Shown here: piece after piece, positions 1 through 64,000 of the stretch
Layout of the letters: every line of letters starts with the position of its first letter
Position numbering within the stretch: position 1 is the first letter of the stretch
Sequence record: MT446415.1
Length of the DNA stretch: 64,000 nucleotides
Strand: one strand, 5' to 3'
Source: Escherichia virus TH44
Notes under the pieces: model-generated
What the model was told of the DNA's origin: nothing
Seen by the model: the letters and a program-made list of their open reading frames with translations, nothing else
The model's database searches: none
Position numbers and translations under genes: made by a program

Positions 1-236
1 AATGAATAACCAAACTGGTCAGCGAACTTTTTAATTTGATTAACCAAACCGTATGGTAATTTACGATTGTAATCCAGGAGGCGGATTCGTCCGTCCCAAA
101 CTCCCTGCTTGAACTTTGGATTGAAGCGATAGTTTTCAGCTTCGAAGCTGAAGTAATCACGGAGTTCGTAGAAGATTCCATCTTCACATTCAACATGCAC
201 GTGACTAAAATTTAGAAAGTTGATTTTAATATCCAT
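1..236 (-). CDS. uvsW: UvsW helicase, N-terminal part (gene continues past window start)
   Basis: Reverse-strand ATG at 236; translation MDIKINFLNFSHVHVECEDGIFYELRDYFSFEAENYRFNPKFKQGVWDGRIRLLDYNRKLPYGLVNQIKKF resembles recalled T4 UvsW N-terminus; truncated by window edge. Confidence 0.8.
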   Translation of the reverse strand, partial: MDIKINFLNFSHVHVECEDGIFYELRDYFSFEAENYRFNPKFKQGVWDGRIRLLDYNRKLPYGLVNQIKKFADQFGYS

Positions 237-264
237 GATGATTCCAAGGTAATAAATATATCTA

Positions 265-272
265 TATTTATA
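265..272 (-). promoter_or_regulatory. T4-type late promoter TATAAATA upstream of uvsW
   Basis: Plus-strand tatttata = reverse-strand TATAAATA, about 29 nt upstream of uvsW ATG. Confidence 0.5.
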
Positions 273-290
273 CACTAACCGAGGTTCATC

Positions 291-956
291 ATGATTGACA
301 AGAACTACATTGAGGAAATTCGTGTCCTCGAGAAAAAAGAAGCCAAAGAAAAATTAGCTGAATATGCAGCATCACTTGGTGTTGATGTTAAGAAAACAAA
401 AACCTTTGATAATATGTTGGCTGACCTGGAAGCAGGACTTAAAGCATTTGCTGACATGCCTATGCCTGATGATAATGAAGGCCTGAGCATCACTGACCTT
501 ATCGATGCCGATGATGAATTGTCAGGTGCTAAATTTGATGGCGATGAGTCAGCTAAAGAAGAAGCTAAGCTCTTATTTGATGCTCCAACCGAAGCAAAGG
601 TTGAAGTTGTTGAAATCGAAGAACCAGTTGTTTTGGTCGAAGAAGATGTTCCTTTTGTCGAAGAAAAGTTCGAAGCAGCTGTTGCTAAGGTTATCGAATC
701 TGAAAAACCTGTATTTGCTCTGCCAAAAAACTTTAGTCCAAATCTTATGCTTATTGGCAAGAACCCTGGATTCTGTACTGTTCCATGGTGGATTTATCAG
801 TGGATTTCTGAGACTCCGGATTGGAAAGAACGTCCGACTAGCTTCCAACATCCTACTGCACACCAAACACTATTCAGCTTGATTTATTACATCAATCGTA
901 ATGGGTCTGTTCTAATACGAGAAACTCGTAACTCATCTTTTGTCACTTTAAAATAA
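291..956 (+). CDS. inh: Inh-like protein (prohead protease inhibitor position), acidic N-terminal half
   Basis: 221 aa ORF with GAGG RBS; immediately upstream of hoc as in T4; identity assigned by position and composition only. Confidence 0.55.
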   Translation: MIDKNYIEEIRVLEKKEAKEKLAEYAASLGVDVKKTKTFDNMLADLEAGLKAFADMPMPDDNEGLSITDLIDADDELSGAKFDGDESAKEEAKLLFDAPTEAKVEVVEIEEPVVLVEEDVPFVEEKFEAAVAKVIESEKPVFALPKNFSPNLMLIGKNPGFCTVPWWIYQWISETPDWKERPTSFQHPTAHQTLFSLIYYINRNGSVLIRETRNSSFVTLK

Positions 957-965
957 GGGTTTATT

Positions 966-2378
966 ATGGCTTATACCGTAGCTATTGCTCCTTTGGCGGC
1001 TACGGCCGTTATTGGAGCAACAACCAATTTCACTGCAACCGGCTCTGGCGCTGCAGCTGAAGGTGTTGAATCATTTGTATGGACCGTTAATGGCGTTCCT
1101 CAATCTTCTGTGACTGCAGCAATGGCTTATGTCGCTGTTGGTCCAGCAGGCAGTAAGACTATTAAAGTTGTTGCAACCACCACTCCAGCAGAAGGTGAAC
1201 CGGAAACTGCTGAGGCTGAGACAACTTTAACTATCCAGAATAAAACAATGCCTGCTATTACATTGACTTTAGACCCTGCCTCTGTTACTAAAGAAGTGGG
1301 ACAATCTCAAGTTGTTACTGCTAACGTGACGGGTGCTCCTTCTGGTGCAACAATCACTTACGTTTGGAAACGTAACACTAGCGTAATCGCAGGTCAAACC
1401 GGTAAAACTATTACCGTAACCGAAGCGGCGGCAGCAAATTATACATTGAACTGTGAAGTTACTGTTTCTGCACCCGATTATAATAATGGTACTGCAACTA
1501 AAGGAGCTGCGGTATCTTTTGTTAAGAAAACTATGACAGGTGTTTCCGTTACTTTAACGCCCGCCTCAATTAGTACAGAGAAAGACTCACCTGCACAGTT
1601 TAAAGCGGATGTAGTCGGCGCTCCGGTCGGCGTAAAGGCAACTTATTCTTGGAAGAAAAATGGTTCTATTATTCCAGGCGAAAGCAGTAATATTCTTGCT
1701 GTTGATACGTCTACAATAGGTTCTTACTCTATTGAAGTTTCGGTACTCCTAACAGGTGCGGATTATAATGATTTAACCGTTACCAAAACAGGAAGTGTAG
1801 CAATTACTAAAAAGACTATGACAGGTGTTTCCGTTACTTTAACGCCGGCTTCTATTACCGTCTCTGAAGGACTCCCAGCTTCTTTTAAAGCTACCGTAGC
1901 CGGCGCGCCTAGTGGTGCTACTTTTGCATATTCTTGGAAGAAAGACGGTTTAGCTGTTGCTGGCACCACGGATACCCTAGCAATCGATACAAGCGCTGAA
2001 GGTTCACAGGTTATTGAAGTTTCTGTTGTGGTTTCGGCGACTAATTACAACCCAGTGACTGTCAAAAAAACTGGTAATGTAACAGTCACCGCTAAAGTCG
2101 CTCCTGAACCAGAGGGCGAACTACCTTACGTTCATCCGCTACCAGTTCGTAATTCAGCTTATATCTGGTGTGGTTGGTGGGTTATGGATGAAATCCAGAA
2201 AATGACTCTTGAAGGCAAAGACTGGAAAACCGATGACCCTGATAGTGATTTCTATCTCCATCGTTATACTCTTCAAAAAATGATTGCCGATTATCCAGAG
2301 GTCGATGTACAAGAATCCCGTAATGGATATATTATCCATCGTTCGGCTCTTGACGCAGGTATAATTTATTTTTACTGA
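966..2378 (+). CDS. hoc: Hoc head outer capsid decoration protein with extra Ig-like domain
   Basis: 470 aa; C-terminus PEPEGELPYVHPLPVRNSAYIWCGWWVMDEIQKMT...YPEVDVQESRNGYIIH matches recalled T4 Hoc capsid-binding domain; repeated Ig-like modules. Confidence 0.9.
   Translation: MAYTVAIAPLAATAVIGATTNFTATGSGAAAEGVESFVWTVNGVPQSSVTAAMAYVAVGPAGSKTIKVVATTTPAEGEPETAEAETTLTIQNKTMPAITLTLDPASVTKEVGQSQVVTANVTGAPSGATITYVWKRNTSVIAGQTGKTITVTEAAAANYTLNCEVTVSAPDYNNGTATKGAAVSFVKKTMTGVSVTLTPASISTEKDSPAQFKADVVGAPVGVKATYSWKKNGSIIPGESSNILAVDTSTIGSYSIEVSVLLTGADYNDLTVTKTGSVAITKKTMTGVSVTLTPASITVSEGLPASFKATVAGAPSGATFAYSWKKDGLAVAGTTDTLAIDTSAEGSQVIEVSVVVSATNYNPVTVKKTGNVTVTAKVAPEPEGELPYVHPLPVRNSAYIWCGWWVMDEIQKMTLEGKDWKTDDPDSDFYLHRYTLQKMIADYPEVDVQESRNGYIIHRSALDAGIIYFY
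1531..1847 (+). repeat. Internal direct repeat in hoc (Ig-domain duplication, about 285 bp period)
   Basis: 32-bp identical segment actatgacaggtgtttccgttactttaacgcc at 1531-1562 and 1816-1847; protein KKTMTGVSVTLTPASI occurs twice. Confidence 0.8.
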
Positions 2379-2397
2379 TACCTAATTCAAAATAACC

Positions 2398-2411
2398 GGG
2401 CCGCAAGGCCC
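2398..2411 (+). other. GNRA-type hairpin GGGCC-GCAA-GGCCC between hoc and collagen-like gene
   Basis: Perfect 5-bp stem with GCAA loop; not followed by a T-run, so likely an RNA stability/processing hairpin rather than terminator. Confidence 0.4.
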
Positions 2412-2427
2412 TTAATCCGGAGGTTGT

Positions 2428-4458
2428 ATGAGTGTAGAAGTAATTTTGGTAACTAAGTACACTATACCTGAACTTATCCAAGCCGTTAATGAAAAACAAA
2501 CGGTTGGATATTTTCCTGCTTGTGGTGTTCTTTATTTTAATAATAGATTTACCCAATTAATGACCTTAGACACAAATGCTACAGAAGTTCCATCAGCACC
2601 TTATACCATAATAGCCGAACAAAACGGTGTTTTATGGGCGGAAGCCGCTTCAGCTTTTGTGGATGCAAATCCGACAGCAGAATGCTTATCACCTGTAGAA
2701 TATATAGATTCGCTATACATGCAAGCTTATGGGGACGCAAGGGCCGCATCCGGTGGCGGTTCGACGGGGCCTAAAGGTGATACCGGTCCAATGGGTCCAA
2801 TGGGTCCTCAAGGTATTCAAGGGCCAATAGGTCCAGAAGGTCCCCAAGGTTTAAAAGGAGAAAAAGGTGATACTGGTCCTCAAGGTCCTCAAGGTCCACA
2901 GGGAGTAAAGGGAGACACAGGAGCAACCGGTTTAACTGGGGCTGAAGGGCCACAAGGACCTATAGGTTTAACGGGCCCTAGTGGAGCCCAGGGTGTTAAA
3001 GGCGATACAGGTCCTCAAGGACCCCAGGGTTTGAAGGGTGAAAAAGGTGATACCGGACCGCAAGGCCCACAAGGAGAACCAGGCACCGGCAATGGCGGTC
3101 TGAAATGGTATACAGAAGATGCTGGTAAAACTTATCCTATTATAGATGTGGACCCAAATTTATCACAAATAGGAATGGGTAATCCAGATGGTGGATACGT
3201 CCAATTAAAATTTATGACCGGAGGCAATAACGCTGGACATATAATGGCTGATGATGGGACCATGACGTTATGGAAAACCCAGCAAAGCACACTCAATCTT
3301 TCGGATAACTCGGCAGCACTGCATAACCATGCCAACGTGGAACTTGCCAATGCTGACATGACGCTTAACATGGATGGGCGTGACTTGACTGTTAGTGATG
3401 TGGATAGTATTCGTCTCCAGCTCAATGCGGACAGAAGCGCTCTGGTGGCGCCGGCGGACGTTGCAAACGTGACAGTATCCACTGAAGGCACTGCACAGGT
3501 CATGGCTAATACTTACATCCAACTGAATGCAGTAAACAACAGGTCTATAATTCAGCTAGACGAATCCGCTATCACCACAAGGTCAGGTCGCTCAAACACT
3601 GAACTCACAGATGCTACATACCGTGCCAGTGCGCCGGACTTAGACGGCCGAATTTCGTTGACTCTGGGTCCGCATGCAAAGTTCCTGGCTACACCTACCA
3701 ATACTGCAATCAATTTTAGTAAAAGTACTGTAACAACCAGAATGCTCATGGATAGTACCGGGATAAACATTGAAACATTAACCGAGGCACCTGTGTTTAT
3801 ACGGAATGTCGATAAGGTGGTTTATACGGCTGATAAAGGTGTGGCTACCATTGGACGGGGTGATTATACACAGGTCGTTGACCAAACTGGGGTAGTAATC
3901 ACTACGGGTGCAGGTAATGTAAGCACTCAAAATGCCACTGGATTTATTAAAGACACTGCCGGCGAGTATCAGTACCGCATCGACAACAAATTGGTATTCT
4001 TCTCTAGTGGGGACATTACAAGAATTAACACAGATGCTTGTGGTGTTGAACTTGATAATGGTTCAGGCATTGCTTATAATAGTGGCACAGGCGAACATAC
4101 TTTTCTTGGCGGTAACGTAGCCCCAGGTGCGGCCAATATAAGTTTAGGTGGAGCTGTTGCTCCGTGGGCTTCAATTTATCTGGATAGTTCTACCCCACGT
4201 GTAATTCAGACCAACACGGCCCACGCGGAAGTCCCAGCTGCTACAATAGCTAAGATGGCTACACTTGTCCCACAAGCTCTGAACACAGCATCCGGTGGCT
4301 TCACAATGGGATATGTTTACGAGGATGTGATTGCAGCTTTAGGCGCCGTCGATGCTGAACTCTACGGGCTTGCATGGATGGAAGGCGGGAAGAAGGTCAT
4401 TAACCCTGTTGCAATACTTGCTATGGAGGCGTTATACGTTCGTAGTAAATTAGTCTAA
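2428..4458 (+). CDS. Collagen-like repeat protein (fibre-like), about 36 G-X-Y triplets plus large C-terminal domain
   Basis: 676 aa ORF with GGAGG RBS; residues about 112-225 are uninterrupted GPQGPQG/GDTGP Gly-X-Y repeats; inserted between hoc and rnlB-side small genes. Confidence 0.8.
   Translation: MSVEVILVTKYTIPELIQAVNEKQTVGYFPACGVLYFNNRFTQLMTLDTNATEVPSAPYTIIAEQNGVLWAEAASAFVDANPTAECLSPVEYIDSLYMQAYGDARAASGGGSTGPKGDTGPMGPMGPQGIQGPIGPEGPQGLKGEKGDTGPQGPQGPQGVKGDTGATGLTGAEGPQGPIGLTGPSGAQGVKGDTGPQGPQGLKGEKGDTGPQGPQGEPGTGNGGLKWYTEDAGKTYPIIDVDPNLSQIGMGNPDGGYVQLKFMTGGNNAGHIMADDGTMTLWKTQQSTLNLSDNSAALHNHANVELANADMTLNMDGRDLTVSDVDSIRLQLNADRSALVAPADVANVTVSTEGTAQVMANTYIQLNAVNNRSIIQLDESAITTRSGRSNTELTDATYRASAPDLDGRISLTLGPHAKFLATPTNTAINFSKSTVTTRMLMDSTGINIETLTEAPVFIRNVDKVVYTADKGVATIGRGDYTQVVDQTGVVITTGAGNVSTQNATGFIKDTAGEYQYRIDNKLVFFSSGDITRINTDACGVELDNGSGIAYNSGTGEHTFLGGNVAPGAANISLGGAVAPWASIYLDSSTPRVIQTNTAHAEVPAATIAKMATLVPQALNTASGGFTMGYVYEDVIAALGAVDAELYGLAWMEGGKKVINPVAILAMEALYVRSKLV
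2761..3095 (+). repeat. Collagen-type triplet (G-X-Y) coding repeat
   Basis: ggtcctcaaggtcc-type 9-bp periodic units encoding GPQ/GDT/GEK triplets. Confidence 0.8.
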
Positions 4459-4465
4459 AAAAAAA

Positions 4466-4493
4466 TGGGAGAGCGAAAGCTCTCCCATTTTTA
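4466..4493 (+). terminator. Rho-independent terminator after collagen-like gene
   Basis: TGGGAGAGC-GAAA-GCTCTCCCA stem-loop followed by TTTTT. Confidence 0.8.
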
Positions 4494-4494
4494 T

Positions 4495-4524
4495 GTTTAC
4501 AAGTTAAAAATTCCATGTTAAGAT
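4495..4524 (+). promoter_or_regulatory. Candidate sigma70-type early promoter (-35 GTTTAC, -10 TAAGAT)
   Basis: GTTTAC at 4495-4500, 18-nt spacer, TAAGAT at 4519-4524, upstream of ORF at 4542. Confidence 0.4.
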
Positions 4525-4541
4525 AGCTTCACTAACTCAAC

Positions 4542-4745
4542 ATGAGAATCATTATGGATAAGGTTAAAGTACATTTTTTACACGAATCTGGTATGACATT
4601 TATTGAAATCGCCAAGGTACTAGGCGGGACTGCTAAAGAGATGGCAAAGGCCTGGGTTGATGTAGAACAAGCCAAAGCTAAATTTAAAGCGAAAGAAAAG
4701 ATTGTTTATCGTAAACGTTTGAATAACAAAAAGGTGAAGAAATGA
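4542..4745 (+). CDS. Hypothetical small protein (T4 24.3 position)
   Basis: 67 aa ORF downstream of candidate promoter; positional analogue between hoc and rnlB. Confidence 0.55.
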   Translation: MRIIMDKVKVHFLHESGMTFIEIAKVLGGTAKEMAKAWVDVEQAKAKFKAKEKIVYRKRLNNKKVKK

Positions 4746-5005
4746 CATTCGCAGAAGAACTACGCCAAATAGCCAAAGAGTCACAAGATAAAGTTGCAAA
4801 TGACTTTATTGCTATATTTCGCAAAGTGGCTCTTAACGCCGCCGAGAATGGCAAAGATGCTGTTAATATGGCAGTTTCTGAAAAAGAGTATGAAGAAGGA
4901 AACCGTGCAAAGATATCTGAATTTATGCGAGCAGAAAAATTTACATCATTTACCTGGAATTATGATTGGCAAGAAAACAAGCCAATGCTGTATGTAAAAT
5001 TCTGA
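4742..5005 (+). CDS. Hypothetical small protein (T4 24.2 position)
   Basis: 87 aa ORF overlapping previous stop (translational coupling). Confidence 0.55.
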   Translation: MTFAEELRQIAKESQDKVANDFIAIFRKVALNAAENGKDAVNMAVSEKEYEEGNRAKISEFMRAEKFTSFTWNYDWQENKPMLYVKF

Positions 5006-5010
5006 CCTTT

Positions 5011-5038
5011 TTTGCTTCAAATAAAAATGTGGTATAAT
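5011..5038 (+). promoter_or_regulatory. MotA-box middle promoter (TTTGCTTCA + 13 nt + TATAAT) upstream of rnlB
   Basis: MotA-box-like TTTGCTTCA at 5011-5019 and TATAAT at 5033-5038; followed by conserved GGTTCTAGACC also seen at 15208 and 40078. Confidence 0.55.
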
Positions 5039-5135
5039 GGTTCTAGACCCTTTGCGACTATTAATTCCTTTCAGAGAAAGAAAGTATAGTGGGTCTAATT
5101 TATAATGATATTTATAACATCAAAAGTGAGAGATT

Positions 5136-6143
5136 ATGTTTAAGAAATACAACAGCCTTGAAAATCACTATAACAACAAGTTCATTGAAAAGATTCGCCT
5201 GCAAGGCTTCACCAGCGGTGAATGGGTAGCTCGTGAGAAGATTCATGGTACCAACTTTTCATTAATCATTGAACAAGACAATGTGACATGTGCGAAACGC
5301 ACTGGACCTATCTTGCCTGCAGAAGATTTCTATGGTTATGAAATTGTATTAAAGAATTATGCAGATTCCATTAAAACTGTGCAGAAACTTTTGCAGGATA
5401 TTAATTACCAGGCATATCAGATTTATGGTGAGTTTGCCGGGGCAGGTATCCAGAAGAATGTGGATTACGGTGATAAAGATTTTTATGTATTTGATATCCG
5501 CGTTACTAAAGAAGATGGTTTTGAATCCGTCCTGACTGACACCTTGATGGAAGCATTCTGTATTATCCATAAGTTTAAGGTTGCACCGCGACTGGCTACG
5601 GGTAGTTTTGAAGAATTAATTAAGCTCCCTAATGACCTGGATTCCGTTGTCCCTGATTACAATTTCACAGTGGATAACGCAGGATTGACTACAGCAAATA
5701 CCACTGATTTTGCTGCAAAGGCGGAAGGTAAAGTATTCACTGCCGAAGGATTTGTATTAAAACCTGATGTTCCTGCATGGTTACCTAACGGTGAGCGTGT
5801 AGCGATTAAATGTAAGAACTCTAAATTCAGCGAAAAGAAAAAGTCTGATAAACCAATTAAAGCTGCAGTGGTTCTGAGCCAAAATGATATGGATTTACTG
5901 TGGAATTTCACTGATTATGTGACTGTTAACCGTATCAATAATGTTATCAGTAAAATTGGGGAAGTAACACCGAAGGATTTTGGGAAGGTAATGGGGCTAA
6001 CAGTTCAAGATATCCTGGAAGAAGCCGCTCGTGAAGGCCTTGAATTGTCCCTGACGGAAAATCCTGTTGAAGTTAAAAAGCAACTTATTGCAAATGTAAA
6101 AGAAACATTAAGACATGTTTGGATTACATTAATTAGTGAATAA
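5136..6143 (+). CDS. rnlB: RNA ligase 2 (Rnl2)
   Basis: 335 aa; [12 protein letters not shown]...[13 protein letters not shown] (adenylation lysine motif KxHG) ... [18 protein letters not shown] closely resembles recalled T4 Rnl2. Confidence 0.93.
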
Positions 6144-6147
6144 AAAA

Positions 6148-6172
6148 GGGCCGCAAGGCCCTTATTCTTTTT
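6148..6172. terminator. Bidirectional rho-independent terminator between rnlB and gp24 paralog
   Basis: GGGCC-GCAA-GGCCC hairpin flanked by A-run upstream and T-run downstream, between convergent stops. Confidence 0.75.
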
Positions 6173-7445
6173 CCAGTGGTGGAAGTTTAACACCAAGATA
6201 AGAACTCAATTGGCTTTGGTTAGCCATCTTATCCATATCAGCACCGTCAATAATGCGAGCTTCTTTATCGTCTTTAGCAACTGTATAAGGGTTCGCAGTC
6301 AATGCATAACGAGCTAACAGTGCAACCGTAGGCTGTAAGCTTTCAGGGTCAACAATAACCTTGAATTCCCCGACCGAGGTATCACCCTCATCATCAACTT
6401 CGCTAAGACCTTCCGTATAAGGCGCATAATACAAAGATGCGACCGTCTGTCCTTCACCCATATCAGCATTTACACCGACAATAACATAATCACATGGACT
6501 GTTCATATCTGCATAAAGCGGCAAACCGTTCTTCAGAACGCCATAGGCTAATTCATCCTGACCTTCCTTTTTCTCAACCCAGCCAGAAGCTGCTAAAATA
6601 GCTGCACAACGGGAAGAAGCGACTGCATATGTACCAGCAAACGAAGTCTGACGTTGAACTGCAGAGTTCATTTCACACATATAATAATACAGGGTTCGCG
6701 CACGGTCCTGAGCATTATCATATTTCGGGTCAGTAAGATTCAATACACCTTTTTCAGAAACACCTTGCACCTTGAAGCGGGAACTAACAGTAATAAGGGA
6801 TTGTAATACGTCCTTATTAATTTCCTCTGCCATTTGAATGCCGAGAATATTATCAATGAAATCTGTTGCATCGAAACCGTTTGCTTCCAGGTCTTGGGCA
6901 AGCTCAACAGTTAAAGAAGTTTTCAGCTTTCTGGATTTAACTTCGGTCTGCCATTTATCGATACGGAAACCCGCTTCGGCAATTTCAGGATGACCTTTTT
7001 CAAATTTATCAGTGAAAGCTGCATCTGACATCATTCTTATATGACCAGCAGCAATGGCTTCAGAAATAACTTCACCCAAATCAGTTTCGAGAGTCCCGGC
7101 GAATGGTGATGCTTCCAAAACTTTGAACACAACACTTTCAAACTGGAACATATCGCCGACTGCATAAGCTTCGTCTTTGTTTGTAAATTCTGGAATATTC
7201 TTACGCTCGAACATACCAATCTGTCCTGCAAATGTTGCTCCACCGAGATAAGTCATTTTATCATCTGGGTTCAGGACGCGAACACCATACAGCGCAGCAA
7301 CAGGCTGGGTAGTTTTCTGTTCAGCAACGAGTGCTTTAAAAATTCGTTTATTCGTAGCCTGAGTATAAGAAAGCAAATTAGGACGGGCGACCTGGTTGGC
7401 CGCCGTTAATGTTGATTCGTGAATTAGTGCGTTAATCTTTTGCAT
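6162..7445 (-). CDS. Capsid vertex protein gp24 paralog (second copy, more divergent)
   Basis: 427 aa; shares MxKINxL, QPVAALYGV, KSRKLKT, TVELAQDLEANGF, NKDVLQSLITVS, ANPYTVAKDDKEARIID with upstream copy; ATG directly abuts stop of upstream copy. Confidence 0.85.
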   Translation of the reverse strand: MQKINALIHESTLTAANQVARPNLLSYTQATNKRIFKALVAEQKTTQPVAALYGVRVLNPDDKMTYLGGATFAGQIGMFERKNIPEFTNKDEAYAVGDMFQFESVVFKVLEASPFAGTLETDLGEVISEAIAAGHIRMMSDAAFTDKFEKGHPEIAEAGFRIDKWQTEVKSRKLKTSLTVELAQDLEANGFDATDFIDNILGIQMAEEINKDVLQSLITVSSRFKVQGVSEKGVLNLTDPKYDNAQDRARTLYYYMCEMNSAVQRQTSFAGTYAVASSRCAAILAASGWVEKKEGQDELAYGVLKNGLPLYADMNSPCDYVIVGVNADMGEGQTVASLYYAPYTEGLSEVDDEGDTSVGEFKVIVDPESLQPTVALLARYALTANPYTVAKDDKEARIIDGADMDKMANQSQLSSYLGVKLPPLEKE

Positions 7446-8726
7446 TTACGCCTCATAAATGATTGGCGGAAGTTTAACACCGAGCAGATAAGACATATTG
7501 CTCTGACCGGCCATTAAATCCATATTGGTTGCATCGATAATACGAGCTTCTTTATCGTCTTTAGCAACGGTGTACGGGTTAGCTGAAAGCGCATAACGAA
7601 CCATCAAAGAGATAGCTGGCTGCAAACTATCGGGGTCCACAATGACCTTAAATGCGCCTACATGCTCTTCATCGTCTAAGTCCAGGCCTTCGGTATAAGG
7701 AGCATAGAAGATTGAGCCTACGACTTCGTTTCCACCGTAATTTTCTTTAACGCCAACGGTTACATAATCCAATGGACTGTTAACATCACAGAATACAGGG
7801 AGGCCATTAATCAAATAGCCGTACGCTGTTTCAGGAAGCCATTGTTCATCTTCTGGTTTATGTTTCAGCCACCCAGAGCCAGCCAACATAGCAGCAACAC
7901 GGCTAGAGGCAACAACAAAGGTACCGGAATAAGATGTAGTTTTCTGAATCTCGGAGTTCATTTCGCAAACCATTTCATATAATTTACGAGCGCTTTCTGG
8001 TGCAGAATTATATGACAAGTCAATAATGCCATTGTCAGAAACACCAGTTACTTTATAACGCTTGGAAACGGTAATAAGAGACTGAAGAACATCTTTGTTA
8101 ATTTCATCTGCCATAATAGTGGCAAGCAAGTCTTCCAGGAAAGCAGGAGCATTAAACCCATTTGCTTCCATATCCTGAGCAAGCTCAACAGTTAATGCAG
8201 TTTTCAATTTACGTGTTTTAACCGGAGCATTCCATTTGTTAACCTGGAATACAGCATTACTAATCTCAACATCACCGGCTTCAAATTTCTCGGTGTGCGC
8301 CGCATCAGGAACCAAACGAATGGTTAATGCAATAAGACCTTCTTGCAGAACATCGGATAGTACAGTTTCGGTAGTCGATGCAAATGGATTATCAACCAGA
8401 GCTTTATAAACGATATTCTGGAATTTAATGTATTCACCTTTAGCTACGGCTTGAGTTGGGGTTGTAAATTCCGGGATAGTTTCACGGTCTTTAGAACCAA
8501 CTTCACCGCCATAAACGGCACCGGTTTGGAAACTGAATTCATTATCAGGAGTAAGATATTTAACACCGTACAGAGCCGCAACTGGCTGGTTCGTACGTTG
8601 TTCAGCGATAATATCGCGGTAAATCAATTTGGTTGTAGCGCGGGTCAAAGCAACAAGATTCGGGCGGCCCAAGGAGTTGCTGGTAGTGGTAGTTGACTCG
8701 CGCAGTAATTTGTTAATCTTTGCCAT
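7446..8726 (-). CDS. 24: Capsid vertex protein gp24
   Basis: 426 aa; MAKINKLLRESTTT...PNLVALTRATTKLIY closely resembles recalled T4 gp24; HK97-fold relative of gp23. Confidence 0.9.
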   Translation of the reverse strand: MAKINKLLRESTTTTSNSLGRPNLVALTRATTKLIYRDIIAEQRTNQPVAALYGVKYLTPDNEFSFQTGAVYGGEVGSKDRETIPEFTTPTQAVAKGEYIKFQNIVYKALVDNPFASTTETVLSDVLQEGLIALTIRLVPDAAHTEKFEAGDVEISNAVFQVNKWNAPVKTRKLKTALTVELAQDMEANGFNAPAFLEDLLATIMADEINKDVLQSLITVSKRYKVTGVSDNGIIDLSYNSAPESARKLYEMVCEMNSEIQKTTSYSGTFVVASSRVAAMLAGSGWLKHKPEDEQWLPETAYGYLINGLPVFCDVNSPLDYVTVGVKENYGGNEVVGSIFYAPYTEGLDLDDEEHVGAFKVIVDPDSLQPAISLMVRYALSANPYTVAKDDKEARIIDATNMDLMAGQSNMSYLLGVKLPPIIYEA

Positions 8727-8753
8727 TTGCGCTTTTCCTTTTGTGATATACTT

Positions 8754-8761
8754 TATTTATA
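8754..8761 (-). promoter_or_regulatory. Late promoter TATAAATA for gene 24
   Basis: Reverse-strand TATAAATA 28 nt upstream of gp24 ATG. Confidence 0.6.
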
Positions 8762-8767
8762 AAAGTT

Positions 8768-8797
8768 GTTTACAACCAGATTAAGATAAGACATAAT
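8768..8797 (+). promoter_or_regulatory. Early promoter cassette (-35 GTTTAC, -10 CATAAT) for ORF 8838
   Basis: Same leader cataatgattccatactgagtta as cassettes at 47263, 48150, 48677. Confidence 0.5.
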
Positions 8798-8837
8798 GAT
8801 TCCATACTGAGTTAACAAACAAAACCTGGAGTTTAAA

Positions 8838-9119
8838 ATGAACAAATCAACTTTCCTTCTGAACACCTTTAAAAATCTGGAAATTGAAGTTATTGCCTTG
8901 GTCAACAAATACCCAAATGGTGTTAATGGTAATGCTCTGAACAAACTAGTTAAAAAATATGAAAACTTAGCATATGACACTGATTTCTGGTGGAATGGTA
9001 ATTATTCTACTCACACTAAAGATAAAAATGGTAACTGGTTGAAACTTCAAGAAAACAATGTTAACTTCAGAGACCTCATCAAGCGCCGGGTAGAAGTTCA
9101 TTTAAATGGTATGGTATGA
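8838..9119 (+). CDS. Hypothetical protein inserted between gene 24 and gene 23 on opposite strand
   Basis: 93 aa ORF with GGAG RBS and own promoter cassette; flanked by bidirectional terminator. Confidence 0.6.
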   Translation: MNKSTFLLNTFKNLEIEVIALVNKYPNGVNGNALNKLVKKYENLAYDTDFWWNGNYSTHTKDKNGNWLKLQENNVNFRDLIKRRVEVHLNGMV

Positions 9120-9129
9120 AAACAAGAAA

Positions 9130-9152
9130 GGGACCTCAAGGGTCCCTTTTTA
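9130..9152. terminator. Bidirectional terminator between ORF 8838 and gene 23
   Basis: GGGACC-TCAAG-GGTCCC hairpin with flanking A/T runs. Confidence 0.7.
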
Positions 9153-9169
9153 TTTAACTTAATCTAGGA

Positions 9170-10729
9170 TTAAATTCCTTTAACATACACGCGGCGGAAG
9201 TAACCGTTCAAGCCGAGGCTATTAACGATATCCGGCATGCCGTTCTGAATGCGCTTGGTCGGAGCCTGAGCAGCAGGGTCAGCAAACGGGTTGATACCGA
9301 TACCGTAACGGGTTTTGAAGCCCATAACCGGCTGGAAGTTTTTCGGGTCAGAGCCACGCAGCGGGGTCAGTGCAACATATGGTGCGTAGTAGATACCAGC
9401 ATCCATTTCGTTAGCACCTTTGTAACCGATGGTGAAGTAATCGGAGCGAGCATACTGGTCGATATAGACACGGTATTTGCCACCCAGAACACCAGCGAAC
9501 ACAGCTTTAGTGGTGTCAACGTTGAAACCTTTACCCAGACCCTGAGCAGCATAACTAACAGAAGTATCAACAGCGGCCAGTACGTTAACTACGTTACGGG
9601 AAGCGATGATGAAGTTACCTGCACCACGACCGGTCTGACGAGCGATTTCAGCGGCTTCTTTATCAATCTGGAACAGTAAAGCTTTGAAGCTTTCACCAGC
9701 CCAACGAGCGCCACGGATATCAATCGGGTCCTGGAAGTCAAACACACCAGCTTTAGCGCCAACGGTGTTGGTCATACCAGATTTACCAACCTGTGCGGAG
9801 TAGTTAATCCAATCGATAACTTCGCGGTTGATTTCCAGCATAATTTCGGTAGCCAGAATACCACTCAATTCGGCATCAGCATCCATACCGTGAACAGCGC
9901 GCAGGTCCTGTGCCAGTTCGATGGAGTAGCTTGCTTTCAGCTGACGGGATTTAGCTTCGATAACTTGTTTGTCGATACGGAAGCCCATTTCGTTCCACGG
10001 GTTATCCTGGGAACCGTTAAAACCTTCTTGCAGTTCGGCGATGGAGGTAGCCATACCTTCAGCCAGTTCAGCCAGCTGACCAGCTTCCAACAGAGCGGTA
10101 ACAGCAGCGTCAAGTTTAGCAGCATCGGTAGCAGCAGCATCAACAGTTACAGCTTCAACAGCCTGGAAGTGTGCAGCACCGGTAGCTTCGAAGAAGTAAG
10201 AATAAATTTTACCAACTTCAAGAACTTTACCCGCAGCCAGTGCTTCAAAAGTCTGAGCAGCGCCCTGACCAGAGAACATAGCATTCGGAGCATACATCGG
10301 ATGGAAAGCTTCTTTAGCGCCGGCAGCGACAGGGTCTTTACCGTATACTGCACGCAGTGCAAATACCTGACCAGTCGGGTTGTTCAGAGGCTGTACGCCA
10401 CAAATATCAAACGCAATCAGATGCGGGATAGCACGACGAACCATACCCATAACTGCCGGCCCAATCTGAGTTACTGCACCAGAGGTCTGGCCAGCAGCGA
10501 TATTGGTAGCATCATAACCATGGTCACCACCGATTTCAGCTTCGGTCAGGAAAGAACCAAATGCTTCGGAGATTTTTTCGTCACGGTATTCAGGAGCGGT
10601 CAGAATATCTTGTTCCTGGTTTTCAAAGATTTTAGCGATGATAGCTTGTTTAGAAGCACCAACGATTTCAGGAAGAGCTTCGTTTTCCAGCAGAGCGGAC
10701 CATTTTTGAACTAATGCATTCTTTTTCAT
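9170..10729 (-). CDS. 23: Major capsid protein gp23
   Basis: 519 aa; position between gp22 and gp24; shares FRIDKQVIEAKSRQLKA/ELAQDL block with gp24. Confidence 0.93.
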   Translation of the reverse strand: MKKNALVQKWSALLENEALPEIVGASKQAIIAKIFENQEQDILTAPEYRDEKISEAFGSFLTEAEIGGDHGYDATNIAAGQTSGAVTQIGPAVMGMVRRAIPHLIAFDICGVQPLNNPTGQVFALRAVYGKDPVAAGAKEAFHPMYAPNAMFSGQGAAQTFEALAAGKVLEVGKIYSYFFEATGAAHFQAVEAVTVDAAATDAAKLDAAVTALLEAGQLAELAEGMATSIAELQEGFNGSQDNPWNEMGFRIDKQVIEAKSRQLKASYSIELAQDLRAVHGMDADAELSGILATEIMLEINREVIDWINYSAQVGKSGMTNTVGAKAGVFDFQDPIDIRGARWAGESFKALLFQIDKEAAEIARQTGRGAGNFIIASRNVVNVLAAVDTSVSYAAQGLGKGFNVDTTKAVFAGVLGGKYRVYIDQYARSDYFTIGYKGANEMDAGIYYAPYVALTPLRGSDPKNFQPVMGFKTRYGIGINPFADPAAQAPTKRIQNGMPDIVNSLGLNGYFRRVYVKGI

Positions 10730-10750
10730 GTGTTGTATAACCTTATTAAA

Positions 10751-11569
10751 TTAAGAAATTCGTGATGCTGCGAGAGCAGACAAGTCCGCGAAGGACAGGG
10801 TAGGCTTGGCGCCTTTTTCTTCAACTGCTTCTGAAATGTAATTCAGTGCCGCAGCATCGTCTACATTTTTATTTATAGCGGCTTCGGTGATTGGTTTGTT
10901 GGTGGGTTCTACCTGACCTTTAACCATTTCAACGATAGCGCCAATTTTGGTACCGAATGCATCAGAGTATTCCATGCCTTCTACCAGAGAACCAACTTTT
11001 TCTTTCTGAGATTCAGTCAGGTCTTTAGTTGCTTCAGTCAACGCAACTTCACGTTGGACATAATTGATATAAGCATCACGCTTAGAAACTTCTTCGAACA
11101 GGTTAGCGGTTTCTTCTTTCTGTTCAGCCAGTTCTTCCTGCATTTCTGCAACAACATCAACAGATTCTTCCGGAACAACAACGTTGTGCTCAACGAACAG
11201 TTCTTTCATGCCGGTGAACATGGATTCGAACAGGTCAGCTTTAATGCCACGGTCGACAGCCAGTTTATTTTCAGCAAGCCATTCTTTAGCAACGTGGTCC
11301 AGGAATTTAGCTGCGGATTCTTTCAGTTTTTTCTCTGCTTTTTCGTCGGATTCTTCTTTATTCTTTTCGACTTCTTCTTCAGCTTTTTCAGCGATGGCGT
11401 GAATGTGAGATTCTGCCAGTTTGATGGCGTGTTGCTTGACGGTAGCTTCGAATACAGTGCCGAAGGTAGCTTTCGCTTCCGGGGACAAATTAACTGATTC
11501 GAAAATACTATCGAGAGCAACGGAAGCATCGATATTCTGAGCTTCGGCAATGAGTTGTTCTTTAAGCAT
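10751..11569 (-). CDS. 22: Prohead core scaffold protein gp22
   Basis: 272 aa acidic, helical, Glu/Lys-rich; between gp21 and gp23. Confidence 0.85.
   Translation of the reverse strand: MLKEQLIAEAQNIDASVALDSIFESVNLSPEAKATFGTVFEATVKQHAIKLAESHIHAIAEKAEEEVEKNKEESDEKAEKKLKESAAKFLDHVAKEWLAENKLAVDRGIKADLFESMFTGMKELFVEHNVVVPEESVDVVAEMQEELAEQKEETANLFEEVSKRDAYINYVQREVALTEATKDLTESQKEKVGSLVEGMEYSDAFGTKIGAIVEMVKGQVEPTNKPITEAAINKNVDDAAALNYISEAVEEKGAKPTLSFADLSALAASRIS
10870..10877 (-). promoter_or_regulatory. Candidate late promoter TATAAATA inside gene 22 (for gene 23)
   Basis: Reverse-strand TATAAATA about 140 nt upstream of gp23 ATG. Confidence 0.3.
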
Positions 11570-11598
11570 TTTGTAGTCCTGTTGTTAAGATATACATT

Positions 11599-11606
11599 TA
11601 TTTATA
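11599..11606 (-). promoter_or_regulatory. Late promoter TATAAATA for gene 22 (overlaps gene 21 stop)
   Basis: Reverse-strand TATAAATA 30 nt upstream of gp22 ATG. Confidence 0.55.
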
Positions 11607-12240
11607 ACGTCTTTAAAGCCTCTGCGAGAGCCATAAAGGCGTCATCGGCACTGGTATCGGCAACAGCCGTTTGTGATTCTGTAATCTGCTTTGGTTTGAC
11701 CCAAGCGTCCGGAGCACTTGGCCCCCATACTGCGTCCACTCCAACCGTCAATTTAAAACCTTCATTAACGATGTTATAACCTTTAGCTGATTTAGTCAGG
11801 GAACCAAGTCCACGACTAGATACGCCAGGAATCCAACCTGCTCTTATATTCGCAGCAAGTTTATCACCTGGGCCATGGTCGCCTTCGATAATACGCGCGC
11901 GGCCATATACATCATTCCCTTTCCACCACATTTCCTCGATAATAATTGCTGCCTGCATAGGGTCAACGTTTGCACGAGGTGGATGGTTTAATTCTCCAAG
12001 AGACTGCTTGGTTTCAACCTGTTCGGCGATATAGTCCGCAACGGCTTTTTCCAAAATATGTTTAGGATAAAGTCGTTTATTACGGTTAACAACTTCAGCT
12101 TGTAGGAAAATACCTTCAATATAAAGTCCTGGCTTTAAACCGCTGCTGGAACCATCATGAGATTCCAACATCGGTACACCATCTTTAATTTCGCCCGGTT
12201 GGCCCCAGTGTTCGATTAGTAACTCTGGTTTCTGTTCCAT
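11602..12240 (-). CDS. 21: Prohead protease gp21
   Basis: 212 aa, same length as T4 gp21; between gp68 and gp22. Confidence 0.88.
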   Translation of the reverse strand: MEQKPELLIEHWGQPGEIKDGVPMLESHDGSSSGLKPGLYIEGIFLQAEVVNRNKRLYPKHILEKAVADYIAEQVETKQSLGELNHPPRANVDPMQAAIIIEEMWWKGNDVYGRARIIEGDHGPGDKLAANIRAGWIPGVSSRGLGSLTKSAKGYNIVNEGFKLTVGVDAVWGPSAPDAWVKPKQITESQTAVADTSADDAFMALAEALKTL

Positions 12241-12668
12241 TAATCAAGTCCGAATGCTTTACGCTTAGCTCGAGCTTTTTTGCGCTTGCGCTCTGCTCTG
12301 ATTTGCGTAGATGGGTTTGCTCTTTTCGTTTTAGTAGCCAGACGGGCAATTTGACGACGTTTAGCTTTAGAAAGACCAGTTGTTTGGAAAGCATTACGCT
12401 TACGAGTAGCTAGGTCTTTTGTGCGGGTTAACTCACCGCGAGACGATACATGTTTAACGATAAATTCGTTAAGCTGAACACCTTCATTCAGAGCGCCGAT
12501 AACCGTTGCTTTTTCGTATTCACCGGCTGCAAACATGTTTTCTACAATAATATTTATATCGTCTTTTTCTAAGGCTTCAGATAATGAATCAAATTGTCCC
12601 TGAGCTTCTTCGGAAACACTTTCGATGTTTTCAAGAGTTAATTCGTAATCATCAGGGATAATAAACAT
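12240..12668 (-). CDS. 68: Prohead core protein gp68
   Basis: 142 aa with basic C-terminal tail; between gp67 and gp21. Confidence 0.8.
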
Positions 12669-12925
12669 TATTCATCGTCCTCATCTTCATCATCGTCGTC
12701 GCCTTCGTCAGCGTCATCAGATTCTTTTTTGTCTTTCTTTTCTGCTTTACCGTCGTCCTTGTCTTCATCTTCTTTAGGCTCTTCGCCTTCAATCATGATG
12801 GAACGTGCAATTTCAATCTTACGTTCTTCAATCAAACTACCGCATACTGGGCCAATGTTTTCAGCAAAATATTTGCGAACGGCTACGAGGTCGTTTGATT
12901 TAATGGCTTCAAATAAATCATCCAT
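12668..12925 (-). CDS. 67: Prohead core protein gp67
   Basis: 85 aa with poly-acidic C-terminus ([10 protein letters not shown]); follows portal gene. Confidence 0.8.
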
Positions 12926-14499
12926 TAGAAATCCTCTTCTTCTTCTTCAGGGTTTTGGAAACGAGCCTCTTTGGACTCCAATTCAATTTGCTTAGCTTCT
13001 TGATTAATTTCTTCATCAGACATCTGGAGGAAATCCTTCATAGCCGTTTGATGCGAAATATATTTACCGATAAACGGTTCAGCCATCGTTAGCATATTGA
13101 TTCTGCGTTCCATGATTTCTGCATCTTTCATTTCGGTGAAATAGCTATCACGGTTGAACGTAACTTTAATATTATTTAGTTCCTTTTCCCATTCCTCTTC
13201 TGAAATAATTTTTTTCAGGATAAGGTTTGTTTTAAGCGGGTCGAGGAAAACTTCTTCAAATTTATTCTGTAGCTGCCTAATCCATTTAGCGAAATTCAAT
13301 TCATCGCGAGTAATTGTCGCGCCCGCATCAAACATAACGCCACTGTTTTGGTCATTAGGGATACGAGATAATGGAATTCGGAGAGCCTGATATAGGTTGT
13401 TCTTAAACCAGCGAACATCGTCCATATCCGACATGCCTTGCGCGCCCGGGAGGGTATCAACTTCGGTGACAGCTTTACCATCACGACGTTGCAACCAATA
13501 GTCTTCTGTCATTGACATGTTGTGCTGTTGGTTTTTGATTTTACCAGTAGTTGCATCATATACGACACGGTTTTTCATCGTGTTCATAATATGTTGCATG
13601 TGTGCTGCTGCTTTACGAGACGGCATATTCCCGGTATCGATATAAAAGACTCGGCGGTCTGGCGCACGAGTTATACGATAAATGACTAAAGCATCTTCTA
13701 ATAGTTTTAATTGGTTTGCAGGTTTAATTGCTCGTTGCAAGTATCCGATGATATTCTTGCCGCAGCAATCGAGTAATCCAGAATGTGCATATACAATTGC
13801 CGCACGAGGAATTTTTATTTTAGTACCTGCTTCATATATACGACCATCGGCACAATAACTTTCATGGCCCGTATCGTATACAAAATATTCTCTGTACCCG
13901 TCGACAACTTTCGTACCGTTTTCCATGCGCGTAACAATTTCACGGATGAACTGAATTTGTCTTGGGTCAAGACGACGAAGTTCTTGAACTCCATCTTTAA
14001 GTTTTGATGGGTTGATAATTTTGTGGAAGAAAATTCGAGAATCCACATACCAACGTTTAAAATGGTCAGAACCTTTACGCTCGAAATTAAGGAGGTTATT
14101 GACTTCCAAAAATTCTTCGAGGATTCGGTCTTTAATTTTCTGACTAAATTCGGTAGCATCAAGGTTAAGAGCTACAACATCTTTACCGTCTTCAAAAACG
14201 ATAGCATCAGATACAATTTCTTGCACTGCGTTATCAACTTCATAATTATTTAGTAGGTTACGGTAGGTGTCAATTAATTCCCTGGTATTTTTTACTTCAG
14301 GTTCATTGCTCCCGAACATCTGTTGCATCAATGCATTATACGGGACGTTTTGTTCTTGTGACTCAATTTCGCGAGCCCCATCATCAAACTTCGGCCCGGT
14401 CATTGACTCTAAATTATTTTTTTCTTGTTGCTTATATTCTTGTTCATCTTCTTTAGCCCAAGGCTTAAGAAAATTTAGTATTGTGTTAAAACCTGCCAT
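12925..14499 (-). CDS. 20: Portal vertex protein gp20
   Basis: 524 aa, same length as T4 gp20; between gp19 and gp67. Confidence 0.92.
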
Positions 14500-14523
14500 T
14501 AGAGTCTCCGAAGTTTGGGAAAT

Positions 14524-14537
14524 GAGGCCGAAGCCTC
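14524..14537 (-). other. UUCG-tetraloop hairpin in 5' leader of gene 20
   Basis: Reverse strand GAGGC-TTCG-GCCTC between late promoter and gene 20 RBS. Confidence 0.5.
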
Positions 14538-14547
14538 ATAATAACTT

Positions 14548-14555
14548 TATTTATA
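14548..14555 (-). promoter_or_regulatory. Late promoter TATAAATA for gene 20
   Basis: Reverse-strand TATAAATA immediately after gene 19 stop, 49 nt upstream of gp20 ATG. Confidence 0.6.
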
Positions 14556-14556
14556 C

Positions 14557-15048
14557 TTATTCCCACCAGTCAATTGCGAACGTTGTTTCGAACGTCTCAA
14601 TCTCATTATTACTGTCCCAATCCATCTGGACTTCCCCAACGTTGGTTGGCCACATGCCGGTAATAACAACTTCTTTCGTAACGGTCTTGCCATCACGATG
14701 GAACTGGCGGACAGTAGCGGTTTTCTTATAATCAGCAGGAGCTGCACCGGTGATTTCGTTAGTCATACCGTGACACAGATTTTGCCAATCAACAATTGCT
14801 TGACGAACTTTATGAGCATCGTCGTTATAAATCGTAATAGTCCAGTCATCAAATGTACGGTCGCCCGCAACGTTGATTTTACGGTTCATGTAACCGACAG
14901 GAACTTTTTCTACAATGCCTGCTGGCATCGGGGCTGCTTTACAATGGAAAGCAAAGTTTTTACCCAGGAATGGGATTTCGACTTCGAACAGGTTAGGGCG
15001 AGCAAAGTCGCCGGATTCGAAAGCGCGTGTGATATCGGTCAACTCCAT
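14557..15048 (-). CDS. 19: Tail tube protein gp19
   Basis: Start trimmed to MELTDITRAFESGDFARPNLF (ATG 15048, AAGAGGA RBS), matching recalled T4 gp19 N-terminus; the upstream in-frame ATG at 15099 sits directly beside the late promoter. Confidence 0.9.
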   Translation of the reverse strand: MELTDITRAFESGDFARPNLFEVEIPFLGKNFAFHCKAAPMPAGIVEKVPVGYMNRKINVAGDRTFDDWTITIYNDDAHKVRQAIVDWQNLCHGMTNEITGAAPADYKKTATVRQFHRDGKTVTKEVVITGMWPTNVGEVQMDWDSNNEIETFETTFAIDWWE

Positions 15049-15100
15049 TAAGGAATCCTCTTTATAGACACAGGTCGCGCGAACGCGTCCCTGATGCATG

Positions 15101-15108
15101 TATTTATA
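15101..15108 (-). promoter_or_regulatory. Late promoter TATAAATA for gene 19
   Basis: Reverse-strand TATAAATA 52 nt upstream of trimmed gp19 start. Confidence 0.55.
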
Positions 15109-15180
15109 CTAGGTAATATGATTCATCATCTCAAGATAATGTCTTCCCAGAATCAACCACAGGAGCCCGTAGAACCGATT

Positions 15181-15207
15181 ATGCTTTTATTTATAACACT
15201 GTATAAT
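15181..15207 (+). promoter_or_regulatory. MotA-box-like middle promoter oriented antisense to gene 18
   Basis: ATGCTTTTA + 12 nt + TATAAT followed by GGTTCTACGG; same architecture as 5011-5050. Confidence 0.4.
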
Positions 15208-15252
15208 GGTTCTACGGTTTCTAACTGATTAATTCATTCTAAGCGATGATAA

Positions 15253-17232
15253 TTATTGTGGCCCAATCAGCTCATCAAAATCAGCACCAGTGCTAGTGGC
15301 TACAAAATTAAGCTGTATATAGTTAATGCTGCGCGCAGGTTTATAATAAATGCTAGCAACGAACTCATTGCGGTCTATGACCGCTGGGGTGTTGTTAGTA
15401 GTATCACAAACCACACGACCTTCATAAATGCCACCGAGCGCACGAATACCATCCAAGTATTGAGAAGTTTCCATACGGAATGATGCACGAGTGAAGTTAT
15501 CGTTAAGCTCAAACAGTTTATATTTGGATGCGTCACCGATATTTTTCTTCAGCATATTCGTAAGACGACGAACGTTAATATGGTCCATCGGAGATGGAAC
15601 TTTAGTTGCAGTCTTATCACCATACAGAACAAAACCATCACCACCTGCGAAACCAACAACCGGGTTGATAGCTTCCTGATACATACGGTCACGTTGGGTC
15701 TGACGTGGTTCAACAGCCAATTTCAGAACGTTCAGAATCTGACCGCGGTTATAACCAGCAGGAGACATCCAAGGCTGAGAAACATCATCAGTACGAGCAC
15801 ACAGACCAGCCATATCAGCTGCCAGAGGAACCCAACGGTTAACGTCGTTATATTTATCATACTGATATTTATAGTTGCCATCAATCGCTGCATAAGTCGT
15901 GCTGATATTCATATTATCAGTATCAAATGCACCAGCACCTGTACGCCAGTCAATCAGGTTATCCACTGCACGGGTCAGAGGAACGTTAACCAACAGACCT
16001 TTCGGCGGGGAAATGAATGCCAAGCAATCCTGACGTTCGTCAGCAATAGAAACTACGTGCTTCTGAACAGTGGAAGCGGTCGCATCACCTTCACCAGCTA
16101 CTGCACCAGCGATAAGCAGGTTAATATGTAGAGCTTCACGGTCAGCGAACAGGTCCCAACCTTGCATCAAATCACCAGCGGTAATCTTATCGTTTGCAGA
16201 AATACCGCCAGACAGATTGATGATACCACTGAAGCCTACAGGCCAGTTGCGAGATGTTGCATAGATGTAGTTGGAAGTACCTTTTGCAAAGTAGTCATCC
16301 AGGTAAATGTTATTACCATAAACATCTTTTTCACCCTGCTTGGTAGACAAAACAACGTTTTCGACGATTGCACCATCACGGCGAACGATAATTGCATATT
16401 GGTTTTCGGACTGAGGACCGTAGTTAAACACTGCACGAGCCACAGAAGCACGCGTTCCGCCACCTGGGAAAATATTCAGATTTGTAGCCGCGCCTTTTTC
16501 GAATTCGGCTTTAGATACGATTTCAACTTCAAGTGTCGAACCAATTTCACCAGGATAAAGAGCAACAACACCCGGCATTGCATATTTTGCCAATGATGCC
16601 TGGAATTCCAGAGAAGTAATTGCTTCTTCACTATTTTCTGCTTCAGTCAACAGAATGCCGGAATCGGTAACAATTTTCCCAACAGTGATGGTACCAGATA
16701 CACCGGAAGAAGTGGTCGTAACTTCTGCAGTCCATGCGCTACCCAAATTAGGATATTGGTTAATAGTTTTGGCAAATGCAACAATCTTATCGGTAGGAAT
16801 AAAGATTGCAAGAATTTTACCATCAACATCGACCTTGGTCACGCGGCCAGCTGATTCAACAACAGTCTGATTGTGCTTAACCTGAATAACATCACCAACA
16901 GCATAGTTTGTACCAGCAGTTACAATGGTAGTTTCAATATTGCCAGCAATCGGGGATGCGTTTTTAGCTTCGTCGCGGTTAACAACACGTACAGTACGGA
17001 GGTCATTACCATATTGCAGGAAGTTCATCCCACTCATAAAGTAATCTGCTGTTTCATTATTCGGACCACCAAATAAATCAACAAGTTCAACTTCGTTTGT
17101 AATCTGAGTTACCTGGAAAGCTGGGCCCCACTGGAATTTACCAACCAGCGCCGCACGACCCGTCGCATTACGAACAACAGTGCTTTGGACCGTTGTTTCT
17201 TTGAGCTCAATGCCCGGAGATAATAAAGCCAT
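15253..17232 (-). CDS. 18: Tail sheath protein gp18
   Basis: 659 aa, same length as T4 gp18; between gp17 and gp19. Confidence 0.93.
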   Translation of the reverse strand: MALLSPGIELKETTVQSTVVRNATGRAALVGKFQWGPAFQVTQITNEVELVDLFGGPNNETADYFMSGMNFLQYGNDLRTVRVVNRDEAKNASPIAGNIETTIVTAGTNYAVGDVIQVKHNQTVVESAGRVTKVDVDGKILAIFIPTDKIVAFAKTINQYPNLGSAWTAEVTTTSSGVSGTITVGKIVTDSGILLTEAENSEEAITSLEFQASLAKYAMPGVVALYPGEIGSTLEVEIVSKAEFEKGAATNLNIFPGGGTRASVARAVFNYGPQSENQYAIIVRRDGAIVENVVLSTKQGEKDVYGNNIYLDDYFAKGTSNYIYATSRNWPVGFSGIINLSGGISANDKITAGDLMQGWDLFADREALHINLLIAGAVAGEGDATASTVQKHVVSIADERQDCLAFISPPKGLLVNVPLTRAVDNLIDWRTGAGAFDTDNMNISTTYAAIDGNYKYQYDKYNDVNRWVPLAADMAGLCARTDDVSQPWMSPAGYNRGQILNVLKLAVEPRQTQRDRMYQEAINPVVGFAGGDGFVLYGDKTATKVPSPMDHINVRRLTNMLKKNIGDASKYKLFELNDNFTRASFRMETSQYLDGIRALGGIYEGRVVCDTTNNTPAVIDRNEFVASIYYKPARSINYIQLNFVATSTGADFDELIGPQ

Positions 17233-17261
17233 TTTGAGTCCTCTAATAGTTTGCTTTACTT

Positions 17262-19568
<2,307 letters not shown>

Positions 19569-19572
<4 letters not shown>

Positions 19573-20444
19573 AGTGGTACCCTATTTTTTCTTGGGGCTG
19601 GCGGTGCTGGGTCAACCGGTACAGGAATATCCTGCGAATATGTTTGAACAGATTCACCTTGCCAGTCTTCTTGGTCGACGTCTCGTGGAACAGCTTCCGA
19701 GTCAACAGATTCGAAATTGCCCTCTGGTGCAAGCTCTCTGGAATTTGCAAAGAAGTCAAGATAGATAGTGCGGATTTCCCCTGCTACTTCCTTGACCGGT
19801 GGATATAACCAACCGTTGACTTCGAACATAATGGACCATTCGAGTCTACGGCGAGTCATTGCATCACCTTCAATTTGCTCATCCATAGCAATGGACTGGA
19901 GCACGATTCTTATATCACGTTCGAACGTAATTTCATTCGTATAAAGTTCAGTGATAGTTGTATTAAAATGTGGTTGGAAGTAAGGCATGATTTGTTCGAT
20001 AATCTGGAACATATCATCTTGATGCCTTGTATATATTCCAAGCTCGAAAATCATTTTGACCGGCACCGGAGAATATTGAGATATCTGCTTGCGAGGGTCG
20101 TTATTAGCAAATCGCGCCTGTGTGTGATTCTGGAGAGCCGTTTTATATTGCCCGTTATACATCAAGTCAACCATATGTAGGTTCATACGGGGCAATACGG
20201 TCTCGATTTTAGCCTTCTGAGCAGCACGTTCTTGTGGTGTCATGTCAGGAGTAGGTGTATTCTGAATAGCGGTCCATTTTCCAAGCTGCATCATGAATTT
20301 TTCTTTTGAAGCATAAGAAATAGGGACCTTAATATATTTAAGTCCAGTGTCTTCTCTGGTTCTGGCCACTTGTACATGGGAAAATAAATCGCCCATTAAA
20401 ACGATATAGCGACGCAGAGACGAATTATAAAAATGCCCAAACAA
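19569..20444 (-). CDS. 15: Tail sheath stabiliser/completion protein gp15
   Basis: 291 aa; [21 protein letters not shown] resembles recalled T4 gp15 N-terminus; initiator codon appears to be TTG with GGAGG RBS 5 nt upstream. Confidence 0.88.
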
Positions 20445-20456
20445 AGTAACCTCCAG

Positions 20457-20473
20457 GCGCCCAATTCGGGCGC
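20457..20473 (-). other. Hairpin GCGCCC-loop-GGGCGC in gene 14-15 intergenic leader
   Basis: 6-bp GC stem immediately upstream of gene 15 RBS. Confidence 0.4.
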
Positions 20474-20487
20474 ATTAATAAATGTAT

Positions 20488-21273
20488 TTATTCATCAAAG
20501 AAACTATCGTCAAAGCTATCCTGTTTTGCCTTCGGAGGAGCCTCAAGTCCACGACCATTCTGCACAAAATATGGTTTAACATATTCAGCTGCTTCTGCGT
20601 TAATCTCATCAGATTCTGCATAAGGGATATCGCTGATATCTGTAAGGCCATCAATATTGTGGATTGGTTGTAAATCGAGCTCGCTGAATTCTGAAATATT
20701 AATACCTTCATTCCGTTGCAATTCAGGTTTAAGTTCTTCCCCGGAGTAAATGTATTTGCTCGCGGTGATTTTACGAATGGCGTTTTGACCTACCTGATAG
20801 AATGGGTCGTAAGGTTGTACCCATGTAATTTCGAACAGGCTGTTATCAAGAGGGAAATAAATCAAATCCCCTGCAATAGGTTCAGTGCCATTACATTGAT
20901 GTTTAAACAGATTAGGGTTAATCGATATTGTGATTTCGTCATTCACAGTCATACCGAATTTACTAAAGATAGAACCATCACCCTGATAGGCGTCAAACGT
21001 ATCCAGATAACCTGCAAATTTCCATGCTTTATCGAATTTACTCTGGAGGTCTTCACCGAATAGCAAATCCGGTTTAACGAATTGTCTTGGGATATAATAG
21101 AGAGACATTCCACGCATCTGAATACTTTCGGCAACAATAGCATCAGCTAAAGTCTGGGTATTTTCATGATGCATAAAGTTTACATAAGGGTTCAATATCT
21201 CTGTAGCATTGGTATTGTCATACCCGGTCCCGTCTTCGAGCCGGGCGAATAATCTTGAGTCATAAGTAGCCAT
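20488..21273 (-). CDS. 14: Neck protein gp14
   Basis: 261 aa; between gp13 and gp15. Confidence 0.85.
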
Positions 21274-22211
21274 TAGCCCACCAATATAGGAGTCGGTGCA
21301 TCCAGCAAGTCAAGTTCCTCACGGAGACGTTCTTTTTCCATACGAGCTTCTTCGATTAAACGGACGCCATCAACCGTGGTACCACCTGGCATCATCATCC
21401 CCTGATGTTTAGCCAATACGTTGCCGTTAACTTCCTTAACGAGTGCCGTGGCATAGTCTTTCACCCAACGATTGTTGTATGCACCATCTTGAAGTCCAAG
21501 GTCCTCACCAGCTCTCATGCCGCTTATTCTGCGTGCCGGGTTATCCCACTGTGCGCCAGCATTCCACGGATTATCACAATCAGCCGAAGCAAAACCATAA
21601 CCAGCTGTATTGCCTACCATTGAATCCACACCGTTATATGATTTGGTATAAACTTCAATTACAATCACATCTCCCTGACGGAAGTTGCCCATAATTTTAA
21701 GTTGTTCAGTATCGTCATTATACCAGTAATCTGGCAGCGGAACCATCAGGTCTTGCATCATTGAACGGTATTGCATAAGCTGTGTAAAATAACCAAGGTC
21801 TGCACCAAAAGCATTTGGGCCAAAGCTGTTACATGAGCTACCCATTCCACCGTTAATCCCAGCAAGGCCCAGAACGAAATCTGTGAACCACGGATATGTA
21901 GCTTGTCCGTCCATTGAAGTTAATGAACCGACGTTAGTACGAATAATCTGCGTTACTGCAAAAATATTACGGCCTTTTAAATCGAAAACACCATCGCGGA
22001 ATTTCTGTTGTGAAACTTCATCATGGCCAATATAAAAAGCCTGATAACCTTTGTTATAACCATTATAGTGATATTCGCCATATAATTCTAATGCACGCTG
22101 GATGCAATCATAAACCTGTTCGGTCGTAACTTCGATATTCGTGATTGGCGCACCAAGACGACGAAGGATTGCATCTTTTAATTGTTTCGGGTTGTATGAT
22201 TCAGTTGCCAT
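21273..22211 (-). CDS. 13: Neck protein gp13
   Basis: 312 aa; between wac and gp14. Confidence 0.85.
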
Positions 22212-22229
22212 ATGTTTTCCTCTTTACTG

Positions 22230-22237
22230 TATTTATA
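22230..22237 (-). promoter_or_regulatory. Late promoter TATAAATA for gene 13
   Basis: Reverse-strand TATAAATA between wac terminator and gene 13 RBS. Confidence 0.5.
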
Positions 22238-22245
22238 CGAAAAAA

Positions 22246-22257
22246 GGGCCGAAGCCC
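22246..22257 (-). terminator. Terminator hairpin after wac (GGGC-UUCG-GCCC + U-run)
   Basis: Reverse strand GGGC-TTCG-GCCC followed by TTTTTTCG. Confidence 0.6.
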
Positions 22258-22262
22258 TTTTA

Positions 22263-24509
22263 TTATGGTGCTGGATTTAATGTCACAAATGTTGACAAAA
22301 GAACCCATGCATTATCAACGAGAACATACGGGAGACCATCATCCGCAGGAGCGACAGGAGGCCTTTTGGCGAGCTCTGTTTCTAAGGCTGATACTTTACC
22401 TTCTAAAGTAGTTATCTTCGCCTCGGCTGCATCCAGGCGACCAGGAAGAGGAGTTACTTTGCCTTCGAGAGTTGTCACACGAGTGGTTAATGGTGCAATT
22501 TTTGCAGTATCAAGTTTAATCGTAGCGATTTCATCTTCACTCGAGGTAACACGTACAGTTAATGGTGCAATCTTAGCAGTATCGAGTTTAATCGTATCGA
22601 TTTCATCTTCAACTGTTGCGACTCTTTCGTCTAGCGGTGCAATTTTTGCAGTATCCAATTTAATTGCGGTAATTTCATTTTCACTTGATGTGACACGCGT
22701 AGTTAATGGAGCAATTTTTGCAGTATCGAGTTTAATCGCAGTGATTTCTCCTTCCGCCGAAGTCATTCGCCCGGTCAAGGTTACCAAACCACCTTTGTTT
22801 GTTTCGATATTTGCTTTGATAGTAACCAGTTCACCTTCAACATTGCTAACGTCTAAAGCTAAAGCAGTGACATCATCATCAGTAGACGCGGTTTTGGTTT
22901 CCAGTGCGGTTATTTTACCGTCAACAGTCGTATCCTTCGTTTCTAATGCAGTGAGTCGACCATCTTGTTCCGTATCTTTATTTTGCAGAGCAAGAACATC
23001 TGCCTTAACACCAGTGACGGAAGTATTCAGCGCACCATAACGAGTATCTAATGAACTAATTGCCGTATCATTATCGTCAACACGACCAGTTAATGTTGTT
23101 ACGCGCCCATCAGTTGTTGCCAATGAAGCTTTAACCGCATCAACTTCGGTTTTGGAATCGATAATTTCTGTCCAGGCTCCTTGCTTGCGACCATATAACT
23201 TATTGTCCAATGGTGCGTCGTTCAGCTTGGTCGCCATCAGCATATCCAAGTTAATTACAACCGGAAGAACACCACGTTCAGCCACAGTAGCACCGTTAGG
23301 GTTAGTTCCGTTCATCTGACTAGTTAAAGTCAAAATAGAGCCTTTCATACCGGTGTTATTTGTACCGATTTCGGCCTGTACATCCTGAAGACCTGATGCG
23401 GTTTCGTTAGCCAGCGTAGTAGTTGCATTCAACTTGTACGTGATAGTGTTTGGCTCTGGAGATTGCTCTGTACCGATTCTCTGAGAAAGCCATGCAGTGG
23501 TTCCGCGTAAACCGGAGCTTGAATCCTGACCAACAACAACCTGTAATCCATTAACATCCGTGCGTAAAGCACTGATTCGACCATTAATTGTTAATGGTTC
23601 CAGAGCGGTGCCGATATCAGCTTCAACCTTAGTGAGTCTTGGTTTGATATTCGCAATATCTGTTTCATTGACTAGAACACGTCCACCAAGATTTTCAACG
23701 CGGGTTGTAATTGCAATCCCTGTACCAAAACCAATAGCTTCTTGAATGCTGGCAATATCTTCGTCAATTTCGACTGCTTTATCATCAAGAGTATTCAGTC
23801 GAACAAATACAGCCGGTTTACCTGTTGCTAAAGTAGACTCACCTAATTCTTCACGAATTTTAATTACTTTTACGTTAAGAGAACCAACATCAGAATCGTG
23901 ATAGTTATCTTCAAGAGTCTTAATACGAACTCCATGCGCAACAATAGCCGAACTGTTATCGATGATGCGGCGTTTCATGCCTTTTGATGGATTGCCAATA
24001 ACCTGAAGACCATTTATATCTTGGTCAACATACTGACCTAATTCATTTTTAATCCATAAAAGGTCATTACGAACTGTGCGATAATATGAATCGGTTAACG
24101 GGTCATAAGCACCAACATCTTCCTTTAACTTTTTAAGACCTTCGGATGTTTCGCTTGATAACAATTCAGTATTAAATTGGCGTTCATCAAGGTCAAGAAT
24201 ATCCGTACGGTTTTTTTCAATTTGTTTAACAACTTCCGTGTTAGTTGTTATATCCAAAGCTTCCTGAATATTATTGACGTTATCAATAATTTCGTTGATT
24301 TTTTCTTTAGATGTATTTGAGTTGTCGTCGAGTGTATCTACGTTTGTTTGAACGCTTACCGCAGCAGCGTTCAAATTACCATCATGGCCATATTTGGTGC
24401 TGGCCGCAGTCATACAATCGCCATTTTGTATCCAACGAATTCTCTGTTGACCTTCGTCTGGAATACCGATGCTATACGGCAGTTCTTTGAGACTGAGTTT
24501 ATTAATCAT
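22263..24509 (-). CDS. wac: Fibritin (whisker/neck fibre), elongated coiled coil with C-terminal foldon
   Basis: Start trimmed to MINKLSLKELPYSIGIPDEGQQRIRWIQNG (AAGGA RBS); C-terminal YVLVDNAWVLLSTFV foldon-like; 748 aa. Confidence 0.88.
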   Translation of the reverse strand: MINKLSLKELPYSIGIPDEGQQRIRWIQNGDCMTAASTKYGHDGNLNAAAVSVQTNVDTLDDNSNTSKEKINEIIDNVNNIQEALDITTNTEVVKQIEKNRTDILDLDERQFNTELLSSETSEGLKKLKEDVGAYDPLTDSYYRTVRNDLLWIKNELGQYVDQDINGLQVIGNPSKGMKRRIIDNSSAIVAHGVRIKTLEDNYHDSDVGSLNVKVIKIREELGESTLATGKPAVFVRLNTLDDKAVEIDEDIASIQEAIGFGTGIAITTRVENLGGRVLVNETDIANIKPRLTKVEADIGTALEPLTINGRISALRTDVNGLQVVVGQDSSSGLRGTTAWLSQRIGTEQSPEPNTITYKLNATTTLANETASGLQDVQAEIGTNNTGMKGSILTLTSQMNGTNPNGATVAERGVLPVVINLDMLMATKLNDAPLDNKLYGRKQGAWTEIIDSKTEVDAVKASLATTDGRVTTLTGRVDDNDTAISSLDTRYGALNTSVTGVKADVLALQNKDTEQDGRLTALETKDTTVDGKITALETKTASTDDDVTALALDVSNVEGELVTIKANIETNKGGLVTLTGRMTSAEGEITAIKLDTAKIAPLTTRVTSSENEITAIKLDTAKIAPLDERVATVEDEIDTIKLDTAKIAPLTVRVTSSEDEIATIKLDTAKIAPLTTRVTTLEGKVTPLPGRLDAAEAKITTLEGKVSALETELAKRPPVAPADDGLPYVLVDNAWVLLSTFVTLNPAP
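22486..22760 (-). repeat. Tandem ~60-70 bp coding repeats in wac coiled-coil region
   Basis: Four copies of ttaatggtgcaat.tt.gcagtatc.agtttaatcg; protein repeat KLDTAKIAPLTTRVTSSE.EI.AI. Confidence 0.75.
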
Positions 24510-24517
24510 TTTGGTCC

Positions 24518-26068
24518 TTAGTAATGAATTTTGATAATATAGTTTAAAGACATATTCCATGGGCGAGTTTCATAACCAATAAGACCTTCACGGTTTAATG
24601 TACCTAAAGCATCTCTGCCGCCACCGAGTTCAAATCCATCGTTAGTAAAATATGAAGCGTTATCCCAGTCCGCATATTTTCTTGTGCCCAGATACCCCTG
24701 ATAAACTGATGCACCAAATGGAGCTTCGTTACGTTGGTATTCACCCCAACCACCCGCGTGTTTATGATATGACATTTGCTGGGCTTGTACACCACCGACC
24801 CATGAACCATCACAACCAACACCCAAACGGTCTTTGCCATAACCATCTTGACCGCGGTTATTCAGAATATGTCCACCGGTACCAGCACCACGAACAAACA
24901 AACCACGCATATCAGGAATACCGACGTTGGTCCAATCACCACCGAAACGAGTCCCAACAGTATTTCGATAGTCAGGGAATTGGTCACCATTAACGGTGCC
25001 ACCATGACACATAATCCAACCAGGAGGAGCACTATCACCCGCAAACATCATCACGGTTCCGACAGGAACACGTTCAGAAGCATAACGTTGTGTGGAAAGT
25101 AATTGGCCACCCATGTGAGCCGTATTAGAATCAAAATTGCCAGTGGAAATATAATCTAAAGAAAGACTTCCATTAATTCGTTGACCGCCGCGAGTGTTAA
25201 TTACATCAGCGTTCCAAGCCAGTGCGCCAGCACCATCGCCACCGGGAGCAACCCCCGCCTGAGTAGTTAATCTAACAACACCGCGAATATCGGTTGTAGC
25301 ACCACGGCCATTAAGAGTTGCTCCGGTTACTGCAACGCCATCAGCACTGTTATTAATCTCTGACTGAGTACCAAGACGAATAATCCCCGCGCGGTCTTGT
25401 GTTGATGTACGAGCATTTAAACCAGCCGGAGAAATTGCTACACCGTCACCTAGAGTTCCTGCTTGTACTTCAGCATTTGTAGCAATTCGTACTAAACCAG
25501 AAACAGTTTGTGTGGCAGTTGAATAAGTCGGAAGAGCTGCTGTTGCTTTGCCAATTGCCAGAGCAACTTTCAACGGAGACATAGCAGTTGTATCATCTGT
25601 ACCAGCTAAAGCTGCATCCTCGGTACTAATACGAAGAACACCCAAATTATTTTCGGTACCGACACGAACAGTAAAAACATCGTCAATTGTTGCTTTTAAT
25701 GAAGATGGAACAATAGCCGCATCGGTTACTGTTCCGGCAATTGCTTCAGCATCGGTTGCATAACGGGTAATACCTACATAAGTTTCTGTGGCTTGCGTAG
25801 GGATGTCTAAACGAGCTTTTAAGGTCGCTGGAGTAACTGCAGAGTCTGGACTAATACCATCAATAACTTCTTGTGTGGTGGCTAGTCTGATGAGTCCTGC
25901 AGTCGTTTCGGAAGAGGCTGGGATATATCCATCTAACGCAATTTTATTAAGAGACCCTAAAGCCTCTTGTACGTTGGTAACAGTCGACGGGAAAGCTGTC
26001 CCCGTCGGGTCGAACGTTTTATATTCGGATTTATCGCTAATGTGTTTTAGCGTGTTAGTCGTTGTCAT
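24518..26068 (-). CDS. 12: Short tail fibre protein gp12
   Basis: 516 aa; C-terminus SYHKHAGG.GEY...TRPWN.SLNYIIK closely resembles recalled T4 gp12 receptor-binding domain. Confidence 0.92.
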   Translation of the reverse strand: MTTTNTLKHISDKSEYKTFDPTGTAFPSTVTNVQEALGSLNKIALDGYIPASSETTAGLIRLATTQEVIDGISPDSAVTPATLKARLDIPTQATETYVGITRYATDAEAIAGTVTDAAIVPSSLKATIDDVFTVRVGTENNLGVLRISTEDAALAGTDDTTAMSPLKVALAIGKATAALPTYSTATQTVSGLVRIATNAEVQAGTLGDGVAISPAGLNARTSTQDRAGIIRLGTQSEINNSADGVAVTGATLNGRGATTDIRGVVRLTTQAGVAPGGDGAGALAWNADVINTRGGQRINGSLSLDYISTGNFDSNTAHMGGQLLSTQRYASERVPVGTVMMFAGDSAPPGWIMCHGGTVNGDQFPDYRNTVGTRFGGDWTNVGIPDMRGLFVRGAGTGGHILNNRGQDGYGKDRLGVGCDGSWVGGVQAQQMSYHKHAGGWGEYQRNEAPFGASVYQGYLGTRKYADWDNASYFTNDGFELGGGRDALGTLNREGLIGYETRPWNMSLNYIIKIHY

Positions 26069-26733
26069 TACGATACTCGCTTATAATGGTAAAGTGAAAT
26101 TGCGCCATTTGCTGTGCCACCTGATAATGTCTGGGTTGAAGTTCCAAGATATTCCCATGAACCATAACCACCGCGCGGTTGCTGTATAATAGTCTGGCTA
26201 AGCGTACAACCATATTGAGCGAAAGGTGCAAAATTATGGTTTTGGTAGTCGTTATATGTAATATTTAATATAGACTGGTCCACACTATCAATTGCGGAGC
26301 TTGACACAATTAAACTATCAGCAACAGCCGTCAGCAAAGCATCGTTAACCTTGGAAGCAACTAATACAGCCGAATCCCCGACAATAACCTCGACCGGAAT
26401 ACCAAAAATGAAAAATAAAACAGTATCACCAACCCCAGCACCAGAAATAGACCCGGTGAATTTAATTTTATCCGACTGACTAATTGCCGCAGGAGAAAGG
26501 TTATTCGTATTAGTAATTACACTGCCAACCGGAAGCTCATATCGAAACGCAATATCATCTATTGCGCTCTGAACTGTTGGATAAAAAATACCCTCGGTTG
26601 TTTGTGTTGCGGATGGGCCGCCGATTGCTCGTTGACCCATGACAGCCGTAATATTTTTTGATGTATTTTGAAATTCTAAGTAACTAGCAAGGCGGGAAAT
26701 TACTCCAGCCTTTTTATTCGTTAATGTTTTCAT
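26068..26733 (-). CDS. 11: Baseplate wedge protein gp11
   Basis: 221 aa; between gp10 and gp12. Confidence 0.85.
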   Translation of the reverse strand: MKTLTNKKAGVISRLASYLEFQNTSKNITAVMGQRAIGGPSATQTTEGIFYPTVQSAIDDIAFRYELPVGSVITNTNNLSPAAISQSDKIKFTGSISGAGVGDTVLFFIFGIPVEVIVGDSAVLVASKVNDALLTAVADSLIVSSSAIDSVDQSILNITYNDYQNHNFAPFAQYGCTLSQTIIQQPRGGYGSWEYLGTSTQTLSGGTANGAISLYHYKRVS

Positions 26734-28544
26734 TAAGCAATCCTTACCCAGCGATGAGCAATCAAATATGGAGGCATTGTATAAACCGGTTGAGCTTGAG
26801 GGTCTTGCGCCTGATTAATAGTGGCTTTGTCTTCTCTGTATTTGGTATAGGCTGGACCTTGTGCATCTGGGTCTACCTGACAACCGCCAACAACAATCGG
26901 ACCATTATCATCAACAACCAAAACTTTCTCATCGGTTTCAAGTTTAGGTACGTTTATATCTTTAATATGAACTTCAACACTACCACCTGTGCCACCCGCT
27001 GTCGCTTGTGGGTTACCACCAGAATCCAGGTCATTATTGTTTGTATGGAAGTTTGAGGCAGGGTCGTCCGACCAGGCAACGATTACACGCTCTTTCAAAC
27101 GTTTCCATGAACCGAATCCCATATAAGTAACCGGGTTATTCGGGTTAACCGTATTTTCGTAAATTGTACCGACCGGATAGAATAATTCGAAGATAGCGCC
27201 AACAGAAGATGGAACAACTTCCTGAAGACCGACTGGTTCAACGTTTGGTGCAAACGGATTATCAAAATCTGTAATACGTACACGACCAGTTAGGCTCAAT
27301 GTGTTTCCCTGAGAAACATAAAGAGTGTCAGTCTCATCACGGATTTCATCCATGGTCATAGTTGTGCCGATATCGTTATTGTACCAAATGACCGACAGAA
27401 TATCACCGTCTTCAAATTCACGATAAATGCTAATACCTTCGATGCGGTTGTCATCATCAAATTGCAGCAAATAATCCTGGGTTGATTCAGACCAACTGCC
27501 ACCATTTGCGCTACATTCTGCCGCAGTGGAACCTTGTGCACCTTCGCAATAAAATACTGGAGTTCCTGCGGTCCCGGCTTGATGTTGTAAAATACTGTTA
27601 ATGAATACCTGACATGCATTTGGGTTAATTGGACTACCCGGAGAAATACCAAGTTCTTCAATTGTAAAGGTGTGTTTGGTTGTCAAATCTGTAACAATCA
27701 AAGAACCATTAATTGTTGTTTCTTTAGTCCTGTCTTGACTACGAACAAGTATATCACGACGATTATACGAACTACGCCATTGAGCAATACCATCATTAAA
27801 TGTTCGGATGATAACCGTATCACCTTCAGCGCATGGCATTTTCAAACGGATACTTTTGCCATCAAGCGCAACAATTTCGCCAGGGTTTGCGCCAGGGGAA
27901 CCAAATTCAGCATTCACCGGGTCGAAAATATCATCTTTACCATAAAACAGGTCGTTACCACGATGTTTGACTTCTAAGTTCGATACGCTATACGGAATAG
28001 CACCAAACACATTGATAAAGTCAGTTTGTCCTTCGGTAGCAATAAACTGTTGGGATGCAACCGTAGCAACGTCGTTATTTGAAATTTTATCGACTTGTTT
28101 ATTATCGATATATTCCCAACGACCTGGTGAACAATATACAAGTTCAAGGTCAGCTAAGTTGCGTTTAATTTCTACTGGATTTGGTGAGCCTTTAATCGTA
28201 TCCCCGACTGCAGGAACAATTGTCACCGGGTTGATTTGCCAGGTAGCAAACACATCGCGCAATCGAATTACATAATTGTATTCTTGAGTTGTTCCTTTCG
28301 GGAGGATAACTCGGACTGCACCGGCCGATGTATCGATGGTATAGCTTCGACCCATAACAGCAGGCAACTCGGTGCCTTCTTGTGTAGTCCAAGTTTTCCA
28401 TGCACCAGCCGCATGAGGATTTTCACCGTCACCCAGCTGATAATAAAGGTCGTCAAAGTTATTGTTTATTTTTTGACCGCCGAGACGAAGGTAATCACCA
28501 GTACCATCATCAACCATATTGCCAATTTTTAAATTCTGTTTCAT
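26733..28544 (-). CDS. 10: Baseplate wedge protein gp10
   Basis: 603 aa; T4 gene order. Confidence 0.88.
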   Translation of the reverse strand: MKQNLKIGNMVDDGTGDYLRLGGQKINNNFDDLYYQLGDGENPHAAGAWKTWTTQEGTELPAVMGRSYTIDTSAGAVRVILPKGTTQEYNYVIRLRDVFATWQINPVTIVPAVGDTIKGSPNPVEIKRNLADLELVYCSPGRWEYIDNKQVDKISNNDVATVASQQFIATEGQTDFINVFGAIPYSVSNLEVKHRGNDLFYGKDDIFDPVNAEFGSPGANPGEIVALDGKSIRLKMPCAEGDTVIIRTFNDGIAQWRSSYNRRDILVRSQDRTKETTINGSLIVTDLTTKHTFTIEELGISPGSPINPNACQVFINSILQHQAGTAGTPVFYCEGAQGSTAAECSANGGSWSESTQDYLLQFDDDNRIEGISIYREFEDGDILSVIWYNNDIGTTMTMDEIRDETDTLYVSQGNTLSLTGRVRITDFDNPFAPNVEPVGLQEVVPSSVGAIFELFYPVGTIYENTVNPNNPVTYMGFGSWKRLKERVIVAWSDDPASNFHTNNNDLDSGGNPQATAGGTGGSVEVHIKDINVPKLETDEKVLVVDDNGPIVVGGCQVDPDAQGPAYTKYREDKATINQAQDPQAQPVYTMPPYLIAHRWVRIA

Positions 28545-29413
28545 TATACCGGTACTCCGATTGTTTGGGCGGAAATTACTTTAACAGCGAGCTTCATGGC
28601 AGTGGGTGAGCTTATAGCCGCCTGAATGATATCCTGGTTATCAATTCTAAAATCGATGGCATATATCTCATCTTCTTCATTAGTTTGTCCACGTCTGATT
28701 ACAGCGTATTCTGTGCTATATACCTTGCGGTCCTTAAGGTCGATGTAAAGTAATATTTCTGATGCTTTGTATTTAGTTTCGTCTGTTGAAATAGCTGTCA
28801 GCATCAATTTGATAGTTTTATAATCTGCGCGGAAAGCAAGTGGAATATCACGAACAACCGAGCTCATATTGTATGTTTTGTCGAGCAATACAGATTGGTT
28901 GCCAAACATACTTTCAATTTTGTAGTCCCAGGTCCCTACACCGTTAGCATCGTCAATACACCACAATGTAATTTTTGTATAAGGCTGAGTAAATTTCATT
29001 TTGTTCGTTGCAGCAGTCAGGAATGAATCCGTGCCTTGTAGTTCAACTTCCAAAGGCAACGAGGTGGATAATGAACCATTGGAGTTAATAAAGATAACAC
29101 CTTCGCCTGCTTTACCTTTTGCAATTCTTGCAGTGATAACACCTTCGGCAGTATTGACATCTCGCATAGAACCGAGAGCAACAGTCGAGTTCCATTCGAT
29201 GATATTTGTGGCTTTTTGATAGTAGCCAGTCGCATGAAGTACCTGGGAGTTTTCTCCATTGTTCACAGAGTACAGACGCTGGTCGCCGAATGTATTATAC
29301 AAACTGTCTAAATCCACGTTCAGTTTACGACCGCCTTCATATAGAATATCACCGGTGCTGGCGTTACCAATCTCGCCGATGTCTACTAATAATTTTGGGG
29401 TTTGATTAATCAT
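28544..29413 (-). CDS. 9: Baseplate wedge protein gp9 (long tail fibre socket)
   Basis: 289 aa; T4 gene order. Confidence 0.85.
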   Translation of the reverse strand: MINQTPKLLVDIGEIGNASTGDILYEGGRKLNVDLDSLYNTFGDQRLYSVNNGENSQVLHATGYYQKATNIIEWNSTVALGSMRDVNTAEGVITARIAKGKAGEGVIFINSNGSLSTSLPLEVELQGTDSFLTAATNKMKFTQPYTKITLWCIDDANGVGTWDYKIESMFGNQSVLLDKTYNMSSVVRDIPLAFRADYKTIKLMLTAISTDETKYKASEILLYIDLKDRKVYSTEYAVIRRGQTNEEDEIYAIDFRIDNQDIIQAAISSPTAMKLAVKVISAQTIGVPV

Positions 29414-29440
29414 AGGTAAGCCTCGTTATTGATATAGCTA

Positions 29441-29448
29441 TATTTATA
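29441..29448 (-). promoter_or_regulatory. Late promoter TATAAATA for gene 9
   Basis: Reverse-strand TATAAATA 28 nt upstream of gp9 ATG. Confidence 0.55.
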
Positions 29449-29458
29449 GAATAAAAAA

Positions 29459-29474
29459 GGGACCCGAAGGTCCC
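29459..29474 (-). terminator. Terminator/attenuator hairpin between gene 8 and gene 9
   Basis: Reverse strand GGGACC-TTCG-GGTCCC followed by TTTTTTATTC. Confidence 0.6.
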
Positions 29475-29477
29475 TTG

Positions 29478-30482
29478 TTAGAATTCAAAAATAATGTTAA
29501 CTTCTTCTGTCTGGTCCATTGCACGAATAATCGGTGGACGGTTTTCCATATAAATCATTTCCCCGGAATGACGGTCCAAATCAATTGCATCGTAGTATTC
29601 TTTGATTGCTTTGATATTTGGGTCATTAGGATGTACTTTAACTTCAAGTGGGTTGGATATAATCGACAGCTGGCGGAAGCCTTTGTTCCCCGGGAGACTG
29701 AACTCTGGGAAATAAATGGAATCCATAAATGCTTTAAATCTGATTGTATATCCTTTGATTCTGTATATTAAACCGAAATCATCTTGTTGCCAGCTGATAT
29801 TGTCTTTGTAGCCCCAACGTGATGGGTCTTCTTCGATTTCTTCAGGCCATGGAACAACAATATATTCGTTAGTACAACGGTTGATGGATACATCAGGTGG
29901 AATCTCATACAAATATTCCCAGAGATAACCATCGCCCATATCGACTCGTCCTTCTGTATCACCAGTCCCAGCTGGAGCTCTCGTTGAGTTATATTCTGCA
30001 GTCCATTTACCACCGAGTTTTAAACACTCTTCTTTATTGATAATAGAATAAATGGAGCAAGTCCCAACATCAGGAACATCTACACAACGATAAACCATCC
30101 AACCTTTACCAACATCAGTTCGGTTATACGGAGCACTGTTAGCTACAACAATTTCCCCTACCTGGAAGTTAAGCGGATTAGGATATCTGATATCGCCCCA
30201 GTCTTTACGTGGGACAACACAATCAAGCATTGACTTATAAACTTTGACTGCACCCATCATATTTGTCCAAGTATCTTCAACACCTTGTGCTGTGTCAACC
30301 GGATACGGAGGGGCGAACCCCGGGTCATTCTCATTCGAAGCCCAGGGTTCAGCACGACCGAACGTTACATACATCGTATTCTGGTCGGGCTCATTACCAA
30401 TCATTTTATAAAAGTTATACATTTTTTCAGTTCGAAATTTCGAGGTAATTATCGAACGATAAACTACAGATGAATTATTCAT
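29478..30482 (-). CDS. 8: Baseplate wedge protein gp8
   Basis: 334 aa, same length as T4 gp8. Confidence 0.88.
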   Translation of the reverse strand: MNNSSVVYRSIITSKFRTEKMYNFYKMIGNEPDQNTMYVTFGRAEPWASNENDPGFAPPYPVDTAQGVEDTWTNMMGAVKVYKSMLDCVVPRKDWGDIRYPNPLNFQVGEIVVANSAPYNRTDVGKGWMVYRCVDVPDVGTCSIYSIINKEECLKLGGKWTAEYNSTRAPAGTGDTEGRVDMGDGYLWEYLYEIPPDVSINRCTNEYIVVPWPEEIEEDPSRWGYKDNISWQQDDFGLIYRIKGYTIRFKAFMDSIYFPEFSLPGNKGFRQLSIISNPLEVKVHPNDPNIKAIKEYYDAIDLDRHSGEMIYMENRPPIIRAMDQTEEVNIIFEF

Positions 30483-33400
30483 TTACCTTTACCTGTGTTG
30501 GGTCTTTCGGGTCGCGTGGATTACCAATATCATCCTTAAGACGTTGATTAACCAAATTGCGCCAGTTAGCAAAAGTCACGGCAGACTGGTCAAACAATGG
30601 ACTGTATTTTTTACGACGTTCAGACGGGAGAGTCCCATGAAAATCTGAAAAATCGTTTTCGGCATCATAATCTGCCGGTAATGGGAACGGTAAACCTGCG
30701 TTAGGAGCAATATTATATACTGCTTCACCTGTAACAGGGTTATGCTCAATGTTTCCATCAGCTCCAATAACTGCAATACGGTCACACCATTCTGACGGGA
30801 TACCCGACGACCAACGATAGTTGTTCAGTTTATTGATAATGGTTTCTGTGTGTTTTAATGACAGACCAGCATTAACAAACATTGTCAATAATGTAATTCC
30901 AACAAATCCAAATCCAACCGGATGAACAAATCGCAATACGTCATTACGATAACGAGATGTAGGGAGACTTGATTTAATGGTCATTACATAGTAAGAACGA
31001 TTTCGGTTGATATAATCTATGTTGTTGCTAAGTAATTCTTTCCCGCGAACACCCTGAACAATCATGCCTTCAAAGGAAGTCCTTTCGGATTTAATTTCTT
31101 GCCCAACAATAAAGCGACCAAGCAAGTTATGAATCGTGATACGCCATCTCAATTTACCCTGTTTGTAGTCACGCTCCATATAGGTAACGTTACTGCGGCC
31201 GGTTGGTGTGTAAATTGTTTGCCCAACAATATCTTCGCTGATATTATCAGATTCGACAATTATGTCATACTCGGTTCCGTTCTTGGATTCAATATCGATT
31301 TCAACGTCTTCATTATATAACAATTTGAATAAAAACTTATAGGATGCTTCAGTCCCCTTGGTTGCCCAAAAATCAGACTGTCTTGCTTCAAAGAAACGAA
31401 CTACTTCGTCACGCTTGGTCTTTGACAAATATATATTTCTTTTGTACATTTCACTCCAAAGGTATTCCCATGCATCTTCCTCGCGTGGGTATTGGTTGCG
31501 AATCAAGTTCAAAAGGTTGTTATAATATGTGCCAGAACCATCACTGATAAACTGCAAATAATATTCACAGAATTTTTCGAAGTTGCTATCCTGGAGCAAA
31601 TAACTATCCGGAATCATCTTTGTTAAAAGAGGACGCAAGTCCGGGTCTTTCTCTTGTTCATCATTCTCCGGGGTCCATGGAATATCATGTTCCTGGTTCT
31701 GCAATTCTGCAGTGAACATAACTTCTTTCGGTTTCCAGATTAATCTAACTTCATCACGCATACGATAGTCGAATTCAAAATAACCAATAAGCTCACCAGT
31801 ATTTTTATGTAACATAATACCTGAGGCATATTTTTTAAAGCCATTGAATTCGATGTTAGGAGAAGTAACTTTCACTTGACCTTTATTCCAGTATTCGTGC
31901 ACAATACGTTCAGGGGATGAACCACCAAAGGTATCGATAATCTTTTGATACAGCATGTCATTATATACAACCAGAGCTTTGTCTGATGTAGTAATCCAGC
32001 AACGAGTATCATCACGGCGAGACCAGTTAAAGAACGGTTCAGCGTAATATGACATACGTCCAGGTTTAAACTCTTCCCAACCTGAATCTTTATTTGACCT
32101 AAAACTCATCATCAAATAATGCTTGTCATGTATCCATTGTTCATCATACACATATTTGACTGCTTCGTTAACTTCTTCAGGATACTTAGCAGGGAGTTCG
32201 GTATCTGGCTCAACGGAATAACGGAAGTTACTTGAACTGATAAAAAGTTCAATTCCATCAGTTGACATGCTTGTGTAACCATGTTCAATACGGCGACGTT
32301 CATCCTCTGTATTACCAAAAACTCGTGTCCATGTATCGGTATCGGTATTTAATTTATAAACACCCTTTGATAATGAATCGACAACGTTTTCAGGCTTAGT
32401 CGGGTCTTGGCGTTCTTCCTTTACTTCACCCGTGATTAATGCAAACACTTCACCGTCAATTGAATCCATCTTGTAACAAACAGCTTTTGGGTTGCCGCTT
32501 ATTGTGCTATATCCAGCTTCAAATAATTTTTCACCGAATGTTGGGGAGTTAGGGTCGTTATCAATTGGAGCATCAGAAGATTTAGCTTTATATACACGGT
32601 CGCGGCCAGCAACGTAAATCATGGAATCGGTCGTGGTAATTGCTTCGGCAATTGTTGAGATATATGCCGGAAGTCTTGCGTATGTGCCAAATATTTCAAT
32701 ATCAAATCCGAGATTGATATCCGAACCAATTTTTGCAAATGTTATATCCTGAGAACTGAATCGAACATCATCAGCAGACCATCTTATGTCACTTGATTTA
32801 CGACCGTAAAAAATTCGGTCATATCCGAGTACATAAGTTGTCGTATCTGATTGATAATAAATTGTGCGCGATACTGGGTTACCGATACGGTCATTAAACA
32901 ATTTTACATAATACCAGTTCTGCCCTTTATCATTGGAGACTTTGACAGTTGTCTGGAATCGTTCAAACAAATACAGTACACCACCAAGTTCAGCAATCAT
33001 CGTACGATTAACATCGTTACACACTGGCTGAATACTGCCCTGAATTTCGTGATATTGGTCTTCTTTTAATACATAGTTTGAAATTGAAGACAAATGAGAA
33101 TAAGCAGGAGTAAAGCTAAAATCTTCAGACATCAACGATGCCATAATTGCATCATTATTAAAGTTGATATAAGCCTGATTATTGTTTGTGAATTTTTCTT
33201 CGATGAATTTATTTGTTAATGTAAACTCACGCATGTGTTCAAATGTGTATGCGTTAGTTGCAAAGGTTTCAAATTCTTCGGTATAAACCCAATCAGATTG
33301 TTCAAAACCCATTGCTGCAACAGCAACACGCATTTTGTAAAATGACACTGGACGAATAAAATCTTGTTCGAACCATTCATTGTCTGGAGTATAACCTAAA

Positions 33401-33573
33401 TTCCTCCATAACAGATTTTCTTCTGGAATAGCAACACCATTTTCTTTTGTCGTAGCAATCTCAACAAAATAATAAAAGTTGGCGCCAACATTATCCCATT
33501 TTATGCTAACCTGGTTAGCAGATAGTTTATCAATCCGTAAGCTGGTTACATAAGGGGCTTTAACACTCATCAT
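30475..33573 (-). CDS. 7: Baseplate wedge initiator gp7
   Basis: Start trimmed to MMSVKAPYVTSLRIDKLSANQ, resembling recalled T4 gp7 N-terminus; about 1032 aa. Confidence 0.9.
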   Translation of the reverse strand: MMSVKAPYVTSLRIDKLSANQVSIKWDNVGANFYYFVEIATTKENGVAIPEENLLWRNLGYTPDNEWFEQDFIRPVSFYKMRVAVAAMGFEQSDWVYTEEFETFATNAYTFEHMREFTLTNKFIEEKFTNNNQAYINFNNDAIMASLMSEDFSFTPAYSHLSSISNYVLKEDQYHEIQGSIQPVCNDVNRTMIAELGGVLYLFERFQTTVKVSNDKGQNWYYVKLFNDRIGNPVSRTIYYQSDTTTYVLGYDRIFYGRKSSDIRWSADDVRFSSQDITFAKIGSDINLGFDIEIFGTYARLPAYISTIAEAITTTDSMIYVAGRDRVYKAKSSDAPIDNDPNSPTFGEKLFEAGYSTISGNPKAVCYKMDSIDGEVFALITGEVKEERQDPTKPENVVDSLSKGVYKLNTDTDTWTRVFGNTEDERRRIEHGYTSMSTDGIELFISSSNFRYSVEPDTELPAKYPEEVNEAVKYVYDEQWIHDKHYLMMSFRSNKDSGWEEFKPGRMSYYAEPFFNWSRRDDTRCWITTSDKALVVYNDMLYQKIIDTFGGSSPERIVHEYWNKGQVKVTSPNIEFNGFKKYASGIMLHKNTGELIGYFEFDYRMRDEVRLIWKPKEVMFTAELQNQEHDIPWTPENDEQEKDPDLRPLLTKMIPDSYLLQDSNFEKFCEYYLQFISDGSGTYYNNLLNLIRNQYPREEDAWEYLWSEMYKRNIYLSKTKRDEVVRFFEARQSDFWATKGTEASYKFLFKLLYNEDVEIDIESKNGTEYDIIVESDNISEDIVGQTIYTPTGRSNVTYMERDYKQGKLRWRITIHNLLGRFIVGQEIKSERTSFEGMIVQGVRGKELLSNNIDYINRNRSYYVMTIKSSLPTSRYRNDVLRFVHPVGFGFVGITLLTMFVNAGLSLKHTETIINKLNNYRWSSGIPSEWCDRIAVIGADGNIEHNPVTGEAVYNIAPNAGLPFPLPADYDAENDFSDFHGTLPSERRKKYSPLFDQSAVTFANWRNLVNQRLKDDIGNPRDPKDPTQVKVNE

Positions 33574-33587
33574 GGTTTCCTTAAAAA

Positions 33588-33601
33588 GCCTCCGAAGAGG
33601 C
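33588..33601 (-). other. Intercistronic UUCG hairpin between gene 6 and gene 7
   Basis: Reverse strand GCCTC-TTCG-GAGGC + TTTTT, then AAGGA RBS of gene 7. Confidence 0.5.
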
Positions 33602-35548
33602 TTATAGTGTAATTGGTTCAAGGTCAATCTTTGTATATTGCGGACGAAGGTCATTCTCAAATACAATCAGTGAACCATCTTGCGTGTATATATTATCTTG
33701 GTTAGGACTTGCATAAAGTTCGATTGATTGAACTTCAAAGCGCTCGGAGGTCAATCCAATCGCGGCGATATCCCAAAAAATATAATCAGAGTAATAGTCA
33801 ATTTCGCCAATTGCGTAATAAACTGTTTGGTCAGCCGGAGCTTCCATTTTATTAAAGTCATCTTGCAGGTAAGGCTGGATGTTTACATTTTCAATAACAT
33901 CGCCTGGACGGAATGGACCAATTACCATTTTACCATCGCCACGAGAATCTTTATCAGTTGCAACAATGCGAACGTTATAGGCTTCACCCGTGGTCGGAAC
34001 AAATTCAAATTCACTTGATTCGACTGAACGGTTGCCATACTGGTTATAGTATTTAATGCCGGATTCTGGAGTCTTAAAGAAGTTCAGGACTTCACGCACC
34101 ATCGAAATGGTTGCAGATGAACCAAGAATACTATGGTCAGTATTATCCACATACGTAAGCATTTTTGACTTAGCAAAACTTCTGTTAAAGATTTCAACTT
34201 CATCGATATAATAACGGTCAATCTGATTAATGATTTGTGCTTGCAGCCATTGTTCAGATTCTTGTAATTTGTTCAGCGCATAAGATACTTTGATATTATG
34301 TTTAAGGAACAAATAATCCGGAGAAATTACCGAGGGTGTAATTGTTGATACGTTGAACTCGCTAAGGTAGTTCTGGATGTCCTCACGCTGCACTGCAGTG
34401 AGATACAAGCCCGATTTAGGCTTAACTGATATAAACGCATACCCAGGCTTATTTGCGTCTGTAAACGTCTGTACGGCTTGCACGATTGAACCAAATCTTT
34501 CAGATACGAAGGTATCATAATCTGTTCCGGTGACAGCACGCATCTGCGCTTCACGTTTAACAACAGCCAGTTCACGGATACGTTCGATATCTTCTGGGTC
34601 ACCACCGCCATCGGCACCGACATAATCAGGGTCGTTGTTGTAGTTTTCAGTAATTTTATCCACTGTGATATAAGACAAAGTATCGGCATAACTGAAATCA
34701 ACAGCGCCGTTTGCATCTGCCCCTGAGGTACGAAGATATTCAATAACAATTGTCGAATCTTGCACCGGTTTGAGACCGCCAATATAGTTGGCTTCCATAA
34801 CGCCACCGGCTACGGATTTGGTGGATTCACCTTCACCGAAGAAAAATTCAGTATAGCCATCGATTGTTTCACGCATATAAAATATGGTGGAAGTCGAACC
34901 AGCATGGACCATTGATTTGTTCGTCCAGTCAACCCACTCAACACCGTTCACATATAACTTAACTTCTTTGCGGTCGATATCCGGGTCGCGAATAAGAATA
35001 GGTTGTTTCGGGTCATATAAAAGTTCTGTACGAATAATACGGCCCTGGGCCAGAGATACAATCGGAAGGTATTGGTTGTTAATATCTTTAACCGCAATAA
35101 CGTTTTCCGTGGTAACAAAAACATAAGGGTCAGCTGATGTATCACGAGCATATGCCAGGAATTTAGTTCCTCGTGGGATTTCAATATTCGATGGTTGCAG
35201 AGCATGAGAACATGTCAACATAACCGAAGTCTTTGCGGCCGAACGTGAAGATGGAAGATATCCATTATCCTGTGCCGCCTGAACAACCGAAGACCTTAAG
35301 TTTGCAGTTCCGATAAATGATTCATAAACTGCTGTATTAGCAAACTGCTGCATATAAAGTGTATTATACGCAAGCATGTCAATCAGGATATTCATTCGCG
35401 AACCTACGAAATCATAATCCTTAAATTCATCCTGGCTTGATAACCAGTCGATGATGTTCTTTTTAATTTCTTCAAACGTAGCTCCCACAAATACTTTTGG
35501 GATAGCGTTAACGGTTCTTGTTAATTGGTAATTCGTAGGAGTAGCCAT
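33602..35548 (-). CDS. 6: Baseplate wedge protein gp6
   Basis: 648 aa; MATPTNYQLTRTVNAIP...DYDFVGSR resembles recalled T4 gp6. Confidence 0.9.
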   Translation of the reverse strand: MATPTNYQLTRTVNAIPKVFVGATFEEIKKNIIDWLSSQDEFKDYDFVGSRMNILIDMLAYNTLYMQQFANTAVYESFIGTANLRSSVVQAAQDNGYLPSSRSAAKTSVMLTCSHALQPSNIEIPRGTKFLAYARDTSADPYVFVTTENVIAVKDINNQYLPIVSLAQGRIIRTELLYDPKQPILIRDPDIDRKEVKLYVNGVEWVDWTNKSMVHAGSTSTIFYMRETIDGYTEFFFGEGESTKSVAGGVMEANYIGGLKPVQDSTIVIEYLRTSGADANGAVDFSYADTLSYITVDKITENYNNDPDYVGADGGGDPEDIERIRELAVVKREAQMRAVTGTDYDTFVSERFGSIVQAVQTFTDANKPGYAFISVKPKSGLYLTAVQREDIQNYLSEFNVSTITPSVISPDYLFLKHNIKVSYALNKLQESEQWLQAQIINQIDRYYIDEVEIFNRSFAKSKMLTYVDNTDHSILGSSATISMVREVLNFFKTPESGIKYYNQYGNRSVESSEFEFVPTTGEAYNVRIVATDKDSRGDGKMVIGPFRPGDVIENVNIQPYLQDDFNKMEAPADQTVYYAIGEIDYYSDYIFWDIAAIGLTSERFEVQSIELYASPNQDNIYTQDGSLIVFENDLRPQYTKIDLEPITL

Positions 35549-35556
35549 TTTATTTC

Positions 35557-35850
35557 CTATTTTATAAAGACTTTTGATGAGGCTTGAGCCACAGTATCAC
35601 CACATGAAATCGGGTCTGCCATTTGAACAGCTTTCTTACCGGTAACAAATACTTTTGATGTGCGCGGTTGTGTTACTCCACCGTGAGTTTCATATGGTTT
35701 TTTAATTTCGGTATGCTCGGTAATAGGGTCCCCGGCAACTAACACCGGAATTCCCCCGGTGAATACTTTACCTTGAGTTGCATTAATTACAGTCGGTGGC
35801 CATGCTTCGTGGCCTGCTGTAACACATTGATTGAAACTTAATCCAGCCAT
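35557..35850 (-). CDS. 5.4: PAAR-repeat spike tip protein gp5.4
   Basis: 97 aa, same size and position as T4 gp5.4 (between gene 5 cluster and gene 6). Confidence 0.8.
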
Positions 35851-36347
35851 TAATCCCTCGCATATACGTATGAACGCAATTTATCTGCCCATCTTGACCA
35901 GTTACCAACGATAGTTTTTGTGTAAACTTTTGTCATTGTTTTTCTTACTGGAGCAGGAGGTGGGTCGGTCTCATTACCCGCACGGCTATTACTGCCACCA
36001 GAGCTCCCTGTGTCTCCACCAGAGCTCTCTTCTTGAAAGTCATAGGTTAGGGTTACCGTGTATGAAAAGACTCTCTGGAGGCTCGCTGGGGCCCTCCAGA
36101 GATACAATTGAGTACTCTTATCGGTAGGAAGGTCTTCCCATGAACCAGCAGTTTTGAATTCATCATTAAGCCGATATTTAAGTGCATCATCTGCGAATCC
36201 GAACACGGATTCATAAACGCCATAAAGATGATTCTCCTCAACATTAACGCCAGGGGTGGCCTCATATTCAGTTATATTTATTTCGACTAATGTTTCGTTT
36301 GTTTCTAATTGAGCTGTAAACGTAACATCGATTGAGGCTCCTTCCAT
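35850..36347 (-). CDS. 5.1: gp5.1-like hypothetical protein
   Basis: ORF-track start is TTG; trimmed to ATG 36347 ([10 protein letters not shown]) which has AGGAG RBS; an alternative ATG at 36371 has no RBS. Confidence 0.6.
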
Positions 36348-36381
36348 GGAGTCTCCTAAGTCAGTGCTCATTGGAAGTATA

Positions 36382-38124
36382 TTAGCCAATGTCAATCCTC
36401 GAACCATCAATAGTATATTGACCAGATGCAATAGAACTCATTGTTGACATTGTTTCGGACCAATTGCCAGCCACGGTCATATCAACGTTTCCATTAACGG
36501 ACCATTTGACATTACCATTTACCGTATAATCATGGTTACCTTCGACAAGAGTTTTTGCGTCACCTTTAACAGTTATTTCAGCATTACCTTCGACCAAAAT
36601 ACTTACATTACCTTTGACAATAATTGTACCGTCACCTTCAATGGTTTTGGTTTCATTCCCACGAATATGAATGCTTTCGTTTCCATCGGTCTGACGACGA
36701 ACGTTAGCCATATTATAATAGGTTTCATCACCACCAACGTTGACTTTATTATTACCGCCAACGTAAGTACTCGAATCGCCCTGGGTCATATAATAACCAT
36801 CAGCCACTGTCTTCGAAGTCTTACGACCGTCTGGTGCAACTTCCTCATAGGAACCGGTTGGATGAATCAGTCGATAACGTTCTTGTCCAGGGGTGTTATC
36901 AAATTCCTGAATATGACCGCCTTCAGTTTGCATTGTCTGCACGTAAGGATATTCGCCCTTGTAACTGGATTCTGGCTCTTTAAACAGAATCCTCGTATCT
37001 TCTGGAGTCCATGGGTCGGCTGGGTCAGAATTTGCAGGGGCTGCAAAGGTTTGAATCATCCTATATGAACGCCCTTTAAATGACCTTTCTTTAGGGGCCA
37101 TAATACCATATGATTCCATGTTACCTGTAAGGATAATCATTGATACCCTTGATGCACGGCCTTTAGTTTGGTTAAACCATACAGAATCACGAGCGGCATC
37201 AAATGCTTTCTTATAATCTCCAGCTAACATTGCAGCGAGCATCGTTTTAAATTTAGCAAGCCCACCCAATCCCATTTGGAAAGCCATGTTTTCAAGAGCC
37301 ATTTGTCTCGAACGGTTTTCTTTATTGTAAACTGGACCCACGACACTATGTCGACCTATATCGTTTTGCACTTTTTTAAGGTCTTCTTGGAATAATTTAG
37401 AGGCCTCGTCCATTGATATTGCACCAGGGTTACCTTTAACTTCACGGCCTATTTGATTAGATAATATTTTGTTTATCTGATTCATATCTCTAATAGGTTG
37501 TGGTGCAATCAAGTGTCCTATACCTATAGTAGGATAACCTTCGGTGTCCCAATATACTTTCAAACGAAGACCTTCATCACGGTGAAGCATATTTTCAATT
37601 GTGAAATTAGGATTATCATCTGGCTTAACTTGACTCAAATCAAGGCCATCGGGGTTAATACCAAGGTCAAGGTTTGCATCCTGAATTACGTTCGAAGTTG
37701 CATCATAACCGACCTCACCGCCTCGGTTGAGCGCAGCAGCATCATTACCTACATAAAGTGGATATTGTCCTGTGGGGTCAGAGAAGCCTTCGTTGGGATT
37801 TGCTTTTTGTCTTGAGGCTGAACCATATGTACCAAGGACTAATCCGTTAAGTTTCCACTTGTCTAAAAAGTGACCATACACTTGAGTCCCTGGCACCATA
37901 CCGGTCATTGCAGTTTGAATACCCGAAACTGATGCAGATGATGTTGGCATCAATACAGACATCCATGGCAGGTCTTCAGTTCTGATACCTTTTACAGGCC
38001 CTTGCGATTTCTCATATGGATGCATACCCCATACACGGACACGGACTCGACCTTGTTGAAGTGGGTCCATTCGGTCTTCGACAACACCGACGAACCAACT
38101 TACACTATCTGACATATTAATCAT
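36382..38124 (-). CDS. 5: Baseplate hub / tail lysozyme gp5 (OB domain, lysozyme domain, beta-helix needle)
   Basis: 580 aa; internal T4-lysozyme-like segment ENMLHRDEGLRLKVYWDTEGYPTIGIGHL with Glu/Asp/Thr triad; C-terminal VxGN octad repeats. Confidence 0.93.
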   Translation of the reverse strand: MINMSDSVSWFVGVVEDRMDPLQQGRVRVRVWGMHPYEKSQGPVKGIRTEDLPWMSVLMPTSSASVSGIQTAMTGMVPGTQVYGHFLDKWKLNGLVLGTYGSASRQKANPNEGFSDPTGQYPLYVGNDAAALNRGGEVGYDATSNVIQDANLDLGINPDGLDLSQVKPDDNPNFTIENMLHRDEGLRLKVYWDTEGYPTIGIGHLIAPQPIRDMNQINKILSNQIGREVKGNPGAISMDEASKLFQEDLKKVQNDIGRHSVVGPVYNKENRSRQMALENMAFQMGLGGLAKFKTMLAAMLAGDYKKAFDAARDSVWFNQTKGRASRVSMIILTGNMESYGIMAPKERSFKGRSYRMIQTFAAPANSDPADPWTPEDTRILFKEPESSYKGEYPYVQTMQTEGGHIQEFDNTPGQERYRLIHPTGSYEEVAPDGRKTSKTVADGYYMTQGDSSTYVGGNNKVNVGGDETYYNMANVRRQTDGNESIHIRGNETKTIEGDGTIIVKGNVSILVEGNAEITVKGDAKTLVEGNHDYTVNGNVKWSVNGNVDMTVAGNWSETMSTMSSIASGQYTIDGSRIDIG

Positions 38125-38723
38125 AATGACTTCTCCATCTCACGGATTAATGCCGAAATAAATGATTCGATATCATTAGGGTCGATTATCTTTATTTCTC
38201 GTTTATATTCATTTTTGCGAATAGCATCTTCATAGATATCTACTGCAGCTAATGGACCTTCATATTGGGGGTACAATTTATTCTTATCACCTTTATCATA
38301 CCAGGTGTACGGATTATCAGGATAAGAAACAAGATTCCAGAATTTTTCACCATCTTCATTTACATGATAAAGAACCTGATTACCACCTATATTCGAATAG
38401 CGTTGAATTGATGCCTGATACGATGATTCTTGTGAACATATCCAACCATAATAAGGGTCATAGATATTATTAAGCATAAGGAGAACCCAATAGAGTTGCG
38501 TGTTCCCATAGAGCTGGTATGCAAGTTCTTCAGGTCTCGGAGCTCCGGCGATGTAATATGTTTTTGGTGTATAATTAACCGCAACCTTATCAAAATAGGC
38601 ACGATAGTTTCTGAAGATGTCAGTCATTGGGATGCTTAAGACGTCTTCTTTCGTTAATGATGCCGAGTTTTTTCTGATTGTTTTTGCATCATAATCAATT
38701 GGGTTAAAAAATGAAAAAAGCAT
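38121..38723 (-). CDS. 53: Baseplate wedge protein gp53
   Basis: ORF-track start is TTG; trimmed to ATG 38723 (MLFSFFNPIDYDAKT, GGAGG RBS) resembling recalled T4 gp53 N-terminus; overlaps gene 5 start. Confidence 0.85.
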   Translation of the reverse strand: MLFSFFNPIDYDAKTIRKNSASLTKEDVLSIPMTDIFRNYRAYFDKVAVNYTPKTYYIAGAPRPEELAYQLYGNTQLYWVLLMLNNIYDPYYGWICSQESSYQASIQRYSNIGGNQVLYHVNEDGEKFWNLVSYPDNPYTWYDKGDKNKLYPQYEGPLAAVDIYEDAIRKNEYKREIKIIDPNDIESFISALIREMEKSL

Positions 38724-38735
38724 AAAGCCTCCATT

Positions 38736-38743
38736 TATAAATA
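38736..38743 (+). promoter_or_regulatory. Late promoter TATAAATA for gene 4
   Basis: Plus-strand TATAAATA 29 nt upstream of gp4 ATG in divergent 53/4 intergenic region. Confidence 0.6.
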
Positions 38744-38771
38744 AGTATATCAATATTTATTAGGAGGCTAT

Positions 38772-39221
38772 ATGGCATACTCCGGGAAATTTAAGCCCAC
38801 CAATATAGAAAAATATAAGGGCGACTGGAAGAAAATACAATACCGGTCAAGCTGGGAGGCTTGGTTGATGAGATGGCTCGACAATCATCCGAACGTTGTT
38901 CAATGGGGCTCTGAGACTGTGATTATTCCATACTTCTGCAATGCTGAAGGGAAAAAGCGCAGATATTATATGGATTTCTGGGTTAAGTTTGATACAGGGC
39001 AACAGTTCTTTTTTGAAGTTAAGCCGTTAAAAGAAACAAGACCCCCAACCAAACCGGCTAATAATACCACTGCGAGTAAAAAGAGATTTATTAACGAAAT
39101 GTACACCTGGAGCGTTAACTCTGACAAATGGAAAGCTGCACAAGCTACCGCGGATAAGATGGGTATAACTTTCAGGATAATCACTGAAAACTCACTGAAA
39201 AAATTAGGATGGAAAGGATGA
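38772..39221 (+). CDS. 4: Head completion protein gp4
   Basis: 149 aa; [18 protein letters not shown]...YRSSWE resembles recalled T4 gp4. Confidence 0.88.
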
Positions 39222-40042
39222 GTATTTTTACATTTATCAATGAATCTGCAGATAAACCAGGTCCGAAACCCAGTAAATCAGAACAACAATGGGTTGAAAT
39301 AGGGGTTGAATTTTATACAGCAAAAGAAAAGGGAATGACCTCGAAGAAGTTTGCTGAAGAGAAAGGAATCAACTATTCGACCTTTACCAAAAGCATGTCA
39401 AGATATCATTCGAGAATTCAGACTGCTTATAAAGTATCCAAGCTCAAAAAGAAACCTGCTGGTAAACTTACGAAGGCTGAACGTCAGCTGATAATGGTGA
39501 ATAGCTTTAGAAAGAGCATAAGAGATAAGATTGCTAACGAAGGCGCTGCAAGCAACACCAAATCTGCCAGATGGTTCGCTGAGACAATTAAGAAATCAGT
39601 TCGTGGTCACGTAACGGCTAAACCCCAACCGGGTAAGATTTATGCTTATATCTATGATGCAAAGCATAAGGATACTCTTCCGTACTGGGACAAATATCCG
39701 TTAATCATTTATCTTGGGCTAGGTAAGCACAATTTGATGTATGGTTTGAACTTGCACTATATTCCACCGAAGGCACGTCAAGAGTTCCTTGAGGAACTTC
39801 TTAAGCAATATGCTAATACTCCTACGATTACGAACAAGACTCATCTGAAGATTGATTGGTCAAAGGTAAAGGGATTTAAAGGGGCTGACCAGATGATTAA
39901 AGCATATATACCTGGCAATATAAAAGGTACTATCACTGAAATCAAGCCCAGCGACTGGGCAAACGTGGTATTACTCCCCCTTCAGCAGTTCATGTCGAAA
40001 GGCAAAAGATATTCTTCCCAGAAAGTATGGAGAAATTCATAA
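39209..40042 (+). CDS. 2: DNA end protector protein gp2
   Basis: 277 aa, basic; T4 gene order 4-2-3-1. Confidence 0.85.
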
Positions 40043-40088
40043 TCTATTATCGGTCAGTGTTATTGGTAAGGACAAAAGGTCTAGAACC

Positions 40089-40116
40089 ATTATAACACTG
40101 ATTGTTTTAAAGCAAA
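40089..40116 (-). promoter_or_regulatory. MotA-box middle promoter on reverse strand, antisense to genes 2/4
   Basis: Reverse strand TTTGCTTTA + 13 nt + TATAAT + GGTTCTAGACC; same 17-mer as at 5033-5049. Confidence 0.4.
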
Positions 40117-40127
40117 CAAGGTGCACT

Positions 40128-40727
40128 ATGTCAGGTTTATATAATCAAACTAACACGACTAACTTTATATTAGAGGTGAGCGATTCAAACCTCACACAGA
40201 CCTTTAAACTAAACGTTCAAGACGTTACCCTCCCAGGGGTTCACATTCCTGTGACGGATGTTCCTGGCGGAACACAAGGTATAAATCGCTCCAGTCTTCC
40301 TGGTAGTACAATAGAATTCGACCCGCTGATTGTTAACTTTCTGTGTGACAAAGACCTAAGAGCGTGGCTTGACATCTATAAATGGATGCTCTCGCTCAAC
40401 AACTACATCACACACGAATCAAAAGCATGGCATCCGAAGGGTCGTCCCGAAGCGGTCACGCTTCATATCTTAGATAACAACAAGGACAAAATTGTCATGT
40501 CAATCCATTACTATGGAGCATGGCCGTCCGACCTGTCAGAGATTCAGTACTCATATAAAGAAGATTCTGACCCGGCTATCAATGCAACAGCAACTTTTAA
40601 CTTTAAGTCTTTTGCTGTAGAAATTGATGGTATAATAATAGAAGGTAGACCACAGATTGATAGTAATGCAGCAATGCAACAGGAAATCAGGTCTAAGTCA
40701 ATGCATCCATCTATGAGAAACGTATGA
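40128..40727 (+). CDS. 3: Tail completion and sheath stabiliser protein gp3 (by position)
   Basis: 199 aa ORF between gp2 and gp1. Confidence 0.65.
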   Translation: MSGLYNQTNTTNFILEVSDSNLTQTFKLNVQDVTLPGVHIPVTDVPGGTQGINRSSLPGSTIEFDPLIVNFLCDKDLRAWLDIYKWMLSLNNYITHESKAWHPKGRPEAVTLHILDNNKDKIVMSIHYYGAWPSDLSEIQYSYKEDSDPAINATATFNFKSFAVEIDGIIIEGRPQIDSNAAMQQEIRSKSMHPSMRNV

Positions 40728-41400
40728 AATTAATTGCGATTGTGGGTAAAAAACGCAGTGGTAAAGATACGACTGCTGATTATGTTATTAGTCAAAACGG
40801 AACAAAGTGGCAGCTTGCAGGTCCGATTAAAGAAGCGCTTTATAAAGCGTGGATTCGTCAAGACCTGCCACACAATTTGACCCTGGAAAATTTTGATGGA
40901 CAAGGTTATGACCGTGAAAAAACCTTGATAATGAACAACACCGAAGCTCATATTCTTCTGGCTGATGCTCTTGAATGGTTGAAACAACAATACAATCTCG
41001 ACCTTCCGAATCCGGATATGGTTCGTAAAATTATTGAATTTCACACACTAAATAATGTTGAGCCCTGGACAGTTAGACGTTTCATGCAGACCCTTGGAAC
41101 TGACATTGTTTGTACAGAGTTCGACAGCATGTTTTGGATTAAAACTTTTGCCTGCGACTATCTTGACAACCTCTATTCTGGATATAAATATTACGTTGTC
41201 CCAGATGTTCGCCAAAAGAACGAACTTGATTCGCTTCGGGCGATGGGTGCTACAATAATCTTTGTAGAACGCGATGAAGCAAATCATTCTACTGATACAC
41301 ACATTACGGAAGCTGGACTTCCACCACTAGCTAGTGACATTGTTATTAAAAACGATGGCACACTCGAAGAACTTTTTGATAAAATTAATAAGGTAATATA

Positions 41401-41401
<1 letters not shown>
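40724..41401 (+). CDS. 1: Deoxynucleoside monophosphate kinase gp1
   Basis: 225 aa; P-loop GKKRSGKDT; T4 gene order. Confidence 0.85.
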
Positions 41402-42091
<690 letters not shown>

Positions 42092-42092
<1 letters not shown>

Positions 42093-42129
42093 TGTACAAA
42101 TGAGTGTAGGTGCAGTATTATGCACCTAC
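42092..42129 (+). promoter_or_regulatory. Early promoter stem-loop cassette (PeSL-like)
   Basis: -35 GTGTAC; 9-bp inverted repeat GTAGGTGCA/TGCACCTAC with -10-like TATTAT in the loop. Confidence 0.5.
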
Positions 42130-42152
42130 GTCAACGAACAAACGGAGTTAAA

Positions 42153-42485
42153 ATGAACATCAAAACTTACAACGAGTTTTTAGCCGAATCCGCCATCAAT
42201 GAGACCAAATCAATTGATGATAGTGAAGGCTCTCTGAAATTTGGTTTATCCAAAAATGCAGATGGTGTTTTCTTTCAGATTGGTAATGAACGTTTTCAAA
42301 CGTCCAAATATTCCAAAGCTGCAGTTGAAGCTGTCCTGAAATCTGGTGGCAAGTGGAAAGGCAAAGAAGGTACTAAAGAAATTGGTATCGCTGTTGACGG
42401 TGGTATGGCTTATTTTAAAATTGGCGATGAACAATTTATTATGTCTGCTCGCGGGCGTAAAGAACTGGCAAAACTTTATAAATAA
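42153..42485 (+). CDS. Internal-protein-like small protein with capsid-targeting-type N-terminus
   Basis: Trimmed start MNIKTYNEFLAES (GGAG RBS); N-terminus resembles T4 IP leader MKTYQEFIAE. Confidence 0.7.
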   Translation: MNIKTYNEFLAESAINETKSIDDSEGSLKFGLSKNADGVFFQIGNERFQTSKYSKAAVEAVLKSGGKWKGKEGTKEIGIAVDGGMAYFKIGDEQFIMSARGRKELAKLYK

Positions 42486-42493
42486 GGTTTCTT

Positions 42494-42766
42494 ATGAAAA
42501 CTTTCAATGAATTTTTCAACGAGTCACAACTGAATGAAGAAGTAAAAATTAGTAAAGCAGTCAAATCTATGATTGACAATATCAATCACCTGTATAGCAT
42601 TGACTTGACTGACCATATAACAATTGGTAACAAACGCAACTTTTTCGCGTTTGACATTTCAGAACTTGACCAGAACCAAATTAATAACATTGAGCGTTTT
42701 GCCAATGACAAGGGTCTCCGTCATGAGACGGCTGGTTATAAAAAATATGCAATTTATCTAAAATAG
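42494..42766 (+). CDS. Internal-protein-like small protein
   Basis: 90 aa; N-terminus MKTFNEFFNES. Confidence 0.7.
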   Translation: MKTFNEFFNESQLNEEVKISKAVKSMIDNINHLYSIDLTDHITIGNKRNFFAFDISELDQNQINNIERFANDKGLRHETAGYKKYAIYLK

Positions 42767-42774
42767 GATTTCAA

Positions 42775-43074
42775 ATGCAAACGCTCCATGAATTTTTAGT
42801 AGAAAACAATTACCTGGCAGAAGCAAAAACCTGGCCTCTGGGTCTTCAGAAGAAAAACACTTTCAAATGGGTTGACTTCAAAGGTAAAGGTGACGAAGAA
42901 GATTTTATGCAACTGCGTAAAAATGGTTATACCTTCCTTGACTCCAACTATAACAAAATTACCTCTTTTAGTCAGAAGTCAAGCATTGCCTTCATTGAAA
43001 CTGGTAAGAACTCTCCTAAAGATATTTCTGACGACTTCGCCGCTTATGGTGTAATTCGTGGCGGTAAGATGTAA
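42775..43074 (+). CDS. Internal-protein-like small protein
   Basis: 99 aa; N-terminus MQTLHEFLVEN. Confidence 0.65.
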   Translation: MQTLHEFLVENNYLAEAKTWPLGLQKKNTFKWVDFKGKGDEEDFMQLRKNGYTFLDSNYNKITSFSQKSSIAFIETGKNSPKDISDDFAAYGVIRGGKM

Positions 43075-43083
43075 ATAACACAA

Positions 43084-43105
43084 GGGGATAATTATCCCCT
43101 TTTTA
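43084..43105 (+). terminator. Palindrome GGGGATAATTATCCCC + T-run
   Basis: 16-bp perfect palindrome followed by TTTTTA; cassette boundary. Confidence 0.5.
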
Positions 43106-43120
43106 TGGCTTGGAGACAAC

Positions 43121-43363
43121 ATGAAAACTTATCAAACATTTATAACAGAATCTTCTCATGGTATGGAAGTTAAACTTGGTCAAGCCCTTGCTGAAGCTGA
43201 GCGTTTGTTTGCACGCATCAAAGAACTTGCTGATTCCGTAGATGCATCATCTTTTAAAGGTGACCAAGGCAAAGTTAAAGCTCTCCTCGCTCTTTGTTCA
43301 GACGCGGGTGAAATTGCTAAGAATGGCACCAAGATGAAAAAACGTCTGGAAGACTTAAAATAA
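43121..43363 (+). CDS. Internal-protein-like small protein
   Basis: 80 aa; N-terminus MKTYQTFITES. Confidence 0.7.
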   Translation: MKTYQTFITESSHGMEVKLGQALAEAERLFARIKELADSVDASSFKGDQGKVKALLALCSDAGEIAKNGTKMKKRLEDLK

Positions 43364-43401
43364 GTATACGCGATGGGATAACTGCATTATAATTATCCCA
43401 T
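43364..43401 (+). promoter_or_regulatory. Early promoter stem-loop cassette (PeSL-like)
   Basis: -35 GTATAC; inverted repeat ATGGGATAA/TTATCCCAT flanking TATAAT. Confidence 0.5.
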
Positions 43402-43418
43402 CAACTACTGGAGACAAC

Positions 43419-43697
43419 ATGAAAACTTATCAAGAATTTATTAACGAATCAATTAGTCACCCGGATATGCTGGAAGACCTGAAAGGATATCTGATGGTTA
43501 AGGCCAAACCGGTTGATGGTGGCGCATTTGAGTTGTTTCTTGTTAAAGGCGAAAACGGTCCTGATAACAAGAAAGTTTCAGCAATGATGTTGACTAAAGG
43601 TTACAAAGTCAGTTCTTCCTGGAATGCTCCATTCACTTACGCGGTAAGCCCTCGTGAACTGAAAAAAGTTAAAGCTGGGCAATATACAAAAATTTAG
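43419..43697 (+). CDS. Internal-protein-like small protein
   Basis: 92 aa; N-terminus MKTYQEFINES. Confidence 0.7.
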   Translation: MKTYQEFINESISHPDMLEDLKGYLMVKAKPVDGGAFELFLVKGENGPDNKKVSAMMLTKGYKVSSSWNAPFTYAVSPRELKKVKAGQYTKI

Positions 43698-43734
43698 TGT
43701 ACGTGATGGGATAACTGTAGTATGATTATCCCAT
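43697..43734 (+). promoter_or_regulatory. Early promoter stem-loop cassette (PeSL-like)
   Basis: -35 GTGTAC; inverted repeat ATGGGATAA/TTATCCCAT flanking TATGAT. Confidence 0.5.
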
Positions 43735-43751
43735 CAACTATTGGAGACCAC

Positions 43752-44006
43752 ATGAAAACTTATCAAGAATTTATTACTGAATCTGCAAATACAAAAGTTG
43801 AGTTTGCTTATGTTGGTTCGCCGCGTGGCAGTTTTTCCAATGAGGAATTCCGTCGTTCACTGGACAATTTCATGCAGTTAAGTGCTGAAGTATCGCATGA
43901 TGGTCGTTATGACATCGTTACTATTAGCGGTTCTGAAGACCTTATCAAAAAGTGGCACAAGCAGAAAGATGTTGAGATGCGTTACTATCGTATCCCTAAA
44001 AAATAA
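43752..44006 (+). CDS. Internal-protein-like small protein
   Basis: Trimmed start MKTYQEFITES (GGAG RBS). Confidence 0.7.
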   Translation: MKTYQEFITESANTKVEFAYVGSPRGSFSNEEFRRSLDNFMQLSAEVSHDGRYDIVTISGSEDLIKKWHKQKDVEMRYYRIPKK

Positions 44007-44043
44007 GTGTACTTTTAAATGGGATAGTGTATAATTATCCCAT
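44007..44043 (+). promoter_or_regulatory. Early promoter stem-loop cassette (PeSL-like)
   Basis: -35 GTGTAC, -10 TATAAT inside loop of inverted repeat ATGGGATA/TATCCCAT; leader ...caactactgaggagaataaaATG. Confidence 0.55.
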
Positions 44044-44063
44044 CAACTACTGAGGAGAATAAA

Positions 44064-44249
44064 ATGAAACGTTGCGAATTAATTAGAAATGTTACTGCCC
44101 TTGTTGCTGTTACCACTTTTGGTTTTAACATGTTTGCTGGCTTTATGTTGAATATGCTTTCAACTTCTGAGAATATAATCTCTTTAGTAGTTGCATTTTT
44201 AATTGGTTCAATCTCTTTCGTTATGGATAAAATCTCTAAAGGTGAGTAA
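44064..44249 (+). CDS. Small hydrophobic (membrane) protein
   Basis: 61 aa with central hydrophobic segments; GGAG RBS. Confidence 0.55.
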   Translation: MKRCELIRNVTALVAVTTFGFNMFAGFMLNMLSTSENIISLVVAFLIGSISFVMDKISKGE

Positions 44250-44250
44250 A

Positions 44251-44640
44251 ATGTATAAAGTGTATGCGGATTATCAGGCAAATCCATCTGAAAAACCAGA
44301 TTGTCAAATTGGGTGGGCGCATGACACCCTGCTTGAAGCGGTAGATGAAGCTCAAAAATTAGGGTATAGTTATGTAGATATTGTTCAACCAAATGGAACA
44401 GTTATTACTCTTGAAGAATTCAAGAATATCAAAACAAACTTTTTGCTCTTTGCTGGTGATAGCTATTATCCTCGTGGCGGTTATGCTGACTTAATTGCAA
44501 AAGCTGCGACTGAAGATGAACTGCGTGATATCATTAAAGAAAACGAGAAGAAGCCTTGTTATGGTTCCAACCGTTTTGACTGGTGGCAGATTGTTAATGC
44601 CAATACGCATACTATTGTTGATGAAGGAACATGCGAATGA
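44251..44640 (+). CDS. Hypothetical protein
   Basis: Trimmed start MYKVYADYQ with RBS; 129 aa. Confidence 0.55.
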   Translation: MYKVYADYQANPSEKPDCQIGWAHDTLLEAVDEAQKLGYSYVDIVQPNGTVITLEEFKNIKTNFLLFAGDSYYPRGGYADLIAKAATEDELRDIIKENEKKPCYGSNRFDWWQIVNANTHTIVDEGTCE

Positions 44641-45113
44641 ATATCAAATTTGGTCAGACCATCCCTAAAGGTTATGTGATTGAAATTGAAACCTGGGAAA
44701 ATGATGGTGACAACTATAAAACCCAAACGGTATTTGGCGTAGAAGAACAAGAAATCCAACAGTACAAATATATCCTGGAACTTTTCCATGGTTCGCATTG
44801 CAATAACCGCAATAAATGTGGTAATTCAGAATGGGATGTGGTTAAACACTTGGTTATCGCCCACATTGCATCTGGTGTAAAATCTGGCCAGTTGACTTAT
44901 GAATTTTTGGATAAAGTTCTTGGTATCCAAGACTTAGAAGCCTTGCTGAATGATGATGAAGAAGCATACTATTTGAATGAAGCCCTTACTGAGCTCCTTG
45001 GTATGGCTTGCGAATATGATGGCGATTTCATGCGTGTAATTTCTTATGTTAAGCTATATATAATCGAAGAAGAAATCCGAATCCCATCTGTTAAAGCGCT
45101 TGATATGCTTTAA
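44637..45113 (+). CDS. Hypothetical protein
   Basis: Trimmed start MNIKFGQ with GAAGGAA RBS; 158 aa. Confidence 0.55.
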   Translation: MNIKFGQTIPKGYVIEIETWENDGDNYKTQTVFGVEEQEIQQYKYILELFHGSHCNNRNKCGNSEWDVVKHLVIAHIASGVKSGQLTYEFLDKVLGIQDLEALLNDDEEAYYLNEALTELLGMACEYDGDFMRVISYVKLYIIEEEIRIPSVKALDML

Positions 45114-45234
45114 CAAAAACGCGTTATTATTAATAAGTACCCTCTATTACCAAAGGTTCTTCCCTCAAAGAACCTTTCATAATAGCATGTGCTATTAATC
45201 AAACTTACTTTACTTAATTTTACTTGAGGTGTTT

Positions 45235-45504
45235 ATGTTAGTATTAAAATTAGCTTTTTACGACCCTAAAACAAAGACAACCACTACCAAACGTTGCTCT
45301 ATCTCGTATGAGTGTCAATTTGGCGAAATTCAGCATCCAACAGGCGAAACCTTTATGTCAATTGGTTGTTCAACATTCAATAAAGTCAAATTAATCCCGT
45401 TGGTTAATACGGCGGCTTATCTGGTTGCACCAGAAGAAATGACTTATCATACAATTCAGCATATGGTTAAAGATGATAATGCTCCCGCTGGATTTGTAAT
45501 TTAA
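45235..45504 (+). CDS. Hypothetical protein
   Basis: ORF-track start is GTG; ATG at 45235 with RBS; 89 aa. Confidence 0.5.
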   Translation: MLVLKLAFYDPKTKTTTTKRCSISYECQFGEIQHPTGETFMSIGCSTFNKVKLIPLVNTAAYLVAPEEMTYHTIQHMVKDDNAPAGFVI

Positions 45505-45509
45505 TTTTA

Positions 45510-45583
45510 GGCCCTGTAGCTCAATTGGTTAGAGCATCCGGCTCATAACTGGCAGGTTTCCGGTTCAAGTCCGGATGGGGCCA
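45510..45583 (+). tRNA. tRNA with CAT anticodon (Met by sequence; likely lysidine-type Ile as in T4)
   Basis: Cloverleaf folded by hand: acceptor GGCCCTG/TGGGGCC, D arm GCTC/GAGC, anticodon loop CTCATAA, T arm TCCGG-TTCAAGT-CCGGA. Confidence 0.8.
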
Positions 45584-45585
45584 CC

Positions 45586-45662
45586 CGGGGTGTAGCTCAA
45601 TTGTATAGAGCAACGGTCTTCTAAACCGTAGGTTGTGGGTTAGAATCCCACCACCCCGACCA
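45586..45662 (+). tRNA. tRNA-Arg (anticodon TCT), CCA encoded
   Basis: Perfect acceptor CGGGGTG/CACCCCG, D arm GCTC/GAGC, anticodon stem ACGGT/ACCGT with loop CTTCTAA, T arm GTGGG/CCCAC, 3' ACCA. Confidence 0.85.
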
Positions 45663-45677
45663 ATTACTGAGGATATT

Positions 45678-45917
45678 ATGGTTATTAGTGAATCATATGC
45701 AGTTATGGATATAACCAGCAACGAGCTGGTTTATAGCTTTGATGAGTTTGACGAAAATGATAAACAAGTCCCATGGTTTGCATTAACTGCTCCACCTGAA
45801 CATAATAAATATCTAAGTTTCCCGACTCGCAGACTAGCAACAAATTTTATGGAATTCAATGACCTTGATTCCAATTATAAGGTTGTTAAAGTCAAATTAG
45901 CTATTACAATTGAATGA
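45678..45917 (+). CDS. Hypothetical protein
   Basis: 79 aa from ATG 45678 (GAGGA RBS) just after tRNA-Arg; ORF-track start lies inside the tRNA. Confidence 0.5.
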   Translation: MVISESYAVMDITSNELVYSFDEFDENDKQVPWFALTAPPEHNKYLSFPTRRLATNFMEFNDLDSNYKVVKVKLAITIE

Positions 45918-46150
45918 GAAACCGGGTCGCTACCGGTAAGTCGTCGGACTGATGTTCCCTGGAGTATAGTTCCTCCCACGGTTTTACTGTGTTCTGGTTC
46001 TTTACTATCACAGCTGAAACGGCGCACCCTTTTAACGGAGTTTTTCCAGAGCGGACGGTGCGTCCGGTAGTACGAGAAATCAGAGCGGGTGGTGCATCCG
46101 GTACTATGGAATATAAATATTAACAACAACCCTAATAATGGAAAAACAAA

Positions 46151-46534
46151 ATGCTTACATATGCAGAATTTTTAAATCGCAATACCATCACTGAATCCGT
46201 ACTGACTGAAGCTGGCAAATTTTCTTTAGTGGCTCCAGAAAAAGCCGGTGTTTCAATTGGTGACCGTGTTATGTTCAAGAAACCAGTTAATGGCGTTTCT
46301 TGGGGTATCGTAACTGGGTTTGGCATCAAAGCTAAAGACGTTAAAAACGCCGCAGCACCTGGTGCTAAACTGGCTGGTTCCAAAGTTTCAACTTATATGG
46401 TTCGCCCTAAACAGTCTCCAGGTAATGGTGCTGCTGACTGGGTTGGTGCTCCAATCGAAATCGCTCGTGATAAATTCTTGAACATCACTGACCGTGCCAA
46501 CGAACGCGCTGCAATGGCATTCGCTCGCGGATAA
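46151..46534 (+). CDS. Hypothetical protein with IP-like N-terminus (MLTYAEFL)
   Basis: 127 aa; Gly/Ala-rich. Confidence 0.6.
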   Translation: MLTYAEFLNRNTITESVLTEAGKFSLVAPEKAGVSIGDRVMFKKPVNGVSWGIVTGFGIKAKDVKNAAAPGAKLAGSKVSTYMVRPKQSPGNGAADWVGAPIEIARDKFLNITDRANERAAMAFARG

Positions 46535-46571
46535 GAACACTTGCCTTGCAGGTGGAACCCCGACAAGGTAT

Positions 46572-46600
46572 AGCCCCTTCCGAAAGGTTGGGGCTTTTTT
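46572..46600 (+). terminator. Rho-independent terminator
   Basis: GCCCC...GAAA...GGGGC stem followed by TTTTTT. Confidence 0.7.
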
Positions 46601-46623
46601 ATAAATCAACTAAAGAGAAACGT

Positions 46624-47178
46624 ATGAAACTGTTAAAATATTTGAGTTGGATTCTGTTAGTTCCGCTGGATTTTATCTCCATGATTCTGGCCGTTATCCT
46701 GGCTCCATTTGTAGTTCCGTTCCATAATAAAAAGACTGGTAAACTTCCGTTCGGGTTTGATTGGATGATGACTTATGATAATCCGATTGATGGTGACCGT
46801 GGCCATGTCAAACGTTGGTCAAAAATCCGAAAATGGCCATTAGGTGTTTACTTCCAACGAGTAGCCTGGCTCTGGCGAAACAAAGCATACAATTTTGCTT
46901 ACCACAAGCTCGGCCGTGATTGCAATTCAGAATTCCATTATAAAGGTAATCCGGATGTTGAATCGGGCTCCCCTGATAAAGCTCATCATGGTTGGCTCTT
47001 TATGTGGACTGATAATGCATGGGGTGTTTTTGCTTCTGTTCCTTATCTTAAGGTCGGTGGAATCACCTTTTATCTGCGTGTTTATTGTGGCTGGAAGCTC
47101 AAGAGTCTTCTGTCCCGACCTATCCCTAAGGCTATGCTCGCCTTCCATATAAATCCGTTCCGCTTTTATAAGAACTAA
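46624..47178 (+). CDS. Membrane protein (N-terminal transmembrane helices)
   Basis: Trimmed start MKLLKYLSWILLVPLDFISMILAVILAPFVVPF; RBS AAAGAGAAA. Confidence 0.6.
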   Translation: MKLLKYLSWILLVPLDFISMILAVILAPFVVPFHNKKTGKLPFGFDWMMTYDNPIDGDRGHVKRWSKIRKWPLGVYFQRVAWLWRNKAYNFAYHKLGRDCNSEFHYKGNPDVESGSPDKAHHGWLFMWTDNAWGVFASVPYLKVGGITFYLRVYCGWKLKSLLSRPIPKAMLAFHINPFRFYKN

Positions 47179-47180
47179 CA

Positions 47181-47202
47181 GCCCGCATTGCGGGCTTTTT
47201 TA
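47181..47202 (+). terminator. Rho-independent terminator
   Basis: GCCCGC-ATT-GCGGGC followed by TTTTTT. Confidence 0.75.
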
Positions 47203-47238
47203 TACCCCGAATAAATTTGAAATTTTCTTCAAAAAGTA

Positions 47239-47268
47239 GTGTACATCCGAATTGACCCGGCGCATAAT
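47239..47268 (+). promoter_or_regulatory. Early promoter cassette (-35 GTGTAC, -10 CATAAT)
   Basis: 18-nt spacer; conserved leader cataatgattccatactgagttac. Confidence 0.5.
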
Positions 47269-47319
47269 GATTCCATACTGAGTTACACACTGAATCAAAC
47301 AAAACTTTGGAGAAATAAA

Positions 47320-47745
47320 ATGAACTTTCTGACCCTGACCTCTGCATTCTCTGTTACCCGCATCACCAACAAAATGGTTGCTGACGAAGTATGTGAAATC
47401 TGCATTCGTGAAGATGCACTTATCCATCTGACTTCAACCCAGATTGTTGCCATTGCCAAGTCCCTTAATTCTGAACTGAAGGTAAACACCAAACAGTCAA
47501 AAGAATCTATCATTGAATTAATCCAAGCTGAAATGATTGAATTCCCAATTGAAGAAGTTAAAGAAGAAAAAATCCAGTCCAAATCTGGTAATGCTCGTGA
47601 CATTTGCTTCCAGGCATTTGCAGAAATTGATATGAATGATAATGCAGCTCGTCGCGCTCTGATTGATGTTCTGGTTACCACCCATGATATCAAAAAGACT
47701 GTTGTTCAGTCATATGCTTCCAACTTCCGCAAAGCTCAAAAATAA
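47320..47745 (+). CDS. Hypothetical protein with C-terminal AARRALID...VQSYASNFRK domain
   Basis: Trimmed start MNFLTLTS; C-terminal 45 aa shared with ORF 48198. Confidence 0.6.
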   Translation: MNFLTLTSAFSVTRITNKMVADEVCEICIREDALIHLTSTQIVAIAKSLNSELKVNTKQSKESIIELIQAEMIEFPIEEVKEEKIQSKSGNARDICFQAFAEIDMNDNAARRALIDVLVTTHDIKKTVVQSYASNFRKAQK

Positions 47746-47755
47746 TTGAGAAAAG

Positions 47756-47795
47756 TGTTTTACTTCCAGATGGGATAATGTATAATTATCCCATA
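47756..47795 (+). promoter_or_regulatory. Early promoter stem-loop cassette (PeSL-like)
   Basis: 10-bp inverted repeat ATGGGATAAT/ATTATCCCAT around TATAAT. Confidence 0.5.
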
Positions 47796-47827
47796 CTGAG
47801 TTACCAAATAAAACACTGGAGAATAAA

Positions 47828-48124
47828 ATGTTTAACGCACCTGCATGGCACGCTACCCAAGCTCAAGAAGAAAACAAAGCAATCGTTTCTGCTAAAATTG
47901 AAGCTCAACTGAATGAATTGTGTGAAACTGCTTCTGAAGAAGTTGTTGCAATCATCAAACAGTATCCTGCATCCAACTACTCCCTGGCATGCATCAAAAC
48001 AGAAATGGTTAACTTGTGGCGTAAGAACAAGAAAACTTTCTTGGGTATGCAGTACCAAGCAATCGCGTCTGCAGTAGTAAACATGTATGACTTTGAAGTT
48101 TATTTCCCAACTTCTGAAAATTAA
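47828..48124 (+). CDS. Hypothetical protein
   Basis: 98 aa with GGAG RBS. Confidence 0.55.
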   Translation: MFNAPAWHATQAQEENKAIVSAKIEAQLNELCETASEEVVAIIKQYPASNYSLACIKTEMVNLWRKNKKTFLGMQYQAIASAVVNMYDFEVYFPTSEN

Positions 48125-48125
48125 T

Positions 48126-48155
48126 GTGTACTTTGGAATTTAACTAAGACATAAT
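48126..48155 (+). promoter_or_regulatory. Early promoter cassette (-35 GTGTAC, -10 CATAAT)
   Basis: 18-nt spacer; same leader family. Confidence 0.5.
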
Positions 48156-48197
48156 GATTCCATACTGAGTTAACAAATAAACAAACGGGATAATAAA

Positions 48198-48641
48198 ATG
48201 AAAACTTCAAAACTGGTTAAGTATGTTAAACTGGCATTAAACAACTCTTCTGAAGCTGAAGCACAATCCGCAGCACGTATGTTCTTCAAACGTCTGACAG
48301 CTGAAGGTATTTCATTTAACCCGGCAGTATTTGGTATCACTCGTGGCGAAGCTGCTAAACTGGCAACTCTGGCAGGTAAAATTTTTAAAGGTCTGAATGA
48401 TGGACAGGTTAAACCAGAAGTTAAACCTACTCCTAAAGCTGAACCAAAAGCTGAACGTAAGGCACCTAAACGCTCCGGTATGAGCAACAAAGATTTATGC
48501 TATGATATGTTCAAAACTGTTAATATGTCTAATGGTGCCGCTCGCAGGGCTGTTATTGATATGATTGTGCGTGAGTTTGGATTCAACAAAGCATCAGTTC
48601 AGTCTTATGCTTCCAACTTCCGCAAAGAATTTGAAATTTAA
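48198..48641 (+). CDS. Hypothetical protein with C-terminal AARRAVID...VQSYASNFRK domain
   Basis: 147 aa; paralogous C-terminus to ORF 47320. Confidence 0.6.
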   Translation: MKTSKLVKYVKLALNNSSEAEAQSAARMFFKRLTAEGISFNPAVFGITRGEAAKLATLAGKIFKGLNDGQVKPEVKPTPKAEPKAERKAPKRSGMSNKDLCYDMFKTVNMSNGAARRAVIDMIVREFGFNKASVQSYASNFRKEFEI

Positions 48642-48652
48642 TTTAAAAGGGG

Positions 48653-48682
48653 GTATACAAGCCCCCTGCTTTAAGGCATAAT
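48653..48682 (+). promoter_or_regulatory. Early promoter cassette (-35 GTATAC, -10 CATAAT)
   Basis: Preceded by GGGGG-loop-CCCCC hairpin; same leader family. Confidence 0.45.
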
Positions 48683-48723
48683 GATTCCATACTGAGTTAC
48701 ACAATAAAACACTGGAGAATAAA

Positions 48724-49029
48724 ATGAAATTCATCATCAACCTGGCGCTTGTTGACTTTGATAAAACTGGTAATTTCGCATCTGCTGAAAATATGATTCG
48801 TAACACCAAGTTCAAAGTGCAAGTCCAACAGGCGGTAGCAAAAGAGTTCTTTACTGATAAATTAACTAACGTTGTTAATCACCTGAATGTGCAAGTTAAA
48901 TTTACTCGTGAAGCGGAAACTACTGTTGCATTTGATTTTGACTGCCAATACCATGATGAATATGTTCGCCGCATCCTGGATATCGTGTCTGACGAACTTT
49001 ATTATGGTGTACAGGAAAACAAAATCTAA
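48724..49029 (+). CDS. Hypothetical protein
   Basis: 101 aa with GGAG RBS. Confidence 0.55.
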   Translation: MKFIINLALVDFDKTGNFASAENMIRNTKFKVQVQQAVAKEFFTDKLTNVVNHLNVQVKFTREAETTVAFDFDCQYHDEYVRRILDIVSDELYYGVQENKI

Positions 49030-49043
49030 ATTAGTGCTTTAAT

Positions 49044-49065
49044 GGGAACATGATAGTATGTTCCC
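49044..49065 (+). promoter_or_regulatory. Stem-loop cassette (inverted repeat GGGAACAT/ATGTTCCC)
   Basis: 8-bp arms flanking a 6-nt loop (GATAGT) upstream of ORF 49102. Confidence 0.4.
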
Positions 49066-49101
49066 TGGATAATAAAACATTAACCAACTGAAGGAAATAC
49101 C

Positions 49102-49695
49102 ATGAATACTTTAAAGAAACTTGTTGAATTCATCCGCTCCAAACTGGGTACTGCAATGGCACAAAACCTGTCTATTGAAGACCAATATACTAAAGCTGCT
49201 TCTACCCTGATTGACAAGATTACTGAGCTCCAGACTGCCCATGTTAAGTCTGTTAATGAAGAAAAACGCATCCGCGAGTTAGCGAATGAAAAAGACCAGC
49301 TCGCCGCTTCAAAAGAGCGTGAAATCCGCAAACTGATTTCTGATGGTGCAGATGTTCAGGTCCATGCTAAACTGGGTCTTCTGTATCGTCGCACTGCTAA
49401 ACAACTTCGTAAGAAGGCAGATGATTATGTTGAAATGCGTAATGAAATTAAATTGAAAGTTAAAGAGCTGGATGACTCTCGTCAGGAACTAGCTGTTAAA
49501 CTGGAATACATCCGCGAAACCCGTAAGGTGTCTGCACTGGGTATTGCGACTGCAGATGATGTTGTTGAAATCGCTGCATTGACTAAGATTGATATTGAAG
49601 ACACCCTGATGCGTGTTGAAACCTTCAAAGGCCCACAGGTTGGTGTGGATACCACGTCCGCGGACATTGAAGAATACATCAATTCACTTAAGTAA
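49102..49695 (+). CDS. Coiled-coil protein (PspA-like pattern, tentative)
   Basis: 197 aa, long heptad-rich helices; family assignment is a guess from composition. Confidence 0.55.
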
Positions 49696-49737
49696 GATAA
49701 AGGGGGCTTTGCCCCCTAATTGGGAGAGGAGAATATT

Positions 49738-50292
49738 ATGAGCTTATATAATGACCTTATATCAAATGTAGAATGGTTTGGCGGTAGTGGTCTTGCTACT
49801 GAAACTAATACAGTTCTTTATAGAATCCGTGGTGACTTGGGTTATTCCAATGATTTCTTAAGAAGAACAACTAGCCGTGGACACACTACAAAATTGCCTT
49901 TTATTTTTGCTTTAGCTGAAGACCTTTCTTTCGCAGATGCCTTGGAAATTATTGATGTAAATCTGGGTATTCAACGAGTGGAATTCGGTGGGCTGAGTTA
50001 TTCCGTGTATGCGTTAAATGACCCAAGCGATTATAGGCAACTTATTAATGCGAACGATGATGACCATTTGGTGTGTTATTTGATGTTGGAAAATGGTGAC
50101 CACTTTGGAATGGTTGACCGCCGACCAGCTTATACTGATATTAAAAATTATGATAAAGATGAGCTTCTTGATTTGACGTCTGAGTACACATTAGAGAGTC
50201 GTAAACAAAAACGAAAGCTTAATCGTTTTATTGCTGAATGTCGTGAATATGCTAAAGAGGTTCAAAATGCGAACGTTATATCTGCCAAATAA
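49738..50292 (+). CDS. Hypothetical protein
   Basis: Trimmed start MSLYNDL with GGAGAGGAG RBS; 184 aa. Confidence 0.55.
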   Translation: MSLYNDLISNVEWFGGSGLATETNTVLYRIRGDLGYSNDFLRRTTSRGHTTKLPFIFALAEDLSFADALEIIDVNLGIQRVEFGGLSYSVYALNDPSDYRQLINANDDDHLVCYLMLENGDHFGMVDRRPAYTDIKNYDKDELLDLTSEYTLESRKQKRKLNRFIAECREYAKEVQNANVISAK

Positions 50293-50626
50293 ACCAGAAA
50301 AATTTGTATACGCAAACAAGATTGATAAAGACTTGATGCCTCCATTTGGAGCTTTGTCCATGTGCATCGTTGGGGTTATAATGATGGTGCTTTGTGGGGA
50401 TATGGATATCATTAGTGTCGGAGTCGCCTGGGCACTAATAATCGCAGCTCCTTTTATTACAGTCCTGAGCATGATTTTGATAAATGTGTGGCATCAAAAT
50501 CATATGAATAAAGGATATCGTGGGCGAGTTAAAGAGTGGGAACAAAAATGTATTTCCCTACAAGAAGAGCACAAAATTAAATGTGCAGAAGAATTTATCA
50601 AGGAGGTTCGTAATGGAACGGCCTAG
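50267..50626 (+). CDS. Membrane protein with C-terminal EEFIKEV motif
   Basis: Trimmed start MRTLYLPNKP (AAGAGG RBS); two hydrophobic helices. Confidence 0.55.
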   Translation: MRTLYLPNKPEKFVYANKIDKDLMPPFGALSMCIVGVIMMVLCGDMDIISVGVAWALIIAAPFITVLSMILINVWHQNHMNKGYRGRVKEWEQKCISLQEEHKIKCAEEFIKEVRNGTA

Positions 50627-50966
50627 TCTTGCATCACATGTTTATCAATTGGCTGAATATGATATTGGTGCCAGTTTATTATTAGGGATACCCACCGCCA
50701 TGCTTGGTGGTTTGGTTGGTCTGGTAATGACCACGGTTATGGCTGCAATCGAGGGAGTGATGCCCATTGAGATGGGTTTCTTTATGATAATCGCTCCGGC
50801 TGTTGTGTCTTATTTTATCCCTGTTGTGTATGATATCTGCCACACAAACGCCGTGAATGCTCCTAGTCGGAAGAGATATGCTTCAGCAATGGCTGAGTAT
50901 AATAAGTTCCTAGACAAAACAAAACGTAATGACCTTGAAACCTTTATTAAGGAATGTAAATCATGA
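50613..50966 (+). CDS. Membrane protein with C-terminal ETFIKECK motif
   Basis: Trimmed start MERPSLASHVYQ (AAGGAGG RBS); hydrophobic helices. Confidence 0.6.
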   Translation: MERPSLASHVYQLAEYDIGASLLLGIPTAMLGGLVGLVMTTVMAAIEGVMPIEMGFFMIIAPAVVSYFIPVVYDICHTNAVNAPSRKRYASAMAEYNKFLDKTKRNDLETFIKECKS

Positions 50967-51253
50967 ATAAAATTGAAATTGCTATCCCCAAGTATTATGA
51001 TGAGAAATCTGCAGAAAAAGCTATCTATTCTCTTCTAAATAAGACCTCTGAAATTGAAAAACACTGTGAAGAAATCGCAGATGAATATGGTATCGAATTC
51101 AGCACTGGCGATTACGGCACCGGCCGTACATATCACCCAGTCGGTTATGAATGTTCCGAATGGTTCGCTCACCATATTGAAAACAACGGCGGGCAAGTTG
51201 AAAACGGCATTGTTACTGTTGGTGCCTGGGTTTCCTCTTCTGAGGTGTGCTAA
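50963..51253 (+). CDS. Small protein, member 1 of W-x-S-S-x-x-C C-terminal family
   Basis: 96 aa ending GAWVSSSEVC. Confidence 0.6.
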   Translation: MNKIEIAIPKYYDEKSAEKAIYSLLNKTSEIEKHCEEIADEYGIEFSTGDYGTGRTYHPVGYECSEWFAHHIENNGGQVENGIVTVGAWVSSSEVC

Positions 51254-51254
51254 T

Positions 51255-51536
51255 ATGATGAATGATTACCGTAAAAATAAAGAACTGGCTAACGCAGTAA
51301 ATGATATCCATAAAGCTATTCGTCGTGCCGAGGAAATTGCAAACAAATATGAGACTCATTTTAATATATACCCTGCTCGCGGTATGGGCGGTGACTATTA
51401 TTCTCCTGGCGCCCTGAAAGCTGACCTTGCTCATTGGGAAGAACATGGTCATCCTGAATGGGCTATTGTTAATACTCATGACTATACAACTGACCTGGAA
51501 AAAGGCGGTTGGGTGTCCTCCTCTTCTGAATGTTAA
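51255..51536 (+). CDS. Small protein, member 2 of W-x-S-S-x-x-C C-terminal family
   Basis: Trimmed start MMNDYRK; 93 aa ending GGWVSSSSEC. Confidence 0.6.
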   Translation: MMNDYRKNKELANAVNDIHKAIRRAEEIANKYETHFNIYPARGMGGDYYSPGALKADLAHWEEHGHPEWAIVNTHDYTTDLEKGGWVSSSSEC

Positions 51537-51544
51537 GGAATGTT

Positions 51545-51742
51545 ATGTCTCGTGAATTAGATTGTGCAATCCGTACTGCTGCGGCAGCTATTGAAAACGT
51601 TATCCAGATTTGTAAAGAAGAGCGTGAAGAAGCTGATATCTATATTGACGGTCAGCGTAATCTGGAACGTCATATCACGCTTTATAATGGTTGTATTACA
51701 ATTAGTGGTACCTCTTGGGTGTCCTCCTCTTACGAATGCTAA
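51545..51742 (+). CDS. Small protein, member 3 of W-x-S-S-x-x-C C-terminal family
   Basis: Trimmed start MSRELDCAIR; 65 aa ending TSWVSSSYEC. Confidence 0.6.
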   Translation: MSRELDCAIRTAAAAIENVIQICKEEREEADIYIDGQRNLERHITLYNGCITISGTSWVSSSYEC

Positions 51743-51751
51743 GGAAATAAA

Positions 51752-51970
51752 ATGACTACTAAAACTGTTAAAGAAATTGAAGACCAAATCCGTGCACTAA
51801 TCTGTGAAGGTGAACAACTGGCCGATAAAACCGGCGAACACTTCTGTAGCGGTGGCGAAGAATATATTCCAGCTTCTAGTCCGGAATATAACGATTACGA
51901 ATGGGTTCGTGATGAATATTGTATTCCAGAAGGTGAAGGTTTCTGGTTTAACTCCTCTATGTCTTGCTAA
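51752..51970 (+). CDS. Small protein, member 4 of the family
   Basis: 72 aa ending GFWFNSSMSC. Confidence 0.6.
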   Translation: MTTKTVKEIEDQIRALICEGEQLADKTGEHFCSGGEEYIPASSPEYNDYEWVRDEYCIPEGEGFWFNSSMSC

Positions 51971-51979
51971 GGTGATAAA

Positions 51980-52213
51980 ATGACTACTGCTGTTGAACAT
52001 GCTGAATTAGAAAAAGCTGCCCTTGAACTGGCCGCGCTGTATAAGAAAGTAAAAGATATGGCTTTTGCTCAAGATTTCGGTGTCGAGCTTGATGATTATG
52101 ACGGCGAAGTTCGTCTTGAAGATTGGTTGAATAGCTCTTGTTACGGTGAAGAAGCTGGTCGTACCTTCGTTGCTCGTGCCGATGGTAAAATCTGGTATCC
52201 GAGTAGCTGCTAA
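51980..52213 (+). CDS. Small protein, member 5 of the family
   Basis: 77 aa ending KIWYPSSC. Confidence 0.6.
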   Translation: MTTAVEHAELEKAALELAALYKKVKDMAFAQDFGVELDDYDGEVRLEDWLNSSCYGEEAGRTFVARADGKIWYPSSC

Positions 52214-52316
52214 AATTATCACAAGGATGTGATAGGAGGACTTATGTGCAGAAATTTAGTGTACAAGCCTAAAGAAACGTAGTATCATTATCTCGTCAAC
52301 TAATGAGGAAAATATT

Positions 52317-52484
52317 ATGTATAATGTTCTTATTGTTTTTGTCACTCACCCGCAAGGTGGAGTAAGACAGAATACTTCTCAAGTGGTTCAATTTTCTTCA
52401 CTAGAGGCCGCCAATCTTGCTGCCTCACGAATTGAAGCGAAAAAATCGGCACTTGGAAAATATGAAGTAACTCGTCTTTACTAA
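52317..52484 (+). CDS. Small hypothetical protein (55 aa, below ORF-track cutoff)
   Basis: ATG 52317 preceded by conserved aatgaggaaaatattATG initiation region (also at 52485 and 53503). Confidence 0.45.
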   Translation: MYNVLIVFVTHPQGGVRQNTSQVVQFSSLEAANLAASRIEAKKSALGKYEVTRLY

Positions 52485-52497
52485 TGAGGAAAATATT

Positions 52498-53457
52498 ATG
52501 ATGTTAGTTATTGGTTCTCGTGCATTACATAACGCTGGTCTGATTGAAAGTCAGAAAATTGAAAACTCTGATTGGGACTTTATCGCTGACCAGGGTTCTT
52601 GGAACCACTTTAAAGCACGTATGTTCGGGGCTCATGTTCCTGTGGATAACCCTAACGTCCAAGCTTTTAAATGTATGTACAATGGCAAAGAAACCTATTT
52701 TGAAGCTTATATTGTCCGTGCCCTGACCAATGTCAGAGAAATTACTGGTGAGCTTCAAGACGAAGATTTCACCTCAAGTTATCGTCTCTTGAAATACGCT
52801 GAAAATCATATTAAGAAAGACCGTCTTACAGGTTTCTATTGGGCGACGCCTGATATTTGCCTGGCGATTAAATTGTCTCATCGTTACCTGAAGAACAATC
52901 CATTCTTCCTGAAGACCATGAGTCATATTAATTACCTTCGCAATAAGGGTGTTGTTCTTAATGATGAACTGCAAAAAATCATGCTACAGCGTCAGGCAGA
53001 AACATTGTCATATAGTCACCCTAAACTAGACGTGGGCAAGAAAACTTTCTTTAATGATACAATCTATACCCTTGACCATGACTCCATCCACGAGGCCGTG
53101 GCGCTTGCTGATAAGCCTGCATATAAGTTCTATATGAAGGATGATTCAGAAGTCATGACCTCACGTGAAAAATTTGAAGCACTCCCTGATGTTATTAAAC
53201 TGGCAGGGGTTTATGAAGAAGCATGTGTGCTCGCTCTGGAGCGTTCGCAGGTTCCTAATGAGTTCAATATCTCTCCATCCGTGAGCTTCCATGTTGCGCT
53301 GGAAAAAGTCTGCACCTCCATTACTTCTGGATGGTTCCGTGAGTACGCCTGGGAACATTACCAGGAAGTGGTTAATATGTATAACACCCTGGGTCGCGAA
53401 GACTATGTTAAACGCTTCAAGGCTAACCAACATTTAATTCGCCCTTTCACAAAATAA
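52498..53457 (+). CDS. Candidate nucleotidyltransferase-fold protein
   Basis: 319 aa; N-terminal LVIGSRAL ... SDWDFIAD resembles hG[GS]...DxD nucleotidyltransferase signature, with unusually long spacing. Confidence 0.6.
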   Translation: MMLVIGSRALHNAGLIESQKIENSDWDFIADQGSWNHFKARMFGAHVPVDNPNVQAFKCMYNGKETYFEAYIVRALTNVREITGELQDEDFTSSYRLLKYAENHIKKDRLTGFYWATPDICLAIKLSHRYLKNNPFFLKTMSHINYLRNKGVVLNDELQKIMLQRQAETLSYSHPKLDVGKKTFFNDTIYTLDHDSIHEAVALADKPAYKFYMKDDSEVMTSREKFEALPDVIKLAGVYEEACVLALERSQVPNEFNISPSVSFHVALEKVCTSITSGWFREYAWEHYQEVVNMYNTLGREDYVKRFKANQHLIRPFTK

Positions 53458-53460
53458 GTA

Positions 53461-53497
53461 TGTACATCCAAGTGGGACCATGACACAATGGTCCCAC
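53461..53497 (+). promoter_or_regulatory. Stem-loop cassette (inverted repeat GTGGGACCAT/ATGGTCCCAC)
   Basis: 10-bp arms; preceded by TGTACA -35-like element. Confidence 0.4.
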
Positions 53498-53516
53498 AAT
53501 CAATGAGGAAAATATT

Positions 53517-54203
53517 ATGAACAGTCCAAAAACTTTTAATTCTCAAGCTCGTGCAGTAGGCGGATTTGCAGGTCATATTTCTAATGATGATATTAAAAAC
53601 GAGCCTATGTTCTTTAACTGTGATTTGAATTTTGCTGCACAAAATGGCGGTCCTATTACTCGTAGCTTTATTACTAATCTCCCTGATGAGTGGAAAGCCG
53701 CTGAATGTGTATTTGATTCTCGGGTTCATATGTTGATGCCTGGTTGGTATCCTGCTATCCCAGGGTATCATCATGACGATGTACCACGCCCAGATATTCC
53801 GGTTGGTCAACACTTTATTACTGCAGGGCAACCTGATTATGATAATCCTCGTTACCATTCTGAACATATTCTTGGTCTTGTTAACGCTGATGTGTGTCCT
53901 ACTTATTTTGCAACCGGAACTGCACAATTTAGTCAGATTCCTGAAGGCGAACTTATCTATCGCCAGTGGCATAAAGAAGTTCTGGAAAAAATTGAGTCCA
54001 ATGAATTAACCAAGTGGGATGCTCCTGACCGTACGTTGCTCCAGTTTGATTGGCAGACATGGCATACAGGTTCTCGCGCAGTAAGTAATGGTTGGCGCTG
54101 GTTTGGTCGCGTATCTCGTAAAACTGACCGCGTTAATAAAATCACCAATGAAATTCGCGTTAATGCTCAAGTATATCTGGAATTCCCTATGGAGGGCTGG
54201 TAA
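53517..54203 (+). CDS. Hypothetical protein (His/Asp-rich core GYHHDDVPRPD)
   Basis: 228 aa; RBS GAGGAAAA. Confidence 0.6.
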   Translation: MNSPKTFNSQARAVGGFAGHISNDDIKNEPMFFNCDLNFAAQNGGPITRSFITNLPDEWKAAECVFDSRVHMLMPGWYPAIPGYHHDDVPRPDIPVGQHFITAGQPDYDNPRYHSEHILGLVNADVCPTYFATGTAQFSQIPEGELIYRQWHKEVLEKIESNELTKWDAPDRTLLQFDWQTWHTGSRAVSNGWRWFGRVSRKTDRVNKITNEIRVNAQVYLEFPMEGW

Positions 54204-54790
54204 TGGCCCTTTATGAACCTGGGTGTATGGGTGTTGATGTAAACTTCATCCGTCGCCCAGAAAATGCAGGAATTATTGTCTCAAGAGACGAATTTATGAT
54301 TACCAAAAGATATTGGGCGGACCTTGATGATGGTGATGAAGGAATCAAGGTTGAAAACGTTGATTGGTCGCGATGCAATCGTCATGTGAAAGAGCTTTTA
54401 ATTAAGGAATATAAAATGGGATATATTGTTAATGGGTATCAACCGGAACCACTCAAAGAACAGACACCCGACCCATTAATTTCTTATAGCAAGAAATATG
54501 GATTTCGTACCTGGAGTGATGAATTTGATAAGTTAATTTGTTCCAGGTTTTATGCCTGGTCTGGAATCTTATTTTTACCATTCCTGTGGTTTTTCCTGAC
54601 AGGTAAAAATGAAGCATCTGTAGCTGTAATGGGCGCGTGCTTTTCTACTGCTCTTGCTGGACTTATTGCATCATTTTTATGGACTATGGTTATTGAAGTA
54701 CCTTTTCGTATTTCTAAAGTTAAAAAGGTGTACGACGATATCACTAAGAAAAATACATTGAACTCTTTTATTGAGGAATGCCGTAAATGA
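54203..54790 (+). CDS. Membrane protein with C-terminal NSFIEECRK motif
   Basis: 195 aa; start overlaps previous stop (TAATG); hydrophobic helices near C-terminus. Confidence 0.6.
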   Translation: MALYEPGCMGVDVNFIRRPENAGIIVSRDEFMITKRYWADLDDGDEGIKVENVDWSRCNRHVKELLIKEYKMGYIVNGYQPEPLKEQTPDPLISYSKKYGFRTWSDEFDKLICSRFYAWSGILFLPFLWFFLTGKNEASVAVMGACFSTALAGLIASFLWTMVIEVPFRISKVKKVYDDITKKNTLNSFIEECRK

Positions 54791-55023
54791 GTATTGCAAT
54801 TTATATTAAATCCGAGTCATGTGATTCTTATCTGTATTCCTATGACACCGGAACATCAGAAGAGAAAATCAAAGAAGATTTAGAAAGTGATTTGGATATG
54901 TTCTGCCCAATTTCCGATTATATGGTCCAAATATCTGATAGTGAAAGTCCGTCAACAGAAACACGCGTTGAAATTATTATGGCCGAAATCTTTAAAAAAT
55001 CTTGGGAACGTGATGATGAGTAA
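54787..55023 (+). CDS. Hypothetical acidic small protein
   Basis: 78 aa, translationally coupled to upstream gene. Confidence 0.5.
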   Translation: MSIAIYIKSESCDSYLYSYDTGTSEEKIKEDLESDLDMFCPISDYMVQISDSESPSTETRVEIIMAEIFKKSWERDDE

Positions 55024-55468
55024 GAAAGTGAAGGAATTATCTGCTGGCATTATTTTCATGACCGAAGATAAAGAGTTATTCATGGGTCGTGTGACTGGTT
55101 CTCGTAAACCAGGTATGCCTGCGCACAAATGGGACATCCCTAAGGGTCATGTTGAAGCTGGCGAATCACCGATTGAAGCTGCTATCCGTGAAACCGAAGA
55201 AGAAACTGGGTTTACCCAATACGACCCGGCATTCTTAAAAGACCTCGGTGAATTCCGTTATTCAGATAATAAAAACCTTCACCTGTTTTTATATACGGTT
55301 CCGGTTGAGCATGAACAATTCAGACATAGTAAATGCTCTGCATATCATACCTTCCCGGATGGTAGTACGGTCCCAGAGTTCGATGCATTTGCTCTGATTA
55401 AACCGAGCCAATGGCAGTATGTGATGGGCAAATCGATGTACAAGGTAATGACTCAAATTTTCGGATAA
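55013..55468 (+). CDS. nudE: Nudix hydrolase NudE
   Basis: Nudix box GHVEAGESPIEAAIRETEEETG; trimmed to ATG 55013; immediately upstream of e as in T4. Confidence 0.85.
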   Translation: MMSKKVKELSAGIIFMTEDKELFMGRVTGSRKPGMPAHKWDIPKGHVEAGESPIEAAIRETEEETGFTQYDPAFLKDLGEFRYSDNKNLHLFLYTVPVEHEQFRHSKCSAYHTFPDGSTVPEFDAFALIKPSQWQYVMGKSMYKVMTQIFG

Positions 55469-55494
55469 TAAATACCCCTATATAAGGGGGTATT

Positions 55495-55986
55495 ATGAAT
55501 ATATTCGAAATGTTACGCATAGATGAAGGTTGTAAGTTGGATTTGTATAAAGATACCGAAGGCTATTGGACCATTGGTATCGGGCAATTGATAACTAAGA
55601 ACCCATCAAAAGATGTAGCTCGTGCTGAGCTCGACAAGCTTATGGGTCGCGTCTGTAATGGTCGCATAACCCAGCACGAAGCTGAAACATTGTTTAATCG
55701 TTCGGTCGAAAAAGCTAAAGCCGGAATCTTGAGGCATCCTGTCTTAAAACCTGTTTATGATGTACTGGATGAAGTTCGTCGTTGTGCGCTCATTAATATG
55801 GTATTCCAGATGGGTGTTGCCGGGGTAGCTGGTTTTCCTAAGGGTATGCGATTGCTGAAGGCTAAATCATGGGAAGCCGCTGCTAAGGAACTAGCTGACT
55901 CAAGATGGTATAAAGTCCAGACTCCGAATAGGGCAAAACGAGTTATCGAAACTTTCCGTACTGGAACTTTTGACGCATACAAATAA
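55495..55986 (+). CDS. e: Endolysin (T4 lysozyme e)
   Basis: 163 aa; [12 protein letters not shown]...[15 protein letters not shown] with Glu11/Asp20/Thr26; ...[12 protein letters not shown]...NRAKRVI..FRTGT.DAYK resembles recalled T4 lysozyme. Confidence 0.95.
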
Positions 55987-55994
55987 GGTAAAAT

Positions 55995-56264
55995 ATGAAA
56001 ACGTATCAAGAATTTTTGGCTGAATCTGTATTAAATGAATCAGATGAAAGTCGCATGGCATTTTTAGCTAAGAAAGAAGGCTTTGAGTTTACTTCTATTA
56101 AAAAAGTTAATGGAACTTCATTTAAAGTTGGTGATTGGACCTTTGGTAACAAAGGAAATGGCCAGTGGCAAATTGTAGATAAATCTGGCAAAGAAGTGGA
56201 TTATTTGTTTAATCAGAAATTGGGTGATATCGCTAAACTTATGGGTCAATACTCTAAGAAATGA
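55995..56264 (+). CDS. Internal-protein-like small protein
   Basis: 89 aa; N-terminus MKTYQEFLAES. Confidence 0.7.
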   Translation: MKTYQEFLAESVLNESDESRMAFLAKKEGFEFTSIKKVNGTSFKVGDWTFGNKGNGQWQIVDKSGKEVDYLFNQKLGDIAKLMGQYSKK

Positions 56265-56301
56265 TGTACATCTCCAAACGATAGGGTTATAATGACCCTA
56301 T
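56264..56301 (+). promoter_or_regulatory. Early promoter stem-loop cassette upstream of denV
   Basis: -35-like ATGTAC; inverted repeat ATAGGGT/ACCCTAT with TATAAT in loop. Confidence 0.5.
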
Positions 56302-56319
56302 CAACTACGGAGAATAAAC

Positions 56320-56736
56320 ATGACTCGTATTAATTTAACCCTGGTATCTGAACTTGCCGACCAACATCTTATGGCTGAATACCGTGAACTTCCTCGCGTG
56401 TTTGGTGCGGTTCGTAAGCATGTGCAAAATGGTAAAAAGGTTTCTGACTTTAAAATCCCATCATCTTTTCTTTTAGGGACTGGTCATGTCACCTTCTTTT
56501 ATGATAAACTTTTGTTCCTTAAAAACCGCCATCAAGAACTTATTGCGGAATGTTTAAAGCGAGGGTTTAACATAAAAGATATTTCTACCCAGGATTTAAA
56601 TGATATTCCTGATGAATGGAAGAATGATTATCAACCATCAATCTGGTCAATTGAAATCAGTCAAGCCAGACTGAATGAGAAAATTTCTCAAAAGCCTACC
56701 TGGTACAAATACTATGGGAAAGCTGTGTACGCTTAA
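56320..56736 (+). CDS. denV: Endonuclease V (pyrimidine dimer DNA glycosylase/AP lyase)
   Basis: 138 aa; [35 protein letters not shown]...[10 protein letters not shown]...[10 protein letters not shown] closely resembles recalled T4 DenV. Confidence 0.95.
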
Positions 56737-56784
56737 TTAAAAAGGTTGTATAATGATTTTATCAACCAAACAATGGAATATAAA

Positions 56785-57048
56785 ATGAAAACTTATCAAG
56801 AATTTATTACTGAATCTGCCAAAGCTCCTGCTGGTTCTTTTAAAGTTCGCGCCTTCGCGGGTGATGCTGAAGACTTTGGCACCATGAAGCGTAACGGTTA
56901 TTCTTTCTTTGGCGGAGATGGTAAAGAAATTGTAACCTATGCAAAACGTCGCGAAATCGCATTTGTGGTTGCTGGTAAGAAAGTTGATGTTGACGATATT
57001 GAATGGGACTTTGAGACCTTTGGTATTGTTTCTGGCGGTAAAGCATAA
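56785..57048 (+). CDS. Internal-protein-like small protein
   Basis: Trimmed start MKTYQEFITESAKAPAGS; TATAAT promoter upstream. Confidence 0.7.
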   Translation: MKTYQEFITESAKAPAGSFKVRAFAGDAEDFGTMKRNGYSFFGGDGKEIVTYAKRREIAFVVAGKKVDVDDIEWDFETFGIVSGGKA

Positions 57049-57050
57049 CT

Positions 57051-57087
57051 GTTTACTTTATGATGGGATAGTGTATAATTATCCCAT
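57051..57087 (+). promoter_or_regulatory. Early promoter stem-loop cassette (PeSL-like)
   Basis: -35 GTTTAC, 17-nt spacer, TATAAT in loop of ATGGGATA/TATCCCAT. Confidence 0.55.
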
Positions 57088-57107
57088 CAACTACTGAGGA
57101 GAATAAA

Positions 57108-57305
57108 ATGTTAACTTATAAAGAATTTATGAAAGAAGTTAAAAAACTTAAAAAGACTTCTGGTGATGTTAAAATTGAAATCCATGGCCAAACCGTAAAT
57201 GCGGTAGCGGATGGTCAGGCATTAGTTCTTTATAGTGATAAAGACCAAGAATTTCGCGAAGCACAAAAGAAAAAATTTACCGTGTGGCTCAAAAAAGCTG
57301 TTTAA
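57108..57305 (+). CDS. Small basic protein with IP-like N-terminus (MLTYKEFMKE)
   Basis: 65 aa; GGAG RBS. Confidence 0.6.
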   Translation: MLTYKEFMKEVKKLKKTSGDVKIEIHGQTVNAVADGQALVLYSDKDQEFREAQKKKFTVWLKKAV

Positions 57306-57313
57306 GGACCAAT

Positions 57314-57613
57314 ATGAAAACTTATCAAGAATTTATCACAGAAGCCAAAGCCCCTAAAGCATTCCAAATTGGAGTCCAAGGCAATTTAGACCAACAATAT
57401 GTTGATGCTATTGTAGCAAGCCTCGGTAAACAGGGTGTACAAGTGGATTTGGTTGATTTTACTAAAGGCAATACTTTTAATATTGTCACATCTAAAGGTT
57501 CTTTAGCTAAAGTTAAAAAGGCCTTTGGTGTAGCACAAGCATATGAAATCGACCACTCTGAATTGGAAAATAAAGGTCGCCAGAACACAATTAAAGGTTC
57601 TGGTTCTTTCTAA
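57314..57613 (+). CDS. Internal-protein-like small protein
   Basis: Trimmed start MKTYQEFITEAKAPKAF; 99 aa. Confidence 0.7.
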   Translation: MKTYQEFITEAKAPKAFQIGVQGNLDQQYVDAIVASLGKQGVQVDLVDFTKGNTFNIVTSKGSLAKVKKAFGVAQAYEIDHSELENKGRQNTIKGSGSF

Positions 57614-57777
57614 TAAAGGCAAGCCGACCCTCTCCTCATGAACTTCGTGTCCTCTGAGTGATGGACCTTTCCCTACCTGTAATAAGGTCGAGCCCAAGTG
57701 CGGTAAAGGGTTTACATACGGATACATGGACGAATTATGTGCCAAGGAATGGCCCCACAACTTAAAAAGAGACAATT

Positions 57778-58323
57778 ATGAAAACGTTTTTAACCGGTAG
57801 TTATCTATCCCTGATGAATGCTTTTGCAAACCATTCTGATGCTAGAGTAGAACACATTTGTAATAGTGGGTTTTATGTACCCGATTCGCAAACCTTGTTT
57901 AAAGAATGTTGCACCTTAAAACTTGATGGTGGGCGCCAATCTGGTAAAACTAAAGCAGTATCCATTTTTGCTACGGAATGGTTAGCTGATGGCGGCTCTA
58001 TTGTTATTTTGTCTAATAACACGGCATATGCTAATGTTTCGGCTACTGCAATCCGAAAGGAATATTTTAATAACCATACAGAAAGTATTAAGCACCGCTT
58101 GTACACTGATTCTGTTCGTAGTTTTATTGGTAACACTGCATGTAAATTCCGTGGATTATCACTTTCACGGGTTCTGTATATAATTGATGAGCCTGTTAAA
58201 ACACCTGATATGGATAAGATTTATGATGCCCACATAAAGGTTGTGCATTATTGCTGCCGTGCATCATGTGAAGAAACCAATCAAACCACACGCCCTCTGT
58301 TCTTTGTGATAGGAATGCAATGA
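57778..58323 (+). CDS. Hypothetical P-loop protein
   Basis: 181 aa; Walker A-like GGRQSGKT. Confidence 0.6.
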   Translation: MKTFLTGSYLSLMNAFANHSDARVEHICNSGFYVPDSQTLFKECCTLKLDGGRQSGKTKAVSIFATEWLADGGSIVILSNNTAYANVSATAIRKEYFNNHTESIKHRLYTDSVRSFIGNTACKFRGLSLSRVLYIIDEPVKTPDMDKIYDAHIKVVHYCCRASCEETNQTTRPLFFVIGMQ

Positions 58324-58619
58324 TGACCCATGAAGAGCTTTTTGACCAAATCTATTTTATTCCAAAGGTTAGGTCAGAAGATTTCGTAAAGAATTTTGAA
58401 ATCTTTAATAAAGCAAATTTCTTTGAGTATGTGTTTTTGTCTGGGCCTTTTAATGGGTCCAGATTTCGTTGCACTGCTCCGAGTATTCGCTTGATGAAGT
58501 TGGTTCCTTACTTTACTCTGGAATTTATTTCTGGACCGTGTAAGGGTATTATCACTCGTAGCCTCCTGACCTATGACCAGGATGTGCGATTAATTAGTGA
58601 CTGGAAAAAATATGTCTAA
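58320..58619 (+). CDS. Hypothetical protein
   Basis: 99 aa overlapping previous stop. Confidence 0.5.
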   Translation: MMTHEELFDQIYFIPKVRSEDFVKNFEIFNKANFFEYVFLSGPFNGSRFRCTAPSIRLMKLVPYFTLEFISGPCKGIITRSLLTYDQDVRLISDWKKYV

Positions 58620-58826
58620 ATTGACTATTGAAGGTTCTGATGCAGCCCTGAAAAGATTTGTTGAATGGTTTAATGGCCCAGGTGAACAAGACTTTCTGGA
58701 AGTCTGGAACGGTGGACAGTGGAATGGTAAAGAAATAGTTTACCCAACTACCTATATCTCCGTGCAAGGTTGGACTGAAGGCCTTCGTTTGGTAGAATAT
58801 GATATCGCAACTGGCGAGGAAGTGAA

Positions 58827-58830
<4 letters not shown>
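58612..58830 (+). CDS. Hypothetical protein
   Basis: Trimmed start MSKLTIEG; 72 aa. Confidence 0.5.
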
Positions 58831-59409
<579 letters not shown>

Positions 59410-59410
<1 letters not shown>

Positions 59411-59468
59411 TGTACAAGCAGGTTGAAATGAGTTATGATTATCCCATCAAACAAAAGGAGATAATCAT
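59410..59468 (+). promoter_or_regulatory. Early promoter with inverted repeat spanning -10 and regB start codon
   Basis: -35 GTGTAC, -10 TATGAT; ATGATTATC (59436-44) is reverse complement of GATAATCAT (59460-68) covering RBS/ATG. Confidence 0.5.
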
Positions 59469-59925
59469 GACTACTATCGATTCAAGTGTTTACATTCGCC
59501 GCAATAAACTTCGTCGCATTTTTGAAACGGAGTTCCTCAAAATTAATAATGCTATCAACAAGGCTTGTAAAGAAGCAGGCCTTGAAGCATTCTTCATTAA
59601 GTACAGTCCACACCTGTTGGACCGTGCAATCCAACGTGAAATTGATGAACAATATGTTTTTGACTTGTTTGGAAAAATCACACCACATGTAAAAGAAATC
59701 GTTGAATTCCTGGAGATGAAACCACTCCCGGAAGTTGAAGCACAAATTGACCCGAATGTGAACTATCGTCCACTTCGTCTGGAAATCACAGACAAGAACC
59801 TGTGGTTAGGAATGACAGTTAACCCAGCTCTTCCTGGGAAGTCTCCGACCATGTGTTGTCGTATGGCGTTTGTTAACTCTAATCGTCTGGAAGGAAAAAT
59901 TAGCACAAAAGTGATTTATATCTAA
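59467..59925 (+). CDS. regB: RegB endoribonuclease
   Basis: Trimmed start MTTIDSSVYIRRNKLRRIFETEF...LLDRAIQREIDEQYVF...RLEITDKNLWLG resembles recalled T4 RegB; AAGGAG RBS. Confidence 0.85.
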   Translation: MTTIDSSVYIRRNKLRRIFETEFLKINNAINKACKEAGLEAFFIKYSPHLLDRAIQREIDEQYVFDLFGKITPHVKEIVEFLEMKPLPEVEAQIDPNVNYRPLRLEITDKNLWLGMTVNPALPGKSPTMCCRMAFVNSNRLEGKISTKVIYI

Positions 59926-59935
59926 TGGGGAATTC

Positions 59936-60478
59936 ATGAAAAAAGTAATCGCCACCTTACTATTGACAGTTAGTATGTCTGCCCATAGCGTAGAGCCTAC
60001 TTTCAGTAATGAACAAATGGGGAACCTCCAATATGCTTATGCGTTTGGAGAACAGTTCCAGAAAAATGGTAAGTACAAAGAAAATCCGCACCAACATAAT
60101 GGTTTGGGATATATCATGGCTGGTTTAGCCTGGCAGGAAAGTTCTGCTGGGATTAATACTGGATTAAATAAAGATAAGCATCATGCATATGGTATATTCC
60201 AAAATTATCTTCCAACCGTGCGCGAACGCGTGAAACAGGTTGGGTGGACAATGACAGATAAAGAAATAATCAAGATGATAAGCAAGAGAGAGAACAGTGC
60301 ACGCTGGGCTTATATTGAGCTTTCATACTGGTTGAATATTCATAAGGGGGATATAAGGAAAACACTATCATCATATAACGCAGGGTGGAATGTGAAAGCT
60401 GGTAATACGTATGCTTCACAGGTCCTAGAAAAAGCTAACTACTTAAAATCACGAGGCCTATTAAAAACGGTGGATTAA
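59936..60478 (+). CDS. Secreted protein with lytic-transglycosylase-like motif
   Basis: 180 aa; signal peptide MKKVIATLLLTVSMSAHS; AWQESS...AYGIFQ resembles SLT ES...GLMQ motif. Confidence 0.6.
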   Translation: MKKVIATLLLTVSMSAHSVEPTFSNEQMGNLQYAYAFGEQFQKNGKYKENPHQHNGLGYIMAGLAWQESSAGINTGLNKDKHHAYGIFQNYLPTVRERVKQVGWTMTDKEIIKMISKRENSARWAYIELSYWLNIHKGDIRKTLSSYNAGWNVKAGNTYASQVLEKANYLKSRGLLKTVD

Positions 60479-60480
60479 AA

Positions 60481-60840
60481 ATGGTAAGAGTTATCACTTT
60501 AGCCATAGGGTTAGTATTCAGCACGGGAGGAATAGCTTCAGTACAGAGCGACGACAACAACAGCATCATAGAATATGCAACGAGGACGGCTAAAGATTAT
60601 TGCGCAGCAAGCAATGTGGATTGTGTAATCCAGTTCAGTGCCAAGCTCACCGCAGCCTATAAAGATGGCCAAAATGATGTTGAACATACGCTTTTGAAAA
60701 AGAATGTATTATCCAACAAATATGAAAAGAAACTATTTGAAATGGATTGCATTCTGTCAAGTGCAAAATATAAGGCGGCCTGCACCAGTATGGTTGACAG
60801 GTTAGTGGATTCATATAATAGAGGATTGAACTCTAAATGA
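60481..60840 (+). CDS. Secreted cysteine-containing small protein
   Basis: 119 aa; signal peptide MVRVITLAIGLVFSTGGIAS; four Cys. Confidence 0.6.
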   Translation: MVRVITLAIGLVFSTGGIASVQSDDNNSIIEYATRTAKDYCAASNVDCVIQFSAKLTAAYKDGQNDVEHTLLKKNVLSNKYEKKLFEMDCILSSAKYKAACTSMVDRLVDSYNRGLNSK

Positions 60841-61310
60841 TTACCCAGTATATTAAGGGCGATATCGTCGCCCTCTTTCTTCAAGGCAATATTATTGCAC
60901 ATGGTTGTAACTGCTTTCACACAATGGGTTCTGGCGTAGCTGGGCAGCTGGCGAAGGCTTATCCAAAAGTTTTAGAAATAGATAAAACCACTACTGAATA
61001 CGGTTCTCGTGATAAATTAGGCGATATGTCTATTGTTTTTAAACATAAGACTACAGGTTTTGGCATGTGCTATAACTTGTATACGCAATACGAACCAGGC
61101 CCTAATCTTGATTATGGTGCTTTAGTAAATTGTATGATAGAATTAAATCTACAAGCAGAAACCCTTTTGTTTAAACCGGTAATTTATATTCCTCGTATTG
61201 GTTGCGGTATTGCAGGCGGAGATTGGGATAAGGTTTCTAAATTAATCGACATGTTTACTCCTGACATTGATTTAATAGTGGTGGATTATGAGCCAAGCCC
61301 GAATTCTTAA
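60837..61310 (+). CDS. Macro-domain protein (candidate ADP-ribose binding/processing)
   Basis: 157 aa; KGDIVA...NIIAHGCNC...MGSGVAGQL and IGCGIAGGDW resemble macro-domain motifs GDIT...VNAAN...GGGV and G.G..G. Confidence 0.65.
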   Translation: MITQYIKGDIVALFLQGNIIAHGCNCFHTMGSGVAGQLAKAYPKVLEIDKTTTEYGSRDKLGDMSIVFKHKTTGFGMCYNLYTQYEPGPNLDYGALVNCMIELNLQAETLLFKPVIYIPRIGCGIAGGDWDKVSKLIDMFTPDIDLIVVDYEPSPNS

Positions 61311-61494
61311 AACGGCCAAATGTGAAAAATGTGAATGGCCAGTAATCGCAGCTTTGTGCAACGATGAAATGAATTGCGAATATGATTACTGGTGGTACTG
61401 TTCTAATAAAGGATGTTCTAATCATAAGGGTGAAGGTTTTCATTCTGGTTATTGCGAACATCCTAAATTTGTGCGATATGGGGAACCGAAATGA
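61288..61494 (+). CDS. Cys-rich small protein (zinc-ribbon-like)
   Basis: 68 aa with CxxC...CNDEMNC...CSNKGCSNH...C pattern. Confidence 0.5.
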   Translation: MSQARILKTAKCEKCEWPVIAALCNDEMNCEYDYWWYCSNKGCSNHKGEGFHSGYCEHPKFVRYGEPK

Positions 61495-61676
61495 GTTTAA
61501 GCATTAGTCAGAAAAGTAGATTATTTGAGCTTATCCATGAGCTTTTGGATGAGCATACGGAAGCAAACGCCTTTTATGATGAATACGGTCCAATAGATGC
61601 CGAACATCAGGAAGAATTTGCCAATCGATTTGATGCGAAAGAAAACGAATTAATAGCTTATGTGAATACGCTTTAA
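61491..61676 (+). CDS. Hypothetical small protein
   Basis: 61 aa, translationally coupled. Confidence 0.45.
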   Translation: MSLSISQKSRLFELIHELLDEHTEANAFYDEYGPIDAEHQEEFANRFDAKENELIAYVNTL

Positions 61677-61685
61677 GAAGGTGAT

Positions 61686-62258
61686 ATGGCGAGTTTAATT
61701 TATCATTACGCAGCAATGAATGCAGGCAAAACAGCTTCATTGCTGACTGCAGCTTATTCCTATAAAGAGCGTGGAATGAGTGTGCTTTTGCTAAAACCTG
61801 TTATTGATAATCGGGACTCGGAAGGCGAAATTAAATCACGCATCGGTATTAGCCAGGAAGCAAACCTGGTGACGGCCGACATGAACCTGTTTGAATTCTA
61901 TAAATGGGCCGAGTCTCAAAAGGATATCCATTGTGTCCTGGTCGATGAAGCTCAATTTTTGTTACCAGAGCAAATTGACCAGTTAGCTCAAGTGGTTGAT
62001 AATTACAATATCCCCGTTATGTGTTACGGGTTAAGAACAGATTTTCGGGGCCAATTATTTCCCGGTTCGGCTAGACTTCTGGCTATTTCGGATAAACTGG
62101 TTGAATTAAAGGGCGTCTGTCATTGCGGTCGGAAAGCAACCATGACCGCTCGAGTAATCGACGGTGCTGCTGTAAAGGACGGCGAGCAAGTATTGGTCGG
62201 TGGGAATGAATCGTACGTATCTTTATGCAGAAAACATTGGCTCGAATTGACAAGCTGA
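61686..62258 (+). CDS. tk: Thymidine kinase
   Basis: 190 aa; P-loop MNAGKTASLL, VDEAQF, C-terminal CHCGRKA...C..H zinc motif. Confidence 0.92.
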   Translation: MASLIYHYAAMNAGKTASLLTAAYSYKERGMSVLLLKPVIDNRDSEGEIKSRIGISQEANLVTADMNLFEFYKWAESQKDIHCVLVDEAQFLLPEQIDQLAQVVDNYNIPVMCYGLRTDFRGQLFPGSARLLAISDKLVELKGVCHCGRKATMTARVIDGAAVKDGEQVLVGGNESYVSLCRKHWLELTS

Positions 62259-62265
62259 GGTTCGC

Positions 62266-62541
62266 ATGGTATACAAGGTTTGGACGTATATCTCTATTTT
62301 GATATTCCTGGTTTTGGTTTTTGTTCCGATGCAACAAGACCAGGAAAGGTATGAGCGCGAAGTTGAAATTGTTGCAAGTACCTATCACTCGTTCAACAAA
62401 GAGTGCCCCAATAAAAACGGAATAAGCCTGCAACAAGCATACTATTTGTCAACGGTCACCAGCCCAAAACAACGGGTCTGGGTTGAACGTAATTTTGCAA
62501 GTTTATTTTCAGAGTACTGCTTTAATTTTAAACGTCTATAA
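62266..62541 (+). CDS. Small membrane protein
   Basis: 91 aa; N-terminal hydrophobic helix WTYISILIFLVLVFV. Confidence 0.5.
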   Translation: MVYKVWTYISILIFLVLVFVPMQQDQERYEREVEIVASTYHSFNKECPNKNGISLQQAYYLSTVTSPKQRVWVERNFASLFSEYCFNFKRL

Positions 62542-62613
62542 ATACAGTTACTAACTAGTATTCCGCTATGTTAAGGCTGCAAAGCGTAATCATGACCAAC
62601 AATAGGAGTCCTT

Positions 62614-62907
62614 ATGGACCTTATTCGAGGACTTTCATTAAGTCTAATAATCCTGGGCTGTTTAGGCCCAAATCTGTCCTCTGCAACAGAGGGGAAGTTT
62701 ACCCAATATGCAGATAGTGCGATGAAGATTTATTCGCAATTCAAAGAACCAAGCGTGCACCAATCCGAACAGTTCTGGGCGTTTATCAAGACTGAATGGA
62801 ACAACAAAAGCCAATGCGAAACAGAAATCACCTGCAAAAGCGATGGTAAAGCTGCGGCGAGAGAGTACGCTAAATTAATGAAGGTAAAATTGGAAGATGA
62901 AATTTGA
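62614..62907 (+). CDS. rI: RI lysis inhibition antiholin
   Basis: 97 aa; signal-anchor-like N-terminus; SEQFW.F, C..E..C and AREYAKLMKVKLE resemble recalled T4 RI. Confidence 0.75.
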   Translation: MDLIRGLSLSLIILGCLGPNLSSATEGKFTQYADSAMKIYSQFKEPSVHQSEQFWAFIKTEWNNKSQCETEITCKSDGKAAAREYAKLMKVKLEDEI

Positions 62908-63280
62908 TGATTTCGTAACGGGTCGTGGGTCTGAGGTGGATTCATATATTGGGTGGCTATTAGTCTCTTTGGCTTATTTTAAGTCTGCTCATCTTGAAAC
63001 CAAAAGTTATGCCCGCCATAAAGCTTATGATTTCTACTTCACAGAAATCCAGGGTCCACTCGACCAGTTCAGTGAGCAATGGTTAGGTTACAGCGGGAAA
63101 CAATACAAAGCTGCATTACCGTCCGCCTCGGACTTGCCGAAAGATACAATTTTGTTTTTAGATGAAATGATTAAAAGCTCGGAAAGAGTCTATAAAGTTG
63201 TACCCAAGGCTATTCAATCGACTCTGGACGATATCGTTGGAGTTTTCTTTCAGACTAAGTATCTGTTAACACTAGAGTAA
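62897..63280 (+). CDS. Hypothetical protein
   Basis: 127 aa overlapping rI stop. Confidence 0.5.
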   Translation: MKFDDFVTGRGSEVDSYIGWLLVSLAYFKSAHLETKSYARHKAYDFYFTEIQGPLDQFSEQWLGYSGKQYKAALPSASDLPKDTILFLDEMIKSSERVYKVVPKAIQSTLDDIVGVFFQTKYLLTLE

Positions 63281-63287
63281 TTCAAAA

Positions 63288-63314
63288 GGTCTGCCTTCGG
63301 GTGGACCTTTTTTC
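63288..63314 (+). terminator. Rho-independent terminator (UUCG loop)
   Basis: GGTCTGCC-TTCG-GGTGGACC followed by TTTTTTC. Confidence 0.7.
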
Positions 63315-63323
63315 ATTTAGGGG

Positions 63324-63353
63324 GTTTACAACACCATAAAAAGGGTGTACTAT
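63324..63353 (+). promoter_or_regulatory. Early promoter cassette (-35 GTTTAC)
   Basis: GTTTAC, about 18-nt spacer, TACTAT/TATTAT, then tatcccatcaactactgaggagaacacaATG leader. Confidence 0.5.
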
Positions 63354-63381
63354 TATCCCATCAACTACTGAGGAGAACACA

Positions 63382-63585
63382 ATGAGAATTAAAAATATCA
63401 AGATTGATGCAGTTAATACTGGTGATGAGGTTGTTATCTATCTTAATGATTATGCAATCTTTATGGACAGTGCCACTGATGAAGAAGTGGTTGAACTCTT
63501 ACAGAAAGCTCCATTTGAACTGTGTGAAGAAGATGCTACCCATCTTTCATCAGCAATTTTCTCATTATCATATGTGGTGGAATAA
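63382..63585 (+). CDS. Hypothetical acidic small protein
   Basis: 67 aa; GGAG RBS. Confidence 0.5.
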   Translation: MRIKNIKIDAVNTGDEVVIYLNDYAIFMDSATDEEVVELLQKAPFELCEEDATHLSSAIFSLSYVVE

Positions 63586-63821
63586 TGAAACTTACAAATA
63601 CCATGGTTTCATTGGAATATGAAACCAATAATCATATTCTTGAAATTAAGATATTTGATGACGGAAGCATATTTGCTGATTACCGCGGATATAGAATCCG
63701 CCTGGAAAAGGATGAGCTCAATGAACCATGGCTCCTTAAAGACACCTTAAAGGGTTGTGGGTGTAAACTGAAGACCACTCAAGTCCAAGAATTAATTTCT
63801 ACCATCAAAAAATACTGGTGA
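63585..63821 (+). CDS. Hypothetical protein
   Basis: 78 aa, start overlaps previous stop. Confidence 0.5.
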   Translation: MKLTNTMVSLEYETNNHILEIKIFDDGSIFADYRGYRIRLEKDELNEPWLLKDTLKGCGCKLKTTQVQELISTIKKYW

Positions 63822-63825
63822 TATT

Positions 63826-64000
63826 ATGTTAACTACTGAACAGATTGAACAAATCCTTAAACTTGCTACTGCTGTTGAACGCGATTCTTATGATATGGCA
63901 GTAGAACATTGTGAAGGCTATTCATATTCCGGAATAGAGCAGTGTAAACGAGATTTAGCGAATTCTAAAGCAGCATTGGTTGGGTATCTGAATGAGTTGA
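63826..64000 (+). CDS. Hypothetical protein, 5' part (runs off window end)
   Basis: ATG 63826, MLTTEQIEQILKLATAVERDSYDMAVEHCEGYSYSGIEQCKRD..., no stop before window end. Confidence 0.4.
   Translation, partial: MLTTEQIEQILKLATAVERDSYDMAVEHCEGYSYSGIEQCKRDLANSKAALVGYLNEL

Follow-up and report, generated by a model that had tools for sequence, protein, structure and literature searches.

Five neighbouring genes of Escherichia virus TH44 (MT446415.1; the whole stretch of 64,000 nucleotides analysed here is referred to as the window) encode small acidic proteins that share a C-terminal Trp-x-Ser-Ser-x-x-Cys tail, and across very different phages such genes lie close to a gene for the same uncharacterised protein carrying DUF7277 and DUF7275, a predicted nucleotidyltransferase. 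This pointed to a two-part phage system, on which no report was found in the paper library searched: literature searches on phrog_899, RB69ORF139c, DUF7275/DUF7277 and phage nucleotidyltransferases returned only general MenT/AbiE papers. The direct contact between the two components is inferred from this linkage.

The earlier note had described five adjacent, coupled genes with a common C-terminal signature, and this observation was confirmed. The five genes are tightly packed on the + strand with intergenic gaps of 1, 8, 9 and 9 nt, the start codon of the first overlaps the stop codon of the upstream e.3-like gene (ATGA), and the TAA stops run into GGA/GGTGA Shine-Dalgarno sequences, as the note had stated. 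They are the only ORFs in the window ending in W-x-[S/N/P]-S-S-x(0-2)-C, and a six-frame scan of all 64 kb for W.{1,3}SS.{0,3}C at a C-terminus recovered only these five. The note had named a codon-usage or repeat artefact, or homologues in related phages lacking the motif, as outcomes that would speak against it, and neither was found: ORF5 encodes Ser-Ser with AGT AGC whereas the others use TCC TCT, all 33 close homologues keep the tail, and a Pseudomonas phage homologue about 35% identical to ORF4 ends in GVWNASSQSC. In contrast to the note, however, the paralogs are homologous over their whole length and not only at the tail, sharing an N-terminal helix, an A-D-x-x-G-x-x-F motif and, in most, a YG(M)GG(T)YYP motif.

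Features of the tail-protein array and its surroundings (positions in the window)
Position	Strand	Feature	Size (aa)	pI	C-terminal tail	Matches and remarks
50613..50966	+	e.3-like membrane protein	117			phrog_2330; the same gene is directly upstream of the array in SP18 and Bas46, and a membrane protein with the same tail is found there in PhiKpNIH-6
50876..50903	+	T4 middle-promoter-like site				MotA box ATATGCTTCA, 12-nt spacer, TATAAT; about 60 nt upstream of ORF1; consensus match only, from a pattern scan
50963..51253	+	ORF1	96	4.6	GAWVSSSEVC	phrog_899, E 1e-21; family HMM, E 1e-21
51255..51536	+	ORF2	93	5.6	GGWVSSSSEC	phrog_899, E 9e-20; RGMGGDYYSP motif; the terminal Cys is its only Cys
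51545..51742	+	ORF3	65 (from the ATG at 51545)		TSWVSSSYEC	phrog_4882, E 2e-36; family HMM, E 0.011; divergent, lacks the YGMGG motif; orthologues in the same arrays in Bas46 and PhiKpNIH-6
51752..51970	+	ORF4	72	4.1	GFWFNSSMSC	phrog_899, E 3e-11; family HMM, E 1e-16
51980..52213	+	ORF5	77		KIWYPSSC	phrog_899, E 7e-9; double-motif subtype; the same W.SS.CYGE...W.SS.C architecture in Shewanella, Aeromonas, Klebsiella and ESCO13 phages
52124..52141	+	Internal second copy of the motif in ORF5				WLNSSC
52217..52234	+	7-bp hairpin just after the ORF5 stop codon				TATCACA-AGGA-TGTGATA, read from the sequence alone
52317..52484	+	ORF between the array and the enzyme gene	55			phrog_20278; found only in VR7 and SP18; no similarity to the 54-aa ORF at the same position in PHB09; not a conserved part of the module
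52498..53457	+	DUF7277+DUF7275 protein, predicted pol-beta-fold nucleotidyltransferase	319	about 6.6		conserved partner gene
53517..54203	+	Downstream neighbour	228			phrog_1843; found only in the enterobacterial T4-like loci; probably not part of the core

All five proteins belong to a phage-only family of about 80 clusters at 50% identity, which is represented in PHROG by two entries annotated only as unknown function, while Pfam, NCBIfam and PDB sequence searches gave no match. The tail is exact in 69 of 77 divergent short representatives, although mean column identity across the family alignment is 19%, and W, S, S and C are the only invariant columns. In 46 of 77 members the terminal Cys is the only Cys, which excludes an intramolecular disulfide or zinc site. 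Moreover, internal W-x-[SNPAT]-S copies number 25 across the family against 1.7 +/- 1.3 in shuffles, i.e., they are about 15-fold enriched, several of them include the Cys, and the same tail also ends longer proteins of 146 and 170 aa, so that it behaves like a modular tag. A word-index protein search with the broad profile returned only 16 hits and added little.

The interpretation offered in the earlier note was partly supported. Its statement that the tail does not belong to a described family holds for the curated databases searched, a shared recognition or modification signal remains the most attractive reading, and its suggestion to consider the product of the gene at 52498 was on target, whereas the product at 53517, suggested alongside it, is lineage-restricted. 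The view of a diversifying paralog array, by contrast, was rejected: dN/dS between the window and the SP18/VR7 orthologues is 0.03-0.2, and the ORF1-, ORF2-, ORF3-, ORF4- and ORF5-type paralogs are each recognisable in other phage genera, namely Mosigvirus, Marfavirus, Aeromonas, Shewanella and Phapecoctavirus phages. They are therefore old, individually maintained paralogs.

Gene linkage is the new result. Starting from the enzyme, family members were found within 1.5 kb of the DUF7277/7275 gene, mostly immediately upstream, in nine phage lineages, comprising the window and other Gaprivervirus phages, Mosigvirus Bas46, Klebsiella Marfavirus, Pseudomonas Otagovirus PHB09 (whose enzyme is 42% identical to that of the window), Shewanella phage Thanatos-2, Aeromonas phage 31.2, Phapecoctavirus ESCO13, Stenotrophomonas phage Ps15 and Acinetobacter phage Melin, as well as in three metagenomic contigs; the linkage covers T4-like, Phapecoctavirus, Otagovirus, Menderavirus and Myxococcus phages. 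Starting from the small protein, the enzyme gene follows the array directly in 5 of 5 contigs that extend far enough, one of these being Myxococcus phage Mx1, and in one case the two genes overlap by 7 nt. The arrangement is not without exceptions, since in Ps15 the small genes are located downstream of the enzyme gene, in Gaprivervirus one to four unrelated genes separate the array from the enzyme gene, and a Streptomyces phage locus with a partial enzyme match has no detectable family member. The enzyme family (731 phage records, 1990 protein clusters) is also wider than the detected small-protein family.

The predicted enzyme carries the pol-beta signature hG[GS]...DxD...[DE], with the GS...DxD...E residues being invariant, and would by this criterion be active. 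Its predicted fold is nearest to MenT1/3/4, which add nucleotides to a 3'-OH, and to antibiotic O-nucleotidyltransferases, which act on hydroxyl groups. At the sequence level, however, Pfam scans of the window enzyme and of 55 homologues at E <= 10 listed only DUF7275 and DUF7277 plus one weak DUF6036 hit, without DUF1814, a PDB sequence-profile search found no MenT match, and no HD-like or DUF1814 relationship was detected for the C-terminal domain.

Our best explanation is that the five genes are ancient paralogs of a phage-specific family of small, very acidic proteins, each with an N-terminal helix, a small beta unit and an (E)-G-x-W-x-S-S-S-x-x-C tail, which would be the cognate partners of the nucleotidyltransferase and be inherited together with it as one early/middle-expressed operon. 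In this view, the W-x-S-S-x-x-C unit is a short, portable tag docking in the active site of the MenT-like enzyme and most likely serves as the acceptor, with a tail Ser hydroxyl (less likely the Cys thiol) taking the place of the tRNA 3'-OH used by MenT enzymes. One enzyme would thus covalently mark a set of differently shaped small acidic proteins, which then act on host targets during takeover or counter-defence. Consistently, several paralogs per single enzyme gene fit a many-substrates pattern better than an inhibitor model, and in AbiEii and MenT3 a Ser is phosphorylated at the active site. The family and its tail, purifying selection on the paralogs, the operonic linkage, and the nucleotidyltransferase signature and predicted fold of the enzyme are supported by the analysis itself, whereas the interaction of the two proteins, the tail as contact point, its modification, the role of the marked proteins, and any toxicity or tRNA-directed activity of the enzyme are inferences. 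We estimate a probability of roughly 0.8 that the small proteins and the enzyme are functional partners and of about 0.45 that the tail is a modification site. Several points speak against this reading, as the protein-modifying pol-beta nucleotidyltransferases GlnE, GlnD, DrrA and MntA target Tyr and not Ser, and the near-neutral enzyme shows no obvious charge complementarity with its acidic partners. In addition, the AF2 model of ORF1 (best-model pLDDT 91.7; only one of five models was confident, the others reaching 49-70) places G-x-W-x in a beta strand, so part of the motif may be structural. A further-reaching version, which the data do not rule out but which we regard as less likely than not, is a phage-encoded protein-tagging system building nucleotide-protein conjugates or, after elimination, a thioether-stapled tail on a panel of small acidic proteins, which would then act as decoys or inhibitors of host nucleic-acid-directed immunity or of translation.

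An alternative option, less likely but not excluded, could be that the small proteins are antitoxin-like regulators, which inhibit or time the activity of the MenT-like enzyme without being modified, the helix and tail occupying the nucleic-acid groove and active site as a pseudo-substrate mimicking the tRNA 3'-end, analogous to the blocking of MenT1 by MenA1. The gene order, with a small gene upstream of and sometimes overlapping the nucleotidyltransferase gene, is the classic antitoxin-toxin layout, and MenA1 is a 68-aa protein with a long helix, usually encoded upstream of a menT-like gene, which blocks two MenT1 active sites (PMC10435456). The family members likewise have a long N-terminal helix and are acidic (mean pI 4.5), as nucleic-acid mimics are, double-motif members such as ORF5 could bridge two enzyme protomers, and the best structural matches of the enzyme are TA toxins. 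However, three to five conserved, non-redundant paralogs per single enzyme gene would be odd for an antitoxin, antitoxins normally co-vary with their toxin rather than keeping four invariant residues across such a divergent family, no sequence or fold similarity to MenA1 or AbiEi/COG5340 was found, and there is no evident reason for a strictly lytic phage to neutralise its own enzyme.

Compared with the MenAT1 pair of Mycobacterium tuberculosis and the wider AbiE/MenAT DUF1814 family, the phage module shares a predicted pol-beta-fold nucleotidyltransferase with a GS...DxD signature encoded downstream of a small helical protein. It differs in that only about half of the 319 residues align to MenT1, the small proteins carry the W-x-S-S-x-x-C tail and come as one to five paralogs, and the system is located in an early/middle operon of strictly lytic phages instead of bacterial chromosomes. 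The type VII HepT-MntA (HEPN-MNT) system and GlnD-PII follow the logic proposed here for the tail, as a nucleotidyltransferase modifies a hydroxyl side chain of its small partner, but these enzymes modify Tyr and their partners, a HEPN RNase or a PII trimer, bear no resemblance to this family; Pfam gave no HEPN or PII hit in the five proteins.

Doubtful in our view is a role as independent effectors, in which the tail would be an intrinsic structural or cofactor element, e.g., a Trp anchor plus Ser helix cap with a terminal Cys forming an intersubunit disulfide or a shared metal or Fe-S site in an oligomer, while the proteins act on host targets on their own, for instance as DNA mimics or anti-defence proteins, and the adjacency merely reflects co-regulation or a shared pathway. 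In support of this, AF2 integrates the W-containing strand into the fold and predicts a short terminal helix, one invariant Cys per chain fits an intersubunit ligand, and strongly acidic proteins encoded in a hyperplastic early/middle region between e.3 and e.2, which T4 itself lacks, with a middle-promoter-like site upstream are typical of host-takeover or anti-defence accessory genes. Yet the adjacency across unrelated phage groups is far tighter than expected for mere co-regulation, the recurrence of the motif inside the variable acidic segment and on proteins with different N-terminal parts is the behaviour of a linear motif and not of a fold element, and no known fold, metal-site family or anti-defence family matched.

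Least likely is a RiPP-like maturation, in which the enzyme would activate a tail Ser by O-nucleotidylation or phosphorylation and, after elimination to dehydroalanine, the terminal Cys would add to form a lanthionine-type thioether ring: although Ser and Cys are paired at short, fixed spacing (S-x-x-C in the main tail, S-x-C or S-C in the W+5 units), internal repeats often carry their own Cys, several precursor-like paralogs accompany one enzyme gene as in lanthipeptide arrays, and invariant or near-invariant His and Cys residues in the C-terminal domain of the enzyme (H128, H174, H194, H198, C243, C272) could form a second catalytic or metal site, no lanthipeptide dehydratase, cyclase, protease or exporter domain was found in Pfam scans of the window and PHB09 neighbours or in the precomputed Pfam annotations of the metagenomic and Mx1 loci, the conserved tail and variable body are the reverse of a conserved leader with a variable Ser/Thr/Cys-rich core, the proteins are predicted to be folded, and nucleotidyltransferase-driven dehydration is not known.

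The observation thereby changes from an odd motif on five hypothetical proteins to a defined two-component module, which is found in phages of Escherichia, Klebsiella, Aeromonas, Acinetobacter, Pseudomonas, Stenotrophomonas, Shewanella and Myxococcus and in marine metagenomes, including phages used as models and for therapy such as the RB69-like and BASEL phages. If the enzyme marks the tail, this would be a new kind of protein modification in phage infection; if instead the small proteins gate a MenT-like enzyme, lytic phages would be carrying a toxin-antitoxin-style tRNA-modifying weapon. Either outcome would give a function to two Pfam DUFs and two PHROGs.

As ip genes lie nearby, we also considered T4 internal, capsid-targeted proteins, which share an N-terminal MKTYQEFIAE-like targeting sequence and are expressed late. 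This idea was dropped, since the N-termini of the five proteins differ (MNKIEIAI, MMNDYRKN, MSRELDCA, MTTKTVKE and MTTAVEHA for ORF1 to ORF5) and no late-promoter TATAAATA occurs between 48.5 and 52.6 kb. In T4 itself, e.3 is located directly next to e.2, and the module is absent from this locus.

The analyzed sequence belongs to a T4-like (Straboviridae) phage closest to the VR7/VR20/SP18 group (Gaprivervirus), with which it shares 92-94% nucleotide identity over 50500-52700. The region of interest lies between homologues of T4 e.3 and e.2, two genes that are adjacent in T4 itself, so that everything between them here represents an accessory insertion relative to T4. The features of this region and of the compared loci are summarized in the following table.

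Features of the window and of the loci from other phages and contigs used for comparison
Sequence	Feature	Coordinates	Strand	Length
Window	e.4-like membrane protein gene	50231-50626		
Window	e.3-like membrane protein gene	50613-50966		
Window	Middle-promoter-like site (MotA box ATATGCTTCA, 12 nt, TATAAT)	50876-50903		
Window	ORF1	50963-51253	+	96 aa
Window	ORF2	51255-51536	+	93 aa
Window	ORF3	51545-51742	+	65 aa
Window	ORF3/ORF4 junction	51736-51763		
Window	ORF4	51752-51970	+	72 aa
Window	ORF4/ORF5 junction	51964-51991		
Window	ORF5	51980-52213	+	77 aa
Window	Interval compared with the SP18 insertion	52214-52316		
Window	Hairpin	52217-52234		
Window	DUF7277+DUF7275 gene	52498-53457		319 aa
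Window	phrog_1843 gene	53517-54203		228 aa
Window	e.2-like membrane protein gene	54203-54790		
L005 (Shigella phage SP18)	Three extra small genes	3226-4078		75, 109 and 66 aa
L006	Proteins with FIKECRK-like tails	4330-4689; 6838-7143		
L003	Proteins with FIKECRK-like tails	1798-2163; 3260-3544		
L002 (PHB09)	Longer tailed protein (PHB09_118)	2634-3074		146 aa
L015 (metagenomic)	Longer tailed protein	3071-3583		170 aa
L009 (ESCO13)	Ser/Thr-phosphatase or Metallophos gene	1540-2283		
L016	Ser/Thr-phosphatase or Metallophos gene	5644-6393		
L007 (Shewanella Thanatos-2)	Region of phage tRNA genes near the nucleotidyltransferase gene	5959-6106		
L010 (Ps15)	Region of phage tRNA genes near the nucleotidyltransferase gene	9833-10484		
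L008 (Aeromonas 31.2)	Nicotinamide phosphoribosyltransferase region	1-682		
L010 (Ps15)	Nicotinamide phosphoribosyltransferase and Nudix hydrolase region	1-1675		

The earlier note's observation of five adjacent small genes sharing a C-terminal tail holds. The ATG of ORF1 overlaps the stop of the e.3-like gene, the later gaps are 1, 8, 9 and 9 nt, and the TAA stops run into GGA/GGTGA ribosome-binding sites. All five proteins end in W-x-[S/N/P]-S-S-x(0-2)-C, and a six-frame scan of the whole 64 kb found this C-terminal pattern nowhere else, while ORF5 additionally contains an internal WLNSSC. The conservation is at the protein level, as ORF5 spells Ser-Ser as AGT AGC and the others as TCC TCT, which answers the concern that the motif could be a codon-usage or repeat artefact. 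The proteins are acidic (pI 4.1-5.6), and the only Cys of ORF2 is the terminal one. Beyond the tail, they are homologous along their length and share an N-terminal helix, an A-D-x-x-G-x-x-F motif and, in most of them, Y-G-(M)-G-G-(T)-Y-Y-P. The ORF3/ORF4 and ORF4/ORF5 junctions are nearly identical over about 23 nt (TGCTAAGG[AA/TG]ATAAAATGACTACT), and ORF4 and ORF5 both start with MTT, which could provide a substrate for unequal recombination or copy-number change.

In PHROGs, ORF1, 2, 4 and 5 fall into phrog_899 and ORF3 into phrog_4882, both of unknown function, whereas Pfam and NCBIfam gave no match. A profile search of 1.84 billion representatives found 81 clusters at 50% identity with E <= 1e-3, almost all of them of 70-140 aa and with the profile end coinciding with the protein end. 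Of the 77 short representatives, 69 end exactly in W..SS..C and 46 have that Cys as their only Cys; the mean pI of the 77 is 4.5. In a 75-sequence alignment with 19% mean column identity, W, S, S and C are the only invariant columns, and the tail logo reads (E)-G-(G)-W-(V/I)-S-S-S-x-x-C. Members occur in RB69, in Aeromonas phages 31 and CC2, in Yersinia, Klebsiella, Enterobacter and Acinetobacter T4-likes, in Phapecoctavirus, in Pseudomonas Otagovirus PHB09, in Stenotrophomonas Menderavirus, in Acidovorax ACP17, in Myxococcus phage Mx1 and in marine metagenomes.

The W-x-S-S unit recurs within the family, with 25 extra internal copies in 23 of 77 proteins, against 1.7 +/- 1.3 in shuffled sequences (maximum 6 in 500 shuffles). 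Several of these copies have their own Cys at W+5, e.g., in ORF5, in the Shewanella, Aeromonas and ESCO13 orthologues and in members from two further loci (L013 and L020). Moreover, the same tail ends longer proteins, namely PHB09_118 (...DWDSSSMYC) and a metagenomic protein (...GPWDSSSAYC), which have an unrelated N-terminal part, end in the same helix plus tail, and lie in the same clusters upstream of the nucleotidyltransferase gene. This is how a portable linear motif behaves.

The earlier note's interpretation was only partly supported: a shared recognition or modification signal remains an attractive inference, but the proposed diversifying paralog array was contradicted by the data. dN/dS between the window and SP18 or VR7 orthologues is 0.03-0.2 for ORF1, 2, 3 and 5, similar to the flanking genes. 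The subtypes are old: ORF1-, ORF2- and ORF3-type genes stand in the same order in Mosigvirus Bas46, all five types occur in Klebsiella phage PhiKpNIH-6 in a different order, and the double-motif ORF5 type is recognizable in Shewanella, Aeromonas and Phapecoctavirus phages.

The key new finding is a conserved partner gene, which encodes a DUF7277+DUF7275 protein (Pfam E 2e-26 and 1e-75) downstream of the array. In Pseudomonas phage PHB09, which belongs to a different phage group, a family member (...GVWNASSQSC) is followed by a 109-aa protein with a similar tail (...IKWAASNHNC; not scored by the HMM), and both lie just upstream of a DUF7277+DUF7275 protein 42% identical to that of the window. 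To test this linkage, loci around the enzyme gene were fetched from diverse phages and scanned with an HMM of the small family. Members were found within about 1.5 kb in Shewanella Thanatos-2, Aeromonas 31.2, ESCO13 and Acinetobacter Melin (upstream, mostly directly), in Stenotrophomonas Ps15 (directly downstream) and in three unrelated metagenomic contigs, the one exception being a Streptomyces phage, where only part of the enzyme matched. In the reverse direction, starting from small-protein members, the gene following the member or array is DUF7277+DUF7275 in all five contigs long enough to tell (Mx1, one JGI contig and three Logan contigs), and in one of them the genes overlap by 7 nt. In line with this, tBLASTN hits for an ORF2-type protein and for the enzyme fall in similar numbers per host genus (Escherichia 192 versus 259, Acinetobacter 64 versus 68, Shigella 17 versus 18).

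In contrast, the 55-aa and 228-aa neighbors in the window are lineage-restricted and not part of the core. The 228-aa protein (phrog_1843, similar to RB69ORF132c) has no Pfam or NCBIfam match and is conserved downstream of the enzyme gene only in the enterobacterial T4-like loci examined. SP18 carries its three extra small genes between ORF5 and the 55-aa gene, while this window and VR7 lack them, so this junction is an insertion hot spot.

The N-terminus of the partner protein reads MLVIGSRAL...(about 15 residues)...DWDFI, and G6, S7, D25, D27 and E69 are invariant in 55 homologues, which corresponds to the pol-beta nucleotidyltransferase signature. Many residues of the C-domain are invariant as well (K125, H128, K139, T140, R165, D193, H194, D195, H198, E240, E241, E248, R249 and others), and some Acinetobacter phage records already call it a putative nucleotidyltransferase. 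The AF2 model is confident (pLDDT 92.6, pTM 0.86), and structural comparison listed MenT1 (9.4), TglT/MenT3 (8.0), the ANT(2'') aminoglycoside nucleotidyltransferase (7.8), MenT4 (7.3), TM1012 (putative nucleotidyltransferase; 7.0) and LnuA (6.3). MenT toxins add nucleotides to tRNA 3' ends, and MenT1 is neutralized by MenA1, a 68-aa protein with a long helix, usually encoded upstream, that blocks two active sites (PMC10435456). In AbiEii and MenT3, neutralization involves phosphorylation of an active-site Ser. At the sequence level, however, the phage enzyme is not DUF1814.

With respect to expression, a MotA-box middle-promoter-like site lies inside the 3' end of the e.3-like gene, about 60 nt upstream of ORF1, and no TATAAATA late promoter occurs between 48.5 and 52.6 kb. 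Together with the orientation shared with the T4 e.x genes, this suggests early/middle expression, although the site is a consensus match only. A perfect 7-bp hairpin (TATCACA AGGA TGTGATA), followed by GGAGG, is located just after the ORF5 stop and could be an RNA processing or stability element, or a weak terminator, ahead of the 55-aa gene.

Altogether, our analysis established a phage-wide family with an invariant, modular C-terminal tag, strong purifying selection on the paralogs and an operonic partnership with a nucleotidyltransferase that appears active from its sequence, whereas the recognition of the tag by this enzyme is an inference. We tentatively favor a substrate role (probability about 0.45), in which a tail Ser hydroxyl would stand in for the 3'-OH or sugar hydroxyl used by the closest structural relatives. 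This is based on the invariant Ser-Ser, the repeated units, the appearance of the tag on different protein bodies and the presence of several paralogs per single enzyme gene. The reading rests on no direct evidence, the protein-modifying pol-beta enzymes of which we are aware target Tyr, part of the motif is modelled inside the fold, and the enzyme family is wider than the detected partner family. The main alternative, possible but less likely, is an antitoxin-like pseudo-substrate that gates a MenT-like enzyme, as supported by the gene order, the long helix, the acidity and the MenA1 precedent. An independent structural or metal-binding role appears unlikely, and a RiPP-like Ser-to-Cys thioether is the least likely option.

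No paper in the literature searched mentions these families or the motif. The nearest described systems combine a nucleotidyltransferase toxin with a small partner (MenAT/AbiE, HepT-MntA). The system studied here lacks the DUF1814 signature and antitoxin homology, but adds the invariant tag, conserved paralog sets and a lytic-phage setting, features that those systems lack. We therefore regard it as a variation on this theme, with a real chance of being something more unusual.

Further observations concern the genomic surroundings. The nucleotidyltransferase gene often lies near phage tRNA genes, as seen in Thanatos-2, where it is located directly before tRNA-Arg and tRNA-Met, in Ps15 and in the window itself, which is positioned in the e-tRNA region; on these individual examples, this would fit a tRNA-directed activity. 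In two unrelated contexts (ESCO13 and locus L016), a Ser/Thr-phosphatase or Metallophos gene lies within 1-3 kb of the DUF7277/7275 gene, which may matter if the tail Ser is reversibly modified, or may be coincidence. Nicotinamide phosphoribosyltransferase, accompanied by a Nudix hydrolase in Ps15, lies a few kb upstream of the module in two distant phages, Aeromonas 31.2 and Ps15. Finally, a second family with a C-terminal motif flanks the module, as the e.4-, e.3- and e.2-like membrane proteins end in ...FIKECRK-like tails (EEFIKEVRNGTA, ETFIKECKS, NSFIEECRK), and in other phages (loci L006 and L003) the tails are ENFIKECRK, NLENFIKECRGK, AFLKEMRK and NRFIKYCRGKHVS.

Follow-up and report, generated by a model that had tools for sequence, protein, structure and literature searches.

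A virus-restricted nucleotidyltransferase-fold protein is coupled to small Cys-tailed proteins across phage genomes

Escherichia virus TH44, a T4-like coliphage of the genus Gaprivervirus, encodes a protein (P1) that, judging from a structure model and from residue conservation, belongs to the pol-beta-type nucleotidyltransferase superfamily and has a predicted intact active site. Across unrelated phage genomes, the only conserved neighbors of P1 are small proteins that are encoded upstream and end in a tail containing Trp, Ser and a terminal Cys. This genomic coupling is strict and holds in both directions, and P1 together with the Cys-tailed proteins points to an undescribed enzyme-plus-tail system. 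The window analyzed comprises 64,000 nt of record MT446415.1, and the features of interest within it are as follows.

50963-51253, + strand: Cys-tail protein 1, 96 aa, ending ...GAWVSSSEVC (phrog_899, E = 1.3e-21)
51255-51536, + strand: Cys-tail protein 2, 93 aa, ending ...GGWVSSSSEC (phrog_899, E = 8.9e-20)
51545-51742, + strand: Cys-tail protein 3, 65 aa (70 aa if the start is at 51530), ending ...TSWVSSSYEC (phrog_4882, E = 2.3e-36)
51752-51970, + strand: Cys-tail protein 4, 72 aa, ending ...GFWFNSSMSC (phrog_899, E = 3.4e-11)
51980-52213, + strand: Cys-tail protein 5, 77 aa, short-tail class, ending ...KIWYPSSC (phrog_899, E = 6.5e-9)
52317-52484, + strand: small ORF between the Cys-tail array and P1, 55 aa (phrog_20278)
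52498-53457, + strand: P1, predicted nucleotidyltransferase-fold enzyme, 319 aa (DUF7277 + DUF7275)
53517-54203, + strand: P2, predicted stand-alone Fe(II)/2-oxoglutarate (2OG) dioxygenase, 228 aa, PhyH-like jelly-roll
54203-54790, + strand: P3, predicted T4 e.2-family membrane protein, 195 aa, two transmembrane (TM) helices (phrog_2203, E = 3.2e-65)

The P1, P2 and P3 reading frames are present on the + strand as described in the initial annotation, which also placed them correctly: the block lies 3′ of the five Cys-tail ORFs (50963-52213) and 5′ of nudE (55013-55468; Pfam NUDIX, E = 2.6e-16), with lysozyme e and denV also located downstream. The block (52498-54790) is 93-95% identical to its counterparts in phages VR20, TH41 and P479. 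Relative to T4, the five tail genes, the small ORF, P1 and P2 are inserted between e.3 and e.2. The small ORF is present in few close relatives only, has no Pfam match and is probably not part of the P1–tail module. Cys-tail protein 2 begins at the ATG annotated as the CDS start in phage EAWsc9, and its homologs are found in 281 phage records. A promoter scan returned a number of sites not above that in shuffled sequence.

The association between P1 and the tail proteins was evaluated in a set of 80 viral loci, each centered on a P1 homolog and including 6 kb of flanking DNA on each side, and the tails were recognized by a C-terminal W-x-[S/A/P]-S-[S/A/N]-x-x-C or W-x-x-S-S-C pattern. A gene with this pattern is located within 3.5 kb upstream and on the same strand in 74 of the 80 loci, at a median gap of 387 nt, and a 75th locus has the variant tail WDSSTC; the 75 loci with tails span 17 P1 clades, defined at 60% identity. 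The loci with tails have one to five of these genes within that distance, and the number reaches six in some genomes. Tail-motif ORFs are rare elsewhere in the same loci (only 4 of 8137 ORFs), and a few loci (L026, L046 and L048) have no tail gene within 3.5 kb. When all genes were compared among the clades, the tail family was the sole real gene cluster common to at least five of the 17, the other cluster recovered being an antisense artefact inside P1 itself. A control is provided by a matching set of 80 viral loci anchored on P2 homologs, again with 6 kb on each side: tails are present in all 23 that also carry P1 and in none of the 57 that do not. The relationship also holds in reverse: starting from four distant tail proteins identified by a tail profile, a DUF7275 gene was located 0-620 nt downstream in each case.

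The initial annotation had used the Cys-tail array as a landmark only; the array is the conserved partner of P1. Among the 485 ORFs of the window, matches to the tail pattern are confined to the array, where four of the ORFs match and one has the variant FWFNSSMSC. The proteins are small and acidic, with C-termini of the form G-x-W-x-S-S-S-x-x-Cys or W-x-x-S-S-Cys, and their alignment consists of (i) an N-terminal helix ending in A-E-x-x-A-D-E-x-G, (ii) a Y-G-x-G-x-T-Y-x-P loop, (iii) a variable acidic linker and (iv) the tail. The only invariant positions are the tryptophan, one serine and the cysteine, with the second serine present in at least 90% of the sequences; conservation confined to the tail in this way is what enzyme recognition sites typically show. 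With the last 12 residues cut off, 156 of the 186 unique tail proteins remain linked in one blastp cluster. Comparison of the tail profile with the PDB gave chance-level matches only. Cys-tail protein 5 has an internal DWLNSSC in addition to its C-terminal ...KIWYPSSC, and the short-tail class to which it belongs recurs in many loci. Given this internal copy of the motif, the C-terminus may not need to be free.

The N-terminus of P1 reads MMLVIGSRAL...NSDWDFIA, so the G-S...D-W-D pattern that the initial annotation likened to a nucleotidyltransferase signature is present (G6-S7 and D25-W-D27); its retention across homologs indicates that it did not arise by chance. Two Pfam domains of unassigned function account for most of the protein: DUF7277 covers residues 2-101 (E = 2.3e-26, 92.8 bits) and DUF7275 covers residues 120-305 (E = 1.3e-75, 253.9 bits), both against a gathering cut-off of 27. 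At the sequence level, P1 gave nothing above chance in the PDB and nothing credible in NCBIfam. An AlphaFold2 model computed from 53 homologs (pLDDT 92, pTM 0.87) has the alpha/beta core fold of the pol-beta-type nucleotidyltransferases and is nearest to MenT1, ANT(2'') and LnuA, with a Foldseek probability of 1.0 for MenT1. In the model, G6-S7 lies in the turn leading from strand 2-5 to helix 6-12 and D-W-D is at the start of strand 26-31, coinciding with the motif positions of the fold.

Conservation was scored in 147 representatives with 34-48% identity to P1. G6 is found in all 147 and S7 in 143, in agreement with the h-G-[GS] motif of the superfamily. D27 is likewise invariant and D25 is present in 145, with glutamate in the other two, as expected for the [DE]-h-[DE] metal-binding pair of the superfamily. 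A third carboxylate, E69, is glutamate or aspartate in 145 of the 147; in one alignment (A4) a lineage-specific insertion shifts the TH44 residue out of register, and in another (A1) it is aligned and invariant. Since the fold is found and the acidic residues are kept, P1 can be regarded as a nucleotidyltransferase-fold protein with a predicted intact active site. The proposal made from the DNA alone thus withstands both of the checks named for it, the model placing P1 in no other fold and the homologs retaining the putative catalytic acidic residues.

The overall plan of P1 is that of a minimal MenT/ANT/Lnu-like core (residues ~1-115, containing G6-S7, D25-x-D27 and E69) followed by a family-specific helical domain (residues 120-305) that is rich in invariant polar residues. 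Twelve positions of the DUF7275 half are identical in 147 of 147 sequences (K125, H128, K139, H194, D195, H198, E240, E241, E248, R249, G278 and R281), making the helical C-terminal half more constrained than the N-terminal core. No solved fold is a convincing match to this half. The invariant K125 may be the counterpart of the MenT motif lysine.

The P1 family is large, with 1990 clusters at 90% identity and 1606 at 50%, and is virus-restricted. It is represented in 731 phage records that include phages unlike T4, and in ~1.4% of sequenced phage genomes; its carriers range from T4-like and jumbo phages to further virulent phages. Among the clades are jumbo-phage contigs of 350-370 kb as well as contigs of ~98 kb and 150 kb. 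Among 185,579 cellular species genomes, the family was found at five loci only, all of them on contigs of metagenome-assembled genomes, and tail genes are present at four of the five. Architecture is uniform: the 150 clusters listed of the 1606 consist of one stretch of ~300 aa with no large added domain, and no fusion of P1 to a tail domain was seen among the 120 and 150 homologs listed.

The second gene of the block was described in the initial annotation as a His/Asp-rich partner of the first. The His/Asp core is indeed present (PGYHHDD) and can be explained as the iron-binding segment of a dioxygenase; the partnership with P1 does not stand, as 57 of the 80 P2-anchored loci have no P1. P2 has the double-stranded beta-helix of Fe(II)/2OG dioxygenases, and H85, H86, D87, D88, H183, R194 and R198 are invariant in 51 homologs. 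Candidate residues for the H-x-D/E...H triad and for the basic residue that holds the 2OG carboxylate are H86-x-D88 (or H85-x-D87), H183 and R194. The distal His and the Arg are separated by 11 residues, the same spacing as in human PAHX. We conclude that P2 is a predicted Fe(II)/2OG dioxygenase, independent of P1, in which GYHHDD holds the H-x-D iron ligands. The closest known enzymes are dioxygenases of the PhyH, EctD and EasH types, from which P2 differs in being very compact, in being unusually conserved (at least 68% identity across phages among 120 listed of 1286 matches) and in having no Pfam family; searches of Pfam and NCBIfam, including PhyH and 2OG-FeII_Oxy, gave no match at E <= 1, and comparison with the PDB gave chance-level matches only. 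Clustering of all ORFs in the P2 loci revealed no conserved partner for P2, and a NAMPT-like gene 1.4 kb upstream of it is found in eight loci only.

P3 can be placed in the T4 e.2 family on the strength of its phrog_2203 match, which spans residues 32-195, and of its VR7 ortholog, a 164-aa protein annotated as e.2 (similar to T4 e.2). The true start of P3 may be Met32 (54296). The ORFs at 50613-50966 and 50267-50626 correspond to e.3 and e.4, and the C-terminal motif that was said to unite P3 with these two membrane proteins is correct: P3 ends in ...NSFIEECRK, the first in ...ETFIKECKS and the second in ...EEFIKEVRNGTA, where V replaces C. Blastp comparisons among these membrane proteins gave E = 2e-4 and 5e-6, and their PHROG families cross-match. 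The e.2, e.3 and e.4 products are distant paralogs, by a relation that is weak but real; each has two TM helices and a helical C-terminus of the form x-F-I-x-E-C-(K/R). The motif therefore marks an ordinary T4 gene family; PHROG assignments and the VR7 annotation identify the three proteins as orthologs of T4 e.2, e.3 and e.4, with no notable difference. A fourth, non-membrane ORF (49738-50292) has NRFIAECRE near its end, and one GenBank record gives a putative 'holin' label to a member of the e.2/e.3/e.4 family.

The idea that P1, P2 and the membrane protein constitute one module for nucleotide modification or for interference with immune signaling of the CBASS, Pycsar or Thoeris kind has in its favor that the TH44 genes are tightly packed, with a 59-nt gap between P1 and P2 and a 1-base overlap between the P2 stop and the P3 start. 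The comparative data do not support it. P2 is located within 6 kb of P1 in just 23 of 80 P1 loci and e.2 in 14 of 80, and the majority of P2-anchored loci lack P1, as noted above. P1 and P2 are often separated by further genes, even in close relatives (an endonuclease gene in VR7), and T4 itself has e.2 and neither P1 nor P2. PADLOC, whose models describe defense systems and contain no counter-defense proteins, returned no credible match (best E = 0.018). We consider such a module very improbable; P2 and P3 are neighbors of P1 by virtue of a synteny that is specific to the lineage, within the variable e-segB region.

What, then, might P1 and the tails do together? We tentatively propose, as a reading with a reasonable though less than even claim, that they form one functional unit in which P1 binds the tails and nucleotidylylates one of their Ser or Cys residues. 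P1 would take up the conserved tail in or near its active site and, with an NTP as donor, join a nucleotide-derived group by a phosphodiester bond to either a serine of the tail or its terminal cysteine. On this reading, the tail paralogs would serve as a group of substrates or effectors with one required modification in common. A role as substrates is suggested by the variation of the paralogs everywhere but in the last eight residues and by the occurrence of several paralogs per genome. Enzymes with the same fold are known to modify small proteins, among them GlnD acting on PII, GlnE on glutamine synthetase, CitX on CitD, MdcG on MdcC and MntA on HepT. P1 is proposed to follow the same logic, with a small partner protein receiving a nucleotide-derived phosphodiester on one of its side chains. 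P1 gave no match, in sequence or in structure, to any of these five, and to our knowledge a W-x-S-S-S-x-x-Cys acceptor motif is known for none of them. Several observations count against modification of the tails: the closest solved structure, MenT1, targets tRNA 3′ ends and not proteins (PMC10435456); a small upstream gene followed by a nucleotidyltransferase gene is the order of MenA/MenT toxin–antitoxin pairs too; the few loci named above have no tail gene within 3.5 kb; and the short-tail class has an internal motif copy.

The main rival explanation builds on the same similarities. MenT1 is a tRNA 3′-end cytidylyltransferase of Mycobacterium tuberculosis that is blocked by its antitoxin MenA1, a 68-aa helical protein encoded upstream, which occupies the active site (PMC10435456). 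P1 could be a MenT1-like enzyme acting on the 3′ ends of RNA or of host or phage tRNA, with the tail proteins as MenA1-like inhibitors or regulators that plug its active site. MenT1 and the MenAT1 complex (PDB 8an4, 8an5) are the best structural matches of P1, the tail proteins start with a long helix, the region adjoins phage tRNA genes in VR7 and the P1–tail gene order is compatible with that of DUF1814/AbiEii/MenT toxin pairs. Up to six divergent paralogs per genome would be unexpected for an antitoxin, however, and conservation peaks at the extreme C-terminal tail and not in the helix, whereas MenA1 binds by its helix and has a disordered C-terminus. P1 is only 8-10% identical to the DUF1814 toxin MenT1, has ~120 extra residues that carry the 12 invariant polar residues and form a large conserved domain with no equivalent in MenT1, and differs further in being virus-restricted and in the multiplicity of its upstream partners; none of 147 P1-family members matches Pfam AbiEii/DUF1814 at E <= 5. 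On balance we judge this explanation unlikely. A small-molecule nucleotidyltransferase resembling ANT(2'') or LnuA, which might inactivate an anti-phage metabolite or an antibiotic while the tails are unrelated travelers, appears more doubtful than that and quite improbable. ANT(2'')-Ia (AadB) and LnuA have small-molecule targets and, unlike P1, have no conserved protein partner and no DUF7275-type domain; moreover, linkage of the tails to P1 in both directions across 17 clades, with no other neighbor conserved, is not explained by hitch-hiking.

An extension of the preferred reading, in which P1 nucleotidylylates the tails, is that P1 and the tails constitute a phage maturation system for folded small proteins, as opposed to leader-bearing peptides. 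We regard this extension, including its lanthionine-like thioether variant, as distinctly unlikely. The tail serine would be nucleotidylylated either to give a stable peptidyl-nucleotide or to be activated for elimination, in which case the invariant terminal cysteine could close a thioether ring. Such chemistry would be lanthionine-like and driven by a nucleotidyltransferase in place of a kinase or a glutamyl-tRNA enzyme. A second catalytic site might be supplied by the invariant His, Asp, Glu and Cys residues of DUF7275, and the modified paralogs could be effectors of host takeover or counter-defense. As for lanthipeptide and other RiPP systems, the only resemblance is that of the Ser...Cys tail to a core peptide; Pfam matches to RiPP enzymes (dehydratase, cyclase, YcaO and radical-SAM) were absent from P1, P2, P3, the tail ORFs and ORFs 49102-50966. 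A link to the arabinosyl-5-hydroxycytosine DNA modification of RB69-like phages was also considered and rejected, as the published RB69 cluster (gp45-55) is another locus with a sugar-nucleotidyltransferase-type enzyme and the P1 family is found in phage groups unrelated to RB69.

Individual genes of this region already have labels that are compatible with our assignments, namely 'nucleotidyltransferase' and 'phytanoyl-CoA dioxygenase' in EAWsc9, 'putative nucleotidyltransferase' in PhaR5 and a UniRef name for P2. A literature search found no work on DUF7275, DUF7277, the Cys tails or the pairing of P1 with them. The present analysis corrects the grouping of these genes, the dioxygenase and e.2 being separate subjects from P1, and it brings two groups of proteins so far called 'hypothetical' under a single testable hypothesis, of an enzyme with its substrates or an enzyme with its regulators. 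If the tails are modified, protein nucleotidylylation would gain an acceptor motif that is new, and viruses might have a further way of making modified peptides that is new as well.

The region flanking P1, the gene for the nucleotidyltransferase-fold protein, contains the following features in the window:

Window 49701–49717, minus strand: perfect GC-rich hairpin, AGGGGGC-AAA-GCCCCCT
Window 49738–50292: ORF of 184 aa, non-membrane, phrog_8788
Window 50963–52213: Cys-tail array, five tandem paralogous small ORFs of 65–96 aa
Window 52297–52319 and 52483–52500: copies of the 21-nt actaatgaggaaaatattatg, comprising stop, ribosome-binding site and start

All five array ORFs end in W-x-S-S-S-x-x-C or W-x-x-S-S-C. 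The identical actaatgaggaaaatattatg precedes both a 55-aa ORF and P1, and this sharing between the two starts suggests that the 55-aa ORF, which lies upstream of P1, arose by local duplication or insertion. The hairpin, with an ORF ending at 49695 on one side and another starting at 49738 on the other, is terminator-like. The latter ORF (phrog_8788) carries ...KLNRFIAECREYAKE close to its C-terminus and precedes the e.2, e.3 and e.4 membrane-protein genes, with whose products it has an F-I-x-E-C-R motif in common. Several small ORFs at 55995–57613 begin with MKTYQEF(I/L)(A/T)E, a start resembling the sequence that targets T4 internal proteins to the capsid; their counterparts in phage VR7 are annotated as ip7, ip10 and internal head protein.

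Intact tail genes are not found beside every P1 homolog. At L026 (IMG/VR contig 650627040) there is no intact tail ORF, and the ORF upstream of P1 terminates in ...CYSSSTF, an ending that may mark a decayed tail. Immediately downstream of P1, four e.2/e.3/e.4-like ORFs follow in a row (6952–8363), with the ends FINDCRK, FITECRG, FISRCRIK and FIQGIRG. No tail ORF was found within 3.5 kb of P1 in L058 and the related loci L046 and L048; in this group, an ORF of 66–67 aa ending in ...RWTTC or ...LWSKC lies 4.5 kb upstream. The P1 homolog of L058 (5824–6750) is broken into two ORFs of 55 and 209 aa; either pseudogene formation or an error in sequencing is the probable cause.

Further genes occur near P1 or the dioxygenase gene P2 in other viral loci:

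VR7 (L082) 5661–6311: gene inserted between P1 and P2, annotated restriction endonuclease
L168 1–850 and L169 711–1640: polynucleotide kinase-phosphatase-like gene, AAA_33 + HAD_PNKP
L129 4107–5567, and seven further P2-anchored loci: NAMPT-like gene

An additional gene lies between P1 and P2 in close relatives (VR7, L004, L009, L011 and others), which shows that this junction is an insertion hot spot; the VR7 gene may be a homing endonuclease. In two jumbo-type contigs, about 3 kb separate the tail/P1 pair from the upstream polynucleotide kinase-phosphatase-like gene, which may be relevant to the alternative in which P1 is a MenT1-like RNA/tRNA 3′-end nucleotidyltransferase and the tails are MenA1-like inhibitors. 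The NAMPT-like nicotinamide phosphoribosyltransferase gene (490 aa) is located ~1.4 kb upstream of P2 in eight divergent loci, and in the window the Nudix gene nudE is near P2. A tie to NAD metabolism is conceivable.

Follow-up and report, generated by a model that had tools for sequence, protein, structure and literature searches.

A conserved, very probably folded RNA element in a long spacer of a T4-type phage recurs in unrelated virulent enterobacterial phages

Phage T4 encodes two non-coding RNAs of ~120-140 nucleotides (nt), rnaC and rnaD (species 1 and 2 RNAs), which are co-transcribed with tRNA genes on the same strand. In the hyperplastic regions of T4-type genomes, the PeSL (Promoter-early stem-loop) cassettes, reportedly described by Arbiol et al. 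in 2010, are said to form conserved non-coding modules between small genes. The put RNAs of phage HK022 are ~70 nt long, fold into two adjacent stem-loops and act on intrinsic as well as Rho-dependent terminators with no protein factor (PMC9378689). Finally, a csRNA catalogue built by comparative genomics comprises 10,006 phage structured RNAs (PMC10690425). The element described here resembles the motifs of this catalogue and the families of Rfam in being defined by conservation and covariation in intergenic DNA, and it is classed among the orphan structured phage RNAs, a known kind in which it forms a new family, the catalogue being compared by description only. Like the PeSL cassettes, it is a conserved non-coding module between small genes of T4-like phages. 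The neighbouring AT-rich spacers of the window, i.e., the whole 64,000-nt stretch of DNA that was analysed, contain TATAAT boxes and resemble PeSL cassettes. Unlike these cassettes, the element carries no promoter, is GC-rich, displays a covarying multi-helix fold and also occurs outside the T4 superfamily. Its position recalls the slot of rnaC and rnaD in Phapecoctavirus, in locus L098 and in N4-like phages, where it is found in or beside a tRNA array. However, there is no sequence or structure relationship to these RNAs: the T4 copy is located ~6 kb away from them, in the denV-vs.8 spacer at ~64,800-64,935 of NC_000866, and the covariance model of the element (R1, see below), run with filters off over T4 67.4-74.5 kb, reached 8.4 bits at best.

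The window belongs to a JS98-type (Dhakavirus-like) phage of the T4 family. It carries the lysozyme gene e (55495-55986), denV (56320-56736) and an internal-head-protein gene (phrog_2667; 57314-57613, with its TAA stop at 57611-13), followed across a gap by a vs.8-family gene (phrog_1488; 57778-58323, ATG at 57778) with a weak P-loop/terminase-N-like match. A first-pass annotation had described the 164 nt between this stop and this ATG (57614-57777) as an unusually long non-coding gap, richer in GC than its neighbours and devoid of a credible forward ORF or promoter cassette, and the description holds. The other spacers of the cassette region measure 8-59 nt, and the GC content of the gap is 0.47-0.51 versus 0.28-0.34 in the adjoining AT-rich spacers. 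Only two ORFs occur in the gap, a 35-aa GTG ORF (57658-57765, + strand) and the reverse-strand ORF overlapping the upstream gene that had already been pointed out, a 90-aa TTG ORF (57503-57775); neither matches PHROGs or Pfam and neither is conserved among homologues. No credible promoter precedes the element and no terminator-like site is found in 57600-57800, so that both hallmarks of an Hfq-type sRNA with its own promoter and intrinsic terminator are missing there. Promoter-like matches in the region stay at shuffle level (11 versus 9.6), and one weak sigma-70-like match (57711-57738, 9/12) falls within the element itself. Of the two explanations originally offered for the gap, a structured small RNA or the remnant of a deleted gene, the first is favoured by deep conservation, by compensatory changes affecting two helices and by G-U pairs, from which the strand follows, and the gap very probably holds a conserved folded RNA element rather than a gene remnant. 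In the surrounding cassettes, the genes at 55995, 56785 and 57314 begin with MKTYQEF(L/I)(A/T)E, the capsid-targeting signature of internal proteins, and a 65-aa ORF at 57108 with no PHROG match begins with the variant MLTYKEFMKE.

The element as a whole spans 57615-57753 on the + strand and consists of a core (57615-57710) and a 3' extension (57711-57753). The core is built as a stem-loop, P1, abutting a three-way junction of P2, hairpin A, hairpin B and an invariant GUAA, the two domains being separated by 0-1 nt. In the P1 domain (57615-57670), an outer stem of AAAGG (57615-19) and CCTTT (57666-70) encloses P1a (CTCA 57635-38 / TGAG 57655-58) and P1b (GAAC 57640-43 / GTCC 57649-52). The junction is closed by P2, whose 5' strand CCCT (57671-57674) pairs with AGGG (57707-57710), and contains hairpin A (57675-57688; ACCT, loop GTAATA, AGGT), hairpin B (57689-57702; CGAGC, loop CCAA, GTGCG), the pairing register of which is ambiguous, and GTAA (57703-57706) as its sole unpaired strand. 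With P2 at four pairs, the junction strands thus measure 0, 0 and 4 nt, a "perfect" junction; the GTAA is invariant save for ATAA in L059, and a total of ~28 nt, located in the junction and the two short hairpins it carries, do not vary between unrelated phage families. A bulged G in the 3' strand of P2 is conserved in most other phages, and the window sequence is able to pair continuously. The T4-like phages, including the window, display an enlarged P1 insert and the added 3' extension, which comprises a tentative P3 (ACATA 57714-18 / TATGT 57736-40), an invariant ATGGA (57726-57730) and a tentative P4 hairpin (GCCA 57741-44, loop AGGAA, TGGC 57750-53). Outside the conserved fold, the element is adjoined by a variable tail (57754-57780, + strand) with the ribosome-binding region and ATG of the vs.8-family gene, differing in sequence and length among homologues.

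The fold was assessed by covariation across related phages, as had been proposed in the first-pass annotation. A four-helix model was scored on a plain MAFFT alignment (A2) of 23 sequences from all phage groups, in which 95.8% of cells were paired versus 19-47% in slid controls and 8 pairs showed compensatory changes. The covariance model R1, built from A2, recovered 73 copies of the element (61 distinct) in the fetched loci, and a further alignment (A6) was fitted to the model. For the 61 distinct sequences, a three-pair P2 model gave 95.6% of cells paired, with five P1 and three P2 pairs covarying, and the final model 95.9% versus 30-51% for slid partners. Compensatory changes occur in 10 pairs, nine of which make up P1 and P2 completely. 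The covariation score of 0.467, compared with 0.164 in shuffles, was reached by 0 of 500 shuffles, a count that is not a probability, as the sequences are related by descent. The outer stem of P1 (95.7% of cells paired, compensatory changes in 5/5 pairs) appears as AAAGG/CCTTT, AAAGC/GCTTT, GGGAA/TTCCC, GGGAG/CTCCC, GAATG/CATTC, GAGTG/CACTC and GGAAC/GTTCC. RNAalifold found this stem, again with compensatory changes, on 17 T4-like sequences, and independently recovered P1 and hairpins A and B. By eye, one P1a pair is missing altogether from L027 and L058, both of its partners being deleted (CTCA to CT-A, TGAG to T-AG). All four pairs of P2 covary, with CG, GC, UA, AU and GU represented. The innermost one, formed by the nucleotide that precedes hairpin A and the N in GGTAA-N, came from a mutual-information scan and is absent from the alignment model; its composition is AU 39, UA 12, UG 6 and CG 2, with none unpaired. 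At the level of the aligned sequences, the closing helices P1 and P2 are shown to be free to change as long as their pairing stays.

The two inner hairpins vary far less. The stem of hairpin A is invariant in 60/61 distinct sequences, variation being limited to loop positions 3-5, and its sole change, GCCT/AGGC in the second copy of L054, is compensatory. In hairpin B the flanks are constant and the loop varies, one model has a pair that switches between G-U and G-C, RNAalifold favours a GC/GC pairing, and divergent copies retain a 3-bp hairpin at this place (GCC-CGC-GGC, GTC-CGC-GAC and GCC-TTTT-GGC). As both stems scarcely vary, their pairing rests on one compensatory event and the divergent copies. 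G-U pairs are frequent, e.g., in 42/61 sequences at one hairpin B pair, and the + strand is regarded as fixed because of these pairs and because the element is co-oriented with neighbouring genes. The folding energy of single sequences is no better than that of shuffles (z ~0 on both strands). The 3' extension is conserved among T4-like phages and missing from the other groups; a covariation test gave P3 and P4 no statistical support, and P4 reads GTCA/TGAC in phage FBB1 (by eye). Several other pairings were set aside. An ACC/GGT extension of P2 is incompatible with the GCGATAA of L059 as well as with the GCCT/AGGC change seen in L054, and PG7-type and N4-like sequences do not accommodate P2 in the 0-register. 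Judged by eye, pairing of GGG with a CCC tail past P4 is unsupported in PG7-type sequences. Also by eye, the 3' tail of N4-like phages, AGGUUAGU, forms eight perfect base pairs with ACUAACCU only in Pylas, this complementarity decaying in L007 and L098.

Searching 57600-57800 with blastn revealed 988 phage records, 204 of them with a coverage of at least 80%, and the conservation begins at the 5' edge of the gap, which with so many records is far from chance sequence. Within the T4 family, holders include Tequatrovirus, Mosigvirus, Dhakavirus, Gelderlandvirus, Karamvirus, Roskildevirus and Klebsiella T4-like phages. Beyond it, a 39-nt core, CCAACCTGTAATAAGGTCGAGCC(C/A)AAGTGCGGTAATGGG, is near-identical in phages with no other similarity: the Vequintavirus phages CarlMeissner and A142, Phapecoctavirus DE16, the N4-like Klebsiella phage Pylas (MH899585), the 44.9-kb phage Ivi and several groups of IMG/VR and metagenome contigs, including 47-kb contigs. 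The minimal conserved unit is ~70 nt long (69-76 nt). Present in T4-like, rV5-like, phi92-like, N4-like and smaller virulent enterobacterial phages, the element is shown, as far as sequence comparison goes, to be mobile between unrelated virulent enterobacterial phages. In the window, R1 has a single significant match (57615-57714, 97.8 bits, E ~7e-20 for the 64-kb window). A second, weak match at 3132-3205 on the reverse strand (14.1 bits, E 0.39), which lacks the invariant core, is most likely due to chance. Karamvirus-like contigs carry a second, diverged tandem copy ~35 nt past the first (34-39 bits; L018 9103-9179, L054 5093-5168 on the reverse strand and L094 445-521), and it is these second copies that supply the only compensatory change in hairpin A as well as an alternative form of hairpin B.

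The element is taken on the same kind of comparison to be not host-derived, because neither it nor the 39-nt core has a blastn match in 5,426 E. coli genomes and bacterial hits occur at chance number. A degenerate-pattern scan of bacterial genome contigs gave 19 matches against ~17 expected by chance (our own arithmetic, for 18 fixed bases in 1.2e12 positions); none of them runs on into GCGGTAA, the 3' half of the core being missing. In six MAGs of Hyphomicrobiales/Xanthobacteraceae (L032, L034, L036, L045, L046 and L048), the pattern by chance hits another block, ACCTGTCAAAAGGTCGAGCGTAAGGGTTGTGGGACAAGTGTGGCGATTTCAC, which has no GCGGTAA and is unrelated to the phage element, yet is a conserved, non-coding-looking stretch in its own right. 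A perfect copy of the core is present at 100820-100858 of CP057073.1, an E. coli "plasmid" in PLSDB, the size of which (137,565 bp) suggests a Vequintavirus genome deposited as a plasmid. Full-text literature searches with the core sequence returned no paper, and those on vs.8/denV and T4 small RNAs nothing relevant.

The genomic surroundings of the element differ between phage groups. In most T4-like phages it ends 12-25 nt before the ribosome-binding site of vs.8, in Klebsiella phages an internal-protein gene follows, in Vequintavirus a sigma-70-like promoter and then an unrelated ORF, and in Phapecoctavirus and L098 tRNAs. No flanking protein is shared across phage families, as the sole cross-family "protein" matches are translations of the element itself. 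With differing downstream genes, no common flanking protein and diverged tandem copies, the element can therefore be considered autonomous. It is always on the strand of the neighbouring genes and tRNAs, and in T4-like phages it sits at the edge of the hypervariable internal-protein locus. Association with tRNAs recurs in several groups. In DE16, whose array comprises ten tRNAs, the element occupies a central place flanked by tRNA-Thr and tRNA-Gly; in L098 a tRNA-like gene called by ARAGORN ends 18 nt ahead of it, and another tRNA-like sequence follows ~25 nt downstream (by eye); in Vequintavirus and the 47-kb contigs tRNA-Arg(UCU) follows 200-570 nt downstream; and in Pylas the element comes after a tRNA array, between tRNA-like units. 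A preceding tRNA is 18 to ~700 nt away. In T4-like phages the tRNA genes are located 6-12 kb upstream, so the association is not universal. The only tRNA genes that ARAGORN finds in the window, an adjacent tRNA-Met(CAT) and tRNA-Arg(TCT) (45510-45662, + strand), precede the element by 12 kb, share its strand and represent the same pair that adjoins it in the 47-kb contigs. The tRNA-like units flanking the Pylas copy (L009 10420-10745) are not called by ARAGORN; at least the downstream one has a T-arm-like GGTTCGATTCC, and each is closed by a ~19-bp leader/trailer stem (CACAACAG...GCATTG / CAGTGC...CGTTGTGG) that looks like an excision stem for unusual tRNA-like RNAs. In Vequintavirus, the repeated motif CCCnTAGAGGGCTTGAnAGTGC flanks the element on either side in L013 (521-545 and 640-665), is present once upstream of it in L002 (2428-2455), and could be a processing or binding site.

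Comparison with known RNAs yielded no relative. An Rfam scan, also proposed in the first-pass annotation, found none of the 4227 families of Rfam 15 in the gap (cmscan of 56500-58900 with permissive filters, E up to 10); three chance-level matches all fell outside it. ARAGORN detected no tRNA or tmRNA in the gap and never called the element a tRNA in the other loci. Compared with E. coli 16S, 23S and 5S rRNA and three tRNAs by RNAduplex and local alignment, the element did no better than shuffles and so gave no sign of complementarity or mimicry. A CsrA sponge was dismissed, the four GGA motifs in 140 nt being near expectation by our own count.

The best explanation, with a probability of roughly 0.45, is an autonomous structured RNA that is recognised via its invariant junction and perhaps released as a stable small RNA. 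The gap would thus encode a self-contained RNA module read on the + strand, co-transcribed with its flanking genes and, in other phages, with tRNA arrays; excision from these transcripts may yield a stable small RNA working in trans, either as a decoy or as a binder. That a ~70-nt fold with so many invariant positions is exchanged among unrelated phages would point to a specific and important partner common to their infections. The junction may serve as the recognition surface for a macromolecule present in all of them, most likely a conserved component of the enterobacterial host. Action in trans by a stable RNA binding such a shared factor can be put forward tentatively. As the neighbourhoods are tRNA arrays and anti-defence loci, the choice of target leans towards tRNA- or RNA-directed host functions or defences, yet a tRNA- or defence-related target as such is rather unlikely. 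It could also be speculated, doubtful as this is, that the element represents a new class of mobile phage RNA, present even in T4, whose junction would attach directly to a conserved host machine and either disable it or redirect its activity; the element might then act as a decoy for a defence nuclease directed at tRNA or RNA, or modify RNA polymerase in the manner of put, with no protein involved. If so, unrelated virulent phages would be exchanging, along with their tRNA arrays, an RNA-only module for counter-defence or takeover, and a partner that is a host defence or core host enzyme would make the element a compact RNA tool and an addition to the few RNA-based takeover and anti-defence mechanisms. 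At a minimum, gene models are corrected and RNA databases gain an extra family. T4 is among the best-annotated phages, yet the element is unannotated in almost every record carrying it, and public records have no annotation over it under nearly all matches.

Among the alternatives, the one that survives best, although unlikely, is a cis-acting nascent RNA that binds host RNA polymerase and suppresses pausing or termination like HK022 put, which would sustain transcription through untranslated tRNA arrays and long early operons with no protein factor. The element shares with putL and putR a length of ~70 nt, two abutting domains, the lack of a partner protein gene and a place within operons of enterobacterial phages (PMC9378689). 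Moreover, the window copy lacks both a promoter and a terminator of its own, the element is co-directional with the untranslated tRNA arrays and often upstream of or inside them, and its invariant core would suit binding to a highly conserved host enzyme. However, instead of a simple stem the second domain forms a branched three-way junction, some copies are placed midway through a tRNA array or past its end, and tandem duplicates are not expected of such an RNA. N4-like phages, which also carry the element, rely on polymerases of their own to transcribe much of the genome. R1, run with filters off, found no match in the immunity region of HK022 (27.5-30.5 kb; best 8 bits), this stretch between IS903 and gene O being taken from the annotation to hold both put sites.

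A leader regulating the downstream gene in cis, here vs.8, as a translational operator, a metabolite aptamer or an mRNA-stabilising 5' structure, is quite unlikely. The short distance to the vs.8 ribosome-binding site in most T4-like phages fits such a role, as does the T4-like extension (P3/P4 with the invariant AUGGA), which abuts that site, and a junction with invariant unpaired nucleotides resembles the cores of aptamers. This role is difficult to reconcile with the changing downstream partner, be it an internal-protein gene, a promoter with an unrelated ORF or tRNAs, among which no common protein is found. In addition, no Rfam riboswitch matches (E up to 10), and no conserved alternative pairing offers an expression platform, the candidate examined failing in PG7-type sequences (by eye).

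It is improbable that the element is a self-cleaving ribozyme or a dedicated RNase processing signal separating the units of polycistronic transcripts or tRNA arrays. It does sit between tRNAs in arrays that need processing, small ribozyme cores typically display such a compact junction rich in invariant nucleotides, and in all families P1 follows a single-stranded stretch rich in A/U, resembling RNase E sites (by eye). Yet none of the Rfam ribozymes (hammerhead, twister, twister-sister, pistol, hatchet, HDV-like) matches, the junction, judged by eye, differs from the hammerhead core in its strand lengths (0, 0, 4) as well as in sequence, and a processing signal would have to operate at very variable distances from the preceding tRNA.

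Conserved spacers can promote the exchange of cassettes, as with the PeSL cassettes, and the T4-like copies border a hypervariable internal-protein locus, which would suit a signal acting at the DNA level, either a recombination hotspot for internal-protein cassettes or a protein-binding or replication site. This is highly improbable for an element whose helices covary for pairing on one strand with many G-U pairs, and which is common to phages with unrelated replication and packaging systems. A role as the T4 replication origin oriE was discarded, since oriE is located elsewhere in the genome, near repEA (PMC3016281).

Scarcely credible, finally, is a protein-coding origin, be it a decayed gene, a small peptide or a true N-terminal extension of Vs.8 as in the T4 annotation: in many phages the core is covered by an open frame that would read PVIRSSPSAV, and some records annotate small hypothetical ORFs over the element, but stop-to-stop openings vary from 14 to 81 codons with no frame conserved on either strand among 67 homologues, one-base indels occur within the invariant core (GCAA-TGCGG versus CCAAGTGCGG), core variation strikes the first and second codon positions of the putative frame (ATA, AAA, GAA, GCA), and PHROG and Pfam matches are lacking. 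The decayed-gene reading is accordingly rejected, and with it the suggestion that the gap is what remains of a deleted gene. A mini-ORF, GUG-CGG-UAA, was likewise dropped, as its start codon is not conserved (GCG, GAG). Intact ORFs in homologous regions had been named in the first-pass annotation as a sign of such decay, and nominally one exists: the T4 RefSeq record gives vs.8 219 aa (L025 1754-2413 on the reverse strand, i.e., NC_000866 64253-64912), lengthening the gene by 39 codons across the element. However, among 36 distinct homologues this frame runs in phase into the downstream gene in T4 alone and is elsewhere closed by a stop or out of phase, and for this reason the first 39 codons of T4 vs.8 are probably a mis-annotation; RB32 annotates the short form. 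The T4 copy is thus hidden beneath what looks like a mis-called N-terminus, the CDS starting at an ATG in the loop of the inner hairpin of the element and spanning all of it. In Klebsiella phage phi1_146043 (L026 1175-1333, reverse strand), a 52-aa "hypothetical protein" is called on the reverse strand across the element, and this too is probably a spurious gene.

Follow-up and report, generated by a model that had tools for sequence, protein, structure and literature searches.

Vs.1 and Vs of Escherichia virus TH44: a conserved pair of T4-like early genes with predicted export signals, one product being a putative lytic transglycosylase and the other annotated as valyl-tRNA synthetase modifier

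The motifs E-S, G-x-x-Q and Y-N-x-G are those of the family-1 lytic transglycosylases. Small Sec-exported single-domain SLT enzymes of mobile elements, such as VirB1, plasmid P19 and others, are thought to open murein locally. The proteins Spackle (T4), Ivy, PliG, MliC and LprI/DUF1311, which bind a lysozyme-fold enzyme, are small and exported, some of them having disulfide-closed loops. Valyl-tRNA synthetase is a cytoplasmic enzyme; the purified factor that modifies it is of about 10 kDa, and vs mutations alter plating on valS(ts) relA hosts. The genes vs.1 and vs as such are already known and have long been catalogued in phage T4, the product of the latter being described as a factor that binds the host valyl-tRNA synthetase (Muller & Marchin 1975, 1977, as far as they are cited in PMC8076793) and the former having a published similarity to SLT (PMC1524935). 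No biochemical characterisation of T4 Vs.1 or of the orthologue studied here was found in the literature, and literature searches on vs.1 together with the periplasm, on ValS together with the interactome and on the modifier retrieved nothing relevant.

The stretch of DNA analysed, referred to here as the window, covers 64,000 nucleotides of Escherichia virus TH44 (MT446415.1). The region of interest is approximately 98% identical to the corresponding DNA of phages P479 and SP18, in which regB, vs.1, vs and tk.4 are annotated. Both open reading frames proposed by an earlier sequence-only reading are present on the + strand with the expected 180 and 119 amino acids, in the following context:

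59467..59925, + strand: regB endoribonuclease gene, directly 5' of the pair (Pfam REGB_T4, E=3.8e-72; phrog_1323)
59927..59931, + strand: Shine-Dalgarno-like GGGGA, 4 nt 5' of the vs.1 ATG (sequence read)
59936..60478, + strand: vs.1 orthologue, 180-aa precursor of a putative single-domain SLT-type lytic transglycosylase (phrog_600, E=2.6e-67)
60469..60474, + strand: Shine-Dalgarno-like GGTGGA for vs, within the 3' end of vs.1 (sequence read)
60481..60840, + strand: vs orthologue, 119-aa precursor, annotated as 'valyl-tRNA synthetase modifier' (phrog_1256, E=2.3e-32)
60837..61310, + strand: tk.4 macro-domain gene, the 3' neighbour (Pfam Macro, E=4.3e-8)

The two frames are almost certainly the orthologues of T4 vs.1 and vs. 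The Vs.1 proteins share 65% identity (180 vs 181 aa) and the Vs proteins 45.5% across the full length (100%), and the order regB-vs.1-vs-tk.4 is common to the window and T4, where the same two proteins exhibit the same signal-type N-termini. T4 Vs.1 (PHROG 600) does not differ substantively from the window protein, having the same type of signal peptide, the same SLT motifs and the same place between regB and vs. T4 Vs, whose family is covered by PHROG 1256 and, in precomputed annotations, by Pfam PF26829, shares with the window Vs the four cysteines and the C-terminal block S-M-V-D-R-L-V-D-S-Y-N-R-G-L, both being encoded between vs.1 and tk.4. The sequence-only reading was right about the features of the two proteins, but missed their identity as the catalogued T4 vs.1 and vs.

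The stop codon of vs.1 (TAA at 60476-60478) is separated from the vs ATG by 2 nt, so that Vs.1 and Vs are probably made together; the start of tk.4 in turn overlaps the vs stop (ATGA). The T4 counterpart of tk.4 has been named AdfM, an anti-DarTG2 factor (preprint 10.1101/2025.11.20.689424). A promoter and terminator scan of positions 58500-63000 showed no excess of signals over shuffled sequences and none that would part vs.1 from vs.

With regard to localisation, N-terminal signal peptides had been read in both adjacent proteins, and Sec-type signals are indeed predicted in both by rules and conservation:

59936..59989, + strand: predicted Sec signal peptide, Vs.1 residues 1-18, MKKVIATLLLTVSMSAHS, cleavage after A-H-S (rules; kept in 45/45 homologues)
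60481..60540, + strand: predicted Sec signal peptide, Vs residues 1-20, MVRVITLAIGLVFSTGGIAS (rules; features conserved in homologues)

The Vs.1 signal, after which the protein continues with VEPTF, consists of MKK, 16 uncharged residues and A-H-S before the cleavage point, then VE; that of Vs comprises MVR, 20 uncharged residues and I-A-S before the cleavage point, then VQSDD. The N-terminus of T4 Vs, MTKILVLCIGLISFSASASA followed by DTSY, displays the same export-type features. When a rule-based signal-peptide filter was applied to those non-overlapping open reading frames of the window that have 60 aa or more (n=95), only three passed, vs.1 and vs being two of them; with so few frames passing and two of these adjacent, the pattern goes beyond chance. 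The succession of n-region, h-region and small residues at -3/-1 is seen in 45/45 Vs.1 homologues and in 27/29 Vs homologues, the remaining two of the latter appearing N-terminally truncated, while sequence identity amounts to 40% in the signal region and 56-61% in the mature part. Karamvirus Vs has a lipoprotein lipobox (L-S-G-C) in place of the Sec/SPI-type signal, which, as a sequence prediction, adds to the Vs family a second type of export signal that is independent of the first. Taken on rules and conservation, export of both Vs.1 and Vs is very likely, and Vs taken by itself is very probably exported.

The second protein had also been described as a four-cysteine protein of 119 aa, and it contains exactly Cys 41, 48, 90 and 101, arranged as two pairs:

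60601..60624, + strand: codons of C41...C48, C-x6-C, at the helix 1/helix 2 turn (invariant in 29 sequences)
60748..60783, + strand: codons of C90...C101, C-x10-C, at the helix 3/helix 4 turn (invariant in 29 sequences)

The AF2 model of Vs consists of four helices (24-40, 46-69, 74-90 and 95-116), residues 1-23 being unstructured, of low confidence and outside the predicted fold. When 28 close and 7 distant family members were scanned against Pfam, no match recurred consistently, and neither NCBIfam nor the PDB, the latter in both sequence and profile searches, was matched by Vs. The Vs HMM yielded eight matches among 1.84 billion representative proteins, essentially short Vs-like proteins; no cellular or structural relatives of Vs were thus detectable in the profile, PDB and large-scale HMM searches. 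The idea of Vs as a known inhibitor of lysozymes or transglycosylases was dropped, no sequence or fold similarity to any such family having been found in these searches.

Among the 13 sampled lineages, 12 have vs straight after vs.1, with the two genes abutting or overlapping, namely T4, the window, SP18, mobillu, Merlin, CHI14, RB49, ZZ1, fGh-Ecl01, Roth01, STML-198 and Acinetobacter phage 133; the exception is RB43 with vs two genes away from vs.1. In the other lineages the vs.1 stop and the vs start usually overlap (TAATG, ATGA). A third signal-peptide protein is encoded 3' of vs in five lineages, and in ZZ1 the genes vs.1, vs, p0139, p0138 and rI are contiguous, all five products being exported or membrane proteins. 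Such an arrangement could simply reflect the shared gene order of the T4-like early region. Vs.1 is found in 2082 phage records and the two Vs subfamilies in 807 and 387, so that Vs.1 does not need Vs.

The explanation we put forward for the pair, which taken as a whole we regard as evenly balanced between right and wrong, is as follows. Carried on an early regB-vs.1-vs-tk.4 message, vs.1 and vs would give rise to precursors whose cleavable Sec signal peptides are removed on the way to the periplasm. Mature Vs.1 (~18.6 kDa, pI ~9.5) would be a free single-domain family-1 (SLT/GH23) lytic transglycosylase that cuts the MurNAc-GlcNAc bonds of murein with Glu68 as the single catalytic acid; it would thereby remodel the sacculus in the course of infection without recourse to the holin-endolysin pathway. 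Mature Vs (~11.1 kDa) would be made of four helices, both helix-turn loops being probably closed by disulfides, and would most likely act in the envelope, either by partnering or modulating Vs.1 or through some other target there. Its role is probably not confined to that of a cytoplasmic valyl-tRNA synthetase modifier. That Vs works together with Vs.1 in the envelope is quite conceivable, albeit somewhat short of probable. What the sequences establish is the identity of the genes, their motifs and fold class, and the conservation of the export signals and of the linkage; export as such, enzymatic activity, the disulfides and any interaction between Vs and Vs.1 are inferred. A tentative extension, of much the same standing, would make Vs, for fifty years known as the T4 modifier of valyl-tRNA synthetase, an envelope protein that is exported and disulfide-bonded, with a lipid anchor in some phages, and that is made together with Vs.1 and forms a murein-remodelling module with it and, in many T4-like phages, with the third exported protein, the link to valyl-tRNA synthetase being secondary, arising after breakage of the cells or reflecting a wrong ORF assignment. 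The notion of Vs as an obligatory antidote to Vs.1, following a toxin-antitoxin logic, is a poor fit, insertions in T4 vs.1 being costly and not neutral; it is weakened also by the many phages that carry Vs.1 without Vs.

Predicted export is ordinary for Vs.1, but that of Vs conflicts with its annotation as a modifier of a cytoplasmic valyl-tRNA synthetase; as far as the sequence features can tell, this is a conflict and no disproof. The modifier name of Vs has spread to hundreds of phage genomes, where it is at times shortened to 'valyl-tRNA synthetase'. In the conventional account, Vs would be the tau factor binding and modifying cytoplasmic valyl-tRNA synthetase, its hydrophobic N-terminus being used for export not at all or in part, or the target being bound first, whereas the linkage to vs.1 would be merely inherited and Vs.1 would be an unrelated periplasmic murein enzyme. 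We consider this account a serious possibility, even if we lean against it. It agrees with the full-length orthology to T4 Vs (45.5%) and the phrog_1256 description 'valyl tRNA synthetase modifier', as well as with the widespread occurrence of Vs.1 without Vs. The family itself points the other way: all full-length homologues keep a canonical signal peptide, one clade has a lipobox, four cysteines are invariant at the helix turns, the predicted fold does not include the N-terminus, and vs is flanked by genes of exported proteins. As sequence features, the signal peptide, its lipobox variant and the four invariant cysteines predict export, in conflict with a cytoplasmic location. Furthermore, the size of about 10 kDa of the purified factor is closer to the cleaved form (11.05 kDa) than to the precursor (13.06 kDa), which would imply prior cleavage of the factor by signal peptidase.

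The conventional account can also draw on the biochemical literature on the factor, to the extent that it is cited in PMC8076793. The insertion data for T4 (Extended Data Table 6 of preprint 10.1101/2025.11.20.689424) bear on both accounts. In favour of the envelope explanation, the read means of insertions in LB are 26.6 for vs and 22.6 for vs.1, approximately 10-fold lower than those of the neighbours regB (179), tk.4 (290) and vs.3 (652), and in M9 medium the counts of both genes drop further (log2FC -2.19, q=0 for vs; log2FC -0.87, p=0.0055 for vs.1). In favour of the conventional account, vs is the most depleted T4 gene in this minimal medium, in which aminoacylation is limiting; the authors of that transposon screen, in which vs is seen to matter for growth in minimal medium, call its biological role unknown (10.1101/2025.11.20.689424). 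The low counts of vs.1 could in part be a polar effect on vs, and a role of vs in translation would explain its minimal-medium defect no less well than one in the envelope.

Concerning the other member of the exported pair that we propose, the first protein had been called lytic-transglycosylase-like, and this is borne out by the SLT motifs, the SLT profile matches and a predicted fold of the MltD/Slt70 type. The motif region reads W-Q-E68-S-S and G86-I-F-Q89-N-Y, with S-Y147-N148-A-G150 further downstream:

60137..60145, + strand: codons of E68-S69-S70, predicted catalytic Glu and E-S motif (E68 and S70 invariant in 45 sequences)
60191..60205, + strand: codons of G86-I-F-Q89-N90, SLT motif II (G86, Q89 and N90 invariant)
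60374..60385, + strand: codons of Y147-N148-A-G150, SLT motif III (Y147, N148 and G150 invariant)

Motifs II and III are invariant or nearly so, and W66 is also invariant among the 45 Vs.1 sequences. The Pfam profile SLT (PF01464) is matched by 42 of the 44 family members (best E=1.3e-7), several relatives having a precomputed PF01464 match as well; the window Vs.1 alone scores E=0.0088 and 16 bits, i.e. below the gathering threshold of 21.3 bits. In its AF2 model (pLDDT 84), E68 is positioned inside the helix 58-74. The Foldseek search of the PDB with this model returned exclusively MltD, Slt, Slt70 or goose-type lysozymes as the top 18 matches (probability 0.77-1.0), although with modest E-values of 0.04-0.6 and TM-scores of 0.41-0.54, the best being 8rhf, 6fcq, 5ohu, 1qte and 153l. 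Vs.1 thus probably has lytic transglycosylase chemistry, judged from its motifs and fold class. It is unlikely that Vs.1 is instead a muramidase (a hydrolase resembling goose-type lysozyme) or binds murein without being active, despite the goose-type lysozymes among its top fold matches (3mgw, 4g9s_A, 1gbs and 153l), one GenBank record that labels an orthologue as a lysozyme-family protein, and the marginal Pfam SLT score. Its E-S, G-x-x-Q and Y-N-x-G signatures are those of the family-1 lytic transglycosylases, and in the fold search the highest scores belong to bacterial enzymes, MltD and Slt. No conserved Asp, nor any other conserved second acidic residue, comes after the catalytic Glu (E68) in the Vs.1 alignment, with which a transglycosylase rather than a hydrolase chemistry would be consistent.

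Of the roles that had been suggested for the two proteins, cell-wall remodelling is plausible for Vs.1 as an SLT-type enzyme, while superinfection exclusion and lysis control found no support. A function of the pair in exclusion or in lysis timing, comparable to that of T4 Imm, Spackle or RI, is improbable. Both proteins are predicted to be periplasmic, they are encoded in the early region with an rI-like gene as a separate open reading frame (62614..62907) 1.8 kb downstream, and in ZZ1 they belong to one uninterrupted run of genes with rI. There is, however, no sequence or fold similarity of the pair to Imm, Spackle, RI or RIII, nor to any lysozyme inhibitor, nothing supports lysis control, and PHROG and Pfam assign the two proteins to other families. 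A murein-cleaving enzyme is, moreover, not an obvious exclusion device, and the cost seen in the T4 insertion mutants is one of general fitness, not an exclusion-specific phenotype. Finally, it can hardly be that starts placed too far upstream have produced spurious signal peptides, the true ones lying downstream as in the SP18 RefSeq record with its vs.1 and vs shorter by 13-14 codons (504 and 318 nt), since the long forms have Shine-Dalgarno-like sequences at proper spacing, the long frames are open and signal-like across all lineages, T4 included, and the SP18 start position of vs is ACG, no start codon, in the window. A leaderless Vs from an internal start was likewise rejected, as Vs has no further Met before residue 89 and ACG stands where the SP18 record places the start.

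As annotated, the locus is a routine pair of conserved, non-essential T4-like early genes that are already in the databases, its sole noteworthy point being an exported-looking Vs family, tightly linked to a putative periplasmic murein enzyme, under a name that implies a cytoplasmic role. The compartment of Vs would decide how the minimal-medium phenotype is to be read, and would also yield a first function for Vs.1, which is present in approximately 2,000 phage genomes of several phage families. If the envelope explanation is true, the nutrient- and valS/relA-dependent phenotypes of vs would be a matter of envelope physiology under amino-acid limitation.

With respect to known systems, Vs.1 shares the lysozyme-like helical fold with the catalytic domain of E. 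coli Slt70, with P. aeruginosa Slt and MltD (GH23) and with the goose-type lysozyme, and the three motifs with the family-1 lytic transglycosylases, to which its sequence similarity is weak (16 bits). Unlike the Slt70/MltD-type enzymes, it is a bare mature domain of 162 aa without a lipid anchor, a superhelical domain or LysM domains. It resembles the enzymes of the VirB1/P19 type in its small size, single-domain make-up, predicted Sec export and origin in a mobile element; its gene, unlike theirs, is not beside genes of a transport apparatus. Vs, in turn, is similar to the periplasmic inhibitors of murein hydrolases in being small, predicted to be exported and encoded directly after a putative lysozyme-fold enzyme, and it departs from what is described for T4 Vs, a function that calls for a location in the cytoplasm, whereas the sequence family looks exported.

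Two consecutive genes, read earlier from the sequence alone as encoding proteins of 180 and 119 aa, were both confirmed on the + strand, an SD-like sequence preceding each ATG at normal spacing. They and their neighbours are arranged as follows:

59467..59925: regB, upstream of vs.1 (Pfam REGB_T4, E=3.8e-72)
59936..60478, + strand: vs.1 orthologue, 180 aa (Vs.1 family profile phrog_600, E=2.6e-67)
60481..60840, + strand: vs orthologue, 119 aa (Vs family profile phrog_1256, 'valyl tRNA synthetase modifier', E=2.3e-32)
60837..61310: macro-domain gene, the tk.4 orthologue, downstream of vs, its start overlapping the vs stop (ATGA)

The same two proteins are encoded at the T4 locus, where Vs.1 comprises 181 aa (65% identity to the window protein) and Vs 115 aa (45.5% identity over the full length); the pair is therefore the TH44 copy of T4 vs.1 and vs. 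The orthology is secure, both genes are already known and there is little new in the pair itself. The region 59400-61400 is 97-98.6% identical to T4-like phages such as P479, P896 and Shigella phage SP18 (genus Gaprivervirus), with the annotated order regB, vs.1, vs, tk.4; the T4 tk.4 has newly been named adfM, an anti-DarTG2 factor (preprint 10.1101/2025.11.20.689424). Compared with SP18, P479 and several more close relatives, the window (61288..61676 against 4889..5486 of the SP18 RefSeq locus) is shorter by ~210 bp, the equivalent of a single small ORF lying between tk.4 and tk.2 (the SP18 tk.3/gp111 region), because of which the megablast matches to those relatives are split in two.

Concerning export, the N-termini read MKKVIATLLLTVSMSAHS in Vs.1 and MVRVITLAIGLVFSTGGIAS in Vs, the predicted cleavage leaving mature proteins that start with VEPTF and VQSDD, respectively. 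A filter of simple rules, requiring a basic n-region, a hydrophobic core without charges and small residues at -3/-1, was passed by only three of the 95 non-overlapping ORFs of the whole window, two of them being the adjacent vs.1 and vs. The third, 46624..47178, has an N-terminus (MKLLKYLSWILLVPLDFISMILAVILAPFVVPF) that suggests a membrane anchor or a multi-pass protein more than a cleaved leader. The predicted signal peptides noted in both proteins are present, their features being kept in 45/45 relatives of Vs.1 and 27/29 of Vs, the other two apparently truncated N-terminally. Identity to the window proteins is 40% in the leader region and 56-61% in the mature part, and such lower conservation of the leader is the behaviour of functional signal peptides. 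Judged from sequence, both proteins are very likely exported. In Karamvirus (Enterobacter phage fGh-Ecl01, L012 1501..1827, protein P0121), the Vs leader ends with L-S-G-C, a lipoprotein lipobox with a weak LPAM_1 match, MKKLFVLLIVFALSGC replacing the signal peptidase I site; this type recurs at 95% identity or more in ~33 records. In the SP18 RefSeq locus, vs.1 (3576..4079) and vs (4124..4441) start 13-14 codons 3' of the conserved ATGs, so that both signal peptides are missing from the database proteins.

The lytic-transglycosylase-like motif reported for the 180-aa protein was recovered as W-Q-E68-S-S and G86-I-F-Q89-N. The window Vs.1 alone matches the Pfam family-1 lytic transglycosylase domain (SLT, PF01464) marginally (E=0.0088, 16 bits, cut-off 21.3), a similarity noted for T4-like phages already in 2006 (PMC1524935). 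The domain is matched by 42/44 diverse relatives (best E=1.3e-7), and the assignment is solid at the family level. The residues invariant in the family—E68, S70, G86/Q89/N90 and Y147/N148/G150—are those defining family-1 lytic transglycosylases, and the best 18 PDB matches of the AlphaFold model (pLDDT 84) found by Foldseek are without exception lytic transglycosylases (MltD, Slt, Slt70) or goose-type lysozymes (probability 0.77-1.0, with modest E-values and TM-scores). No second conserved acidic residue was seen after E68 in the family alignment, which would favour transglycosylase over hydrolase chemistry. Vs.1 is predicted to be an active lytic transglycosylase, and likely is one; its mature form, computed as ~18.6 kDa and basic, has no lipobox and no additional domains. 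Homologues occur in 2082 phage records, covering T4-like phages of enterobacteria, Acinetobacter, Aeromonas and Vibrio as well as Kuttervirus and Felixounavirus. The orthologues are often mislabelled 'endoribonuclease' or 'RegB-like', apparently by spread from the adjoining regB annotation, and one is labelled 'C-type lysozyme/alpha-lactalbumin family' (loci L009 1462..2004, L010 1456..2004, L006 1456..2073, L012 953..1501 and L013 659..1204).

The 119-aa Vs contains exactly four Cys (41, 48, 90 and 101), as described from the sequence alone. Its AlphaFold model (pLDDT 76) consists of four helices (24-40, 46-69, 74-90 and 95-116); residues 1-23 are unstructured, with low confidence, which places the leader outside the modelled fold. 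The first Cys pair (C-x6-C) lies at the turn between helices 1 and 2, the second (C-x10-C) at that between helices 3 and 4; all four Cys are invariant, as is the C-terminal block S-M-V-D-R-L-V-D-S-Y-N-R-G-L. Sequence and profile searches of the PDB gave no match, Pfam and NCBIfam no consistent one, and 1.84 billion representative proteins yielded only eight, essentially short Vs-like sequences. A second, more divergent subfamily of 387 records—RB49, RB43, Acinetobacter phages ZZ1 and 133, Slopekvirus-like Klebsiella phages, Gelderlandvirus and Karamvirus—is linked to the close family by hhalign (E-values 2e-5 to 0.02), retaining the leader, the four Cys (loop spacings 6 or 11, and 9) and a C-terminal L-x-x-x-[YF]-x-x-G-[LI] motif. 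The Vs label is sometimes shortened to 'valyl-tRNA synthetase' in database records.

The vs start lies immediately 3' of vs.1 in 12 of the 13 sampled lineages (T4, the window, SP18, mobillu, Merlin, CHI14, RB49, ZZ1, fGh-Ecl01, Roth01, STML-198 and, as taken from annotation, Acinetobacter phage 133), mostly with stop and start overlapping (TAATG or ATGA) and with a 2-nt gap in the window; the exception, RB43, has two genes in between. Kuttervirus, Felixounavirus and Aeromonas phage AS-sw carry Vs.1 but no Vs; no case of the reverse was found among the sampled phages. In Karamvirus, Roth01, STML-198, Merlin and ZZ1, vs is followed by a third gene (L012 1824..2243, L013 1521..1913, L014 1518..1919, L010 2345..2725 and L004 2342..2773), absent from T4 and the window. 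Its product, of 126-143 aa, likewise bears a signal peptide, with NA preceding and WEKLPGYP following the leader/mature junction (WEQLTPS in ZZ1), contains two or more Cys and gives no Pfam match. ZZ1 carries a contiguous run of vs.1, vs, p0139, p0138 and rI, all five products being exported or membrane proteins; p0138 and rI thus directly follow the first three in a single run of envelope-protein genes. In the window, the product of 62266..62541 (91 aa) has a membrane helix at its N-terminus and resembles p0138 by eye (common motif Y-E-R-E-V ... C-P-N); its gene is followed next by the rI-like lysis-inhibition gene 62614..62907.

In T4 transposon mutagenesis, both genes were classed as non-essential, vs showing the strongest depletion of any gene in M9 glucose versus LB, as confirmed by a deletion mutant (10.1101/2025.11.20.689424). 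According to Extended Data Table 6 of that preprint, mean insertion counts in LB were 26.6 for vs and 22.6 for vs.1, against 179, 290 and 652 for regB, tk.4 and vs.3, so that the two behave alike and unlike their neighbours. From LB to M9, log2FC was -2.19 (q=0) for vs and -0.87 (p=0.0055, q=0.16) for vs.1; from K-12 to the clinical E. coli CFE299, vs.1 was significantly depleted (-1.20, q=0.015) and vs not (-1.04). This is a host-dependent phenotype of vs.1, a gene that goes unmentioned in the main text; polarity on vs could account for part of the vs.1 effect. In a structural-genomics study, N-terminally His-tagged T4 Vs was insoluble in E. coli (PMC8076793), which might fit a disulfide protein still carrying its leader, though non-specifically.

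The sequence-only reading therefore stood in every element observed, and its interpretation in part; superinfection exclusion or lysis control by Vs.1 or Vs found no specific support. For Vs, we tentatively put forward an envelope protein acting with Vs.1, whose association with host valyl-tRNA synthetase (ValRS) would be secondary, post-lysis or derived from a mis-assigned ORF. The name itself, as cited in PMC8076793, comes from 1970s work on a T4-induced polypeptide binding that synthetase, and the biological role of ValRS modification is stated to be unknown by the authors of 10.1101/2025.11.20.689424. The classical reading, Vs as a ValRS modifier with its leader left unexplained, is about as probable. 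The purified ValRS-binding factor of T4 is said to be ~10 kDa and the computed masses of T4 Vs are 13.06 kDa for the precursor and 11.05 kDa for the predicted mature form, so the size would suit processed Vs; the two kinds of export signal in the family make a non-exported Vs hard to reconcile. The phenotype in minimal medium does not tell these two readings apart. What probability remains falls to an exported Vs with an unrelated envelope role. The pair is still of interest in that all of the Vs family looks exported, in conflict with its cytoplasmic annotation, and in that vs stays linked across lineages to the gene of a predicted periplasmic murein enzyme.
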